From assembly GCA_963718585.1 (NCBI GenBank), contig OY970357.1:510001-542000 (forward strand): 32,000 nucleotides of DNA. Reading direction: 5' to 3'. Both the position numbers and the translations under genes were made by a program. This document shows positions 1 through 32,000 of the stretch, one piece after another. The DNA comes from Candidatus Saccharimonadota bacterium (GTDB lineage Bacteria > Patescibacteriota > Patescibacteriia > 2-12-FULL-60-25). Positions within the stretch are counted from its first letter, which is position 1; each line of letters opens with the position of its first letter. Below the pieces are notes generated by a model. That model searched no databases. It was not told the DNA's origin and worked only from the letters and a program-made list of their open reading frames with translations.

Positions 1-1323
1 GAATGGGATGTGCATTCCGATCGTACGCCAGGCAAACCAGGAGATCCCCGCCGCGATCAATGATCGGCCAATGATACTCGCATACGCCCCCACCCCTCCC
101 GCATCTTTGTAGGAAAATCCGACCCCGAAGAAGAAGAGCGCCCAAAAACTGAAGACCCCGGCCCATGCGGCACCGACTGGCCCCATGGACGGGACGAGGA
201 CCGCGTTCAGCACCACATTGATCAACACGGTCCCGACCATGGCTGTGGTCTTCAAATGCGCACGATGCGTGGCATTGAGCAGGGAACCGACCGGGAAATC
301 CATGAAGATCGGTAAGAGGACCCACGGCAGGATCTCAAATGGGGCCACAGCACCCAAAAACGCGTTGCCATAGACCAGTGGAATGATCCGAGGCGCAAGA
401 GCGGAAAGACCAGCCGACAAGGGAAAACCGACAGCGGCCATGAGTCTCAGGGAACCAGTGAATGTCTGCTTGAGTTGCGTATGTTCCTTTCGAGACCACG
501 CTGCAGCAAGTGCGGGATAGAGCGCTGCCGTGAACGTCAGCGGAAGGAATTGAAGCGCATACGTCATCTTGTACGCCACGGCATACAGACCGACCGCGGC
601 CGCGCCGTGGTATGCGTGGATGAGCAGACTATCCACGTACGAATACAGTTTGACCGCGATCCCGGCGATGGCGAACGGGACGGCCTCGCGCGCAAGCATG
701 CGGAGATCCGTCCGTGATGGGGAGATGAATCGGATCCCCATGGCACGGGTCTGACTCCACGACCACCCTACGTTCCACAGACTCCCCATGAGCAACCCTG
801 CGGCGAGACCCGGCGCCCCAAGGCCAAAGACCGCCGCAGAGATCGAACCAAGTGCGGTCAGGAGCTGACCAACGAGCATGCCGATGGATTCCGGTTTGAG
901 ATCCTGTCGCCCGCGCAACGTCCCGTACAGCGTCAGGTGCACCGTATCCGCGGTCATCACAAGACAAGCGATCGCGATCGTTGCCATCGTGACGGCATCG
1001 GCGTGCGTGGCCACCCCATATCCGAGCGCGCAGAGGATCGCGACCGGGGCGAGGAAGCTTTTTGCTCGAAACGCGGCAGCCGTCAGTTTCGATGCATCAT
1101 CCCGGCCTGCGGCGATCGCCCGGATCACGACCGGCGTCATCCCCAGATCCGCCAGGATCACAAACACCGATGTGACGGAAACGCCGTAAAAATACGTCCC
1201 TGTGATCTGCGCCCCCGTGAGCCGGGCAACGAGCGCAAATGTGACAAAAGCGACGACCTTATTCAGGGCCGTCGCGGCGATGAGCCATGCCGCATTCTTC
1301 GCAACGGTCCGCCCGTACGACAT
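1..1323 (-). CDS. MOP-superfamily flippase (Wzx/SpoVB/MurJ-like polysaccharide or lipid-linked precursor exporter); C-terminal end runs off the window
   Basis: Absent from the ORF track because it stays open to base 1. My reverse-strand translation from ATG (1323-1321) reads MSYGRTVAKNAAWLIAATALNKVVAFVTFALVARLTGAQITGTYFYGVSVTSVFVILADLGMTPVVIRAIAAG... with no stop through position 1. The profile is multi-pass hydrophobic and the N-terminus is typical of Polysacc_synt/MOP flippases. Confidence 0.7.
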   Translation of the reverse strand, partial: MSYGRTVAKNAAWLIAATALNKVVAFVTFALVARLTGAQITGTYFYGVSVTSVFVILADLGMTPVVIRAIAAGRDDASKLTAAAFRAKSFLAPVAILCALGYGVATHADAVTMATIAIACLVMTADTVHLTLYGTLRGRQDLKPESIGMLVGQLLTALGSISAAVFGLGAPGLAAGLLMGSLWNVGWSWSQTRAMGIRFISPSRTDLRMLAREAVPFAIAGIAVKLYSYVDSLLIHAYHGAAAVGLYAVAYKMTYALQFLPLTFTAALYPALAAAWSRKEHTQLKQTFTGSLRLMAAVGFPLSAGLSALAPRIIPLVYGNAFLGAVAPFEILPWVLLPIFMDFPVGSLLNATHRAHLKTTAMVGTVLINVVLNAVLVPSMGPVGAAWAGVFSFWALFFFGVGFSYKDAGGVGAYASIIGRSLIAAGISWFAWRTIGMHIPF

Positions 1324-1369
1324 ATCGAAATATTAGCTTTTCTAACGCAAAAATACCACCCAAAGAGGT

Positions 1370-1552
1370 CTAGAACCCCCAGGTACGGATCATGAAGGCG
1401 ATCAGGGCGATGGGGATCACGATGAGGACCGTATATCCCGCGAGCGCTTTGAACCCATCCGGCTCAAGGATGCCGATGAGCCGACTGAACAGGAAAAAGA
1501 AGATCAACGCGACACCGATCCCTGCAATGATAAAGAGGATCATGGAAATCAT
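1370..1552 (-). CDS. small two-TM membrane protein (hypothetical)
   Basis: The track ORF 1370..1582 starts at a TTG. The in-frame ATG at 1552 gives MISMILFIIAGIGVALIFFFLFSRLIGILEPDGFKALAGYTVLIVIPIALIAFMIRTWGF, which has two clear hydrophobic helices. No family recognised. Confidence 0.45.
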   Translation of the reverse strand: MISMILFIIAGIGVALIFFFLFSRLIGILEPDGFKALAGYTVLIVIPIALIAFMIRTWGF

Positions 1553-1670
1553 ATTCGCTTCGTGTAGCCAAAATGATAGCAATCGGAAGGCGAAAATGGA
1601 ACGTCATCCCTTGACAAACGTCAAAAGGTCTGGTAATGCGGAATGACCGACACATACGGAATGGCGAAAG

Positions 1671-1913
1671 GTGGTGAACGTGTCGAAAGCTCCTTCAGAA
1701 GAGACGGTCCGAAAGATGGGGGAACTCGGTGAGATCATGAAGAAAGAGGGGTGCACGCCGGAGATGGCGATGCGCTTCCTCGGCCGCATCGGCGTCACGG
1801 ACGCTGATATCACCTCGGGCGGTGGGTGGCTGCAGATCCTTGCAGGCAAATACCCCCTCCCCTTTCACACCGCGGAAGTCCTCGTCCGCGCGATCAAACG
1901 ATCCTCTCTCTGA
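1671..1913 (+). CDS. hypothetical small protein
   Basis: 80-aa ORF with a GTG start, one of the few plus-strand ORFs not shadowing another gene. It is followed by two hairpin terminators. No recognisable motif; the true start may be an internal Met. Confidence 0.4.
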   Translation: MVNVSKAPSEETVRKMGELGEIMKKEGCTPEMAMRFLGRIGVTDADITSGGGWLQILAGKYPLPFHTAEVLVRAIKRSSL

Positions 1914-1920
1914 CCCCTTC

Positions 1921-1947
1921 AAAAGCCTGTGCCTCTCACAGGCTTTT
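1921..1947. terminator. intrinsic terminator hairpin between convergent genes
   Basis: AAAAGCCTGTG (1921-1931) pairs perfectly with CACAGGCTTTT (1937-1947). A/T runs lie on both sides, so it is usable in either direction. Confidence 0.6.
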
Positions 1948-1955
1948 CTCATCCA

Positions 1956-1981
1956 AAAACTCCCCCCATCGGGGGAGTTTT
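1956..1981. terminator. intrinsic terminator hairpin (terminates rpsI operon; bidirectional)
   Basis: AAAACTCCCCC (1956-1966) pairs perfectly with GGGGGAGTTTT (1971-1981) around a 4-nt loop. It sits 8 nt downstream of the rpsI stop. On the minus strand it reads stem plus TTTTT. Confidence 0.65.
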
Positions 1982-1988
1982 CCATCTT

Positions 1989-2615
1989 TTAACGCTTTGA
2001 CCACTGCGGGGCACGTCGGGCGCTCTTGAGTCCGAACTTCTTACGCTCACGCTTGCGCGCGTCGCGCGTCAGATATCCGAGCTTCTTCAATGACTTCCGG
2101 AATGTCGGATTCAGCTCCACGAGCGCACGAGACATCCCGTGACGGACCGCTTCTGCCTGGCCGCGGATCCCGCCGCCATTGACCTTTGCACTCACATCCA
2201 CCGCTCCCTCCTGACCTGTCACCTTGAGCGGATCCGTGATGGTCGCCCGAAGGTCATAGGTCGTGAAGTACTGATCGAACGGTTTTCCATTCACAGTGAT
2301 CGCACCCTTCCCATTCTTGATCAAACGGACGCGCGCAACGGACGTCTTCCGGCGACCGACAGCGGGGATGAACGAACCACCCTTGGCCGCTTTACTCGCC
2401 GCGACTTCCTGCGCTTCAGCCGTCTCATACGCTTCCATCGTCGATTCAAGCTTTTCTTCTGCGGTCTTCGTCTTGCTCTTTGCCGCGGTCGTCTTTGTCG
2501 CCGTCTTGCTCTTTGCCGCAGTCTTCTTCGCAGCCGGCTTTGCTTCAACGGCAGATCCGTCATGGACGGACTTTTTCGGCTCTTCGGCGTCGGTCTTTTT
2601 GGCTTTTGTAGGCAT
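1989..2615 (-). CDS. rpsI: 30S ribosomal protein S9 with ~80-aa Lys/Ala/Thr-rich N-terminal extension
   Basis: The C-terminal ~130 aa is canonical S9 (GRRKTSVARVRL..., GGGIRGQAEAVRHGMSRAL..., ending RRAPQWSKR). The N-terminus is low complexity (AAKKTAAKSKTATKTTAAKSKTKTAEEK). Confidence 0.95.
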   Translation of the reverse strand: MPTKAKKTDAEEPKKSVHDGSAVEAKPAAKKTAAKSKTATKTTAAKSKTKTAEEKLESTMEAYETAEAQEVAASKAAKGGSFIPAVGRRKTSVARVRLIKNGKGAITVNGKPFDQYFTTYDLRATITDPLKVTGQEGAVDVSAKVNGGGIRGQAEAVRHGMSRALVELNPTFRKSLKKLGYLTRDARKRERKKFGLKSARRAPQWSKR

Positions 2616-2620
2616 AAACG

Positions 2621-3001
2621 TTAGACGATGATCAGGCGCTTCATCCGCACGGCCTGCGTGCGATTCTTCGGCAGCATGTACTTGACCGCATGACGGAGGA
2701 TCTCGGCCGGCTTTTCCTCACGCAATTTCGCGACAGAGACACGCTTCAACCCACTCGGGCGGTTGGAGCTCCGGAAATGGACCTTCTGCTCCCACTTCTT
2801 TCCCGTGAACACGACCTTATCCGCGTTGATCACCTTCACGATGTCTCCCTGATCGATGTGCGGGATAAATCCGGGCTTATGCTTCCCCACGAGGAGCGTC
2901 GCGATCTCGGTCGCCAAACGACCCACGACCTTTCCGGACGCGTCGATCTCATGTGTCTTCCGTGCCACGGTGGGCATTCCTTGCTTCTTATTCCAGGCCA
3001 T
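2621..3001 (-). CDS. rplM: 50S ribosomal protein L13
   Basis: HEIDASGKVVGRLATEIATLLVGKHKP...HIDQGDIVKVINADKVVFTGKKWEQK is typical L13. It lies immediately upstream of rpsI, as in the conserved rplM-rpsI pair. Confidence 0.93.
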   Translation of the reverse strand: MAWNKKQGMPTVARKTHEIDASGKVVGRLATEIATLLVGKHKPGFIPHIDQGDIVKVINADKVVFTGKKWEQKVHFRSSNRPSGLKRVSVAKLREEKPAEILRHAVKYMLPKNRTQAVRMKRLIIV

Positions 3002-3006
3002 ATCGT

Positions 3007-3360
3007 TTATTTCACGAACTGGATCTGCGCGATCTCCGCGCCGTCCCCTTGTCGCTTTCCAAGCTTGATGATGCGCGTATATCCACCCGGGCGAGTCGCA
3101 TAGCGCGGCCCAAGTTCTGCGAGCACCTTATTCACGGCTGACTCGATGGTCAGGACGCGCGTCAACTGACGACGGGCCGTCAACGTATTCTTTCGCCCGG
3201 TCGTGATCAGCTTCTCGACGATCGGCTTCACCGCCTTCGCCTTCGCAAGCGTCGTGTTCATATGCTCATACAGCACCAGGCTGGTCGCCAAGTTCCGGAG
3301 AAGCATCTTCCGCGGACCGCTGGAACGGTCGAGCGTCTTTCCTTTGCGATTATGTTTCAT
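3007..3360 (-). CDS. rplQ: 50S ribosomal protein L17
   Basis: MKHNRKGKTLDRSSGPRKMLLRNLATSLVLYEHMNTTLAKAKAVKPIVEKLIT... matches the L17 signature, and it follows rpoA as in the alpha operon. Confidence 0.93.
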   Translation of the reverse strand: MKHNRKGKTLDRSSGPRKMLLRNLATSLVLYEHMNTTLAKAKAVKPIVEKLITTGRKNTLTARRQLTRVLTIESAVNKVLAELGPRYATRPGGYTRIIKLGKRQGDGAEIAQIQFVK

Positions 3361-4069
3361 ACTGGAGATCCTTCAGCAGATTCAAATGGTCGAGGAGGAT
3401 CGAAACGGAGGTCTTGCAGGCTTCAAGCGGATCCAGGGTGCCATCGGTCTCGATGGTGAGGATCAACTTGTCGTAGTCGGTCTTTTCTCCAAGACGCGTT
3501 TCTTCGACCTTATACGAGACGTTGATGACCGGGTTATACAACGCATCGATCGCGATGGTCCCGAGATCAAGTTTTTCCTTGATCCGCTCCTCGGTCGTGC
3601 GATACCCGCGGCCCTGTGCCACCGTGATCTCGAGCTCAAACGTTGCGCTCTTGTCGGTCAGATTGGCGATAAGGAGGTCCGGATTCATGACCTCGACATC
3701 CGCGTTCTTCGAGAAGGCTGCGGCCGTCACGACCGTCTCCCCCTTTGCGGACAACGTCAGTTTCACCGGTTCTTCAGAAAAGCACTTCAACCGAAGGTTC
3801 TTGAGATTCAAAATGATCTCCAAAACGTCTTCTTTGACGTTCGGCAATGTAGAAAACTCATGATCCGCGCCCTTGATCTTGACCGCTGTCACGGCCGCGC
3901 CAGGCAAAGACGACAAAAGCACGCGACGCAACGCATTACCCAGGGTCGTGCCATACCCTTGGGCGCAGGGCTCGACCGTAAGGATGCCCTCGTTCGGGCG
4001 CTCACCCGCCGCGAAGCGGATCTTAGTGGGGAGAAGAAGTGACTCCATAAAATTGGGGAGAATGAACAA
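3350..4069 (-). CDS. rpoA: DNA-directed RNA polymerase alpha subunit, N-terminal (assembly) domain only
   Basis: EPCAQGYGTTLGNALRRVLLSSLPGAAVTAVKIKGADHEFSTLPNVKEDVLEIILNLK is canonical alpha-NTD. The protein ends at 239 aa and overlaps the rplQ start by 11 nt, leaving no room for a C-terminal domain. Confidence 0.92.
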   Translation of the reverse strand: MFILPNFMESLLLPTKIRFAAGERPNEGILTVEPCAQGYGTTLGNALRRVLLSSLPGAAVTAVKIKGADHEFSTLPNVKEDVLEIILNLKNLRLKCFSEEPVKLTLSAKGETVVTAAAFSKNADVEVMNPDLLIANLTDKSATFELEITVAQGRGYRTTEERIKEKLDLGTIAIDALYNPVINVSYKVEETRLGEKTDYDKLILTIETDGTLDPLEACKTSVSILLDHLNLLKDLQYET

Positions 4070-4075
4070 GTCGCG

Positions 4076-4687
4076 TTAGCGCGAATAAAATTCGACGATG
4101 CGCTGGGGCTCGAAGATCTGCTTCAGATCATCACCTTCCGGTTCATTCACGATCTTGGCGCTCAATCCCTTGAGATCGACCGTGATCCATGACGGCGGTT
4201 CAGAGGCTGCCGGCGCTTCCGCGAATAACTTCCAATTCTTCTTTTCCCGCTTGCTCGGACGGATCGTGATCGTTTCCCCGGGACGAACCTGGTAGGACGC
4301 GATGTCCACCTTCTTCCCGTTGACGTCGATATGACCATGCGAGACGAGCTGACGTGCGGCTGCACGCGTCTTGGCGAATCCGGCACGGAACACCGCGTTG
4401 TCGAGCCGAAGCTCGAGCAACTGCACAAGTCGCGCCGCCGTGTTTCCCCGCGTCTTCACCGCTTTCTTGAAATAGTTGCTGAACTGCTTCTCCATGACGC
4501 CATACACAAGCTTCGCACGCTGCTTCTCACGAAGCTGCTTGCCGTAGTCAGTCTGCCGGTTGCGGCTCGTCGGCCCATGGACGCCCGGGCCATACGGACG
4601 CTTCGCCAAAATGCGCGCGATCTTCTCGCGGCCATCGAGGTTGACGCCTTCGCGGCGCGCCCGTTTTGCGGTGATACGGAGTTTCAT
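4076..4687 (-). CDS. rpsD: 30S ribosomal protein S4
   Basis: YGKQLREKQRAKLVYGVMEKQF...LELRLDNAVFRAGFAKTRAAARQLVSHGHIDVNGKKVDIASYQVRPGE (S4 domain). Confidence 0.95.
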   Translation of the reverse strand: MKLRITAKRARREGVNLDGREKIARILAKRPYGPGVHGPTSRNRQTDYGKQLREKQRAKLVYGVMEKQFSNYFKKAVKTRGNTAARLVQLLELRLDNAVFRAGFAKTRAAARQLVSHGHIDVNGKKVDIASYQVRPGETITIRPSKREKKNWKLFAEAPAASEPPSWITVDLKGLSAKIVNEPEGDDLKQIFEPQRIVEFYSR

Positions 4688-4702
4688 ACGAGATCGGGAA
4701 GA

Positions 4703-5146
4703 TTAGACACGTCGCGGACGCGGAGCACGACACCCATTATGCGGGATCGGCGTGACATCTTTGATGGAGAGCACGTTGACATCATTGGCATTGAACGCGC
4801 GGATCGCTCCTTCGCGCCCCTGACCTACGCCGGTCACGAGGACATTCACCTCTTTGATCCCGTAATCCGCCGCCTTCTCCAAAGCATTCCGCACGACGAT
4901 AGAGGACGCATACGGCGTCGCCTTCTTTGGCCCCTTAAAGCCGGACGATCCGGAACTGGACCACGCCAGAACGTTCCCGTGCAGGTCCGTCAGGGTCACG
5001 ATCGTGTTGTTGTAGGTCGCCTGGATGTAGGCTTTCGCGTGCGAAATGGTCGGCTTCACCTTCCCACCGCGCTTACGCAAACGCGCCGCCGCCGTTTTGG
5101 CGCCGGTCTCCTTCACGGGAGCCTTGGTCATGGTCTGTTCTTCCAT
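4703..5146 (-). CDS. rpsK: 30S ribosomal protein S11
   Basis: AYIQATYNNTIVTLTDLHGNVLAWSSSGSSGFKGPKKATPYAS...VTGVGQGREGAIRAF...DVTPIPHNGCRAPRPRRV. The true start may be the second Met (MTKAP...). Confidence 0.93.
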   Translation of the reverse strand: MEEQTMTKAPVKETGAKTAAARLRKRGGKVKPTISHAKAYIQATYNNTIVTLTDLHGNVLAWSSSGSSGFKGPKKATPYASSIVVRNALEKAADYGIKEVNVLVTGVGQGREGAIRAFNANDVNVLSIKDVTPIPHNGCRAPRPRRV

Positions 5147-5158
5147 AGCGTGATCAGA

Positions 5159-5545
5159 TTACTTCTTCTCAAGCTTACGCTTTCCAGAGCCCATGGTCCG
5201 CCGGACATTGCCACGCACGGTCCGTGAGTTGGTCTTTGACCGCTGACCCCGAGCCGGAAGGCTCTTGATGTGACGGGATCCGCGATACGCACCGATGTCC
5301 TTCAACCGTTTGATGTTGCTCAACACCTCGCGACGAAGTTCACCTTCAACGCGATGCTGTTTCTCCACGATCTCGCGGAGCTTGTTCGCCTGGGTTTCGG
5401 TCAGATCCTTCACTCGGATGCTCGGATCGATGCCCGATGCCGCGACGATCTTCTTCGCGGTCACCGAACCGATACCAAAAATGTAGGTCAGACCGACCTC
5501 GATGCGCTTGTTTGCGGGGAGCGTGACGCCTGCGATACGTGCCAT
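5159..5545 (-). CDS. rpsM: 30S ribosomal protein S13
   Basis: [26 protein letters not shown]...[23 protein letters not shown]. Confidence 0.95.
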
Positions 5546-5588
5546 AGTTTCTTGGTGGACCGTTCAGCCAATGTTTGTTTGCAGCATG

Positions 5589-5705
5589 TCAGCCTTGACG
5601 CTGCTTATGCTTTGGATTCTTTTTACAGATCACAACCACCCGACCTTTCCGACGGATCACCTGACAATCTCGACACATGGATTTGACGGACGAGCGGACT
5701 TTCAT
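5589..5705 (-). CDS. rpmJ: 50S ribosomal protein L36
   Basis: Below the ORF-track size cutoff, so I hand-translated the reverse strand from ATG (5705-5703) to TGA (5591-5589). It reads [38 protein letters not shown] (38 aa), the canonical zinc-ribbon L36, in its conserved position between infA and rpsM. Confidence 0.9.
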
Positions 5706-5730
5706 GGGAAGAGGAAGAGTGAGACAAGAT

Positions 5731-5820
5731 GAGAACCTTTGATTTTGAGAGCAGTTCTTAGAGATATCGCGTTGCCCGAAGGCTTCCCGACAACGAAATG
5801 CGCCAAAATCAAAGGTTCTC
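5731..5820 (-). promoter_or_regulatory. 90-nt intercistronic stem-loop (17-bp perfect inverted repeat) between infA and rpmJ
   Basis: GAGAACCTTTGATTTTG (5731-5747) is the exact reverse complement of CAAAATCAAAGGTTCTC (5804-5820). The interior has sub-helices CGTTG/CAACG and GCC-CGAA-GGC. There is no U-run after the stem on the transcribed strand, so it is not a classical terminator. Confidence 0.5.
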
Positions 5821-5828
5821 CAAGTGGG

Positions 5829-6062
5829 CTAGAGTCTATAAGTTATCCTTCCCTTTGTCAAATCATACGGGCTGATCTCGACCTGGACCTCATCTCCGAC
5901 GGTCAGTCTGATCCGGAATCTCCGCAATTTTCCTGATAAATGGCACAAAATAAACTGTCCGTTCTCCAGCTTGACCTTGAAATTCGCGGCCGGAAGCGTC
6001 TCTTCCACGACCCCTTTGACGACCAAAAAATCCTTGTCCGCCGAAGAGTTAGATCCGGCCAT
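5829..6062 (-). CDS. infA: translation initiation factor IF-1
   Basis: [64 protein letters not shown] is the canonical S1-like IF-1. Confidence 0.95.
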
Positions 6063-6112
6063 ACGCGTTGTGTTGTGCTGTCATGTAGAAAAAATAGTGT
6101 TGACTGGCGGTC

Positions 6113-6141
6113 ATCATACAAAAAATACCGTTTTTGGTCAA
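6113..6141 (-). promoter_or_regulatory. sigma70-type promoter of the infA-ribosomal protein operon
   Basis: Minus strand reads TTGACC (6141-6136), a 17-nt spacer, then TATGAT (6118-6113). It sits in an AT-rich island ~50 nt upstream of the infA ATG. Confidence 0.55.
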
Positions 6142-6163
6142 AAACATCGCATGGAGGGACTGC

Positions 6164-7006
6164 TCAATGCCGGACCGGCGGGATCGAACGGAGCTTCTTC
6201 GGCTTTGCCGGATCATACGGACCCGCCCTTTCCCAATCCAACGGATAGACCGACGTGACCCGGTGCCCATCGAACGTCAACAGACAGTCTTTGATATACC
6301 AAGGTTTATCGATGAACATCTTTGTCCGAAATCGCTCTGCGAGAACCTGCATCTGCCGTTCGACCTCCTGCTGTGCCACTTCGATCTCATCCGGTGACCA
6401 TCCTTCATCTGGTAGCTTCTCCCAGATATCCTGCCCGGATCGTCCGGAGACATACGACATCATCAAATATGGATCTCCATTCACGTCCATGATCCCGAGG
6501 GGCTTTGGCGCGGGAAGTCCCATGATCTCCGCACGCTGCAGAATGCGCAATTCATGATCCGGTTCCGGCATCTTCTCGGTTTGGATGAGCTTGAGCACAA
6601 AATCCTTCCCGTCCATCCCCGGAAATTTCCATACGATCTCATTCACGGCCGACGCGCCGCGATCATCCGTTTGTGCATGCTTCAGGATCTCCCCGTGTTC
6701 CAGTGCATATGCGTACGCCCCTTCGATGAACGCAGACGGAAATTCTGACGCCGCCCCTGGCATGAGGCGGAGCGAGTATCCATCGCGTCGGACGTCGACT
6801 TCCTGCGAACGCGCCTCCTCGCTCCTGATCACCGCCAACGCGTAATCACGCAACCGCTTCTTCTCCCCCGCTGAACGCGGAGATGCTTCCAGTTTGCTCA
6901 AGATGTCTTCCGCACCGGATCGTGTCTGGATCAGCGCATTCAGCTCCCTTGCCTGTGGGAGCGGATCATGTGACTCATGACCAATGAATGCATTCTCCTG
7001 CAACAT
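6164..7006 (-). CDS. hypothetical protein with atypical protein-kinase-like/phosphotransferase-like fold features
   Basis: 280 aa. Motif order resembles a kinase-like fold: FVLKLI (beta3 Lys), HELRILQRAE (helix C Glu), DPYLMMSYVSGRSG (hinge), FIDKPWYIKDCLL (degenerate HRDxKPxN-like loop), YPLDWERA (DFG/IDW-like). The start ATG lies 1 nt after the alaS stop (TGAtATG). Confidence 0.35.
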   Translation of the reverse strand: MLQENAFIGHESHDPLPQARELNALIQTRSGAEDILSKLEASPRSAGEKKRLRDYALAVIRSEEARSQEVDVRRDGYSLRLMPGAASEFPSAFIEGAYAYALEHGEILKHAQTDDRGASAVNEIVWKFPGMDGKDFVLKLIQTEKMPEPDHELRILQRAEIMGLPAPKPLGIMDVNGDPYLMMSYVSGRSGQDIWEKLPDEGWSPDEIEVAQQEVERQMQVLAERFRTKMFIDKPWYIKDCLLTFDGHRVTSVYPLDWERAGPYDPAKPKKLRSIPPVRH

Positions 7007-7007
7007 A

Positions 7008-8882
7008 TCACGCGTTCGGTCCGGTCACGGTCGCCTTGATCCGGCGGACCCCAGCGGATACCGCCTCTTCTTTTTTGATCTTGAAACTCCCCAATTCCCC
7101 TGTATGGGTCACGTGCGGTCCTCCGCAGATCTCTTTGGAGAAATAGCCCTTTTCATCATCTCCAACGATATAGACCTTGATCTTGCCGCCAAGCTGCGCA
7201 TATTTATCCTCAAAATAGCCAAGTGCGCCTGAGTTCTTCGCATCTTCCAGCGACATGACCTCGAAATGGACCGGATAATCCGCCTTGATCGCATCGTTCA
7301 CGATCTGTTCGACTTTAGCGATCTCCTCGGGTGTCATCTTCTGCGGGTGCGAAAAATCAAAGCGCAGTCGTTCTGCCGTGATATTGCTCCCCTTTTGTTC
7401 CACATGGTCGCCCAACACCGTCCGTAGTGCCTTATGGAGGAGATGCGTCGCCGTATGAAGTCTCGTCGTCTCCTCGGAGGAATCAGCCAACCCGCCCTTG
7501 AACGTTCCAGCACTTGCCGTACGTGACAACTCTTGATGCTTCTTGAATTCCGCGGTAAACGCATCACGGTCCACGGACTGCCCTTGCTCGCGCAAGATCT
7601 CTTCCGTCAGCTCCAGCGGAAATCCATACGTCGAGAAAAGGACGAATGCCTGTTCGCCGGTCACAGGGCCCTTTGCGCGCATCTTTTCGAGTTCTTTCAT
7701 CCCTTTTTCCAGGGTCGCGGCGAATTTCTCCTCTTCTTTGACGACCTCGTCCATGATCCGGCCCCGGTTGGCCTCAAGCTCTTCGTAGAACGTCCCGTAT
7801 TCGCCGATGACCACGGCGGCGAGCTTGCCGAGAAATGCCCCGTCGATCCCGAGCCGCTTCCCCTCCCGAACGGTCCGACGGAGCAAACGCCGGACGATGT
7901 ATCCTTGTCCAACGTTCGACGGCGCAACGCCGCGCGCATCGCCGATCACGAACGTCGCCGCGCGGATATGGTCTGCGATGATCCGCATGGATCGATCCGT
8001 TGCTACATCCGTGCCATAGGTCTTGCCGCTGAGTTCTGCGATCGCCCCCATCAACACACGGAATTCCTGCGTATCAAAGACCGTCGGCACGTCTTGCATG
8101 ATCGCGGCCATGCGCTCCAATCCCATGCCCGTATCCACGTTCTTCTGCGCCAGCGGAGCGAAGGTCCCATCCGCCTGTTTGTCATACTGCATGAACACGT
8201 CATTCCAGATCTCGACGAACCGCCCGCAATCACAGTTCGGATGGCAGACCGCACCGAACGCGGGATCATGCGCTCGTCCCGTATCATAGAACATCTCCGT
8301 GTCCGGTCCGCATGGCCCGATCTGACCCGCCGGTCCCCACCAATTCTTCTTTTTTGGATACGGATAGATGCGCGGACCGTCGCCGTCTTTCGCAGGTTCG
8401 TCCGTCCCGGCCATCCCGATCTCTGCCGCGATCCCCGCGACCTCGAACTGCGCCTGCCAGATCCCGATGGATTCTTCATCCCGTTCGGCGTCCGCATCCC
8501 CTTCAAAGACCGTCACATACAGTCGTTTCGGGTCCAGCCCCATCCACGCCTTCCCCGTGAGGAACTCGAACGACCAGGCGATCGCCTCAGGCTTGAAATA
8601 ATCGCCGAATGACCAGTTCCCAAGCATCTCAAAGAATGTGAGGTGCCGGTTGTCGCCGACCTCATCGATATCATCAGTCCGGAGACACTTTTGAACGTCT
8701 GCGACACGCGTTCCCATGGGATGCGCCTGACCCATGAGATACGGGACAAGCGGATGCATCCCAGCCGTCGTGAACAAGACCGTCGGGTCGTTCTCCGGGA
8801 TCAAAGACGCGCTCGGGACGATCTCGTGCCCCTTGGAACGGAAAAAATCCAGGAATTTCGTACGGATATCAGATGCGGACAT
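7008..8882 (-). CDS. alaS: alanine--tRNA ligase, short form lacking the C-terminal C-Ala domain
   Basis: From ATG 8882 the protein reads MSASDIRTKFLDFFRSKGHEIVPSASLIPENDPTVLFTTAGMHP, a canonical AlaRS N-terminus. Editing-domain motifs HTATHLLHKAL and CGGPHV are present. The protein ends ~30 aa after the editing domain. The track ORF extends to a GTG at 8924, overlapping the upstream stop as GTGA; that is an alternative start. Confidence 0.93.
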   Translation of the reverse strand: MSASDIRTKFLDFFRSKGHEIVPSASLIPENDPTVLFTTAGMHPLVPYLMGQAHPMGTRVADVQKCLRTDDIDEVGDNRHLTFFEMLGNWSFGDYFKPEAIAWSFEFLTGKAWMGLDPKRLYVTVFEGDADAERDEESIGIWQAQFEVAGIAAEIGMAGTDEPAKDGDGPRIYPYPKKKNWWGPAGQIGPCGPDTEMFYDTGRAHDPAFGAVCHPNCDCGRFVEIWNDVFMQYDKQADGTFAPLAQKNVDTGMGLERMAAIMQDVPTVFDTQEFRVLMGAIAELSGKTYGTDVATDRSMRIIADHIRAATFVIGDARGVAPSNVGQGYIVRRLLRRTVREGKRLGIDGAFLGKLAAVVIGEYGTFYEELEANRGRIMDEVVKEEEKFAATLEKGMKELEKMRAKGPVTGEQAFVLFSTYGFPLELTEEILREQGQSVDRDAFTAEFKKHQELSRTASAGTFKGGLADSSEETTRLHTATHLLHKALRTVLGDHVEQKGSNITAERLRFDFSHPQKMTPEEIAKVEQIVNDAIKADYPVHFEVMSLEDAKNSGALGYFEDKYAQLGGKIKVYIVGDDEKGYFSKEICGGPHVTHTGELGSFKIKKEEAVSAGVRRIKATVTGPNA

Positions 8883-8920
8883 ATCGAAATGAGCGTACAC
8901 GAAGGCACGAAGAGCATCAA

Positions 8921-9733
8921 TCACCCGACCTCGCCCTTGGATTGGTCCGTCAGACGATCGATCTCAGCCAACGGCGTGCCTTTACGCTCACGAGAAAGAC
9001 TCTGATGGACCAACTCTGCCTGATTCGCGAAGACGCGCAGGAGCGAGACCTCGACATCATCCAATGGGCCATCAGCGAGTTCGACAGCGAGGAACGCCCG
9101 TACGCCTGCATTGCGCCGGTCACTCGGCACGGCGATGAGACGCCCCGAGGCCGTCGTGAGGATGGCCGATGATTCGCCGCGATCATGCATCAATTTGAGA
9201 TCCTTATTCGCGACGACCAGCGGTTTCCCATCCAGCGCGTGATGGGTCTCGGTCTCGGTCCGCAAGCGTTCAAGGTCCACGAAACGCAATAATGCATGCG
9301 GGGATCCAGCCGCCGTCGCCGCATTCGCGACCAACGACTCCAACAGATCCTTCGTATACGTATTCGCATCGACCAAGGTCAGCGACGTTTGGTTCGCGAG
9401 CTTTTGGAGCAGGTCGATCCGCCGGTTCACGGACCCGATATATTTGTACGATTCGATCAATTCCTTCTTCGCCCGATCCGCAGAATCGATGGCCTCGTCC
9501 CGTTCTTTCAACCGGCTTTCCATGATCCGATTGTAGACCACGAAGGTCAAAAGCCCGGCCAGCCCAAATGACAGGATGAGGATCTCTTCGACCGAGGATT
9601 CCTGCAATCCAAAGAACCCGCGGTCCACGATCGATGGGGACATGACCGCAAGTACGAAAAAGAGCAGATACACGAGCGAGACCCACTCGATATTCAAACG
9701 CGCCCCTTTCGTTGGCGCGGTTTCATTTGACAT
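8921..9733 (-). CDS. membrane-anchored hypothetical protein (2 TM + coiled coil + GAF-like C-terminal domain)
   Basis: Hydrophobic segments WVSLVYLLFFVLAVM and ILILSFGLAGLLTFVVY, then a charged helix (RLKERDEAIDSADRAKKELIESYKYIG), then ~150 aa with an alternating beta/alpha pattern resembling GAF. The function call is weak. Confidence 0.6.
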   Translation of the reverse strand: MSNETAPTKGARLNIEWVSLVYLLFFVLAVMSPSIVDRGFFGLQESSVEEILILSFGLAGLLTFVVYNRIMESRLKERDEAIDSADRAKKELIESYKYIGSVNRRIDLLQKLANQTSLTLVDANTYTKDLLESLVANAATAAGSPHALLRFVDLERLRTETETHHALDGKPLVVANKDLKLMHDRGESSAILTTASGRLIAVPSDRRNAGVRAFLAVELADGPLDDVEVSLLRVFANQAELVHQSLSRERKGTPLAEIDRLTDQSKGEVG

Positions 9734-9757
9734 GGACCAAGGGTAGCAGGCCGCGAG

Positions 9758-10849
9758 TCAAGCAGCCAGTCGGGGCAAGATCACCCCGCCACCGAGGCAT
9801 TCTGCACCTGTATAGAGCACCGCGGACTGACCAGGCGCGACGGCTTTGACCGATGCATCAAAAGAGATGTGAAGTCGTGTGCCCGCTCGACGAATGGTCG
9901 CCTTCACCGGCGGCTGACGGTATCGCACCTGAACTTCGCATCGCATCGGGAGGCGTGGTGCGCGCCCGCGTGTCCAGTGGAGATCCGAGATCTGCGCATC
10001 GTTGGCCGTGAGAAGCGGGTGACTCGCTCCCGGAACGACGATGAGCCGGTTCTGCGCAACATCCTTGGCTGCGACATACCAGGCCTCCCCGCCCTTCGAC
10101 ACCTTGATCCCCTGTCGCTGACCGATCGTATAGAGGTCAAGCCCATCATGACGCCCGATCTTCGTCCCGGACGCGTCCACGATATCACCGGGTTTGGAAG
10201 GGATCTTCTTCCGAAGAAAGGTCTCCATATCCAACTTGCCGATGAAACAGATCCCCTGACTATCCGGCTTTCCCGCGACCGGCAGATCGAATGCACGCGC
10301 CTGGGTGCGGACCGCCGCTTTTCGCAGATGCCCGATCGGAAAAAGCGTCTTCCGTAAGACGCCCTGCGGGACGCGATACAAAAAATAAGACTGATCCTTG
10401 TCCGGATCCATCCCGCGCAACAGGTGCGCGGTCCGACCGACCGTTCGGATACGCGCGTAATGCCCGGTTGCGACAGCATCGAACCCGAGACGCTCCGCCT
10501 CATCTGCGAACAAGCCGAATTTGATGAACTCGTTGCACAAAACGTCCGGATTGGGCGTGATCCCGGTCTCATATCCGCGCAACATCTCTGCGACCACCTT
10601 TTCCCGATAGGCTTTTTCAAAATCAAACGTCAACAATGGGATCTTGAGCTTTGCCGCGACACGCATCGCATCCCGACGCTCGCCGCGCCAGGCGCATTCG
10701 CCGGTCCATAGATCCTTGGTGTCACTCCAATTCTTGATGAACCCTCCGACGACCGTGTATCCGCGCTTCACGAGCAATGCGGCGGCGACGCTCGAATCCA
10801 CCCCACCGGACATCCCGACGAGGACGGAGGGTTTACGGCGTCGCATCAT
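9758..10849 (-). CDS. mnmA: tRNA 2-thiouridine(34) synthase MnmA
   Basis: PP-loop VLVGMSGGVDSSVAAALL, plus CNEFIKFG and ATGHYAR motifs. 4-nt overlap with rlmN. Confidence 0.92.
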   Translation of the reverse strand: MMRRRKPSVLVGMSGGVDSSVAAALLVKRGYTVVGGFIKNWSDTKDLWTGECAWRGERRDAMRVAAKLKIPLLTFDFEKAYREKVVAEMLRGYETGITPNPDVLCNEFIKFGLFADEAERLGFDAVATGHYARIRTVGRTAHLLRGMDPDKDQSYFLYRVPQGVLRKTLFPIGHLRKAAVRTQARAFDLPVAGKPDSQGICFIGKLDMETFLRKKIPSKPGDIVDASGTKIGRHDGLDLYTIGQRQGIKVSKGGEAWYVAAKDVAQNRLIVVPGASHPLLTANDAQISDLHWTRGRAPRLPMRCEVQVRYRQPPVKATIRRAGTRLHISFDASVKAVAPGQSAVLYTGAECLGGGVILPRLAA

Positions 10850-11931
10850 ACGGCCGGGGTACGGCGTGCTTCGCGCTGTTCACGTGCCGCTTCCTTCCCC
10901 TGGCGGACCGATCCCGACGCCTCAGAGACCGCGAGTTGCCCACATGCGGCATCGATATCCTCGCCGAACGTCCGTCGGTGGGTGACCGGGATCTCCATCT
11001 CCTCGAGCCAGCGCAAAAATTGCATCCGATGATCCGTAGCGGTCGATGTGAATGCGTCCGTATCGTGATATTTGATCAGATTGACGTGGTACAACCGTCG
11101 GTTGTGCTGGAGGAGTTGCGCAAGGGCTTCCGCCTCATCCCGCGTGTCATTGATCCCATCCAGCAGGAGATATTCAAAGAAGACCTTCCGATTGGTCTTT
11201 GTCGCATACGCATCCACAGCTGCCATGAGCTTTTCAACCGGGTACGCACGATTGACCGGCATGATGCGCGTCCGTGTCTCATTCACCGCTGAATGCAGAG
11301 AGATCGCGAGATTCACCTGCAAAGGCTCTTCGGCAAGCTTTTTGATCGCCGGCACGATGCCGCACGTCGAGATGGTAATGTGTCGCGCACCGAGATCGAC
11401 CCCTTCATGGTCGTTCAACAAACGGACCGCCGCCATCACGTTGTCATAATTGTGGAACGGCTCCCCCATGCCCATGAAGACGACGTTCGTCACGCGTGCC
11501 CGCTCGGTCTGCAAAAGACGGATGTAATACACCACCTGCTCGACCATCTCGTCGCGCGTCAGATTGCGCGTCAGCCCCATGGTCCCGGTCGCGCAAAACG
11601 AACAGCCCATGGGACAGCCGACCTGAGACGAGATGCATACGGTATTCCGTCCACCCGCGTGCCGCATGAGGACGGCTTCGATCTTTTTTCCATCCACGCA
11701 CGCAAATAAGGTCTTGACCGTATCTCCGTTCGCACTCGTCTTGGTGGTGACGGGTGTGAGCGTGTCCCACGGCACATCCTCAGCAAGCCCGTCACGCAAT
11801 GCCTTAGGGAACGTACTCAATGCCTCCCAGGAGGAAATACCTTCCGCGTAAAAAGCCCGTTTGGCCTGTGCCAAACGGTATGCGGGTTCAGTACGGGCCT
11901 TGAGAGCGGCCCCGAGCGCGGTGAGGTCCAT
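10846..11931 (-). CDS. rlmN: 23S rRNA/tRNA (adenine-C2)-methyltransferase RlmN, radical SAM
   Basis: Radical-SAM CPMGCSFCATG (Cx3Cx2C), plus NVVFMGMGEPFHNYDNV and a conserved C-terminal Cys (DIDAACGQL). Confidence 0.92.
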   Translation of the reverse strand: MDLTALGAALKARTEPAYRLAQAKRAFYAEGISSWEALSTFPKALRDGLAEDVPWDTLTPVTTKTSANGDTVKTLFACVDGKKIEAVLMRHAGGRNTVCISSQVGCPMGCSFCATGTMGLTRNLTRDEMVEQVVYYIRLLQTERARVTNVVFMGMGEPFHNYDNVMAAVRLLNDHEGVDLGARHITISTCGIVPAIKKLAEEPLQVNLAISLHSAVNETRTRIMPVNRAYPVEKLMAAVDAYATKTNRKVFFEYLLLDGINDTRDEAEALAQLLQHNRRLYHVNLIKYHDTDAFTSTATDHRMQFLRWLEEMEIPVTHRRTFGEDIDAACGQLAVSEASGSVRQGKEAAREQREARRTPAV

Positions 11932-11964
11932 GGGAAGCAGGGCGAGCAGATTGCGCCGCCACGA

Positions 11965-12855
11965 TCATTGGGATTCCCACTTATACGATGCCCAGGCCCA
12001 ATTGGCAAGGCTTTTGGCCGTATCGAAAGAAGATTGATAGCCCGGAGAGCCCAGAACGACGACCAATAACGGTGGTTTATCCGGGTCATTCGACATGGTC
12101 CGCATCTTCACCACGAGGTTATATCGGGATTCATAGAGAAAACCCGTCTTTCCCCCCAGAACATACATATCCGGATCACGCGTCAGGAGACGGTCCGTAT
12201 TCGTCAGCGTATGATGAAGGGTCGGCCCGTATGCCGTAAACGAATATTTCATCGTGGTCGCCGCGGAATGGATCAACCATGTATTGAACGCAACGCTTGC
12301 GAGTTTGGAGATATCCGTGGCTGTGATCGTGTTCGCCGGATCCATGCCGCTTGGTTCGACGTAATGAGAATTCGTCATCCCGAGCGCTTTCGCTTTTGCG
12401 TTCATGGCCGCGACGAATTGTGTCTGTGTGAGTCCGGTGGAGCGCGACAGCGCCATCGCCGCATTGTTCGCGCTCGCGACCAACGCCGAATACAGCAATT
12501 GCTTCACGGTCGCGGACGAACCCGTCCACACTATCAATCGCGCCCCGCCGACCTCATCACTCTTCACGAACGACATCCGTTTAGACCAATTCGGTCCACG
12601 TTCCACCGTCACAAGCGCGGTCATGAGCTTTGTCAGACTGGCACCCGACCATTTGCGGTCGGGGAGATACTGATACAATCGCTTCCCCGTCCCGGCATCG
12701 ATGATCAACGCGGATGCATATTGATCCGCTGACCGCGGATACAGGATCGAATTGGGTTTCACGACCGGAGTGCGGACAGACGCAAAGACCGGCGTGATGG
12801 ACCCCGCAAAAATAAGGGAACTCACGCTAAACAAAGCGAAAAAACGACGGATCAT
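11965..12855 (-). CDS. serine-type D-Ala-D-Ala carboxypeptidase (peptidase S11, PBP5-like)
   Basis: N-terminal signal/anchor, then SxxK (SLTK), SxN (SAN) and KTG (GGKTGF) motifs in the correct order. Confidence 0.85.
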   Translation of the reverse strand: MIRRFFALFSVSSLIFAGSITPVFASVRTPVVKPNSILYPRSADQYASALIIDAGTGKRLYQYLPDRKWSGASLTKLMTALVTVERGPNWSKRMSFVKSDEVGGARLIVWTGSSATVKQLLYSALVASANNAAMALSRSTGLTQTQFVAAMNAKAKALGMTNSHYVEPSGMDPANTITATDISKLASVAFNTWLIHSAATTMKYSFTAYGPTLHHTLTNTDRLLTRDPDMYVLGGKTGFLYESRYNLVVKMRTMSNDPDKPPLLVVVLGSPGYQSSFDTAKSLANWAWASYKWESQ

Positions 12856-12886
12856 ACATCCATTGTCGCGTGGATCCGCATAATGG

Positions 12887-13645
12887 TCAACGTTGGACGA
12901 TCACGGGCGTCCCGACCGGCGTCCAATCGTACAAGTTCTTTGCCGGTCCGACGCCTAAGCGCACACATCCATGTGAGACCGGTGTCCCAAGATGATCCGC
13001 CCCTTCTTTTGCTCCACCTGGCCACTCGGGCAACTCGTGGATCCCGTCTCCATACCAGGTGAACTCCATCCACCACGGCATCCATAGACTCGCCATATGC
13101 GACCACGCACGTGGATTCTTATTCAACACATGGAACGTGCCGACCGGCGTAGGCGTTGATGGCTTTCCGGTCGATACGGTGTATGACGCCAGTGTCACAC
13201 CGCCAAGGCGTTGATCGAGCTGTTGATTCTTCAGGTGGATCACGATCTCCTTCTGAAGGGGCATAGGTGACGCGGAGGTCGGCGAATACCCGGAATCGAC
13301 CTCCAATCCATCCGGATATCCATCGCCGTCCGTATCCGCGGCCATGGGGTCCGAACCGAACAGGAGCTCCATTCGATCGTTCAATCCATCATGGTCGTAG
13401 TCCGCATCTTTCAGAGACCCCGATCCGTTCGGGTCATATCCGTTCACGATCTCCAAACGATCCGGATAGCCGTCTCCGTCCGTATCTGCCTTCGTGGGGT
13501 CTGTGTGAAAAACCTGTGTTTCCCACACATCCGGCAAGCCGTCACCATCCGTGTCGGTCGCGGATGTTGCCGCGAATGTCACGCGTGATAGGACGAGCCC
13601 GACGATGACGGCTACGAACCCGACGATCCAGAACGGACGACGCAT
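12887..13645 (-). CDS. L,D-transpeptidase (YkuD domain) with N-terminal thrombospondin-type-3-like calcium-binding repeats
   Basis: Signal/anchor MRRPFWIVGFVAVIVGLVL; four D-x-D-x-D-G-x-x-D repeats (DTDGDGLPD, DTDGDGYPD, DYDHDGLND, DTDGDGYPD); C-terminal YkuD catalytic motif SHGCVRL. Confidence 0.88.
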   Translation of the reverse strand: MRRPFWIVGFVAVIVGLVLSRVTFAATSATDTDGDGLPDVWETQVFHTDPTKADTDGDGYPDRLEIVNGYDPNGSGSLKDADYDHDGLNDRMELLFGSDPMAADTDGDGYPDGLEVDSGYSPTSASPMPLQKEIVIHLKNQQLDQRLGGVTLASYTVSTGKPSTPTPVGTFHVLNKNPRAWSHMASLWMPWWMEFTWYGDGIHELPEWPGGAKEGADHLGTPVSHGCVRLGVGPAKNLYDWTPVGTPVIVQR

Positions 13646-13648
13646 ACC

Positions 13649-14323
13649 TCACGTCGTCTTCAACGCGTCCGCCATCCACTTGGCCGCTTTATCCGCCAAT
13701 TTCGCATCCGCATTGAAGATCGCCGTCCCATGACCGGCATTCGTATAGGGAAGCATGGTCTTGATGGTCACAGGCGCATCGTCGTACAATCTTTTACTCA
13801 CGCTGTACGATTCGACATCATCTTCGGAAGAGACGATGAGCAGCTGTTGCGACGGTAAGAGCTTTTCCATATCCTCTGCGGTCTTGAACCCGTGATAATC
13901 GCCGGGGGACATCAGGAAGGCACCTGCCAATTGCGGTTCTTCACCAAGCTCACGAAGAGCAAGACTTGCGCCGATGGACGCGCCACCCAGAGCGATCTGC
14001 TTGAGCTCGAGATCCCGACTCCGCACCCAGTCGACCGCCGCTGCGACATCGAAGATGGATGACTGTTGCTGTTCATCATTGAAATCCCGATAGTCGATCC
14101 GCGTTCCATTCACGAGTTCGGTACTGTCCCCATGACCACGCAAGTCGATGGCGAATGAACCGATCCCACGCGCATTCAATGCGCGCGTGAACCCCGTCCA
14201 GGATGCGCGGGTCGCCGGCATCATGTGCAGGAGGATCGCCGCGCCGATCATGGTCGATGCGGGCGACCAATCGCCAACGATGCGGACATCGTCGAGCGTA
14301 GTGAGCGTAATGCGTTCTGCCAT
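13649..14323 (-). CDS. alpha/beta hydrolase
   Basis: Nucleophile elbow GGASIGAS, HGDS and NAGHG motifs. The track ORF extends to 14413 but would overlap the upstream gene by 80 nt. The ATG at 14323 (MAERITLTTLDDVRIVG...) avoids that overlap. Confidence 0.8.
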   Translation of the reverse strand: MAERITLTTLDDVRIVGDWSPASTMIGAAILLHMMPATRASWTGFTRALNARGIGSFAIDLRGHGDSTELVNGTRIDYRDFNDEQQQSSIFDVAAAVDWVRSRDLELKQIALGGASIGASLALRELGEEPQLAGAFLMSPGDYHGFKTAEDMEKLLPSQQLLIVSSEDDVESYSVSKRLYDDAPVTIKTMLPYTNAGHGTAIFNADAKLADKAAKWMADALKTT

Positions 14324-14333
14324 AGGTTGAAGG

Positions 14334-16679
14334 TTATGTTTGATCCAAGAAGTCAGGTCCCTTGTGGGCAGACGGCTCAGGCGTCTGACCGGAGGCATGC
14401 GGAAGCTTCCCATGCGCCAACCGCTTATCCAGCGGATTCACACCGGTGGGTGGCGTCAACTCGATCTCAAAGGGCGCACGTCCGGGAGGCGGTGGCGTCG
14501 CCTGATTGACGGAGGAGGTCGCGCGCTTGAAGACGGTCACGCTCCGTGGATCTTGAGAAACGGTCTTCGGTGGAGATGATGGCTCCTCCGATGAAACACT
14601 CGGAACGTCTGGTAGGTGCTCGGCACGTGGCGGGCGATCTTTTTGTCTTTTTTGCCGTTTCCGTCCCCGGTCCTCTTCCCGCGAAGGTCGATCACCGGTC
14701 AACTTCGCCTTATCCGTCTCGATCGGCTTTCCCTTTGAACGGACAAGCTCACTCAAGAGCGAATCCTCATCATCCTGTCCGGTGACGATCCGGATCGTCC
14801 CCTTTGGGGGCGCGGGACGCGGAGGTTGCGAGAAGCGCGGACGATTCGGTTCCTGACGCTTGGCCGGGGCCTTGCCGCCCTCGACCGTCGCATACATCTC
14901 ATGTAGGCGCTGCTCTCCGTCGTTCGACATCTTCCCGTCTTCGACCTTGATCCCCGCCGTCTCCAGATCCTTTTTCCCACCGCGCAATACATTCCGCATG
15001 ACATGTGACTTGGATTTTTGTTCTTCTTTGATGATGGGCAAACACTCCGCGCAATACATGGGCCGCGACGGATCGAGCTGAATGGGCATATCCCATTCTT
15101 TCCCGCACCGGGAACACACATGTTTGAACATGGGCTTTTGCTTTTTCTGTCCCTGCGGGGTCTTCACGATGGATGCCAGGCGTTCGGGTGAGATCGTCAG
15201 ATACTCCCGCGCCTCCGTCGGTGCCGTCCCCTCGAGCGCTTCGACGCCTGCACGCGCATATTCAGGCGTCCCCGGCTTGAGTCGTGCCGGCACGCCGCCC
15301 AGATCCTCACGCGCGGCACGCTCCTCTTCGGTCATGATGTCCGGATACGAAATGCCCGACGTCCCCGCATCCAGCGGTCCTTCCATCCCGCTCCATTTCA
15401 AGACCTTTTGTTGGATCTCTGAACGCGGCGTGGCGTATCTCTCGCGTGAGACGGCAATGACCTTCTCCTCTGAATCCATCCGTTGCGCGATCGGAGGTAG
15501 CGTATTCGCGGAAAAAGGCGCCGTCGCGACCCCATCCACCATCAATTTGAGATAGACTTGGAACTTCGTCAGGTTCACAAGATCCTCGATCGTGTACGTC
15601 GGTAGAAACTCGTTCTCCATGAATTGCGCATCTTCCGCGCCGACACGAAAGGTGACGATGGTCCCCACGTTCCCGAACACCGCCCACGCCACCTCTTCCT
15701 CCAGCTGTTTGATGTATTGATGCGCGACCACGAGGTTCAGGCGGTATTTCCGCGCTTCAGAAAGGATGTTCGCAAAAGATTGGTTCGCGAAGTTCTGGAA
15801 CTCATCGACATACAGATAGAAATCACGACGGTCTTCCTCGTGCTTGATATCCACGCGCTCCATGGCCGCCATCTGGAGCTTGGTGATGATCATGCCACCC
15901 AAAAGGCGCATGTTATCCTCGCCGATCTTCCCCTTGGAGAGATTCACGATCAGGATCTTCCCTTCATCCATGACCTTGCGCGGATCGATCGTGGACTTGA
16001 CCTGAGCGACGATGTTCCGGATCACGGACGCGGACAAGAATTGCCCCACCTTATTCTGGACAGGTGCGATCGCCTCGGTCGCATATTTCTCGGACCAAGA
16101 CGAAAACTCCGCGACCCAGAACGTCTTCACGATCGGATCACGGATCTTTGCGATCACGCGCTTACGATACTCGATGTCAACGAGTAACCGATTGATGCCC
16201 AATAGCGTCGCCCCTGGATAATCCAGCAATGCGAGGACGCAATTCTGCAGAATGTACTCCATGCGCGCGCTCCAGACGTCGGGCCAGATCTTTTTGAACA
16301 CGCCCATGAGCCCGCTCGCGACCAAATGCTTCTTGTCATCATCAACGGTCTCGAGGATATTGAATCCGACCGGATAGTCGACATCCGCCGGATTGAAGTA
16401 CACGACGTCATTGATCCGATGCGAAGGGATATAATCCAGGATCTTCTCTGCCGTATCACCATGCGGATCCACGTAGCAGACGCCATGACCGGCGTGGATA
16501 TCGGACAAGACCATGTTCTCGATGAGCGTGGTCTTTCCCATCCCGGTCTTCCCGATGATGTAGATGTGACGGCGTCGATCGTCGGTCTTGATACCGAAAC
16601 GCTTCCGTTGGTTCCGGAAGTTCGTCTCTGCGAAGAGAGTGATCTCGTTTTCGTGGTCGTGGTTGTAATCGATTGCCAT
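14334..16679 (-). CDS. VirD4/TraD/TrwB-like (type IV coupling-protein-like, FtsK-HerA superfamily) P-loop ATPase with C-terminal CxxC-x17-CxxC zinc ribbon and long disordered basic/Pro-rich tail
   Basis: Walker A IIGKTGMGKTTL, VDPHGD, Walker B-like DFYLYVDEFQNF, RKYRLNLVVAHQY. Zinc ribbon CSRCGKEWDMPIQLDPSRPMYCAEC. The last ~350 aa are low complexity (RGRKRQKRQKDRPPR, PPPPGRAP). The track start (16724) is a TTG inside an intergenic hairpin; ATG at 16679 (MAIDYNHDHENEITLF) is preferred. Confidence 0.85.
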   Translation of the reverse strand: MAIDYNHDHENEITLFAETNFRNQRKRFGIKTDDRRRHIYIIGKTGMGKTTLIENMVLSDIHAGHGVCYVDPHGDTAEKILDYIPSHRINDVVYFNPADVDYPVGFNILETVDDDKKHLVASGLMGVFKKIWPDVWSARMEYILQNCVLALLDYPGATLLGINRLLVDIEYRKRVIAKIRDPIVKTFWVAEFSSWSEKYATEAIAPVQNKVGQFLSASVIRNIVAQVKSTIDPRKVMDEGKILIVNLSKGKIGEDNMRLLGGMIITKLQMAAMERVDIKHEEDRRDFYLYVDEFQNFANQSFANILSEARKYRLNLVVAHQYIKQLEEEVAWAVFGNVGTIVTFRVGAEDAQFMENEFLPTYTIEDLVNLTKFQVYLKLMVDGVATAPFSANTLPPIAQRMDSEEKVIAVSRERYATPRSEIQQKVLKWSGMEGPLDAGTSGISYPDIMTEEERAAREDLGGVPARLKPGTPEYARAGVEALEGTAPTEAREYLTISPERLASIVKTPQGQKKQKPMFKHVCSRCGKEWDMPIQLDPSRPMYCAECLPIIKEEQKSKSHVMRNVLRGGKKDLETAGIKVEDGKMSNDGEQRLHEMYATVEGGKAPAKRQEPNRPRFSQPPRPAPPKGTIRIVTGQDDEDSLLSELVRSKGKPIETDKAKLTGDRPSREEDRGRKRQKRQKDRPPRAEHLPDVPSVSSEEPSSPPKTVSQDPRSVTVFKRATSSVNQATPPPPGRAPFEIELTPPTGVNPLDKRLAHGKLPHASGQTPEPSAHKGPDFLDQT

Positions 16680-16714
16680 ACGGCGAGGGGAAGGAACGGA
16701 CGAAAGAGCGTATG

Positions 16715-16789
16715 AAAATTCCAAATCTCAACACCCAAATCCGGAACAGATGAAAGAGCGAGGATTTGGATTTTGCGATCTGGAATTTT
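16715..16789 (-). promoter_or_regulatory. 75-nt AU-rich nested hairpin between the membrane-partner gene and the ATPase gene
   Basis: The outer arms AAAATTCCAAATCTC (16715-16729) and GATCTGGAATTTT (16777-16789) form 13 bp with one G-U. The inner arms CCAAATCC (16735-16742) and GGATTTGG (16762-16769) form 8 perfect bp. The loop is 19 nt. Confidence 0.45.
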
Positions 16790-16822
16790 TCGCTGACGCA
16801 AGCCAGTATACGCCCGCCGGTA

Positions 16823-18154
16823 TCACGGCGCAAACGGCAGATTGGCGGGTGGTTCCGTTCGTTTTGCTTCTGTCTTCTTCAACTGCGGCGTCTTCACCTG
16901 CAGGGAGTGCGGGAAATGCCACAACGTCGCCAATTCTTCGGTGCAAAGATGGAACGCGTTGAGCCCCGCCCAGTTGGAACGGCTCCGATACGCACGAAGG
17001 AACCGATTTTTCCGGCCATTGTTCCGCGATTTCTTGAACCACCACAACGCCCCGCTCATCCCGACGCGCTTGGTCTCGGGTTTGAGCGACTGCATGTTGT
17101 TCGTATTGAACTGTTTGATCGCACCGATGAATGGATACACGATGTGCGCCTTGCTCATCACCTGTTTCTTCGCCACATAGAGGAACCGGATCTTACACAG
17201 ATAGCCGATCTTGGAGACCTTATTCTCAACCGCACTCACAATGTCCCGTTCCGCCGTGGTCATATGCGCCAACTTCGAAGGCGGTTGCTCCTTTTTGATC
17301 ACCGGCTTCGAGTCCCCGCCTCCGCCGAGGAGCGTCTCCGATACCGCCCCCAAGGCTTTCAGGGGAAGATCCGCCGCATGATCGAGCATGGTCGGCTTTG
17401 ACGGCGTGATGCGACCGGTCAGCTTCTTCACCAGCGCCTCTCCCCGGTGTTGATACGCTTTTTGGTCGATCGGTGTGAGGACGATCTGATACCACGCCTG
17501 CTCGCCAGGTCCGAGACGCGAAAAACTCTCAAGGAGCGCCGAAAGCGGATCCTTGAACTCCAATGTGATGCGGTCTTCGAATTGCGTGTAGGTCTTGAGT
17601 GGGAGCACATCTTCGCTCCCCTTTCGTACCGGGGTCATCTCCGTCCCCCACAGGTCCCATTCCTCATCCGGATAGTGCTGTGGCACCTTCGCGGCGTAAT
17701 CTTCGACCTCCACGATCTCCGCATCCGGATACTGGGAATAGATCGCCGCCTCTACGATGTCCCGCAACGGTCGCGTCGTTCGGACCAGGAATTGGACGTG
17801 CCCTTCGATGGTGATGATCTCCATGGAGATCGTGTCCTGGGTTCGACCGACGATGTAGTTCTCGGTCCAGGTATTCGGCGCATGCGCCCCAGCGAGATAT
17901 GCGAACATGTTCTCGACCGCGCGCGGTCCTTGCTCGGAGGTCCGCGGAACATCGATCGCAAGGACGATGTACTCCTTGGCGGCGCCATACTTTGCCTGCC
18001 GTGATCCCTGGAACATCTTTACCGTCACCCATAAGGCGAACCACAACAAAATGAGCCACCCCCCATTGATGAGGAGGAAGAACATCGCCTGGAACGGGTT
18101 GTTCCCGATCTGGGCGATGAAGGCGGTCCAGTCAAACGCGAATAAGCCGTTCAT
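16823..18154 (-). CDS. membrane protein of unknown function, partner of the coupling-protein-like ATPase
   Basis: 443 aa with N-terminal TM segment FQAMFFLLINGGWLILLWFALWVTV followed by a large soluble region. C-terminal motif EELATLWHFPHS. No catalytic motif recognised. First gene after the secF terminator. Confidence 0.8.
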   Translation of the reverse strand: MNGLFAFDWTAFIAQIGNNPFQAMFFLLINGGWLILLWFALWVTVKMFQGSRQAKYGAAKEYIVLAIDVPRTSEQGPRAVENMFAYLAGAHAPNTWTENYIVGRTQDTISMEIITIEGHVQFLVRTTRPLRDIVEAAIYSQYPDAEIVEVEDYAAKVPQHYPDEEWDLWGTEMTPVRKGSEDVLPLKTYTQFEDRITLEFKDPLSALLESFSRLGPGEQAWYQIVLTPIDQKAYQHRGEALVKKLTGRITPSKPTMLDHAADLPLKALGAVSETLLGGGGDSKPVIKKEQPPSKLAHMTTAERDIVSAVENKVSKIGYLCKIRFLYVAKKQVMSKAHIVYPFIGAIKQFNTNNMQSLKPETKRVGMSGALWWFKKSRNNGRKNRFLRAYRSRSNWAGLNAFHLCTEELATLWHFPHSLQVKTPQLKKTEAKRTEPPANLPFAP

Positions 18155-18168
18155 GTTTTATCGACGAA

Positions 18169-18197
18169 AGGATAGCACGCGGACGCAGCACGATAAA
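18169..18197 (-). promoter_or_regulatory. possible promoter of the membrane-protein/ATPase module
   Basis: Minus strand reads TTTATC (18197-18192), a 17-nt spacer, then TATCCT (18174-18169), 14 nt upstream of ATG 18154. The -35 is weak. Confidence 0.3.
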
Positions 18198-18198
18198 G

Positions 18199-18241
18199 AG
18201 AAAAAAGACGCCCTCGGCCCATAAGGAGGCGAGAGCGTCTT
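18199..18241 (-). terminator. intrinsic terminator of secDF
   Basis: Minus strand reads AAGACGCTCTCG...CGAGGGCGTCTT (12-bp stem with one G-U, plus coordinates 18205-18241) followed by TTTTTT. It sits 17 nt downstream of the secF stop. Confidence 0.65.
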
Positions 18242-18257
18242 TGGTGCCTGTGCAGCT

Positions 18258-19160
18258 TTATTTTCGTTTGTTCTCGATCTTCTTCTTGCTCCAGTTCCGC
18301 CAGGTCACGAGGAGCGGTGAAGCGATGAAGATGGACGAATAGGTTCCCGTCAGGATCCCGATGATGAGCGCCAGGGCGAAGTCTCGAATGGAGACACCGC
18401 CAAAGAGATACACGGCGAAAAGCGACAACACCGTGGTCATGGAGGTGTTGAACGACCGCAGGATGGTCTGATGCACGGAACGCTCAACGATATCTTCGAA
18501 CGCGCCAGACGTCTTTTGCAGATTCTCACGTACACGGTCAAGCACGACGATCGTGTCGTTGATCGAATACCCCATGATCGTCAGAAGCGCGGCGATGAAC
18601 GGTGTCCCGATCTCAGTGCCGAAATATTTTCCAAAGAGTACGAAGACCCCGATCGGGATGGCCACGTCATGGAACGCGGTCACGATGACGATCACGCCAT
18701 ACTTCCAGCTCTGCACCGGTGCGGAGACCTTGCGGAACGTGTACGCGATGTAGAGCAGGATCGCGATGAAGACGATCGCAAGCGCCTTGGCAGAATTTTG
18801 ACGGAGTTCGACCCCGATCGACGGGCCGATGGAATTATATTGCAGTTCTGTGACGTTCTGATACGTATCATCCAGCGTCTTCACGACCTGCTGATGCTCG
18901 TCCTCGGTCAATGTCTTTGACCGGATGTTCATGTCCGTATCCCCGACCGGCTGGATGACCAGTGACCCGAGATCCATCGGTTGCAAGGTCTTATCGACCT
19001 CGACCGGTGACGGACGATGTTCAAAACGGACGGCGAGGAGCGAGCCTCCCGTGAAGTCGATCCCCTGCTTCAGTCCGAACGTCGCGAAGAGGACGATGGA
19101 CGCGCCGACGAGCGTGCCGGAGAGGATGTACCAGAGCCAACGGAGTTTGATGATCTTCAT
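18258..19160 (-). CDS. secF: protein translocase subunit SecF
   Basis: GIDFTGGSLL, six-TM profile, YSINDTIVVLDRVRE motif; immediately downstream of secD. Confidence 0.93.
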   Translation of the reverse strand: MKIIKLRWLWYILSGTLVGASIVLFATFGLKQGIDFTGGSLLAVRFEHRPSPVEVDKTLQPMDLGSLVIQPVGDTDMNIRSKTLTEDEHQQVVKTLDDTYQNVTELQYNSIGPSIGVELRQNSAKALAIVFIAILLYIAYTFRKVSAPVQSWKYGVIVIVTAFHDVAIPIGVFVLFGKYFGTEIGTPFIAALLTIMGYSINDTIVVLDRVRENLQKTSGAFEDIVERSVHQTILRSFNTSMTTVLSLFAVYLFGGVSIRDFALALIIGILTGTYSSIFIASPLLVTWRNWSKKKIENKRK

Positions 19161-19165
19161 ACGGT

Positions 19166-21220
19166 TTATTCGTCGGAGGTCTTCTTATGCATGAAGAGCC
19201 ACGGCATCTTTGCCGGCAATCGGGTCCCGAGGATGCTCCGCAGGAATGTCCGGGTCACGAAAATGGCAGTGAACAGCGAGACCATGACACCGATCGCCAG
19301 GGTCAATGCGAATCCCTTGATCGATGCGGAGGTGAACATATACAGCACTGCACATGCGATCAACGTCGTCGCGTTCCCGTCTCGGATGGAAGGCCAGGCG
19401 CGCTTGAATCCTTCTTCCAAAGCCGTGACCGGTGAACGACCGCTCTTCAATTCTTCTTTGAGACGTTCAAAGACCAGGACATTCGCATCTACGGCGATAC
19501 CGAGCGACAGGATGAAACCCGCGATTCCGGAGAGCGTCAATGTGACGGGCACGAGCTTGAAGATCGCCCCGGACACGCCCACGTAGAGGACCAAGGCGAA
19601 GATCGCAAAGAGCCCCGGCAGTCGGTACCAGAAGAGCATGAACAGGGCGATGAAGAGGAAGCCATACAGACCTGCCACGAGCGATTTGTTGACGGAATCC
19701 TTTCCAAGCGTCGGACCGACCGTCTCTTGGGACACCAAGTTGATCGGGACCGGGAGCGCACCGGCTTGGAGGCGTTGCGCAAGCTGTTTCGCGTCATCGA
19801 TCGTGAAATTCCCGTTGATGACGGCCTGACCGTTCGGGATCTCGGTCTGCACGACCGGCTCGGAGATCGGCGTTCCATCGAGGAAGATCGCGACCGGCTT
19901 GCCGACGTTGCGCTTGGTGATGTCCGCGAAAAGCTTGGTCCCTTCATCGTTGAACTGGAGCGAGACCTGCGCCGAACCCGACTGCTGATCGAAGTCGAGC
20001 TGCGCGTGCTGAAGCTGCTTCCCCGTCAGGCCCGTGGACTTCCACTGATCCGGCGACGGGACAAAATCGGTCGTCACTGACTTCTTATAGTAAATGACCC
20101 GTGGTCGGATATCGTACACCGGCCGTTCATCCGTTTTGAGGATGATGTGATATCCGAATGGCGTTTCCACGACATCGGAGATCTGTCCTTTTTGGAGCTT
20201 AAAGGCCGCATCTTCGAACGCCGGGACCATATCGCCCTTGCCGAACCAGCCGAGATCACCTCCGCTTTGTGCTGCACCGGGTTCCTGCGAATATTTCTTG
20301 GCCATGGCCGCGAAATTCTCCGGCGTGAGTTGCTTGAGGATCTCCTCCGCCTTCGCCTTGGCCTGATCTTTGGTCATGGTCGTGGAAGACGGCGTACTCT
20401 GCGCACCCGCGTACTGGATCAGGATATGACTCGCGCGGACTTCCTGACCCGCCTCTTTGACGTCCTCGATCTTCGCGACAACGTACACGTCCTGCGCATC
20501 CAGCACCTGCGGGACCACGGTCCCGGTCGTGTGGTAGTCCTTGATCTCACTATAGAGCGGCGCGTACTGCGGTTTGTCCTTGATGAAACCGAGATCCCCG
20601 CCCGCGGCTTTGACCGCATCGTCATACGAATGATCACGTGCCATCGCCTCGACCGTGGAGGGATCCGCGATCGCCTTGGCGAGGTCCGCCTCTGCCTTCT
20701 TCTTGATCGCCACGTTGTTCGCATCCATCTGCTTCTGTTCATCCGCGGTCAATGGTCGGGTCGGCTCCGTATTCTGCTCCTTGAACTCGAGCGTCGGCGT
20801 CTCCCCAATGAGTTTGATCGCCTGATTCACGTCACTGATGCCCGCCAGCTCGACCGTGACGCGCCATGACGCCCCCGAGCGGGCCGTGGTCACGAGCGGC
20901 TCGGAAACACCCAACGAGTTCACGCGGCGTTCAATGACGTCGCGAACGCCGTCTACCGCGCTCTGACGGTCTGCCTGCGGCACTTTGCTCACATCCGCCT
21001 CGTACTCGAGATGTGTCCCTCCTTGGAGATCCAGACCGAGGACGTAGCCTTTATCGATATGACCGAGGTGGAATCCGAACCACGAATCGATCTTATCGAT
21101 GACCGTATTGGCGGCCGGTGGATAGGTTATGGCCCCCACGGCGAGGGCGAGAACGATCAGCGCATAAATGCGCTTTTTGATGGCGGCGCGGGAAAGCGTC
21201 CGAGAAGCCGGTTTAGACAT
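19166..21220 (-). CDS. secD: protein translocase subunit SecD carrying an inserted parvulin-type peptidyl-prolyl isomerase region in the periplasmic P1 domain
   Basis: SecD motifs LGLDLQGGTHLEYE, GKPVAIFLDGTPISEPVVQTEI..GNFT..AKQLAQRLQAGALPVP and GIAVDANVLVFERLKEE flank residues ~150-380. That stretch contains a canonical parvulin domain: VRASHILIQ...FAAMAKKYSQEPGAAQSGGDLGWFGKGDMVPAFEDAAF...ETPFGYHIILK. Confidence 0.92.
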   Translation of the reverse strand: MSKPASRTLSRAAIKKRIYALIVLALAVGAITYPPAANTVIDKIDSWFGFHLGHIDKGYVLGLDLQGGTHLEYEADVSKVPQADRQSAVDGVRDVIERRVNSLGVSEPLVTTARSGASWRVTVELAGISDVNQAIKLIGETPTLEFKEQNTEPTRPLTADEQKQMDANNVAIKKKAEADLAKAIADPSTVEAMARDHSYDDAVKAAGGDLGFIKDKPQYAPLYSEIKDYHTTGTVVPQVLDAQDVYVVAKIEDVKEAGQEVRASHILIQYAGAQSTPSSTTMTKDQAKAKAEEILKQLTPENFAAMAKKYSQEPGAAQSGGDLGWFGKGDMVPAFEDAAFKLQKGQISDVVETPFGYHIILKTDERPVYDIRPRVIYYKKSVTTDFVPSPDQWKSTGLTGKQLQHAQLDFDQQSGSAQVSLQFNDEGTKLFADITKRNVGKPVAIFLDGTPISEPVVQTEIPNGQAVINGNFTIDDAKQLAQRLQAGALPVPINLVSQETVGPTLGKDSVNKSLVAGLYGFLFIALFMLFWYRLPGLFAIFALVLYVGVSGAIFKLVPVTLTLSGIAGFILSLGIAVDANVLVFERLKEELKSGRSPVTALEEGFKRAWPSIRDGNATTLIACAVLYMFTSASIKGFALTLAIGVMVSLFTAIFVTRTFLRSILGTRLPAKMPWLFMHKKTSDE

Positions 21221-21235
21221 AGTCGAATGGCCGAA

Positions 21236-21264
21236 AGTCTAGCGGAATGGCGCGAAAGACACAA
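21236..21264 (-). promoter_or_regulatory. possible secD promoter
   Basis: Minus strand reads TTGTGT (21264-21259), a 17-nt spacer, then TAGACT (21241-21236), 15 nt upstream of ATG 21220. Confidence 0.35.
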
Positions 21265-21292
21265 GAGACGCCGGATGCTACCCTTTGGCCGT

Positions 21293-21832
21293 ATGCATGC
21301 GATCATCGGATTCCTGGGCCCAAGCGGGGCCGGAAAGACCACGCTCATGTTCGAGATGATACGCCGCCATCCGGACCGATACGGCCTCGTGACGTCACTC
21401 ACGACGCGTCCGTCACGCGGTCCGGACGACGACCGCGTCTTCCGTCGCGCTTCGCATGGAGAGATCAAACGGATGAAGGAGGCCGGCGAACTGTTCCAGA
21501 TCAGCGAATACGCCGGGAATCTATACGCGAACGATCGTGCGTCCGTAGATACTTTGCTGGCGGAAAAGATCGGGATGATGGCGATCGTCGAGATGGGGAT
21601 CCGTCACTTCCGCGTCGCCGGATATCACGTCATCGTCGTACGCGTCGTGCCAGAAGGGAATGTGACACCACCCGTGGACCGCCCCGCACCGGACACGATC
21701 CGGAAACAGGAAGATGCGGAACGCGCATCTCAAGAGATGCCCGCGGATCTCACGGTCGTAAACTCCTTCGCAAATGGTGGGAAAGAAAAAGCGATCGAGG
21801 ACCTCGAACGCTTTCTTGCGGGGATCGATTAA
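21293..21832 (+). CDS. gmk: guanylate kinase family protein
   Basis: MHAIIGFLGPSGAGKTTLMFEM (P-loop), TTRPSRGPDDD...F, EYAGNLYAN. The track ORF starts at 21011, inside secD on the opposite strand, so an internal start is needed. ATG 21293 is preceded by a -10-like TACCCT 8 nt upstream; 21275 and 21227 are alternatives. Confidence 0.8.
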   Translation: MHAIIGFLGPSGAGKTTLMFEMIRRHPDRYGLVTSLTTRPSRGPDDDRVFRRASHGEIKRMKEAGELFQISEYAGNLYANDRASVDTLLAEKIGMMAIVEMGIRHFRVAGYHVIVVRVVPEGNVTPPVDRPAPDTIRKQEDAERASQEMPADLTVVNSFANGGKEKAIEDLERFLAGID

Positions 21833-22134
21833 TCCTCTTCCAACACGATCCGGCCGGCGAATCCGCCGCGTTCCGCGTTCTTTTTCGCTTTAATGGCCTG
21901 AACATCCTCCGCAGACCACCCGTTGAAGGCACAGAGCGCATCAAGGACTTCAAGGACATCAGCGACTTCGCCGCGATCCATGTCCGTGATCAGTTCCTCT
22001 GTTTCTTCGCGCAGTTTTTCTTTCAATCGTTCGAGAAATTCCGCATCATCAGCAACGTGCGTCTTCGCGACTCTCCCATCAGCGGCGATGACCTCCGGGA
22101 TCCTATCGCGCACGAGTTTGTTGTACGTCGTCAT
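21829..22134 (-). CDS. MazG-like nucleoside triphosphate pyrophosphohydrolase (small all-alpha NTP-PPase)
   Basis: MTTYNKLVRDRIPEVIAADG...EFLERLKEKLREETEEL...EVADVLEVLDAL is the characteristic KLVRDRIP N-terminus and EExxE/D metal-binding helix pattern of the MazG/HisE-like superfamily. Its stop overlaps the gmk stop by 4 nt (convergent). Confidence 0.7.
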   Translation of the reverse strand: MTTYNKLVRDRIPEVIAADGRVAKTHVADDAEFLERLKEKLREETEELITDMDRGEVADVLEVLDALCAFNGWSAEDVQAIKAKKNAERGGFAGRIVLEED

Positions 22135-22541
22135 ATCTTCGTGAGGTCACCGTTCAGAATAACAGGTTTCATCGCTTCCATCTCGGTCTTGTAATACGGC
22201 ATATCCGGAATGGGATTGAGAAGATAGATCTTTTGATCAAGTACGTGCGCAAATCCCATTTCCAGGAACGTATTGCCGCCGATGTAGTTCGCGATCCCGT
22301 GCTTATCGTAATTCGCGACGAGGACGGCATCCGCGCCCTGCATCTTCCGCCAGAATAGACGGATCGCATCCTTGTTCTGCTTCTGATCGATCTTGATCGC
22401 CTCCTTCTCTTCGTCCGTCTTGCCGACGAACGGCGATGCGAGGTCGGTCATGAACGCGTCATGCCCCAGATCCTTCAGCGCATCACAAAGCGCCATCATC
22501 CGCTCCGTATTCTGCATGCTTCCGATCACGCCGATCCGCAT
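22131..22541 (-). CDS. nucleoside 2-deoxyribosyltransferase-like protein (paralog 1)
   Basis: Flavodoxin-like N-terminus MRIGVIGSM, then ADAVLVANYDKHGIANYIGGNTFLEMGFAHVLDQKIYLL, resembling the NDT/DNPH1 (Rcl) core with a conserved Glu after a Gly-rich turn. Confidence 0.55.
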   Translation of the reverse strand: MRIGVIGSMQNTERMMALCDALKDLGHDAFMTDLASPFVGKTDEEKEAIKIDQKQNKDAIRLFWRKMQGADAVLVANYDKHGIANYIGGNTFLEMGFAHVLDQKIYLLNPIPDMPYYKTEMEAMKPVILNGDLTKI

Positions 22542-22542
22542 A

Positions 22543-22932
22543 TCATCTTTGCGATGATTCTCTCAGATGATCGGAGATGTCTTCCACCGCATCATACTCG
22601 ATGATCACGTCCGCGATCCCTTTCGTCGTGTCTTTGATCCGCGTGCCCCGTTTCATGATGACGATGATCTTTTTCCCGAGCGAAAACGCCATCCCCGCCT
22701 CGATCGCCCGACCCGTCGGCTTGTCCGTCATGTCGATCAAAAGCGCATCGCACTGCCGGATCTCATCCAGTGCCCGCGACATCAGCAATTTTGGATCATC
22801 AAACACCTTCTCAAAATGCTCCACGTCTCGGATGAAGCTCAAATCCTGAAACCCCGCGGACCGGACGGCCATGCACAACCGCTCGACCTCCTCTTTCCCT
22901 TCGCCGAATGACGATGTGACGTAAACCTTCAT
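22543..22932 (-). CDS. nucleoside 2-deoxyribosyltransferase-like protein (paralog 2)
   Basis: From ATG 22932 it reads MKVYVTSSF...CDALLIDMTDKPTGRAIEAGMAFSLGKKIIVIM, the same NDT-like architecture. The track start at 22974 would overlap the upstream gene by 20 nt. Confidence 0.55.
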   Translation of the reverse strand: MKVYVTSSFGEGKEEVERLCMAVRSAGFQDLSFIRDVEHFEKVFDDPKLLMSRALDEIRQCDALLIDMTDKPTGRAIEAGMAFSLGKKIIVIMKRGTRIKDTTKGIADVIIEYDAVEDISDHLRESSQR

Positions 22933-22954
22933 ACGATCCAAGACCTTTCGCGTC

Positions 22955-23203
22955 TCAATCCCCGATCCGCTCAAAACGCGGCATGGCTTTACCGTCCACT
23001 TCCACGTCTTCCATGAACATCTTCAATGGACGGAGCCAGATGGATCCTTTTTCCAGCGACTCATAGACCACGTATTCCTGATCCCGCGCTTCGCTCATCC
23101 GTCCGACGAAGAACGCGCGATACGTTCCGCCTTTGTAGTGACGATACAGACCCGGCTTGAATCTTTGCGCAAGATCGGAGAGTGGCGGCACTGTATCACT
23201 CAT
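22955..23203 (-). CDS. DUF1653-like small protein
   Basis: LYRHYKGGTYRAFFVGRMSEARDQEYVVYESLEKGSIWLRPLKMF...MPRFERI matches my recollection of the DUF1653 pattern (YRHYKGG.Y...vvY....WvRP...F...RF). Confidence 0.6.
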   Translation of the reverse strand: MSDTVPPLSDLAQRFKPGLYRHYKGGTYRAFFVGRMSEARDQEYVVYESLEKGSIWLRPLKMFMEDVEVDGKAMPRFERIGD

Positions 23204-23637
23204 AGTTCCAGATATCGTTTATCAAAACCGAAGAGACACTCACAATTCACATCGATCTTCTTCGGTCGCAGGACGTACCACGAATCCCCTTGCAGGACAT
23301 CCTCGTCTTCTGTCGGCGCCGGCTTGTCCCGCTTCGCGAAATGCTTGACCGCAAGGTCATGGCGCGGCCCGTCGATCTTTTCCGCGATGCCCTGGAACTG
23401 GATCCCGAGGTTGTCCTCCCCTTTCCCGCTCGGCGTGATCGCGCCCGCGACGTTCGGATCCTTCGCGATCGCCTGCGAGTGCCTCACGTCCGGATCCGAC
23501 ATCCAATAGATGTTCAGATCGTCATCAAAGACGTAGATCACGTCCGCGACCCACGGCGCACCGTCATGCGTCCCCAGGCTCATCAAATAGCCCTTTTCCA
23601 GGGCTTCTTTGACGAGCGCGCGGATATTCTCGTTCAT
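23200..23637 (-). CDS. pyridoxamine 5'-phosphate oxidase-like (split-barrel FMN-binding) family protein
   Basis: From ATG 23637 it reads MNENIRALVKEALEKGYLMSLGTHDGAPWVADVIYVFDDDLNIYWMSDPDVRHSQAI..., typical of the general-stress-protein-26/PNPOx-like fold. The track start at 23724 would overlap secA. Confidence 0.6.
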   Translation of the reverse strand: MNENIRALVKEALEKGYLMSLGTHDGAPWVADVIYVFDDDLNIYWMSDPDVRHSQAIAKDPNVAGAITPSGKGEDNLGIQFQGIAEKIDGPRHDLAVKHFAKRDKPAPTEDEDVLQGDSWYVLRPKKIDVNCECLFGFDKRYLEL

Positions 23638-23656
23638 GACGAGAGTATAACGCGTC

Positions 23657-26371
23657 TTATGCCCCGTGGCACTTCTTGAACTTCTTCCCGCTTCCGCACG
23701 GACACGGATCGTTCCGACCCACACCTTCGTATTTCTCCTCTTTCGCGGCTTGTTTTATACCCTGCGGATCATTCCCGTTCTTTGACGGACCGGACAGGGT
23801 CAACGATCCCAACCCCGCGCCTTGAACATGCTCGTGGACGATCTCCCGCGCGATCTGGACCTTGAAGACGGCGGTCGCGACCTGTTTATCGATGAGCGCC
23901 AGCAATTCATTGAACATGCGGAAGGATTCCCGCTTGTATTCCACCAGCGGATCGCGCTGTCCGTATCCCTGCAGGCCGATCCCTCTGCGCAGATGATCCA
24001 TGGCCTCGAGATGCTCGACCCATAGCATGTCGATCGCATGCAGGAGCAATGTCTTCTCCAGGTCTGCCATGCGTACGGTATCGCCGAGACTCTTCTCGAT
24101 CTTCGCGTACGCTTCACGCGCGAGATCCATGAGACTCTCGATGAGCACGGTACGTCTCGCGGCGATATCTTCACGCCCCTCGTATTCGGTCTTTGCGGCG
24201 GAAAGTTTGCTTGCGATATCCATTCCGGCGGGGAGCAACGCCCCCGCGGCTTTCGCGATCTCTTCCATTTTCCACTCATCCGGCGCCTCGTCCGGTGTGT
24301 GCATGTAGATGATCTGTTCGATCTCATGCTCCACCGCCTCCATCACCATCGGCGTCAGCGGCCGCTGACCATCCTGTGTCGGTTCCGCAGAGGATGCGAG
24401 GATCTCACGCCGCTTTTGATAGATAGACGTACGATGTTTGTTGAGCACGTCGTCATATTCAAGCAGGTGTTTGCGGATATCGAAGTTGTGTCCCTCGACC
24501 TTCTTCTGCGCGGTCTCGATCGCCTTGGACAGCATCTTACTCTCGATCGGTTCGTCATCCGGCATCCCAAGGAAATCCATCCGTCCCTTCAAACGTTCGG
24601 AACCGAAGATGCGCATGAGGTCATCGTCCATGGAGACGTAGAACTGCGTCGTACCCGGATCACCTTGACGTCCCGCACGACCACGGAGCTGGTTGTCGAT
24701 ACGCCGCGATTCATGTCGCTCCGTGCCAAGCACGTGCAGACCGCCGAGCGCGCACACAGCCTCCGCCTCCGCCGGATCCGGCGGATTGCCGCCAAGAATG
24801 ATATCGACCCCTCGACCCGCCATATTCGTGGCAATGGTCACGGCGCCACGGCGGCCGGCCTGCGCGATGAATTCGGCTTCACGTTCATGGTTCTTTGCGT
24901 TCAGGAGGTTGAACGGGATCCCATCCGCACGCAACATCTCGGAAAGGAGTTCATTTCGTTCGATGGATGCCGTACCCACGAGGACCGGTTGTCCTTTTTC
25001 ATGCAACGCACGGATCTCTCGGACCACGGCCTGGAACTTCGCGACCTGATCCTTGTAGACCCGATCCGCATCGTCACGACGCTGATTCGGTCGGTTCGTC
25101 GGGATGGAAAGGACCTCGAGTTCATAGATCTTATGGAACTCTTCCGCCTCCGTGACCGCGGTTCCTGTCATCCCGGACAGCTTCTCATACATGCGGAAAA
25201 GATTTTGGAACGTGATCGTCGCCATGGTGACGGACTCCCGCTGGATCGGTACGCGTTCTTTCGCCTCGATCGCCTGATGCAATCCCTCGGAATACCGCCG
25301 TCCCTGCATGAGCCGACCCGTGAATTCATCCACGATGATGACTTCACCGTCTTTCACGACATAATCCTTATCGAGTTTGAAAAGCGCACGTGCGCGCAAT
25401 GCCTGTTCTAGATGGTGGACCATGCGCATCCCGCCCTGCACATACAGATTCTCGACACCGAGCATCTTCTCGATCTTCGTGATCCCCTCATCCGTGAGCG
25501 TCGACGTGCGCATCTTTTCGTCCACGATATAATCCGTCTCCTCATCAAGACGTGCGACCAGATCCGCGAACCGATAATACATCTCCGCCGCTTCTTCTGC
25601 GGGTGCGGAGATGATGAGCGGTGTCCGCGCTTCATCGATCAGGATCGAGTCGACTTCATCGATGATGGCGTAATGCAGATCGCGTTGGACCATCTCCTCG
25701 CGCGTCCGGACCATGTTGTCTCGCAGAAAATCAAAACCGAACTCATTATTCGTCCCATACGTGATGTCCGCGGTATACGCATCCCTCCGACCGACGGGAC
25801 GAAGGTAGTCCATGTCCACGCGGAACGAACCGGTCGCATCGCGCGACTCGTCATGCTCCGGCTCGGCTTTGAACGTCGGGTCGTAGCGGAACGCTGCATC
25901 ATGTTGGATCGTCGACACGGTCAGTCCCAACGCGTGATATACCTGCCCCATCCAGACCGCGTCACGACGGGAGAGATAATCATTGACCGTGACCACATGC
26001 ACGCCTTTGCCGGTCAAAGCATTCAGATACACAGCGGCGACCGCCGTAAGCGTCTTCCCTTCACCGGTCCGCATCTCCGCGATCATGCCACGATGGAGAA
26101 CGATGCCACCGATGAGCTGAACGTCATACTGTCGTTGACCGAGCGTACGAAAAGACGCCTCGCGAGCGACTGCGAATGCTTCCGGAAGCACCTCATCCAA
26201 GGTCTCGCCTTTTGCGAGACGATCCTTGAACTCTGCGGTCTTCTCACGCAAACCGTCATCTGAAAGCGTCTTGATCGTGGGTTCCAGCGCATTGATCCGC
26301 TCGATCAGCGGCCGTATTTTCGCGATCTCCCGTGCATTCGGGTCCCCTGCCAACTTCGACAATATGCCCAT
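23657..26371 (-). CDS. secA: preprotein translocase ATPase SecA
   Basis: [11 protein letters not shown] (Walker A), [28 protein letters not shown], and the C-terminal zinc-binding tail [14 protein letters not shown]. Confidence 0.97.
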
Positions 26372-26380
26372 AGTGGGGGC

Positions 26381-26409
26381 ATCGTACGCGAAAACAGGGC
26401 TTCATGCAA
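26381..26409 (-). promoter_or_regulatory. secA promoter, near-leaderless
   Basis: Minus strand reads TTGCAT (26409-26404), a 17-nt spacer, then TACGAT (26386-26381), only 9 nt before ATG 26371. Confidence 0.45.
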
Positions 26410-26445
26410 TGCCCGTCGACCCGACGTCCCGTCACACGGTTGAGC

Positions 26446-26478
26446 CAAAAAACACCCTCCGTCTGATGACGAAGGGTG
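26446..26478 (-). terminator. intrinsic terminator of hpf
   Basis: Minus strand reads CACCCTTCGTC-ATCA-GACGGAGGGTG (11-bp stem with one G-U; plus coordinates 26453-26478) followed by TTTTTT(G). It sits 25 nt after the hpf stop. Confidence 0.7.
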
Positions 26479-26503
26479 CGCTTTGCCTTGATAAAGACGG
26501 ACG

Positions 26504-26821
26504 CTACTCCGGTCGCGGATGCGCGTGCAGTTTTTCCTTGATCTGGACCAACGCATCCCGAAAATGATCCTTGACCTTGTCGATCGCCTTATACAGATCC
26601 TCTTCGTGCTTCTCGATCTTCAAGACATCTCCCGGGATCTGGATGACCGCGGAGCACATATACACATCCCCTTTTTGATGATGATTCGTATCTCTTCCAA
26701 GATCGACCTCGATGAACTGGATGAGATCCGTGTACTTTTCAAGTGTTTGGAATTTTTCCTCGACGTAAGAGCGGATCGCCGGGGTCAGATCGATCCCGAC
26801 CGCGCGGATGTTGATGGTCAT
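26504..26821 (-). CDS. hpf: ribosome hibernation promoting factor / RaiA family (short form)
   Basis: MTINIRAVGIDLTPAIRSYVEEKFQTLEKY...VDL...DLYKAIDKVKDHFRDALVQIKEK is typical of the S30AE/sigma-54 modulation protein family. Confidence 0.88.
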   Translation of the reverse strand: MTINIRAVGIDLTPAIRSYVEEKFQTLEKYTDLIQFIEVDLGRDTNHHQKGDVYMCSAVIQIPGDVLKIEKHEEDLYKAIDKVKDHFRDALVQIKEKLHAHPRPE

Positions 26822-26829
26822 ATGACTCT

Positions 26830-26858
26830 ATCGTAGAAGCCTCTCTCCCATTTGTAAA
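26830..26858 (-). promoter_or_regulatory. hpf promoter, near-leaderless
   Basis: Minus strand reads TTTACA (26858-26853), a 17-nt spacer, then TACGAT (26835-26830), 8 nt before ATG 26821. Confidence 0.45.
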
Positions 26859-26874
26859 TGCGCATCTCTCAAAC

Positions 26875-27856
26875 TCAAAAACCAAGGTATTGCACCTCGT
26901 CCTCGAGGAGGACGCCGAGTTCGTCGCGCACCTTCATTTTCACGAGACTGGAGAGTGCGAGTACATCCTGTGCTGTCGCGCCTCCGAGATTCACCAAAAA
27001 ATTCCCATGCACCGGACTCACCTGCGCCTTCCCCACGGTCTGCCCTTTCAACCCGAGCCGATCCACGAGCCATCCGGCCGGGATCCGTTTTGCGTCTAGA
27101 AATGTCTGCGGCACATCATCTTCCCGCTGCAATTTCACGATATCCGAAGGATCGGAGAATTCATAATTCTTGAACAGACATCCAGCCGTAAACGCGCCTT
27201 GCGGCTGGGTCTCTTTGCGTTTGGCCATGATCTCATCGATCCTCGCCTTCGCCACAGCTGCATCCCCCGCCTTCAACTCCAAGGTCGTCGAAAGGATCAC
27301 GTGCGGTTCGTGCTTGAACCGGCTGTCGCGATAGCCGAACCGACAATCCGCATTCGAATAGGTCACGCGCGTGCGGTTCGTCACGTCATACGCATCCACG
27401 GCCGCTACGACGTCCTTCATCTCTCCGCCGAAGCACCCGGCATCGCCATAGGTCGCACCGCCGATGGTCCCAGGAACGCCCACGCCCCATTCGAATCCCG
27501 TCAGCCCCGACAGCTGCCGTTGCTTTGCGACCAAGCCCGTGAAACACCCGGCCGCCGCCATCGACCTTCGTTCCTTCGATGGATCGCGCCCGATCCGTCG
27601 ACTGGATCACTACCCCTTGGTACCCATCATCTGAAACAAGCAGATTCGAACCTCCGCCAATGACGGCGAACGGGATCTCATTCGCGAGCGCGGCCTCGAC
27701 CGCGAGGACCGTCTCATCCGCGGATGCGGAGATGAGATACAAACGCGCAGGTCCACCGATCTTGAGGTACGTATGCATCGCCAATACCTCATGCTCTTTG
27801 ACATTGGGGATCGCCGTTTTGAACGCAGCGATCTGTTGCTCGGTCAATGGTCTCAT
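26875..27856 (-). pseudogene. murB: UDP-N-acetylenolpyruvoylglucosamine reductase MurB, interrupted by a 1-nt frameshift
   Basis: ORF 27386..27856 carries the MurB FAD-binding N-terminus (HTYLKIGGPARLY..., FAVIGGGSNLLVSD) up to SIEGTKVD. ORF 26875..27561, in another frame, continues with AAAGCFTGLV...LTGFEWGVGVPGTIGGATYGDAGCFG...YRDSRF. The frames join at GTC GAT G|GCG GCG GCC (~27556-27565); removing one G restores TKVDAAAGCF. Confidence 0.85.
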
Positions 27857-29265
27857 AGGATCTTTCGGATCGCGTCATCGATGTCTCCGGCGCCCATGAC
27901 GATCAGCACATCGCCGGCATGTGCGATCTCAAATGATCGTTTGACGGCCGCATCCGGATCAGACGCATATTCGACATCCCGCACGACCCCCCTATCCGCA
28001 TCATGCCGTTGGACCGCGTCTACCAGATCTTTTGACGAGATACCCGCATCTTCATCCGCATCACGTCCGGCGACGTCATAGATCTCGCAGAGAATGAGCG
28101 CATCAGCTGCATCGAAGCTGGGGACGAAATCCAAGAACAGATGTTTCGTCCGATTATGATGATGCGGCTGAAAACATAACACGATCCGCGCCTCAGGATG
28201 GATCTCATGCGCCGCAGAGAGGGTCGCGGCAACGGCCGTGGGATGGTGCCCATAATCGCTGATGATCCGCACGCCACCCTTCTCGCCAAGTGACTCGAAA
28301 CGCCGCCAGATCCCGTGAAAATCCGCCAGTGCGCGTGCGATCGTCGGATATGGCGCGCCAAGCTCCAATGCCATGAGCGCCGCCCCCGCCGCATTCATCG
28401 CATTGAACGTCCCGGGGACACCCAGCGCAAAACGATAGGTCGTCCCCTGCCGTTCAAGTTCCACATGCGTCGTTCCGTCCACGCGCGATGGCGTGACATG
28501 CCAGTCATCCGTGTCAGTTCCATTGAATCGGATCACACGCAATTTCAACGTCTCCAATGCCATGCGTTCCTGTTCGAGCAATCTCGCGACGTTCGGATCG
28601 CCGATGTTCGCGATGAGGACCCCCCCGAAACGGACCTTCCCGATCAATTCGCGAAATGCGTGGACCATGTCCTCCAACGATGGAAAGATATCCGTGTGGT
28701 CCCACTCGAGGTTCGTCAACAGCAATCCATACGGATCAAGGTCCAAAAAGTGTTTCGCATACTCATCCCCTTCGACGACAAAGAACTCGGAGGACCCAAT
28801 ACGGAGATTCCCATCCGGAAAAGACGGGACCTTGCTCCCGACCACGACCGTCGGATCCAGATCCGCCTGTTCGAGCGCAAGACCAAGCATCGCCGTGGTC
28901 GTGCTCTTCCCGTGCGTCCCAGCGACCACGATCATCTTCTTCGTCTTGAACCATTCTCCGAGGAACTGGAAATTCGTCAGCTCCGGAATGCTGCGACGCC
29001 GCGCTTCTTCACGTTCCGGATTATTCTCCGGCGCCGCGGACGTGTAGACGACAAGGTCTGCATCCGCAGGGACGTTCTTCACAGACTGTCCGATCATGAT
29101 CTTTGCTCCCTTTGACGCCAATGCCCGCGTCTGTTCATTTTCCACGGCGTCGGATCCGGATACGCGGACGCCGGAAGCGAGCAACAGCTTCCCCACCGCG
29201 GACATATTGATCCCGCCGGCGCCGACCAGATGGACGGCCTGTACGTCATGAACGTTCATGGCCAT
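27853..29265 (-). CDS. murC: UDP-N-acetylmuramate--L-alanine ligase MurC
   Basis: [29 protein letters not shown] (P-loop), EGDEY, Mur ligase C-terminal domain. 4-nt overlap with murB. Confidence 0.93.
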
Positions 29266-29311
29266 AGCCTACGGGAAGCGCCGGCTGACCGCAACGGAGT
29301 TTTCGACGTGG

Positions 29312-29340
29312 TTGCATCGGCCATCCTGCACGGATACCAT
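29312..29340 (+). promoter_or_regulatory. glyA promoter, leaderless geometry
   Basis: TTGCAT (29312-29317), a 17-nt spacer, then TACCAT (29335-29340), with 6 nt to ATG 29347. The predicted transcription start therefore falls on the A of the start codon. Confidence 0.5.
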
Positions 29341-29346
29341 CGGCGC

Positions 29347-30631
29347 ATGTCCTACCTCTCCGCCACCGACCCTGAGATCGCCGGCCTGATCGATGAAGAG
29401 ATCGACCGACAGCGCAACGACCTTGAGCTCATCGCGAGCGAGAATTATGTCAGCGAAGCCGTCCTCGAAGCCCTCGGGACCCCGCTGACGAACAAGTACG
29501 CAGAAGGATATCCGGGCAAACGGTACTACGGAGGGAACCAGGTCATCGATAAGATCGAATCCCTTGCGATCGACCGCGCGAACGCGGCTATTCTCCGCTG
29601 AACATGCGAATGTTCAGCCGCACGCGGGGGCGCAGGCGAATTTCGCGGTCTATCTTGCCCTTGCCAAACCTGGCGATACGATCCTCGCGATGGACCTCAA
29701 TGCCGGCGGACATCTGACACATGGATCTCCCGTGAACTTCAGCGGGAAATGGTTCGACATCGTCCCCTACGGTGTCCGGGAAGACGATGAGCGCGTGGAT
29801 ATGGATCAGGTCCGCGCGTTGGCGCGTGAAAAGAAACCCCGCGTGATCCTCGCGGGATTCAGCGCCTATCCGCGTACCCTTGATTTTGCGGCCTTCGCCG
29901 AGATCGCACACGAGGTCGGTGCGTATCTGTTCGTGGATATGGCGCACATCGCCGGATTGGTCGCCGCGGGACTCTCCCCTTCTCCGATCCCGCACGCGGA
30001 CGTGGTCTCGACGACCACACACAAGACCCTTCGCGGACCGCGCGGCGCCATCATCCTGTCGAAGACCGCGGACCGTCTCGATCCCGAAGGAAAAAAGACG
30101 CTCGCACAGAAGATCGACTCTGCGGTCTTTCCGGGTGCGCAGGGCGGACCCTTGGAACACTGCATCGCCGCCAAAGCCGTCGCATTCGAAGAAGCACTGC
30201 GCCCCTCATTCAAAACGTATCAACAGAACGTACTGTCGAATTGCCAAGCGCTTGCCGCAACGTTATTGGAGGAAGGTGCACGCCTTGTTTCCGGCGGATC
30301 GGATAATCACTTGCTTCTCGTCGACGTGACACCATGGGGCATCGGCGGGAAAGATGCCGAACGGACACTTGAAGAGGTCGGCGTCAGCGTGAACAAGAAC
30401 ATGATCCCGTTCGATAGACGGAAACCCATGGATCCATCCGGCATCCGTGTCGGGACGGCAGCGATCACGACACGCGGCTTCGACGATCGATCGACGCGCG
30501 AGGTCGGCCATCTGATCGCTCATGTCCTCAGATCCCCGACGGACGAGGTCAAGACCAAGACGGCGGCACGGATCCGGGAGATCGCGAACGCGCACTCCAT
30601 CTACCCAGGTCTCGCCAAATTGAGCGGATGA
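29347..30631 (+). pseudogene. glyA: serine hydroxymethyltransferase GlyA, interrupted by a 1-nt frameshift
   Basis: The frame from ATG 29347 gives [63 protein letters not shown]...AIDRAN and then hits a stop at 29599-29601. The +1 frame continues [19 protein letters not shown]...HKTLRGPRG... to 30631. Deleting C29583 restores [16 protein letters not shown]. Confidence 0.88.
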
Positions 30632-30633
30632 AA

Positions 30634-30656
30634 AAAGAGCGCCTCGGGCGCTCTTT
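30634..30656. terminator. bidirectional hairpin terminator after glyA
   Basis: AAAGAGCGCC (30634-30643) pairs perfectly with GGCGCTCTTT (30647-30656) around a 3-nt loop. The U-run is much better on the minus strand (stem then TTTTTTCA) than on the plus strand. Confidence 0.65.
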
Positions 30657-30985
30657 AGAAGATAGAAGATTTGAGACACAGGGACCGGCCCGCGGAGGTG
30701 ATCGCGGGATTTTTCACGGATGAGGGCGTCCGCGCCGGAGGTGAGGTCCGCCACACCTTCAGGACGCGCAGCACGCTGCATCGTCCTGCCCAGGCCTCTT
30801 CGGCACCAAACGTCTCGCGTGGGGGGTGATACGCGAGGCTGACGGCACCACGGACCTTTCGGTCTGACACGTTCCCTTACTGACGGGAATAAAGCTGGGG
30901 GAGGGCTCTCCTTCCCATCAACGCGGAAAACCGCACGGAAGCAGCGGCCGTGTCGGACCGAACATAAGTCTGTGAGGTACGAGGA
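30657..30985 (-). ncRNA. candidate ~0.3 kb structured small RNA with three anti-Shine-Dalgarno-like C-rich motifs (unclassified)
   Basis: Bounded by a promoter-like element (30988-31017) and the 30634-30656 terminator, whose U-run is on the minus strand. Hairpins lie at 30689-30708, 30761-30787, 30812-30839, 30853-30866 (GAAA loop on minus), 30872-30889 and 30935-30953. No credible ORF. Confidence 0.35.
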
Positions 30986-30987
30986 AA

Positions 30988-31017
30988 ACGATACGTCGAA
31001 CAAAGCCCGCTTGTCAA
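30988..31017 (-). promoter_or_regulatory. sigma70-like promoter for the downstream ncRNA candidate
   Basis: Minus strand reads TTGACA (31017-31012), an 18-nt spacer, then TATCGT (30993-30988), immediately downstream of a terminator. Confidence 0.4.
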
Positions 31018-31020
31018 GAT

Positions 31021-31050
31021 ATTAAAGAAAGGGACGGCAGAGCCGTCCCT
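31021..31050 (-). terminator. intrinsic terminator ending the large structured RNA candidate
   Basis: Minus strand reads AGGGACGGC-TCT-GCCGTCCCT (9 perfect bp, plus coordinates 31030-31050) followed by TTCTTTAAT. There is no U-run in the plus orientation. Confidence 0.6.
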
Positions 31051-31900
31051 TGAGAGGTGGGCAGCGGAGCCGCCCGAGAAAAAGATCGGTTCGGGGAGGA
31101 AGGACCGGGTATGCGCAGAGACCGCGCTTGTTTAAGGCACAGTTTCCTGCACCCCCGGTGGCGAGGCCTGCCTCGCGCCTATGTGGTACCCATGCCTGGG
31201 TTCCACATCCTTCCATCCTCGTGATGTCAACGGTGCGAGATGCACTTCGCGATTCCGCCCGAAAGCGTTCACGCTACTTTTCACACCCGTTTTTCACAGT
31301 GCCAGCAGATGATCCCGAGACCCGGGGTCGACATGCGCCCGCTAAAGCGCCCGTGCAGGACTTCGGTGTTCCTGCAACATCTCTGTCGATGGGTCGGCGC
31401 GTTTCCGCACCTTTCTGCCGATCGGCGGACCTGTGACCGAGGTCCGTCGGATGAGCTGTCCTTTGGACGAGCGCGTACATAGCGCACATCCGTTCGGATC
31501 ACCCCACTGTTCAGACTTCACACAGGCCTGCAAAGGGACACCCCATACGGGATGCATTGACGACGATCCGGATCCTTCGATCCGTCAGACAGTCCATGAC
31601 GCATTCGATCACTTGCGCGACCGTCTGCGAACAGGAAGTGTCCGACCGTACGAGAACCCGTTCATCATCCTTACCCTCTACCGATCGCTCAACCGTTTTG
31701 CATCCATCCGTTACGACGAATGCTTTTTCCCTGACTCGGTTCCTCCTTCGTTGTCCTTGCGGCAACGCTCCGGTCTTCCGTCGCACCTTGCGATGCGGGG
31801 CTGGCCGGATCATCCGAAGACGGTCCGTGGTCGGTCGCAGTTTCCCTTGCGGGTCTCCTGCAACGATCGAGTGACGATGTTCAGCTGTAACGTGCTGGTC
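31051..31900 (-). ncRNA. candidate large (~0.85 kb) highly structured non-coding RNA, unclassified
   Basis: No protein-like ORF in any frame. Dense local helices include four minus-strand hairpins capped by GCAA (GNRA) tetraloops at 31607-31622, 31750-31766, 31782-31797 and 31837-31861. There is a c(UUCG)g-capped hairpin at 31806-31825 and further hairpins at 31181-31208, 31310-31328 and 31354-31376. An AT-rich island lies upstream (31901-31934) and a terminator lies at 31021-31050. Confidence 0.45.
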
Positions 31901-31934
31901 ACTCTATATTTTCAATTTTTTTGAGAAACGTCAA
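31901..31934. promoter_or_regulatory. AT-rich promoter-like island
   Basis: ACTCTATATTTTCAATTTTTTTGAGAAACGTCAA stands out in GC-rich DNA. The minus strand shows TTGACG (31934-31929) and downstream TATAGA/AAATAT candidates, but the spacing is non-ideal (17-20 nt). Direction is not certain. Confidence 0.3.
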
Positions 31935-32000
31935 GGGTGAGAGGTGGATAACCCGACACAGATAAAATGCGGCTGAACGATCTGAAAAAAACAACTTCTA

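Follow-up and report, generated by a model that had tools for sequence, protein, structure and literature searches.

Sequence comparison indicates that two adjacent genes in the 32-kb window (the whole stretch of DNA analysed here, 32,000 nucleotides) together encode one monoderm-type type IV coupling protein (T4CP) in split form, one half carrying the membrane anchor and the other being the motor. The motor ATPase is a member of the T4CP (VirD4/TraD/TrwB) family, and its partner, a DUF8128 protein, appears to correspond to the N-terminal half, here a separate protein, of T4CPs that form a single chain in Gram-positive conjugative modules. The split form is invariable in the loci examined, and its synteny is strictly conserved. 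Coupling to a T4SS encoded elsewhere in these genomes is the most likely role of the pair, and to the full reading, a T4CP in two polypeptides that hands its substrate to such a T4SS, we assign a probability of roughly 0.55. The pair would then represent a variant of a known machine that is kept on many CPR/Patescibacteria chromosomes, not a new type of translocase.

The two genes and their surroundings

Both genes are located on the minus strand in a housekeeping region of a Patescibacteria chromosome of Uhrbacteria-like character, with SecF and SecD encoded upstream and an alpha/beta hydrolase, a YkuD L,D-transpeptidase and an S11 DD-carboxypeptidase downstream; the original prediction had likewise placed them between Sec translocon genes and cell-wall enzymes. 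More distant genes of the window encode ribosomal proteins, RpoA, AlaRS, MnmA, SecA, MurB, MurC and SHMT, those for SHMT and MurB looking frameshifted. The features referred to in the following are:

14334..16679, minus strand: ATPase gene, 781 aa, soluble T4CP-like P-loop ATPase
14337..15035, minus strand: low-complexity, charged, proline-rich tail, ATPase aa 549-781 (composition)
15036..15134, minus strand: treble-clef zinc ribbon CxxC-x17-CxxC, ATPase aa 516-548 (Pfam, NCBIfam, alignment, AF2)
15789..15824, minus strand: Walker B region DFYLYVDEFQNF, ATPase aa 286-297 (read in the sequence)
16530..16553, minus strand: Walker A GKTGMGKT, ATPase aa 43-50 (read in the sequence)
16680..16822, minus strand: 143-nt intergenic spacer between partner and ATPase genes, containing a long hairpin
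16823..18154, minus strand: partner gene, 443-aa ORF, DUF8128 (PF26449)
16826..16909, minus strand: conserved partner tail, aa 416-443, ...PQLKKTExKRxEPPxNLPF (homologue alignment and AF2)
16910..16939, minus strand: EELATLWHFP motif, partner aa 406-415 (alignment of 40 homologues)
18017..18091, minus strand: predicted single N-terminal TM helix of the partner, about aa 22-46 (KD19 maximum 2.08 and AF2 helix 20-59)
18199..18241, minus strand: intrinsic terminator after secF (hairpin and U-run, MFE -26.7 kcal/mol, z = -3.5)

The secF terminator, which delimits the pair on its upstream side in this genome, had been proposed at this position and is borne out by folding; a consensus terminator scan did not pick it up. 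The spacer hairpin has arms at 16715-16742 and 16762-16789 (28-nt inverted repeat, 86% complementary, fold z = -4.7), occurs in no second copy in the window and is not conserved in relatives. The listed ORF for the ATPase is longer (14334..16724, minus strand), and its start was assigned to the ATG at 16679 because an alignment of 34 homologues (consensus MPIxYNHDHENE) begins there. The ORF list and this alignment agree with the gene coordinates given by the original prediction, and the motifs quoted there, HIYIIGKTGMGKTTL, VDPHGD, DFYLYVDEFQNF and RKYRLNLVVAHQY for the ATPase and FQAMFFLLINGGWLILLWFALWVTV and EELATLWHFP for the partner, are all present in the translations.

The ATPase is a real gene, with at least 8,000 homologues at E <= 0.001, far beyond chance, and 77-88% identity across its best 120 matches. 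Its proposed likeness to type IV coupling proteins is supported by three Pfam families, all above cut-off (TrwB_AAD_bind, 8.4e-11; TraG-D_C, 1.6e-5; T4SS-DNA_transf, 1.7e-4), by NCBIfam SXT_TraD (4e-14), and by a Foldseek search with the AF2 model, in which TrwB ranked first (E 1.3e-10; TM-score normalised by target length, TMt, 0.55), with further matches to Cag-beta (1.6e-9), DotL (2.7e-8) and the VirB4 C-terminal domain (1.7e-7). The Pfam scan returned neither a CagE_TrbE_VirB nor an AAA_10 match. Sequence matches in the PDB comprised DotL and TrwB, the alignment starting where the soluble TrwB-deltaN70 construct starts. The protein has a RecA-type nucleotide-binding domain resembling that of TrwB/VirD4, into which an all-helical segment is inserted; C-terminal to it are a zinc ribbon and then a disordered tail rich in charged residues. 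In the 34-homologue alignment G43, K44, T45, G46, G48, K49 and T50 of Walker A, which lies in the stretch HIYIIGKTGMGKTTL (aa 38-52), are invariant, as are D286, F287, Y288, V291, D292, E293, F294, Q295, N296 and F297 of the Walker B region and C522, C525, C543 and C546 of the zinc ribbon (pLDDT 82-88). The ribbon matches Pfam zf_Tbcl_2 at 5.9e-6 (26.3 bits, slightly below the cut-off of 27) and TIGR04272 at 3.3e-7. The tail of about 230 aa differs in length and sequence between homologues (590-755 aa); the C-terminal 351 residues contain 58 K+R, 52 D+E and 43 P.

The partner is likewise a real gene, with more than 3,100 homologues (2,699 clusters at 50% identity), numbers far above chance; a database protein 100% identical to it (P0001) carries PF26449, the family name DUF8128 being taken from UniRef. 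Since the best Kyte-Doolittle 19-residue window scores 2.08 in the partner (from residue 23) and only 1.32 in the ATPase, one convincing TM segment is predicted for the former and none for the latter, as expected from the original proposal that the upstream gene supplies the anchor which the ATPase lacks. The basic residues K47, R52, K55 and K60 follow the TM helix, so that the positive-inside rule predicts an N-out/C-in topology. The AF2 model (pLDDT 77.9) shows a helix spanning residues 20-59, and the overall layout consists of one TM helix, an alpha/beta domain of about 360 aa, cytoplasmic by the predicted topology, and a conserved ELAxLWHFP...PPxNLPF tail. E407, A409, W412, H413 and P415 of the motif are invariant in 40 homologues. 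Residues 422-443 have a pLDDT below 50, disorder being predicted from about 422, and P423, K431, P436 and P440 are invariant despite this low confidence.

The ATPase gene is directly downstream of the partner gene in all 83 related loci with room for both (79/79, plus 4/4 more distant ones), whose records are labelled as several lineages (Uhr-, Falkow-, Kerfeld-, Komeili- and Parcubacteria); in distant lineages the gap between the genes is 3-7 nt. The co-occurrence that had been put forward as a check is thus found throughout these loci. None of the approximately 390 Patescibacteria homologues listed is fused. Across the loci, the ATPase domain is 59-86% and the partner 40-64% identical. The common gene order is secD-secF-[HTH]-DUF8128-ATPase ... 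mnmA ... alaS, a Sigma70_r4/HARE-HTH gene sharing the operon in sister lineages. In most of the 84 loci, distant lineages included, secD-secF is immediately upstream, and it is missing nearby in several (L019, L063, L064, L073, L075, L080).

Relation to fused Gram-positive coupling proteins and other systems

The following proteins were compared with the pair:

WP_331738717.1: fused T4CP, Embleya sp. NBC_00896 plasmid, 812 aa
WP_310876050.1: fused T4CP, Streptomyces, 823 aa
WP_095325436.1: fused T4CP, S. aureus pY96A, 863 aa
NZ_CP045273.1: fused T4CP, unannotated ORF in a Priestia record

Both window proteins map contiguously and in the same order onto fused T4CPs of 810-860 aa, for which reason we interpret the pair as a split T4CP. 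ATPase residues 11-395 align with residues 397-781 of the Embleya protein (33% identity, E 1e-71), and partner residues 403-440 align with its residues 356-391, just ahead of the ATPase alignment. The partner tail would hence be the counterpart of the linker by which the ATPase part is attached in the fused homologues; in these, an ELAxLxHxP motif precedes Walker A by about 70 aa (ELAALAHLP in Embleya, ELATLAHLP in Streptomyces, ELANFVHMP in S. aureus). In hhalign comparisons the partner profile matched the Priestia N-terminus with Prob 99.2 (E 3e-19, 378 columns), three actinobacterial N-termini with Prob 93.9 (E 1.6e-7), and a set of five proteins, with Streptomyces BB1 and S. aureus added, with Prob 96.9 (E 1.6e-10). 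The Priestia ORF, with Walker A at aa 428, scored 79 bits in hmmsearch with the same profile. The domain, originally described as of unknown function, is therefore better regarded as a probable N-terminal half of a T4CP (Prob 94-99%), and the module would consequently be conjugation-derived.

The fused proteins share the TM helix, a DUF8128-like domain, the ELAxLxHxP linker and the T4CP ATPase in the same order, the ATPase being 25-34% identical (about 40% over the comparable part of the Priestia ORF). They differ in being one polypeptide, in being plasmid-borne beside genes for VirB4-like proteins, PrgI, a Replic_Relax relaxase, TcpC or NlpC/P60, and in lacking the zinc ribbon and long tail (zf_Tbcl_2 matched neither of two fused proteins scanned), whereas the pair in the window is a split form on the chromosome, distant from any T4SS gene. 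The Embleya gene neighbours PrgI, a VirB4-like ATPase (AAA_10, TraG P-loop), Replic_Relax and NlpC/P60; Replic_Relax follows the Streptomyces and S. aureus genes, the S. aureus gene being followed by TcpC as well.

Canonical T4CPs (TrwB of R388, VirD4/Cag-beta, TraD, DotL) share the Pfam families and the nucleotide-binding fold with helical insertion, but possess their own short N-terminal two-helix TM domain and no DUF8128 domain; even for TrwB, the top structural match, sequence similarity is confined to the P-loop region (31% over 67 aa, E 1e-5). The best 12 Foldseek matches of the partner model in the PDB are all full-length TrwK/VirB4 (E 4e-5 to 1.6e-3; TM-score normalised by query length, TMq, 0.31-0.38), with neither structures of the VirB4 C-terminal domain alone nor other RecA ATPases among the matches listed. 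The predicted partner fold, judged by Foldseek, thus resembles the VirB4 N-terminal domain, while hhalign detected no sequence relation (Prob 0.2 against a VirB4 profile). VirB4 (TrwK of R388) and VirB3-VirB4 fusions similarly combine a membrane element, an N-terminal alpha/beta domain and a RecA-like ATPase, and the VirB4 C-terminal domain (4ag5) also resembles the ATPase model (TMt 0.60); by sequence, however, the window ATPase groups with T4CPs. In the Legionella coupling complex, the T4CP DotL works with separate membrane-anchored and zinc-binding partners (DotM, DotN and others). DotL is a sequence and structure match of the window ATPase but has its own TM domain, DotM is not among the 50 Foldseek matches listed for the partner, and the latter would be a detached piece of a T4CP rather than an adaptor.

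T4SS genes elsewhere in Patescibacteria

A recent survey (Quinonero-Coronel et al. 2025, PMC12102498) reports VirB4 in 2,417 and T4CP in 2,918 of 3,035 Patescibacteria genomes, the latter about 500 more, with only 148 of 5,713 VirD4-type matches near virB4, an MPF_FATA (monoderm) ancestry of the T4SS, and relaxases almost missing. Very probably, the survey's T4CP homologues and the window pair are the same genes. T4CP homologues far from virB4 were hence already known, while the partner and the split appear to be new: the available part of the survey (PMC12102498) mentions neither the DUF8128 gene upstream nor the split, and says nothing of the missing TM domain or of the synteny with secDF, and in the literature searched by full text no publication on DUF8128 or PF26449 was found. 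All four pair-carrying genomes located in Table S1 are VirB4-positive, and t4cp2, a second T4CP profile, also matched in pair-carrying genomes in Table S3; the Uhrbacteria draft GW2011_GWF2_39_13 has T4CP and VirB2 without VirB4 (PMC12102498). In Southlakia Tn-seq data as cited there, the T4SS is essential and a t4cp homologue, which may or may not be orthologous to this pair, is not (PMC12102498). The designation of the module as an orphan thus applies to the 32-kb window, in which Pfam matched no relaxase, VirB4, VirB6, pilin or integrase family among the 40 other ORFs, as had been claimed, and T4SS genes are absent within 14 kb on either side of the pair; it does not extend to the four genomes looked up.

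Alternative explanations

The location of fused homologues in conjugative modules and the frameshifted appearance of SHMT and MurB could suggest a decaying remnant of an integrated conjugative element, its T4CP gene broken by mutation. However, the same split architecture recurs in 83 independent assemblies with an own start codon for each half, fused forms are missing among the Patescibacteria homologues listed, the ATPase is highly identical across its best 120 matches, and the window shows neither an integrase or relaxase nor a repeat boundary around the pair; these conservation data effectively refute a remnant. That the ATPase serves anti-phage defence, as a mad8 (MADS) or HerA-type protein whose effector or sensor is the partner, is very improbable: the PADLOC mad8 model does match the ATPase (72.9 bits, E 8e-21), HerA models match weakly, and HerA-Sir2 and DUF4297-HerA complexes appear low among its Foldseek matches, but no methyltransferase, nuclease or other MADS gene is nearby, the partner has no PADLOC match, and its homology to the conjugative T4CP N-domain would explain the pair fully. 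Housekeeping context, fixed gene order and high conservation are moreover the opposite of a defence island. Also unlikely is an accessory motor for protein export, tied to SecDF/Sec or envelope biogenesis, that delivers or energises protein substrates. Some T4CPs recruit protein effectors, DotL is among the ATPase matches, and the SecA gene is found at a distance of 5.5 kb in the window and immediately precedes the block in one locus (L084). The frequent adjacency of secD-secF is weak evidence because Patescibacteria genomes retain long syntenic blocks; in this window secF and the pair have a strong terminator between them, other lineages carry an unrelated HTH gene at that place, secDF is missing near the pair in the loci named above, and no T4CP is known to work with Sec.

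A possible, though clearly less favoured, explanation is an exapted, T4SS-independent housekeeping translocase, that is, a stand-alone membrane-tethered ATPase ring handling DNA or another polymer, alone or together with a different envelope machine, with conceivable roles in pulling in DNA that enters by way of ComEC and type IV pili (nucleotide scavenging), DNA export, or chromosome resolution/segregation. It would accommodate the stable housekeeping synteny across lineages, the very strong conservation of the ATPase, the lack of partner matches in plasmid, phage or IMG/VR collections, and the zinc ribbon, basic tail and linked Sigma70_r4/HARE-HTH gene, which point to nucleic acid. In the survey, T4CP is commoner than VirB4 and present in the VirB4-negative Uhrbacteria draft, and the authors state that exaptation cannot be ruled out (PMC12102498). 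On the other hand, VirB4 is present in most pair-carrying genomes checked, and the VirB4-negative genomes are drafts, so that its absence may reflect incompleteness. In no locus seen is a competence or division gene linked to the pair. The t4cp2 matches in pair-carrying genomes are presumably FtsK/TcpA-like proteins and would therefore argue against the pair replacing FtsK. The original prediction of a housekeeping translocase rather than a conjugation remnant thus stands as to context, but overlooks the probable conjugative origin of the module and overstates a T4SS-independence that is possible.

Proposed function of the split coupling protein

Returning to a split T4CP that serves a T4SS encoded elsewhere, the partner tail may hold the N-terminus of the ATPase and so tether the ATPase ring, probably hexameric, to the membrane, where ATP hydrolysis would drive or gate delivery of the substrate. 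This substrate would most likely be nucleic acid, or protein bound to nucleic acid, as suggested by the zinc ribbon and basic tail of the ATPase and by the Sigma70_r4/HARE-HTH gene that shares the operon in sister lineages; a classical relaxase-DNA substrate is unlikely because relaxases, according to the survey, are nearly absent from Patescibacteria (PMC12102498). The substrate might be passed to the chromosomal, conjugation-derived T4SS encoded elsewhere in most Patescibacteria, with which the partner may dock through its VirB4-NTD-like domain.

Genomic setting of the pair

The two genes under study lie in a window of about 57% GC whose genes are in the majority located on the minus strand:

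16823..18154, minus strand: partner, a 443-aa DUF8128 (PF26449) protein
14334..16679, minus strand: ATPase, a 781-aa protein resembling type IV coupling proteins (T4CPs)

The start of the partner (MNGLFAFDW) fits the N-terminal consensus of its homologues. The ATPase open reading frame is readable from a TTG at 16724; since the homologues (n = 34) begin at the position of ATG 16679 (MPIxYNHDHENE), the coordinates 14334..16679 of the original prediction are right, and all sequence motifs it had quoted for the two proteins were found in the translations. The partner ends in a stop codon at 16823-16825, which is followed by a 143-nt spacer and the separate ATG of the ATPase at 16679. The hairpin following secF, previously proposed to be a terminator upstream of the pair, is indeed a good intrinsic terminator (-26.7 kcal/mol, z = -3.5, then a U-run). 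A promoter and terminator scan gave no excess over shuffled sequence and missed the secF terminator, and no Rfam family was matched in the entire window.

The spacer between the two genes is filled by another hairpin (16715-16789, minus-strand RNA; about 27 bp, z = -4.7) and a U-rich stretch after it. The hairpin occurs once in the window and is not conserved in the relatives, whose spacers often comprise 3-30 nt, and it could regulate the stoichiometry of the two halves by attenuation. At the other end of the pair, the open reading frame of an alpha/beta hydrolase would extend 80 nt into the 3' end of the ATPase gene (14334-14413) if it began at its first ATG (14413); its true start is probably a downstream Met.

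By Pfam, 40 other open reading frames of the window belong to housekeeping or envelope families or to no family, including ribosomal proteins (S9, L13, L17, S4, S11, S13), RpoA, AlaRS, MnmA, a radical-SAM enzyme, SecA, MurB, MurC, SHMT, an S11 DD-carboxypeptidase, a YkuD L,D-transpeptidase, the alpha/beta hydrolase, SecF and SecD with a PPIase insert. None of them resembles a component of a type IV secretion system (T4SS), a relaxase, an integrase or a transposase, and the earlier description of a housekeeping setting without conjugation hallmarks thus holds for the 32-kb window.

The ATPase is related to type IV coupling proteins

In Pfam, the ATPase scored above the cut-offs of TrwB_AAD_bind (41.8 bits versus 20.5), T4SS-DNA_transf (21.0 versus 20.1) and TraG-D_C (25.3 versus 22), its top NCBIfam matches are TraD/VirD4 models, and the Walker A and B residues are invariant in the homologues. 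Judged by these family-specific signatures, the protein qualifies as a T4CP-type P-loop NTPase of the FtsK-HerA superfamily. Its sequence matches in the PDB are DotL and TrwB, aligned from residue 47, as in the soluble TrwB-deltaN70 construct. For residues 1-565, an AF2 model of moderate quality (pLDDT 68.8) predicts a RecA-like core with a helical insertion of seven helices (about 114-224) between Walker A and Walker B; in Foldseek this model retrieved TrwB first (E 1.3e-10, TM-score normalised by target length 0.53-0.55), followed by HerA, Cag-beta, DotL and the VirB4 C-terminal domain. Across its 120 best matches, the motor domain retains 77-88% identity, an unusually high degree of conservation. 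The domain is followed by a treble-clef zinc ribbon with invariant cysteines (CxxC-x17-CxxC) and a charged, proline-rich C-terminal tail, the length of which varies among homologues.

Canonical T4CPs have their TM domain within the same chain and are encoded with a T4SS and/or a relaxase. In contrast, the best 19-residue hydropathy window of the ATPase (1.32) lies inside the ATPase domain and is not TM-grade, while the sole TM-grade segment of the partner starts at residue 23 (KD19 2.08), in agreement with the earlier proposal that the anchor resides on the upstream protein; neither a T4SS nor a relaxase is encoded alongside within the 32-kb window.

The protein was also compared with other families of ATPases. 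FtsK_SpoIIIE reached 14.1 bits against a cut-off of 24 and covered the P-loop only, and DUF87, as the signature of HerA, 21.9 bits against 23.2; HerA structures ranked below TrwB in Foldseek, and no nuclease gene is a neighbour. The VirB4 ATPase signatures CagE_TrbE_VirB and AAA_10 gave no Pfam match, and NCBIfam VirB4 models matched the P-loop only (E 0.004-0.014). The PADLOC model of mad8, a component of the multi-gene, methylation-associated MADS defence system, scored 72.9 bits (E 8e-21) and thus exceeded every Pfam T4CP model, suggesting a common lineage of soluble T4CP-like ATPases for mad8 and the window protein. Neither a methyltransferase nor another mad gene is present in the window, so that the ATPase was not assigned to MADS; our literature search on mad8 returned nothing explanatory.

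The pair is a split version of a long Gram-positive coupling protein

Relatives of the motor domain were sought by tblastn against plasmids, and several were retrieved that are much closer to the ATPase than TrwB.

Motor-domain relatives of the window ATPase (source; identity; E-value)
Sulfitobacter, stand-alone ATPase; 41%; 4e-93
Priestia; 38-43%; 2e-23
Embleya / Streptomyces; 33-34%; 1e-60 to 1e-71
Haloarchaea; 28-30%; 1e-32 to 3e-40
TrwB; 31%, P-loop region only (67 aa); 1e-5

The window ATPase matches the C-terminal half of proteins of 812-863 aa from Embleya, Streptomyces and S. aureus, which are encoded in conjugative modules together with PrgI, a VirB4-like ATPase, a Replic_Relax relaxase and TcpC or NlpC/P60. 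In their N-terminal halves, the fused proteins contain a TM helix and, about 70 residues ahead of Walker A, an ELAxLxHxP motif. When the Embleya N-domain was searched against plasmids by tblastn, three records only were obtained; this domain is too divergent for BLAST, and profile methods were therefore needed. With hhalign, the partner profile matched the fused N-halves at Prob 93.9-99.4 overall, with 93.9 for three actinobacterial proteins, 96.9 for five fused proteins and 99.2 for a Priestia open reading frame, which also scored 79 bits in hmmsearch and has its Walker A at aa 428. The partner tail matches residues 356-391 of the Embleya protein, and the match to the window ATPase begins at 397, indicating that the two proteins correspond to contiguous halves of one ancestral T4CP. 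At the level of sequence and profile comparison, the pair is thus shown to be a split version of the long Gram-positive T4CP: the TM helix, the DUF8128-like domain and the ELAxLxHxP linker ahead of the ATPase are all matched, while the single polypeptide of the Gram-positive elements is replaced by two.

Some of the relatives deserve a separate description. The Priestia region (L099, NZ_CP045273.1 690240-698621; 34% GC) stems from a 1.08-Mb record labelled Priestia megaterium plasmid pFDU301A with one annotated feature, and its fused DUF8128-T4CP gene is broken by an in-frame stop (3346-3348) and a change of frame near 4694. The closest relative found outside the Patescibacteria is the stand-alone 395-aa ATPase on a Sulfitobacter mediterraneus plasmid (NZ_CP081110.1; locus L096, 6986-8173), which is 40.7% identical to the window ATPase and resides beside transposases with no adjoining DUF8128 gene. 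In a 696-aa ATPase on a B. subtilis plasmid (CP025942.1; locus L102, 2536-4626), the first ~130 residues weakly match DUF8128 positions 306-443 (E 0.03), a match confined to the last third of DUF8128, which hints at intermediate, shortened N-domains within the family.

The partner and its possible VirB4-like fold

PF26449.1 is annotated on a protein of 100% identity to the partner (P0001) and on nearly all homologues, for which UniRef uses the name DUF8128; our local Pfam copy, which does not include the PF26449 model, and NCBIfam gave no match, and a full-text literature search found no paper mentioning DUF8128 or PF26449. Searching 1.84 billion representative proteins with the partner profile yielded 2,699 clusters at 50% identity. 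The named homologues are nearly all from Patescibacteria, many of them Uhrbacteria. The best 150 of the 2,699 clusters all comprise 240-691 aa and hence include no ATPase fusion; similarly, among the ~390 Patescibacteria homologues listed, the longest (691 aa) is too short for a Rosetta-stone fusion. No relative of the partner was detected in mobile elements by tblastn against plasmids and phages or by a scan of IMG/VR.

The AF2 model of the partner (pLDDT 77.9, pTM 0.72) consists of a long TM helix and an alpha/beta domain; despite its high conservation, the tail is predicted to be disordered from about residue 422. Foldseek searches of the PDB with this model returned as the 12 best matches exclusively full-length chains of TrwK, the VirB4 protein of the R388 T4SS, with E-values of 4e-5 to 1.6e-3 and a probability of about 1.0, although with query-normalised TM-scores of only 0.31-0.38; chains of the mycobacterial ESX-3 complex came next. 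Structures restricted to the VirB4 C-terminal domain and other RecA ATPases, which were retrieved with the ATPase model, are absent among the partner matches listed, and we infer from this a resemblance to the VirB4 N-terminal domain, predicted at the level of fold only. A relationship in sequence was rejected: hhalign returned Prob 0.2 for partner profile A1 against TrwK (R388 reference record NC_028464), and again 0.2 for a 185-sequence partner profile against an 11-sequence MPF_T VirB4 profile. PDB sequence searches with A1 and with A4, which includes the fused N-termini, gave nothing meaningful (FixJ, E 0.87; ribosomal protein L18, E 1.7).

The two genes are strictly linked

In 79 of the 80 loci obtained with the partner profile, the ATPase gene is located directly downstream of the partner on the same strand, the exception being a contig edge, and the order recurs, with gaps of 3-7 nt, in four more distant loci (Komeili-, Falkow- and Parcubacteria). 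The co-occurrence of the two genes in other genomes is thereby established, and the split is kept in 83 of 83 loci. In most loci secD-secF are found upstream, and mnmA and alaS recur downstream, which indicates that the block is vertically inherited. The linkage of the two genes is strict, purifying selection on them is strong, and their inheritance is chromosomal.

In more distant, non-Uhrbacteria lineages, a gene of about 380 aa with an N-terminal Sigma70_r4 and a C-terminal HARE-HTH domain is positioned between secF and the DUF8128 gene, separated from the latter by just 3-7 nt in L083 and L084; the window has no copy of it.

Sigma70_r4/HARE-HTH genes in loci carrying relatives of the pair
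L081: 6770-7882
L082: 6701-7888
L083: 6843-7997
L084: 6852-7994
Also present in: L067, L068, L072, L074, L076, L079

Possible function of the pair

By the positive-inside rule, the partner would adopt an N-out/C-in orientation, which would place its domain in the cytoplasm, and its conserved tail, the former linker, may hold the ATPase and so tether a ring-shaped motor at the membrane. As a T4CP, the ATPase would be expected to form a hexamer and to recruit substrates to a T4SS. Judging from the zinc ribbon, the basic tail and the linked HTH gene, the substrate may be nucleic acid or nucleoprotein.

The most likely destination of the substrate is the conjugation-derived T4SS of Patescibacteria. 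According to PMC12102498, this system is of monoderm (MPF_FATA) ancestry, occurs in 2,417 of 3,035 genomes and usually has no T4CP gene nearby; T4CP homologues are given for 2,918 genomes, with only 148 T4CP genes near virB4. All four pair-carrying genomes that we found in Table S1 of that study are VirB4-positive. A T4SS-independent role in DNA handling, to which the pair would have been exapted, is a serious rival. It is favoured by the Southlakia Tn-seq data cited there, in which the t4cp homologue was dispensable and the T4SS essential, by the rarity of relaxases in Patescibacteria and the excess of T4CP homologues over VirB4-positive genomes (both from the same study), and by one VirB4-negative Uhrbacteria draft that retains the T4CP. 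In its specific form, a core, membrane-tethered nucleic-acid translocase that acts independently of the T4SS, we regard this as rather unlikely. The VirB4-NTD-like partner would then provide the motor with a membrane platform of its own, the Sigma70_r4/HARE-HTH protein, whose gene shares the operon in sister lineages, would be a DNA adaptor, and the motor could, as one possibility, power the import or export of DNA for nucleotide-auxotrophic epibionts.

Two further proposals are weaker. It might be speculated that the pair has a Sec-linked role, for which synteny is the sole argument; however, the terminator stands between secF and the pair. A defence role would be in line with the 72.9-bit mad8 match but lacks any system context. 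That the pair is a remnant of a decaying conjugative element is contradicted by the conservation data, as the original prediction had anticipated.

A remote T4CP homologue of Patescibacteria has already been published (PMC12102498). No prior description was found by us for the obligate DUF8128 partner, the split of the long Gram-positive T4CP and the VirB4-NTD-like fold predicted for the detached half, which, if confirmed, would connect T4CP and VirB4 architectures. Patescibacteria account for a substantial part of bacterial diversity, and in the only genetically tractable member, epibiotic growth requires the T4SS, whose gene cluster is without a recognisable coupling protein. The ubiquitous remote "T4CP homologue" would be just half a protein and lack a membrane anchor because the other half is encoded by the adjoining DUF8128 gene. 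DUF8128, with about 2,700 clusters at 50% identity, can now be understood as the N-domain of a lineage of T4CPs shared with Gram-positive conjugative elements, in agreement with the monoderm origin that has been proposed for the Patescibacteria T4SS. Two defined proteins and a conserved tail motif are now on offer to experimenters addressing whether the motor is used with the T4SS or otherwise, a question relevant to specialists on T4SS and CPR, and more so if the T4SS-independent reading is true.

Additional observations in the window

The YkuD L,D-transpeptidase (12887-13645, minus strand) has N-terminal bacterial TSP3 calcium-binding repeats (2.5e-17). SecD (19166-21220, minus strand) carries its parvulin-type PPIase insert (Rotamase_3, 4e-40) between the first periplasmic domain and the P1 head, and SecD has the same arrangement in L081-L084, the Komeili-, Falkow- and Parcubacteria loci. 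SHMT (29230-30631, plus strand) consists of two overlapping open reading frames, the first (29230-29601) covering profile positions 1-77 and the second (29564-30631) positions 78-399, and MurB (26875-27856, minus strand) is likewise divided, with FAD_binding_4 in 27386-27856 and MurB_C in 26875-27561. Both splits look like frameshifts, resulting from assembly indels or from real gene disruption.

Follow-up and report, generated by a model that had tools for sequence, protein, structure and literature searches.

What is encoded by the segment of about 0.9 kb next to glyA in a genome that, apart from this block, is tightly packed? The original prediction, made on the 32,000-nucleotide stretch of DNA analysed here (the window), read it as a large structured non-coding RNA (ncRNA) on the minus strand. 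We refer to the unit as RNA1 and place its body at 31021..31899(−), about 880 nt, with its start set from the promoter and its end at the terminator U-tract. RNA1 lies antisense between glyA and folD, the folD side being read from relatives because the window stops at 32000; the neighbours in the window and in relatives are glyA, folD, murC, murB and secA, and the genome is Patescibacteria-like. We consider it probable, at roughly 0.6, that the locus taken as a whole is a stand-alone gene for a structured ncRNA of about 880 nt, which would belong to an undescribed family, act in trans as an RNA or ribonucleoprotein (RNP) and be modulated by DnaA.

Open reading frames (ORFs) of 163, 128, 105 and 100 amino acids exist in the RNA1 region, but the claim that no frame is protein-like was upheld. 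No Pfam family reached its cut-off with these ORFs, and comparison of two homologous contigs (L081 and L086) showed no codon periodicity: mismatches by codon phase were 0.31/0.23/0.28 in RNA1 compared with 0.07/0.03/0.29 in glyA, and 16 of the 19 indels in this alignable pair were not multiples of three. Six-frame translations had no match among 5.8 billion proteins, a result of little weight because this insensitive search also failed to recover an ORF called on L081. A further candidate non-coding region, at window positions 1–1370, was rejected as a MurJ-like minus-strand ORF running off the window edge.

Known RNA families were also sought. Rfam 15 gave no match at gathering score across the whole window, and in 30500–32000, which takes in the stretch for which such a scan had been recommended, the best matches had E values of at least 1.3, far below threshold, leaving nothing at E < 1. 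Rfam likewise returned no match at E ≤ 1 for L084, L088, L092 and L083, and only tRNA for L001, L002 and L006. With ARAGORN reporting 0 tRNA or tmRNA genes in the window and nothing at the Rfam threshold, the earlier lack of any match by eye to RNase P, tmRNA, SRP, 6S and group I/II introns stands.

An equivalent unit of 800–930 nt occurs at the same position in four related Patescibacteria contigs (L081, L084, L086 and L088), with which the window RNA1 is syntenic. The sample is five sequences, drawn from four well-separated lineages. From these sequences, RNA1 appears to be a previously undescribed family of large structured ncRNA, with representatives to date in five lineages within a single Patescibacteria clade. 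Three relatives (L089–L091) have a glyA–folD gap of 31 nt without RNA1, and three others (L083, L092 and L093) carry a short RNA only; given such relatives, the element is dispensable. It is absent from the nearest GTDB genomes (L001 and L002), and blastn and nhmmer with the block found no match among 80 glyA loci of GTDB genomes. Exact-pattern scans of JGI metagenomes, with a 48-mer from the window or with a promoter/5′-end motif conserved in L081, L084 and L086, also gave no match.

Presence among close relatives is patchy, with gaps of 31, 407–479, 846–950 and 1534 nt. Together with an apparently replaced interior in L084, indels of whole hairpins (one of 94 nt) and two tandem units in the window and L084, this patchiness would suit an accessory, selfish or conflict RNA, similar to large RNAs carried by phages and islands, such as GOLLD or ROOL, or to the RNA of a defence system, whose turnover and scattered occurrence would come from an arms race or horizontal replacement. 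RNA1 is, however, always at one chromosomal site among housekeeping neighbours; the gene tables list neither integrase nor reverse transcriptase nearby, and no toxin or phage gene either, no flanking repeats were found, and phage and plasmid collections gave no match. We regard this reading as unlikely. Pattern matches in viral contigs fell inside coding regions and were discounted as chance.

The predicted signals at the locus give a consistent layout: a DnaA-like box, 8 nt, TTGACG, 17 nt, AAATAT, the RNA body and a 10-bp terminator. At the position of the −35 hexamer TTGACG (31929..31934(−)), homologs carry either TTGACG or TTGACC, and 17 nt after it lies the −10 region AAATAT (31906..31911(−)), for which homologs have TAATCT at equal spacing. 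As AAATAT is a weak consensus match that a simple promoter scan did not report, its assignment in the window rests on alignment with the four homologous promoters. A DnaA-box-like site, TTATCCACC (31943..31951(−)), with 8 of 9 matches to TTATCCACA, precedes the −35 by exactly 8 nt; L081, L084, L086 and L088 each have a box with 0–1 mismatch at that distance too. The spacing from box to −35 (8 nt) and from −35 to −10 (17 nt) is conserved in five of five loci, with TTGAC(G/C) followed by (T/A)AAT(C/A)T. The predicted RNA1 promoter is of the sigma-70 type, with a putative DnaA-type box held at a constant upstream distance of 8 nt from the −35, as judged from these alignments.

The AT-rich island at 31901–31934, originally taken as the edge of the unit, is indeed a boundary but is more than that, being the promoter region, with the RNA starting near 31899. 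Loci without RNA1 (L083, L092 and L089) have no DnaA box in the gap, and at RNA1 loci boxes bracket the roughly 90 bp that separate the RNA1 promoter from the start of folD. The conserved DnaA-box promoter offers a concrete, testable candidate regulatory link. At the other end, the clean minus-strand intrinsic terminator that had been described was recovered at 31019..31051(−) by a terminator scan, as a 10-bp stem with a 3-nt loop (31051..31029) and a tail, TCTTTAATAT / UCUUUAAUAU; every RNA1 homolog has its own minus-strand terminator in the same place (five of five loci, including the window).

RNA1 has an MFE of −395 kcal/mol on the minus strand. Minus-strand z-scores in the window were −6.4 (20 shuffles) and −5.5 (30 shuffles), compared with −3.2 and −2.4 for the plus strand, while coding controls ranged from +0.4 to −2.2; after GC correction, RNA1 was the top outlier of all 880-nt windows in the whole stretch. 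The four homologs gave minus-strand z-scores of −10.3, −5.3, −6.3 and −6.7, and plus strands at RNA1 loci gave −1.4 to −4.5.

Capped hairpins follow the same polarity. Counting stems of 4 bp or more, the minus strand of the window RNA1 has seven GNRA and two UUCG hairpins, and the plus strand has none; dinucleotide shuffles contained a mean of 0.84 GNRA hairpins and a maximum of 4. The 31–32 kb minus-strand bin held 9 GNRA/UUCG hairpins, compared with 5 or fewer in every other 1-kb bin on either strand, and in three homologs the minus and plus strands had 7 versus 2, 5 versus 1 and 5 versus 1 GNRA/UNCG-capped hairpins. The minus-strand assignment, first argued from loop sequence, is thereby supported both by the 9-to-0 count and by homologs that share the minus-strand promoter, terminator and fold-stability asymmetry.

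In folds and motif counts, four tetraloop hairpins, three with GCAA loops and one with UUCG, cluster towards the 5′ end at 31750..31861(−). The hairpins named in the original prediction were found again: CGCAUC-GCAA-GGUGCG (31782–31797) as a contiguous stem, that at 31607–31622 as the contiguous stem CGGUCGC-GCAA-GUGAUCG (31606–31623), and the UUCG hairpin at 31806–31825 as contiguous CGUC-UUCG-GAUG (31811–31822). The bulged GUUGCC-GCAA-GGaCAAC (31750–31766) and GCAG..CCC-GCAA-GGG..CUGC (31837–31861) are present in both MFE and centroid folds.

Among the conserved parts is a 3′ junction domain, a predicted four-helix junction at 31089..31227(−) delineated by covariance model R1, covariation and folds. 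R1, trained on L081 and L086 only, finds window positions 31089–31227(−) over the full model with 35.2 bits (E = 4.8e-7) and also finds L088 (E = 0.003); L084 was not detected with a 3′-domain covariance model. A leave-one-out nhmmer profile matched 31075–31183(−) at E = 0.01, the best non-training match in about 1.5 Mb. Within the domain, a purine strand, GGAAGGA (31208–31214(−)), pairs with a CU strand, UCCUUCC (31098–31104), and together they enclose three hairpins predicted from folds: H0 (31182–31207(−)), Ha (GCGAGG-CAGG-CCUCGC, 31161–31176(−)) and Hb (31104–31159(−)). Hb is the longest and ends in an A-rich apical loop, CUUAAACAA (31128..31136(−), from folds), which is identical in L088 and reads CGUAAAAAA in L081, CUCUAACAAGA in L084 and CGUCACAC in L086; no intramolecular partner for it was consistent across homologs.

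A central island, GCCUGUGUGAAGUCUGAACAGUGGGGUGA (31499..31527(−)), is defined by short collinear matches only. It is common to L084 and L088 (GCCUGUGAGA...) and loosely to L081 and L086 (GAGAAGAUCACAGUCCGGGU); the central covariance model R3 gave a non-significant match in the window (E = 0.22), at a collinear position. Between the junction and the terminator, folds give hairpin Hc, GGGCGGC-UCC-GCUGCCC (31059..31075(−)), with a 7-bp stem and a triloop. Its equivalents differ in sequence: GUCGAGC-NUC-GCUCGAC in L084 and L081, GAUCCGC-ACA-GCGGAUC in L088 and GCGGC-UCAUUU-GCCGC in L086. The hairpins between the conserved elements, often GNRA- or UUCG-capped, change quickly in sequence, length and number, and yet hairpins persist.

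This turnover can be quantified. L081 and L086 are 73% identical over RNA1 as a whole and 71% identical at synonymous sites (glyA third codon positions), so much of RNA1 is unconstrained in sequence, its identity being no higher than the synonymous level; the central core and 5′ end are 82–90% identical against the same 71%. The L084 interior is unalignable with that of either L081 or L086, even though in glyA L084 is as diverged from these two as they are from each other, and MAFFT alone failed to align the five RNA1 sequences. When the MFE structure of L081 was tested on L086, 16 pairs had changed on both sides and were still paired, compared with 0–3 when the structure was slid and 8.5 ± 2.1 in shuffles, with 0 of 500 shuffles reaching 16. 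In a four-sequence alignment of the 3′ domain, 93% of cells were paired and 13 of 23 pairs carried compensatory changes (slid controls, 0–4; shuffles, 5.2 ± 1.6); this alignment (A7) is a small sample fitted to the model, which favours pairing. Single-sided changes in predicted pairs broke 44 and kept 23.

RNA1 thus seems to evolve in sequence at about the synonymous rate while its predicted structure persists, and the covariation that the original prediction had asked of relatives is present, within the limits of that alignment. The compensatory changes, and a fold asymmetry repeated in homologous loci, bear out the RNA nature of the region. Conserved predicted promoter and terminator, compensatory pairs and no coding signal together form the generic profile of a structured ncRNA.

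Drift of the RNA interior at about the synonymous rate could also arise if transcription itself mattered and the RNA were a by-product. An insertion would then have split an ancestral glyA–folD operon and supplied a divergent promoter region flanked by DnaA boxes, with folD gaining DnaA-dependent control of its own and the antisense unit insulating against, or interfering with, glyA read-through. The 31-nt glyA–folD gap does look like the ancestral state, and DnaA boxes occur only at RNA1 loci, bracketing the promoter–folD region. A by-product, however, would not hold a one-strand z of −5 to −10 in five diverged lineages; the strand-specific GNRA/UUCG caps and compensatory pairs would be left unexplained, as would the conserved islands and a junction domain detected at E = 4.8e-7. 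A terminator would suffice for insulation, making 0.9 kb unneeded in a nearly spacer-free genome. We think this account quite unlikely.

Decaying DNA, either a pseudogene or a neutral spacer in which hairpins arise as a side effect of high G+C content, is very improbable. It would accommodate the overall substitution rate, the excess of pairs broken by single-sided changes and the loss of the element in some relatives, but not a fold stability that is strand-specific and far above shuffles and coding controls, nor promoter spacing conserved to the nucleotide, nor double changes that preserve pairing; there is, moreover, no protein signal or codon periodicity, and the rest of the genome is tightly packed.

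The DnaA-like box at 31943–31951, perfect boxes in relatives, and a switch in gene orientation at about 29.2 kb of the window with negative GC skew to its left could point to a replication origin or DnaA-titrating region instead of an RNA gene. Each locus has only one or two boxes, though, the 0.9-kb body is 59% G+C with no boxes inside, GC skew keeps its sign at the locus in L083 and L002, and the promoter, terminator and strand-specific RNA features would be left unexplained. An oriC would be expected to combine a cluster of several DnaA boxes with an AT-rich unwinding element and a change of sign in GC skew. Box number, base composition and the skew of relatives, for a window that ends at 32000, led us to reject oriC, and we give the wider proposal very little credence. 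A plus-strand cis-regulatory RNA, whether a long glyA 3′ UTR or, ahead of folD, a leader or riboswitch that responds to one-carbon metabolites, would fit a block between two folate/one-carbon metabolism genes but is scarcely credible given a bidirectional terminator (30631–30657) directly after glyA, much weaker plus-strand folding with loops that read UUGC, no ZTP, THF or other riboswitch match at E < 1, and the persistence of glyA–folD in relatives without the block.

For the stand-alone ncRNA gene that we favour, our best guess at a role is that RNA1 works in trans, either as a folded RNA or as an RNP scaffold. The RNA or ribonucleoprotein would be compactly folded, and its junction, central island and A-rich loop may make up a working core to which a partner binds. 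Tetraloop hairpins would be interchangeable struts that stabilize the tertiary fold, and DnaA occupancy may modulate RNA1 synthesis. A bolder proposal, that RNA1, perhaps with its neighbour RNA2 (below), represents a new Patescibacteria-specific class of large, tertiary-structured functional RNA, catalytic or forming a higher-order RNA or RNP assembly and coupled to DnaA, is possible but doubtful; if true, the DnaA coupling would mean that, in ultra-small episymbiotic bacteria, a large RNA is linked to the cell cycle.

Very few bacterial ncRNAs combine a length above about 500 nt with a complex conserved fold, and RNase P, group I/II introns, OLE, GOLLD and ROOL each exposed new RNA biochemistry or architecture. 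To our knowledge, no such large ncRNA has come from the Candidate Phyla Radiation, whose genomes are about 1 Mb with almost no spare DNA, so that the keeping of non-coding units of 0.9–1.3 kb argues for a real role. OLE RNA (RF01071) is associated with oapA, oapB and oapC in Bacillota, whereas the RNA1 neighbours are glyA, folD, murC, murB and secA. GOLLD and ROOL (RF01998 and RF03087) are frequently found in phage, prophage or tRNA-cluster contexts, unlike RNA1, which has housekeeping neighbours, no tRNA and no phage or plasmid similarity; GOLLD, ROOL and OLE form higher-order RNA or RNP assemblies.

OLE, GOLLD, ROOL and raiA are large, ornate bacterial ncRNAs of unknown function (PMC12286853, PMC5737381). 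Like them, RNA1 appears as a patchily distributed, stand-alone, non-protein gene of several hundred nucleotides that has a promoter and terminator of its own; multi-helix junctions and numerous hairpins with GNRA caps are further shared features. RNA1 differs in its Patescibacteria host, in showing no sequence or structure match to them at E < 1, in drifting at about the synonymous rate where those families are alignable across phyla, and in its setting, a glyA–folD gap with a DnaA-box promoter as opposed to phage, tRNA or oap-gene contexts. The resemblance to OLE, GOLLD, ROOL and HEARO that was first suggested therefore holds in kind (large and ornate) but not as family membership, because Rfam has no match at E < 1.

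Two other comparisons concern how such an RNA may evolve and work. Telomerase RNA and RNase P/MRP RNA are scaffold RNAs that evolve fast, their small cores being conserved and their helices variable. They share with RNA1 the short islands and junctions and the variable helices kept paired by compensation, but no homology was found, and the RNase P, tmRNA, SRP and 6S models had no match. RNA1 may likewise be informative about how a large RNA keeps a small core conserved even as turnover of its helices comes near the neutral rate. CsrB and RsmZ are protein-sponge small RNAs that, like RNA1, combine a strong promoter and terminator with hairpin arrays and rapid turnover between species; RNA1 is two to three times longer, with a conserved multi-helix junction and mixed GNRA/UNCG loops in place of a reiterated loop motif. 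A reiterated sponge motif in RNA1 was considered and rejected, GGA being only mildly enriched (z = 1.9).

The wider prediction of a non-coding block of about 1.3 kb proved correct, in that the adjoining segment of about 350 nt is a second minus-strand unit with its own predicted promoter and terminator. This unit, RNA2 (30631..31017(−), body of about 350 nt), appears from these signals to be separate from RNA1: its predicted promoter, TTGACA-18-TATCGT, lies at 31017..30988(−), and it shares the bidirectional terminator after glyA. Its minus-strand fold has a z of −4.8. The short RNAs of L092 and L093 locally resemble the RNA1 3′ module, and those of L092, L093 and L083, with RNA2, might be paralogs of that module, which we offer as a lead only; a four-sequence covariance model of the RNA1 3′ domain did not detect RNA2, L092, L093 or L084. 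RNA2 and the short RNA of L092 match locally at three collinear places, and L084 has the same two-unit layout, RNA1 with RNA2, as the window.

Coding density in the window is high, and the non-coding block holding RNA1 (a proposed ~880-nt minus-strand RNA gene at ~31021–31899) and the adjacent shorter unit RNA2 lies downstream of glyA (29230–30631, plus strand). Relatives of its GlyA mark the source organism as Patescibacteria-like: the closest GTDB glyA loci, at 72–74% identity, are from Patescibacteria MAGs, and named database relatives of GlyA belong to Patescibacteria or ‘Candidatus Uhrbacteria’. In these relatives (L-numbered loci hereafter), folD comes next after glyA and the intervening gap is highly variable: 31 nt in L089–L091, 407 nt in L093, 448 nt in L083, 479 nt in L092, 846 nt in L088, 945 nt in L086 and L087, 950 nt in L081 and L082, and 1534 nt in L084; the non-coding gap after glyA in the window is at least 1370 nt. 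As the gap size varies so widely, the block is an insertion into the glyA–folD pair, with which some close relatives are endowed and others not.

The original prediction was of a large structured minus-strand RNA, with no protein-like ORF across 31021–31934. ORFs there proved short or odd in composition (163, 128 and 105 amino acids on the plus strand, at most 100 on the minus strand), and the Pfam cut-off was reached by none of nine window ORFs, nor by a 215-amino-acid ORF of one homologous locus. The GCAA and UUCG hairpins that it named were all found, three with contiguous stems (minus-strand CGCAUC-GCAA-GGUGCG, 31782–31797; CGGUCGC-GCAA-GUGAUCG, 31606–31623; and CGUC-UUCG-GAUG, 31811–31822) and two GCAA hairpins in bulged form in both the minimum-free-energy (MFE) and centroid folds (31750–31766 and 31837–31861, minus strand), and a scan recovered its minus-strand intrinsic terminator at 31051..31029 (10 pairs, 3-nt loop, tail TCTTTAATAT).

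With stems required to be contiguous and 4 bp or longer, the minus strand of the RNA1 segment carries seven GNRA and two UUCG hairpins and its plus strand none, while dinucleotide shuffles gave a mean of 0.84 GNRA hairpins (maximum 4). Across 1-kb bins on both strands, the minus strand of 31–32 kb has nine such hairpins and every other bin five or fewer. The minus-strand MFE is −395 kcal/mol (z = −6.4 with 20 shuffles, −5.5 with 30), compared with z = −3.2 and −2.4 for the segment read on the plus strand and +0.4 to −2.2 for eight coding controls; in a GC-corrected ranking, RNA1 is the most stable 880-nt window on either strand in the 32 kb. These hairpin and fold features exceed chance.

RNA1 is a conserved strand-specific unit running from predicted promoter to terminator. 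The five RNA1 loci share one promoter spacing, with exactly 8 nt separating a DnaA-type box from the −35 downstream of it and 17 nt between −35 and −10: box TTATCCACC (31943–31951), spacer tctcaccc, −35 TTGACG and −10 AAATAT in the window; TTATCCACA (2199), gtttggac, TTGACG and TAATCT in L088; TTGTCCACA, caaaaccc, TTGACG and TAATCT in L084; ATATCCACA, ccaaatcc, TTGACC and TAATCT in L081; and ATATCCACA, tcaactcc, TTGACG and TAATCT in L086. The window −10 is a weak match, missed by a simple promoter scan, and was assigned through alignment with the homologous promoters, which places the RNA1 start near 31899 and gives the length of ~880 nt. A second box, perfect and inverted, adjoins the folD start 55–78 bp further on in L081 (12235 and 12290), L084 (5455 and 5533) and L086 (11744 and 11799); the paired boxes flank an AT-rich divergent promoter region of ~90 bp. 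A scan of the glyA–folD gap in L083, L092 and L089, which are without RNA1, found no DnaA-type box; among the loci scanned, the boxes are restricted to those bearing RNA1. We propose that DnaA modulates the RNA1 promoter. That the locus serves solely to regulate folD and glyA through transcription is improbable: such a reading would cover the promoter region, and the fold and compensatory change of the RNA body support a structured RNA instead. A replication origin was rejected, since there are only one or two boxes, the body is 59% G+C and GC skew does not flip here in L083 or in the GTDB relative L002.

Sequence within RNA1 turns over quickly. Identity at glyA third codon positions is 0.71 between L081 and L086, 0.73–0.74 between L084 and either, and ~0.45 between the window and all relatives; RNA1 of L081 and L086 is 73% identical over 815 columns, a divergence close to the synonymous rate. 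The identity is uneven, at 82–90% in the 5′ end and central core and 40–65% in the 3′ third. RNA1 gives no coding signal: mismatches between these two show no codon phase (0.31/0.23/0.28, versus 0.07/0.03/0.29 in glyA), and 16 of the 19 indels have lengths not divisible by three. When L081 11270–12218 is compared with L086 10867–11810, L081 has a 94-nt insertion made up of complete extra hairpins, resembling modular gain and loss in the peripheral domains of large RNAs. L084 (4490–5460) matches L081 and L086 over only ~60 nt at each end, its interior being unalignable, and blastn of the L084, L088 and window RNA1 against the others aligned only ends and short islands. This exceeds what glyA divergence predicts for L084 and suggests, from the alignments, cassette-like replacement of the interior or locally accelerated change. 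An accessory or conflict-related element might show such behaviour, but we consider that identity unlikely; blastn against phage and plasmid collections gave no match. Ten viral-contig matches to a G+C-rich 17-base pattern were discarded as chance, lying inside coding sequence.

Strong fold stability is maintained across lineages, with minus-strand z of −5.5 (window), −10.3, −5.3, −6.3 and −6.7 for the five sequences (plus strand, −1.4 to −4.5) and a minus-strand surplus of GNRA/UNCG caps in four of them. When the MFE structure of L081 alone was applied to L086, 16 pairs had changed on both sides and still paired, compared with 0–3 for slid controls and 8.5 ± 2.1 for shuffles, none of 500 of which reached 16. 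Many single-sided changes break predicted pairs, as might be seen were the block decaying, a very unlikely reading, but these are expected of an unrefined MFE model of 900 nt, and the homologs show compensatory change. A leader read on the plus strand, which would have the weaker fold, is very unlikely. Across the predicted folds, the structure of RNA1 is conserved and its sequence is not.

Folded independently of one another, the 3′-terminal ~160 nt of the five RNA1 sequences present the same order of elements. A closing helix, Px, with purine- and CU-rich strands whose pairing was read off the sequences, is GGAAGGA/UCCUUCC in the window, GGAGAAGA/UCUUCUCC in L084, GAGGAGA/UCUCCUC in L086, GGAGA/UCUCC in L081 and AGAGAG/UUCUCU in L088. 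Inside it are hairpins H0 and Ha (GCGAG...CUCGC) and the long hairpin Hb, whose outer stem covaries (ACCGGG/CCCGGU in the window, GCCGGA/UCCGGU in L081, GCCGAUGA/UCAUCGGU in L086, GCCAAUGA/UCAUUGGU in L088 and AUGGAU/AUCCAU in L084) and whose apical loop is A-rich (CUUAAACAA in both window and L088). On the 3′ side of the junction come hairpin Hc (5–7 bp), with a triloop in four of five and a loop of 6 nt in L086, and, after it, the terminator.

This junction domain recurs at significant E-values. R1, a covariance model of 145 positions and 23 pairs trained on just L081 and L086, matched the window end to end at 31089–31227(−) (35.2 bits, E = 4.8e-7) and L088 at E = 0.003, all other matches having E > 0.1; a profile HMM from the four non-window sequences found window 31075–31183(−) at E = 0.01, its top non-training match in ~1.5 Mb. 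In a four-sequence alignment fitted to R1, a small sample, pairing is kept in 93% of cells, and compensatory changes occur at 13 of the 23 pairs (0–4 in slid controls; 5.2 ± 1.6 in shuffles). Short collinear matches mark a shared central island (window 31499–31527, GCCUGUGUGAAG...ACAG...GGGUGA); the L081/L086 central-core covariance model did not reach significance in the window, where the best match (31536–31637(−), E = 0.22) was at the collinear position. We propose a trans-acting role for RNA1 as a folded RNA or ribonucleoprotein, in which junction, island and A-rich loop would form the functional core and the tetraloop-capped hairpins would be replaceable structural struts.

Rfam 15 returned nothing at gathering score for the whole window, a best E of 1.3 for 30500–32000 and nothing at E ≤ 1 for four related loci; ARAGORN found no tRNA or tmRNA, and a full-text literature search found no large non-coding RNA reported in Patescibacteria. 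The large structured RNA originally proposed is supported, both as observed and as interpreted, and lies outside every described RNA family. It fits best as a new family among the large structured bacterial non-coding RNAs of unknown function, a loose category, and has so far turned up in five Patescibacteria lineages, at one locus throughout.

RNA2 (30631–31017, minus strand, ~350 nt) has promoter TTGACA-18-TATCGT (31017..30988), a bidirectional terminator shared with glyA (30631–30657), a minus-strand fold z of −4.8 and no Rfam match. L084 has the window's arrangement of two successive minus-strand units, the first with promoter TTGACG-17-TAATCT, a ~930-nt body and terminator 4522–4500, and the second, directly after it, with TTGACG-17-TATAAA, ~420 nt and terminator 4057–4028. 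L081, L086 and L088 have RNA1 alone. Short RNAs occupy the RNA2 site in L083 and L093, and the one in L092 shares three collinear local matches with window RNA2. Ha-like and Hb-like elements were seen by eye in the L093 and L092 short RNAs, but a four-sequence 3′-domain model picked up neither of these two, nor did it detect L084, RNA2 or the L083 short RNA, so kinship between RNA1 and RNA2 is only a lead. An RNA2 hairpin, CCCGCG-AUCACCUC-CGCGGG (30689–30708, minus strand), has a loop, AUCACCUC, matching the anti-Shine–Dalgarno end of 16S rRNA, which could be mimicry or coincidence.

The window's first 1370 nt were rejected as a second non-coding region: a MurJ/flippase-like minus-strand ORF occupies 1–1333 (start MSYGRTVAKNAAWLIAA...), and the stretch appears ORF-poor in the ORF list because the gene runs off the left edge. 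The window glyA is divided into two overlapping ORFs (29230–29601 and 29564–30631) by one extra base near GCGAACGCGGCTATTC (29560–29605), with no homopolymer at the split; glyA is uninterrupted at this site in L081, L084 and L083. Possible explanations for the split are an error in assembly, a pseudogene and a programmed shift. Gene orientation switches at ~29230–29265, where the plus-strand glyA start overlaps murC after ~27 kb of nearly all minus-strand genes. GC skew is negative across the whole left part of the window, and the switch looks origin-like there, although L083 and L002 have no skew flip at this point.
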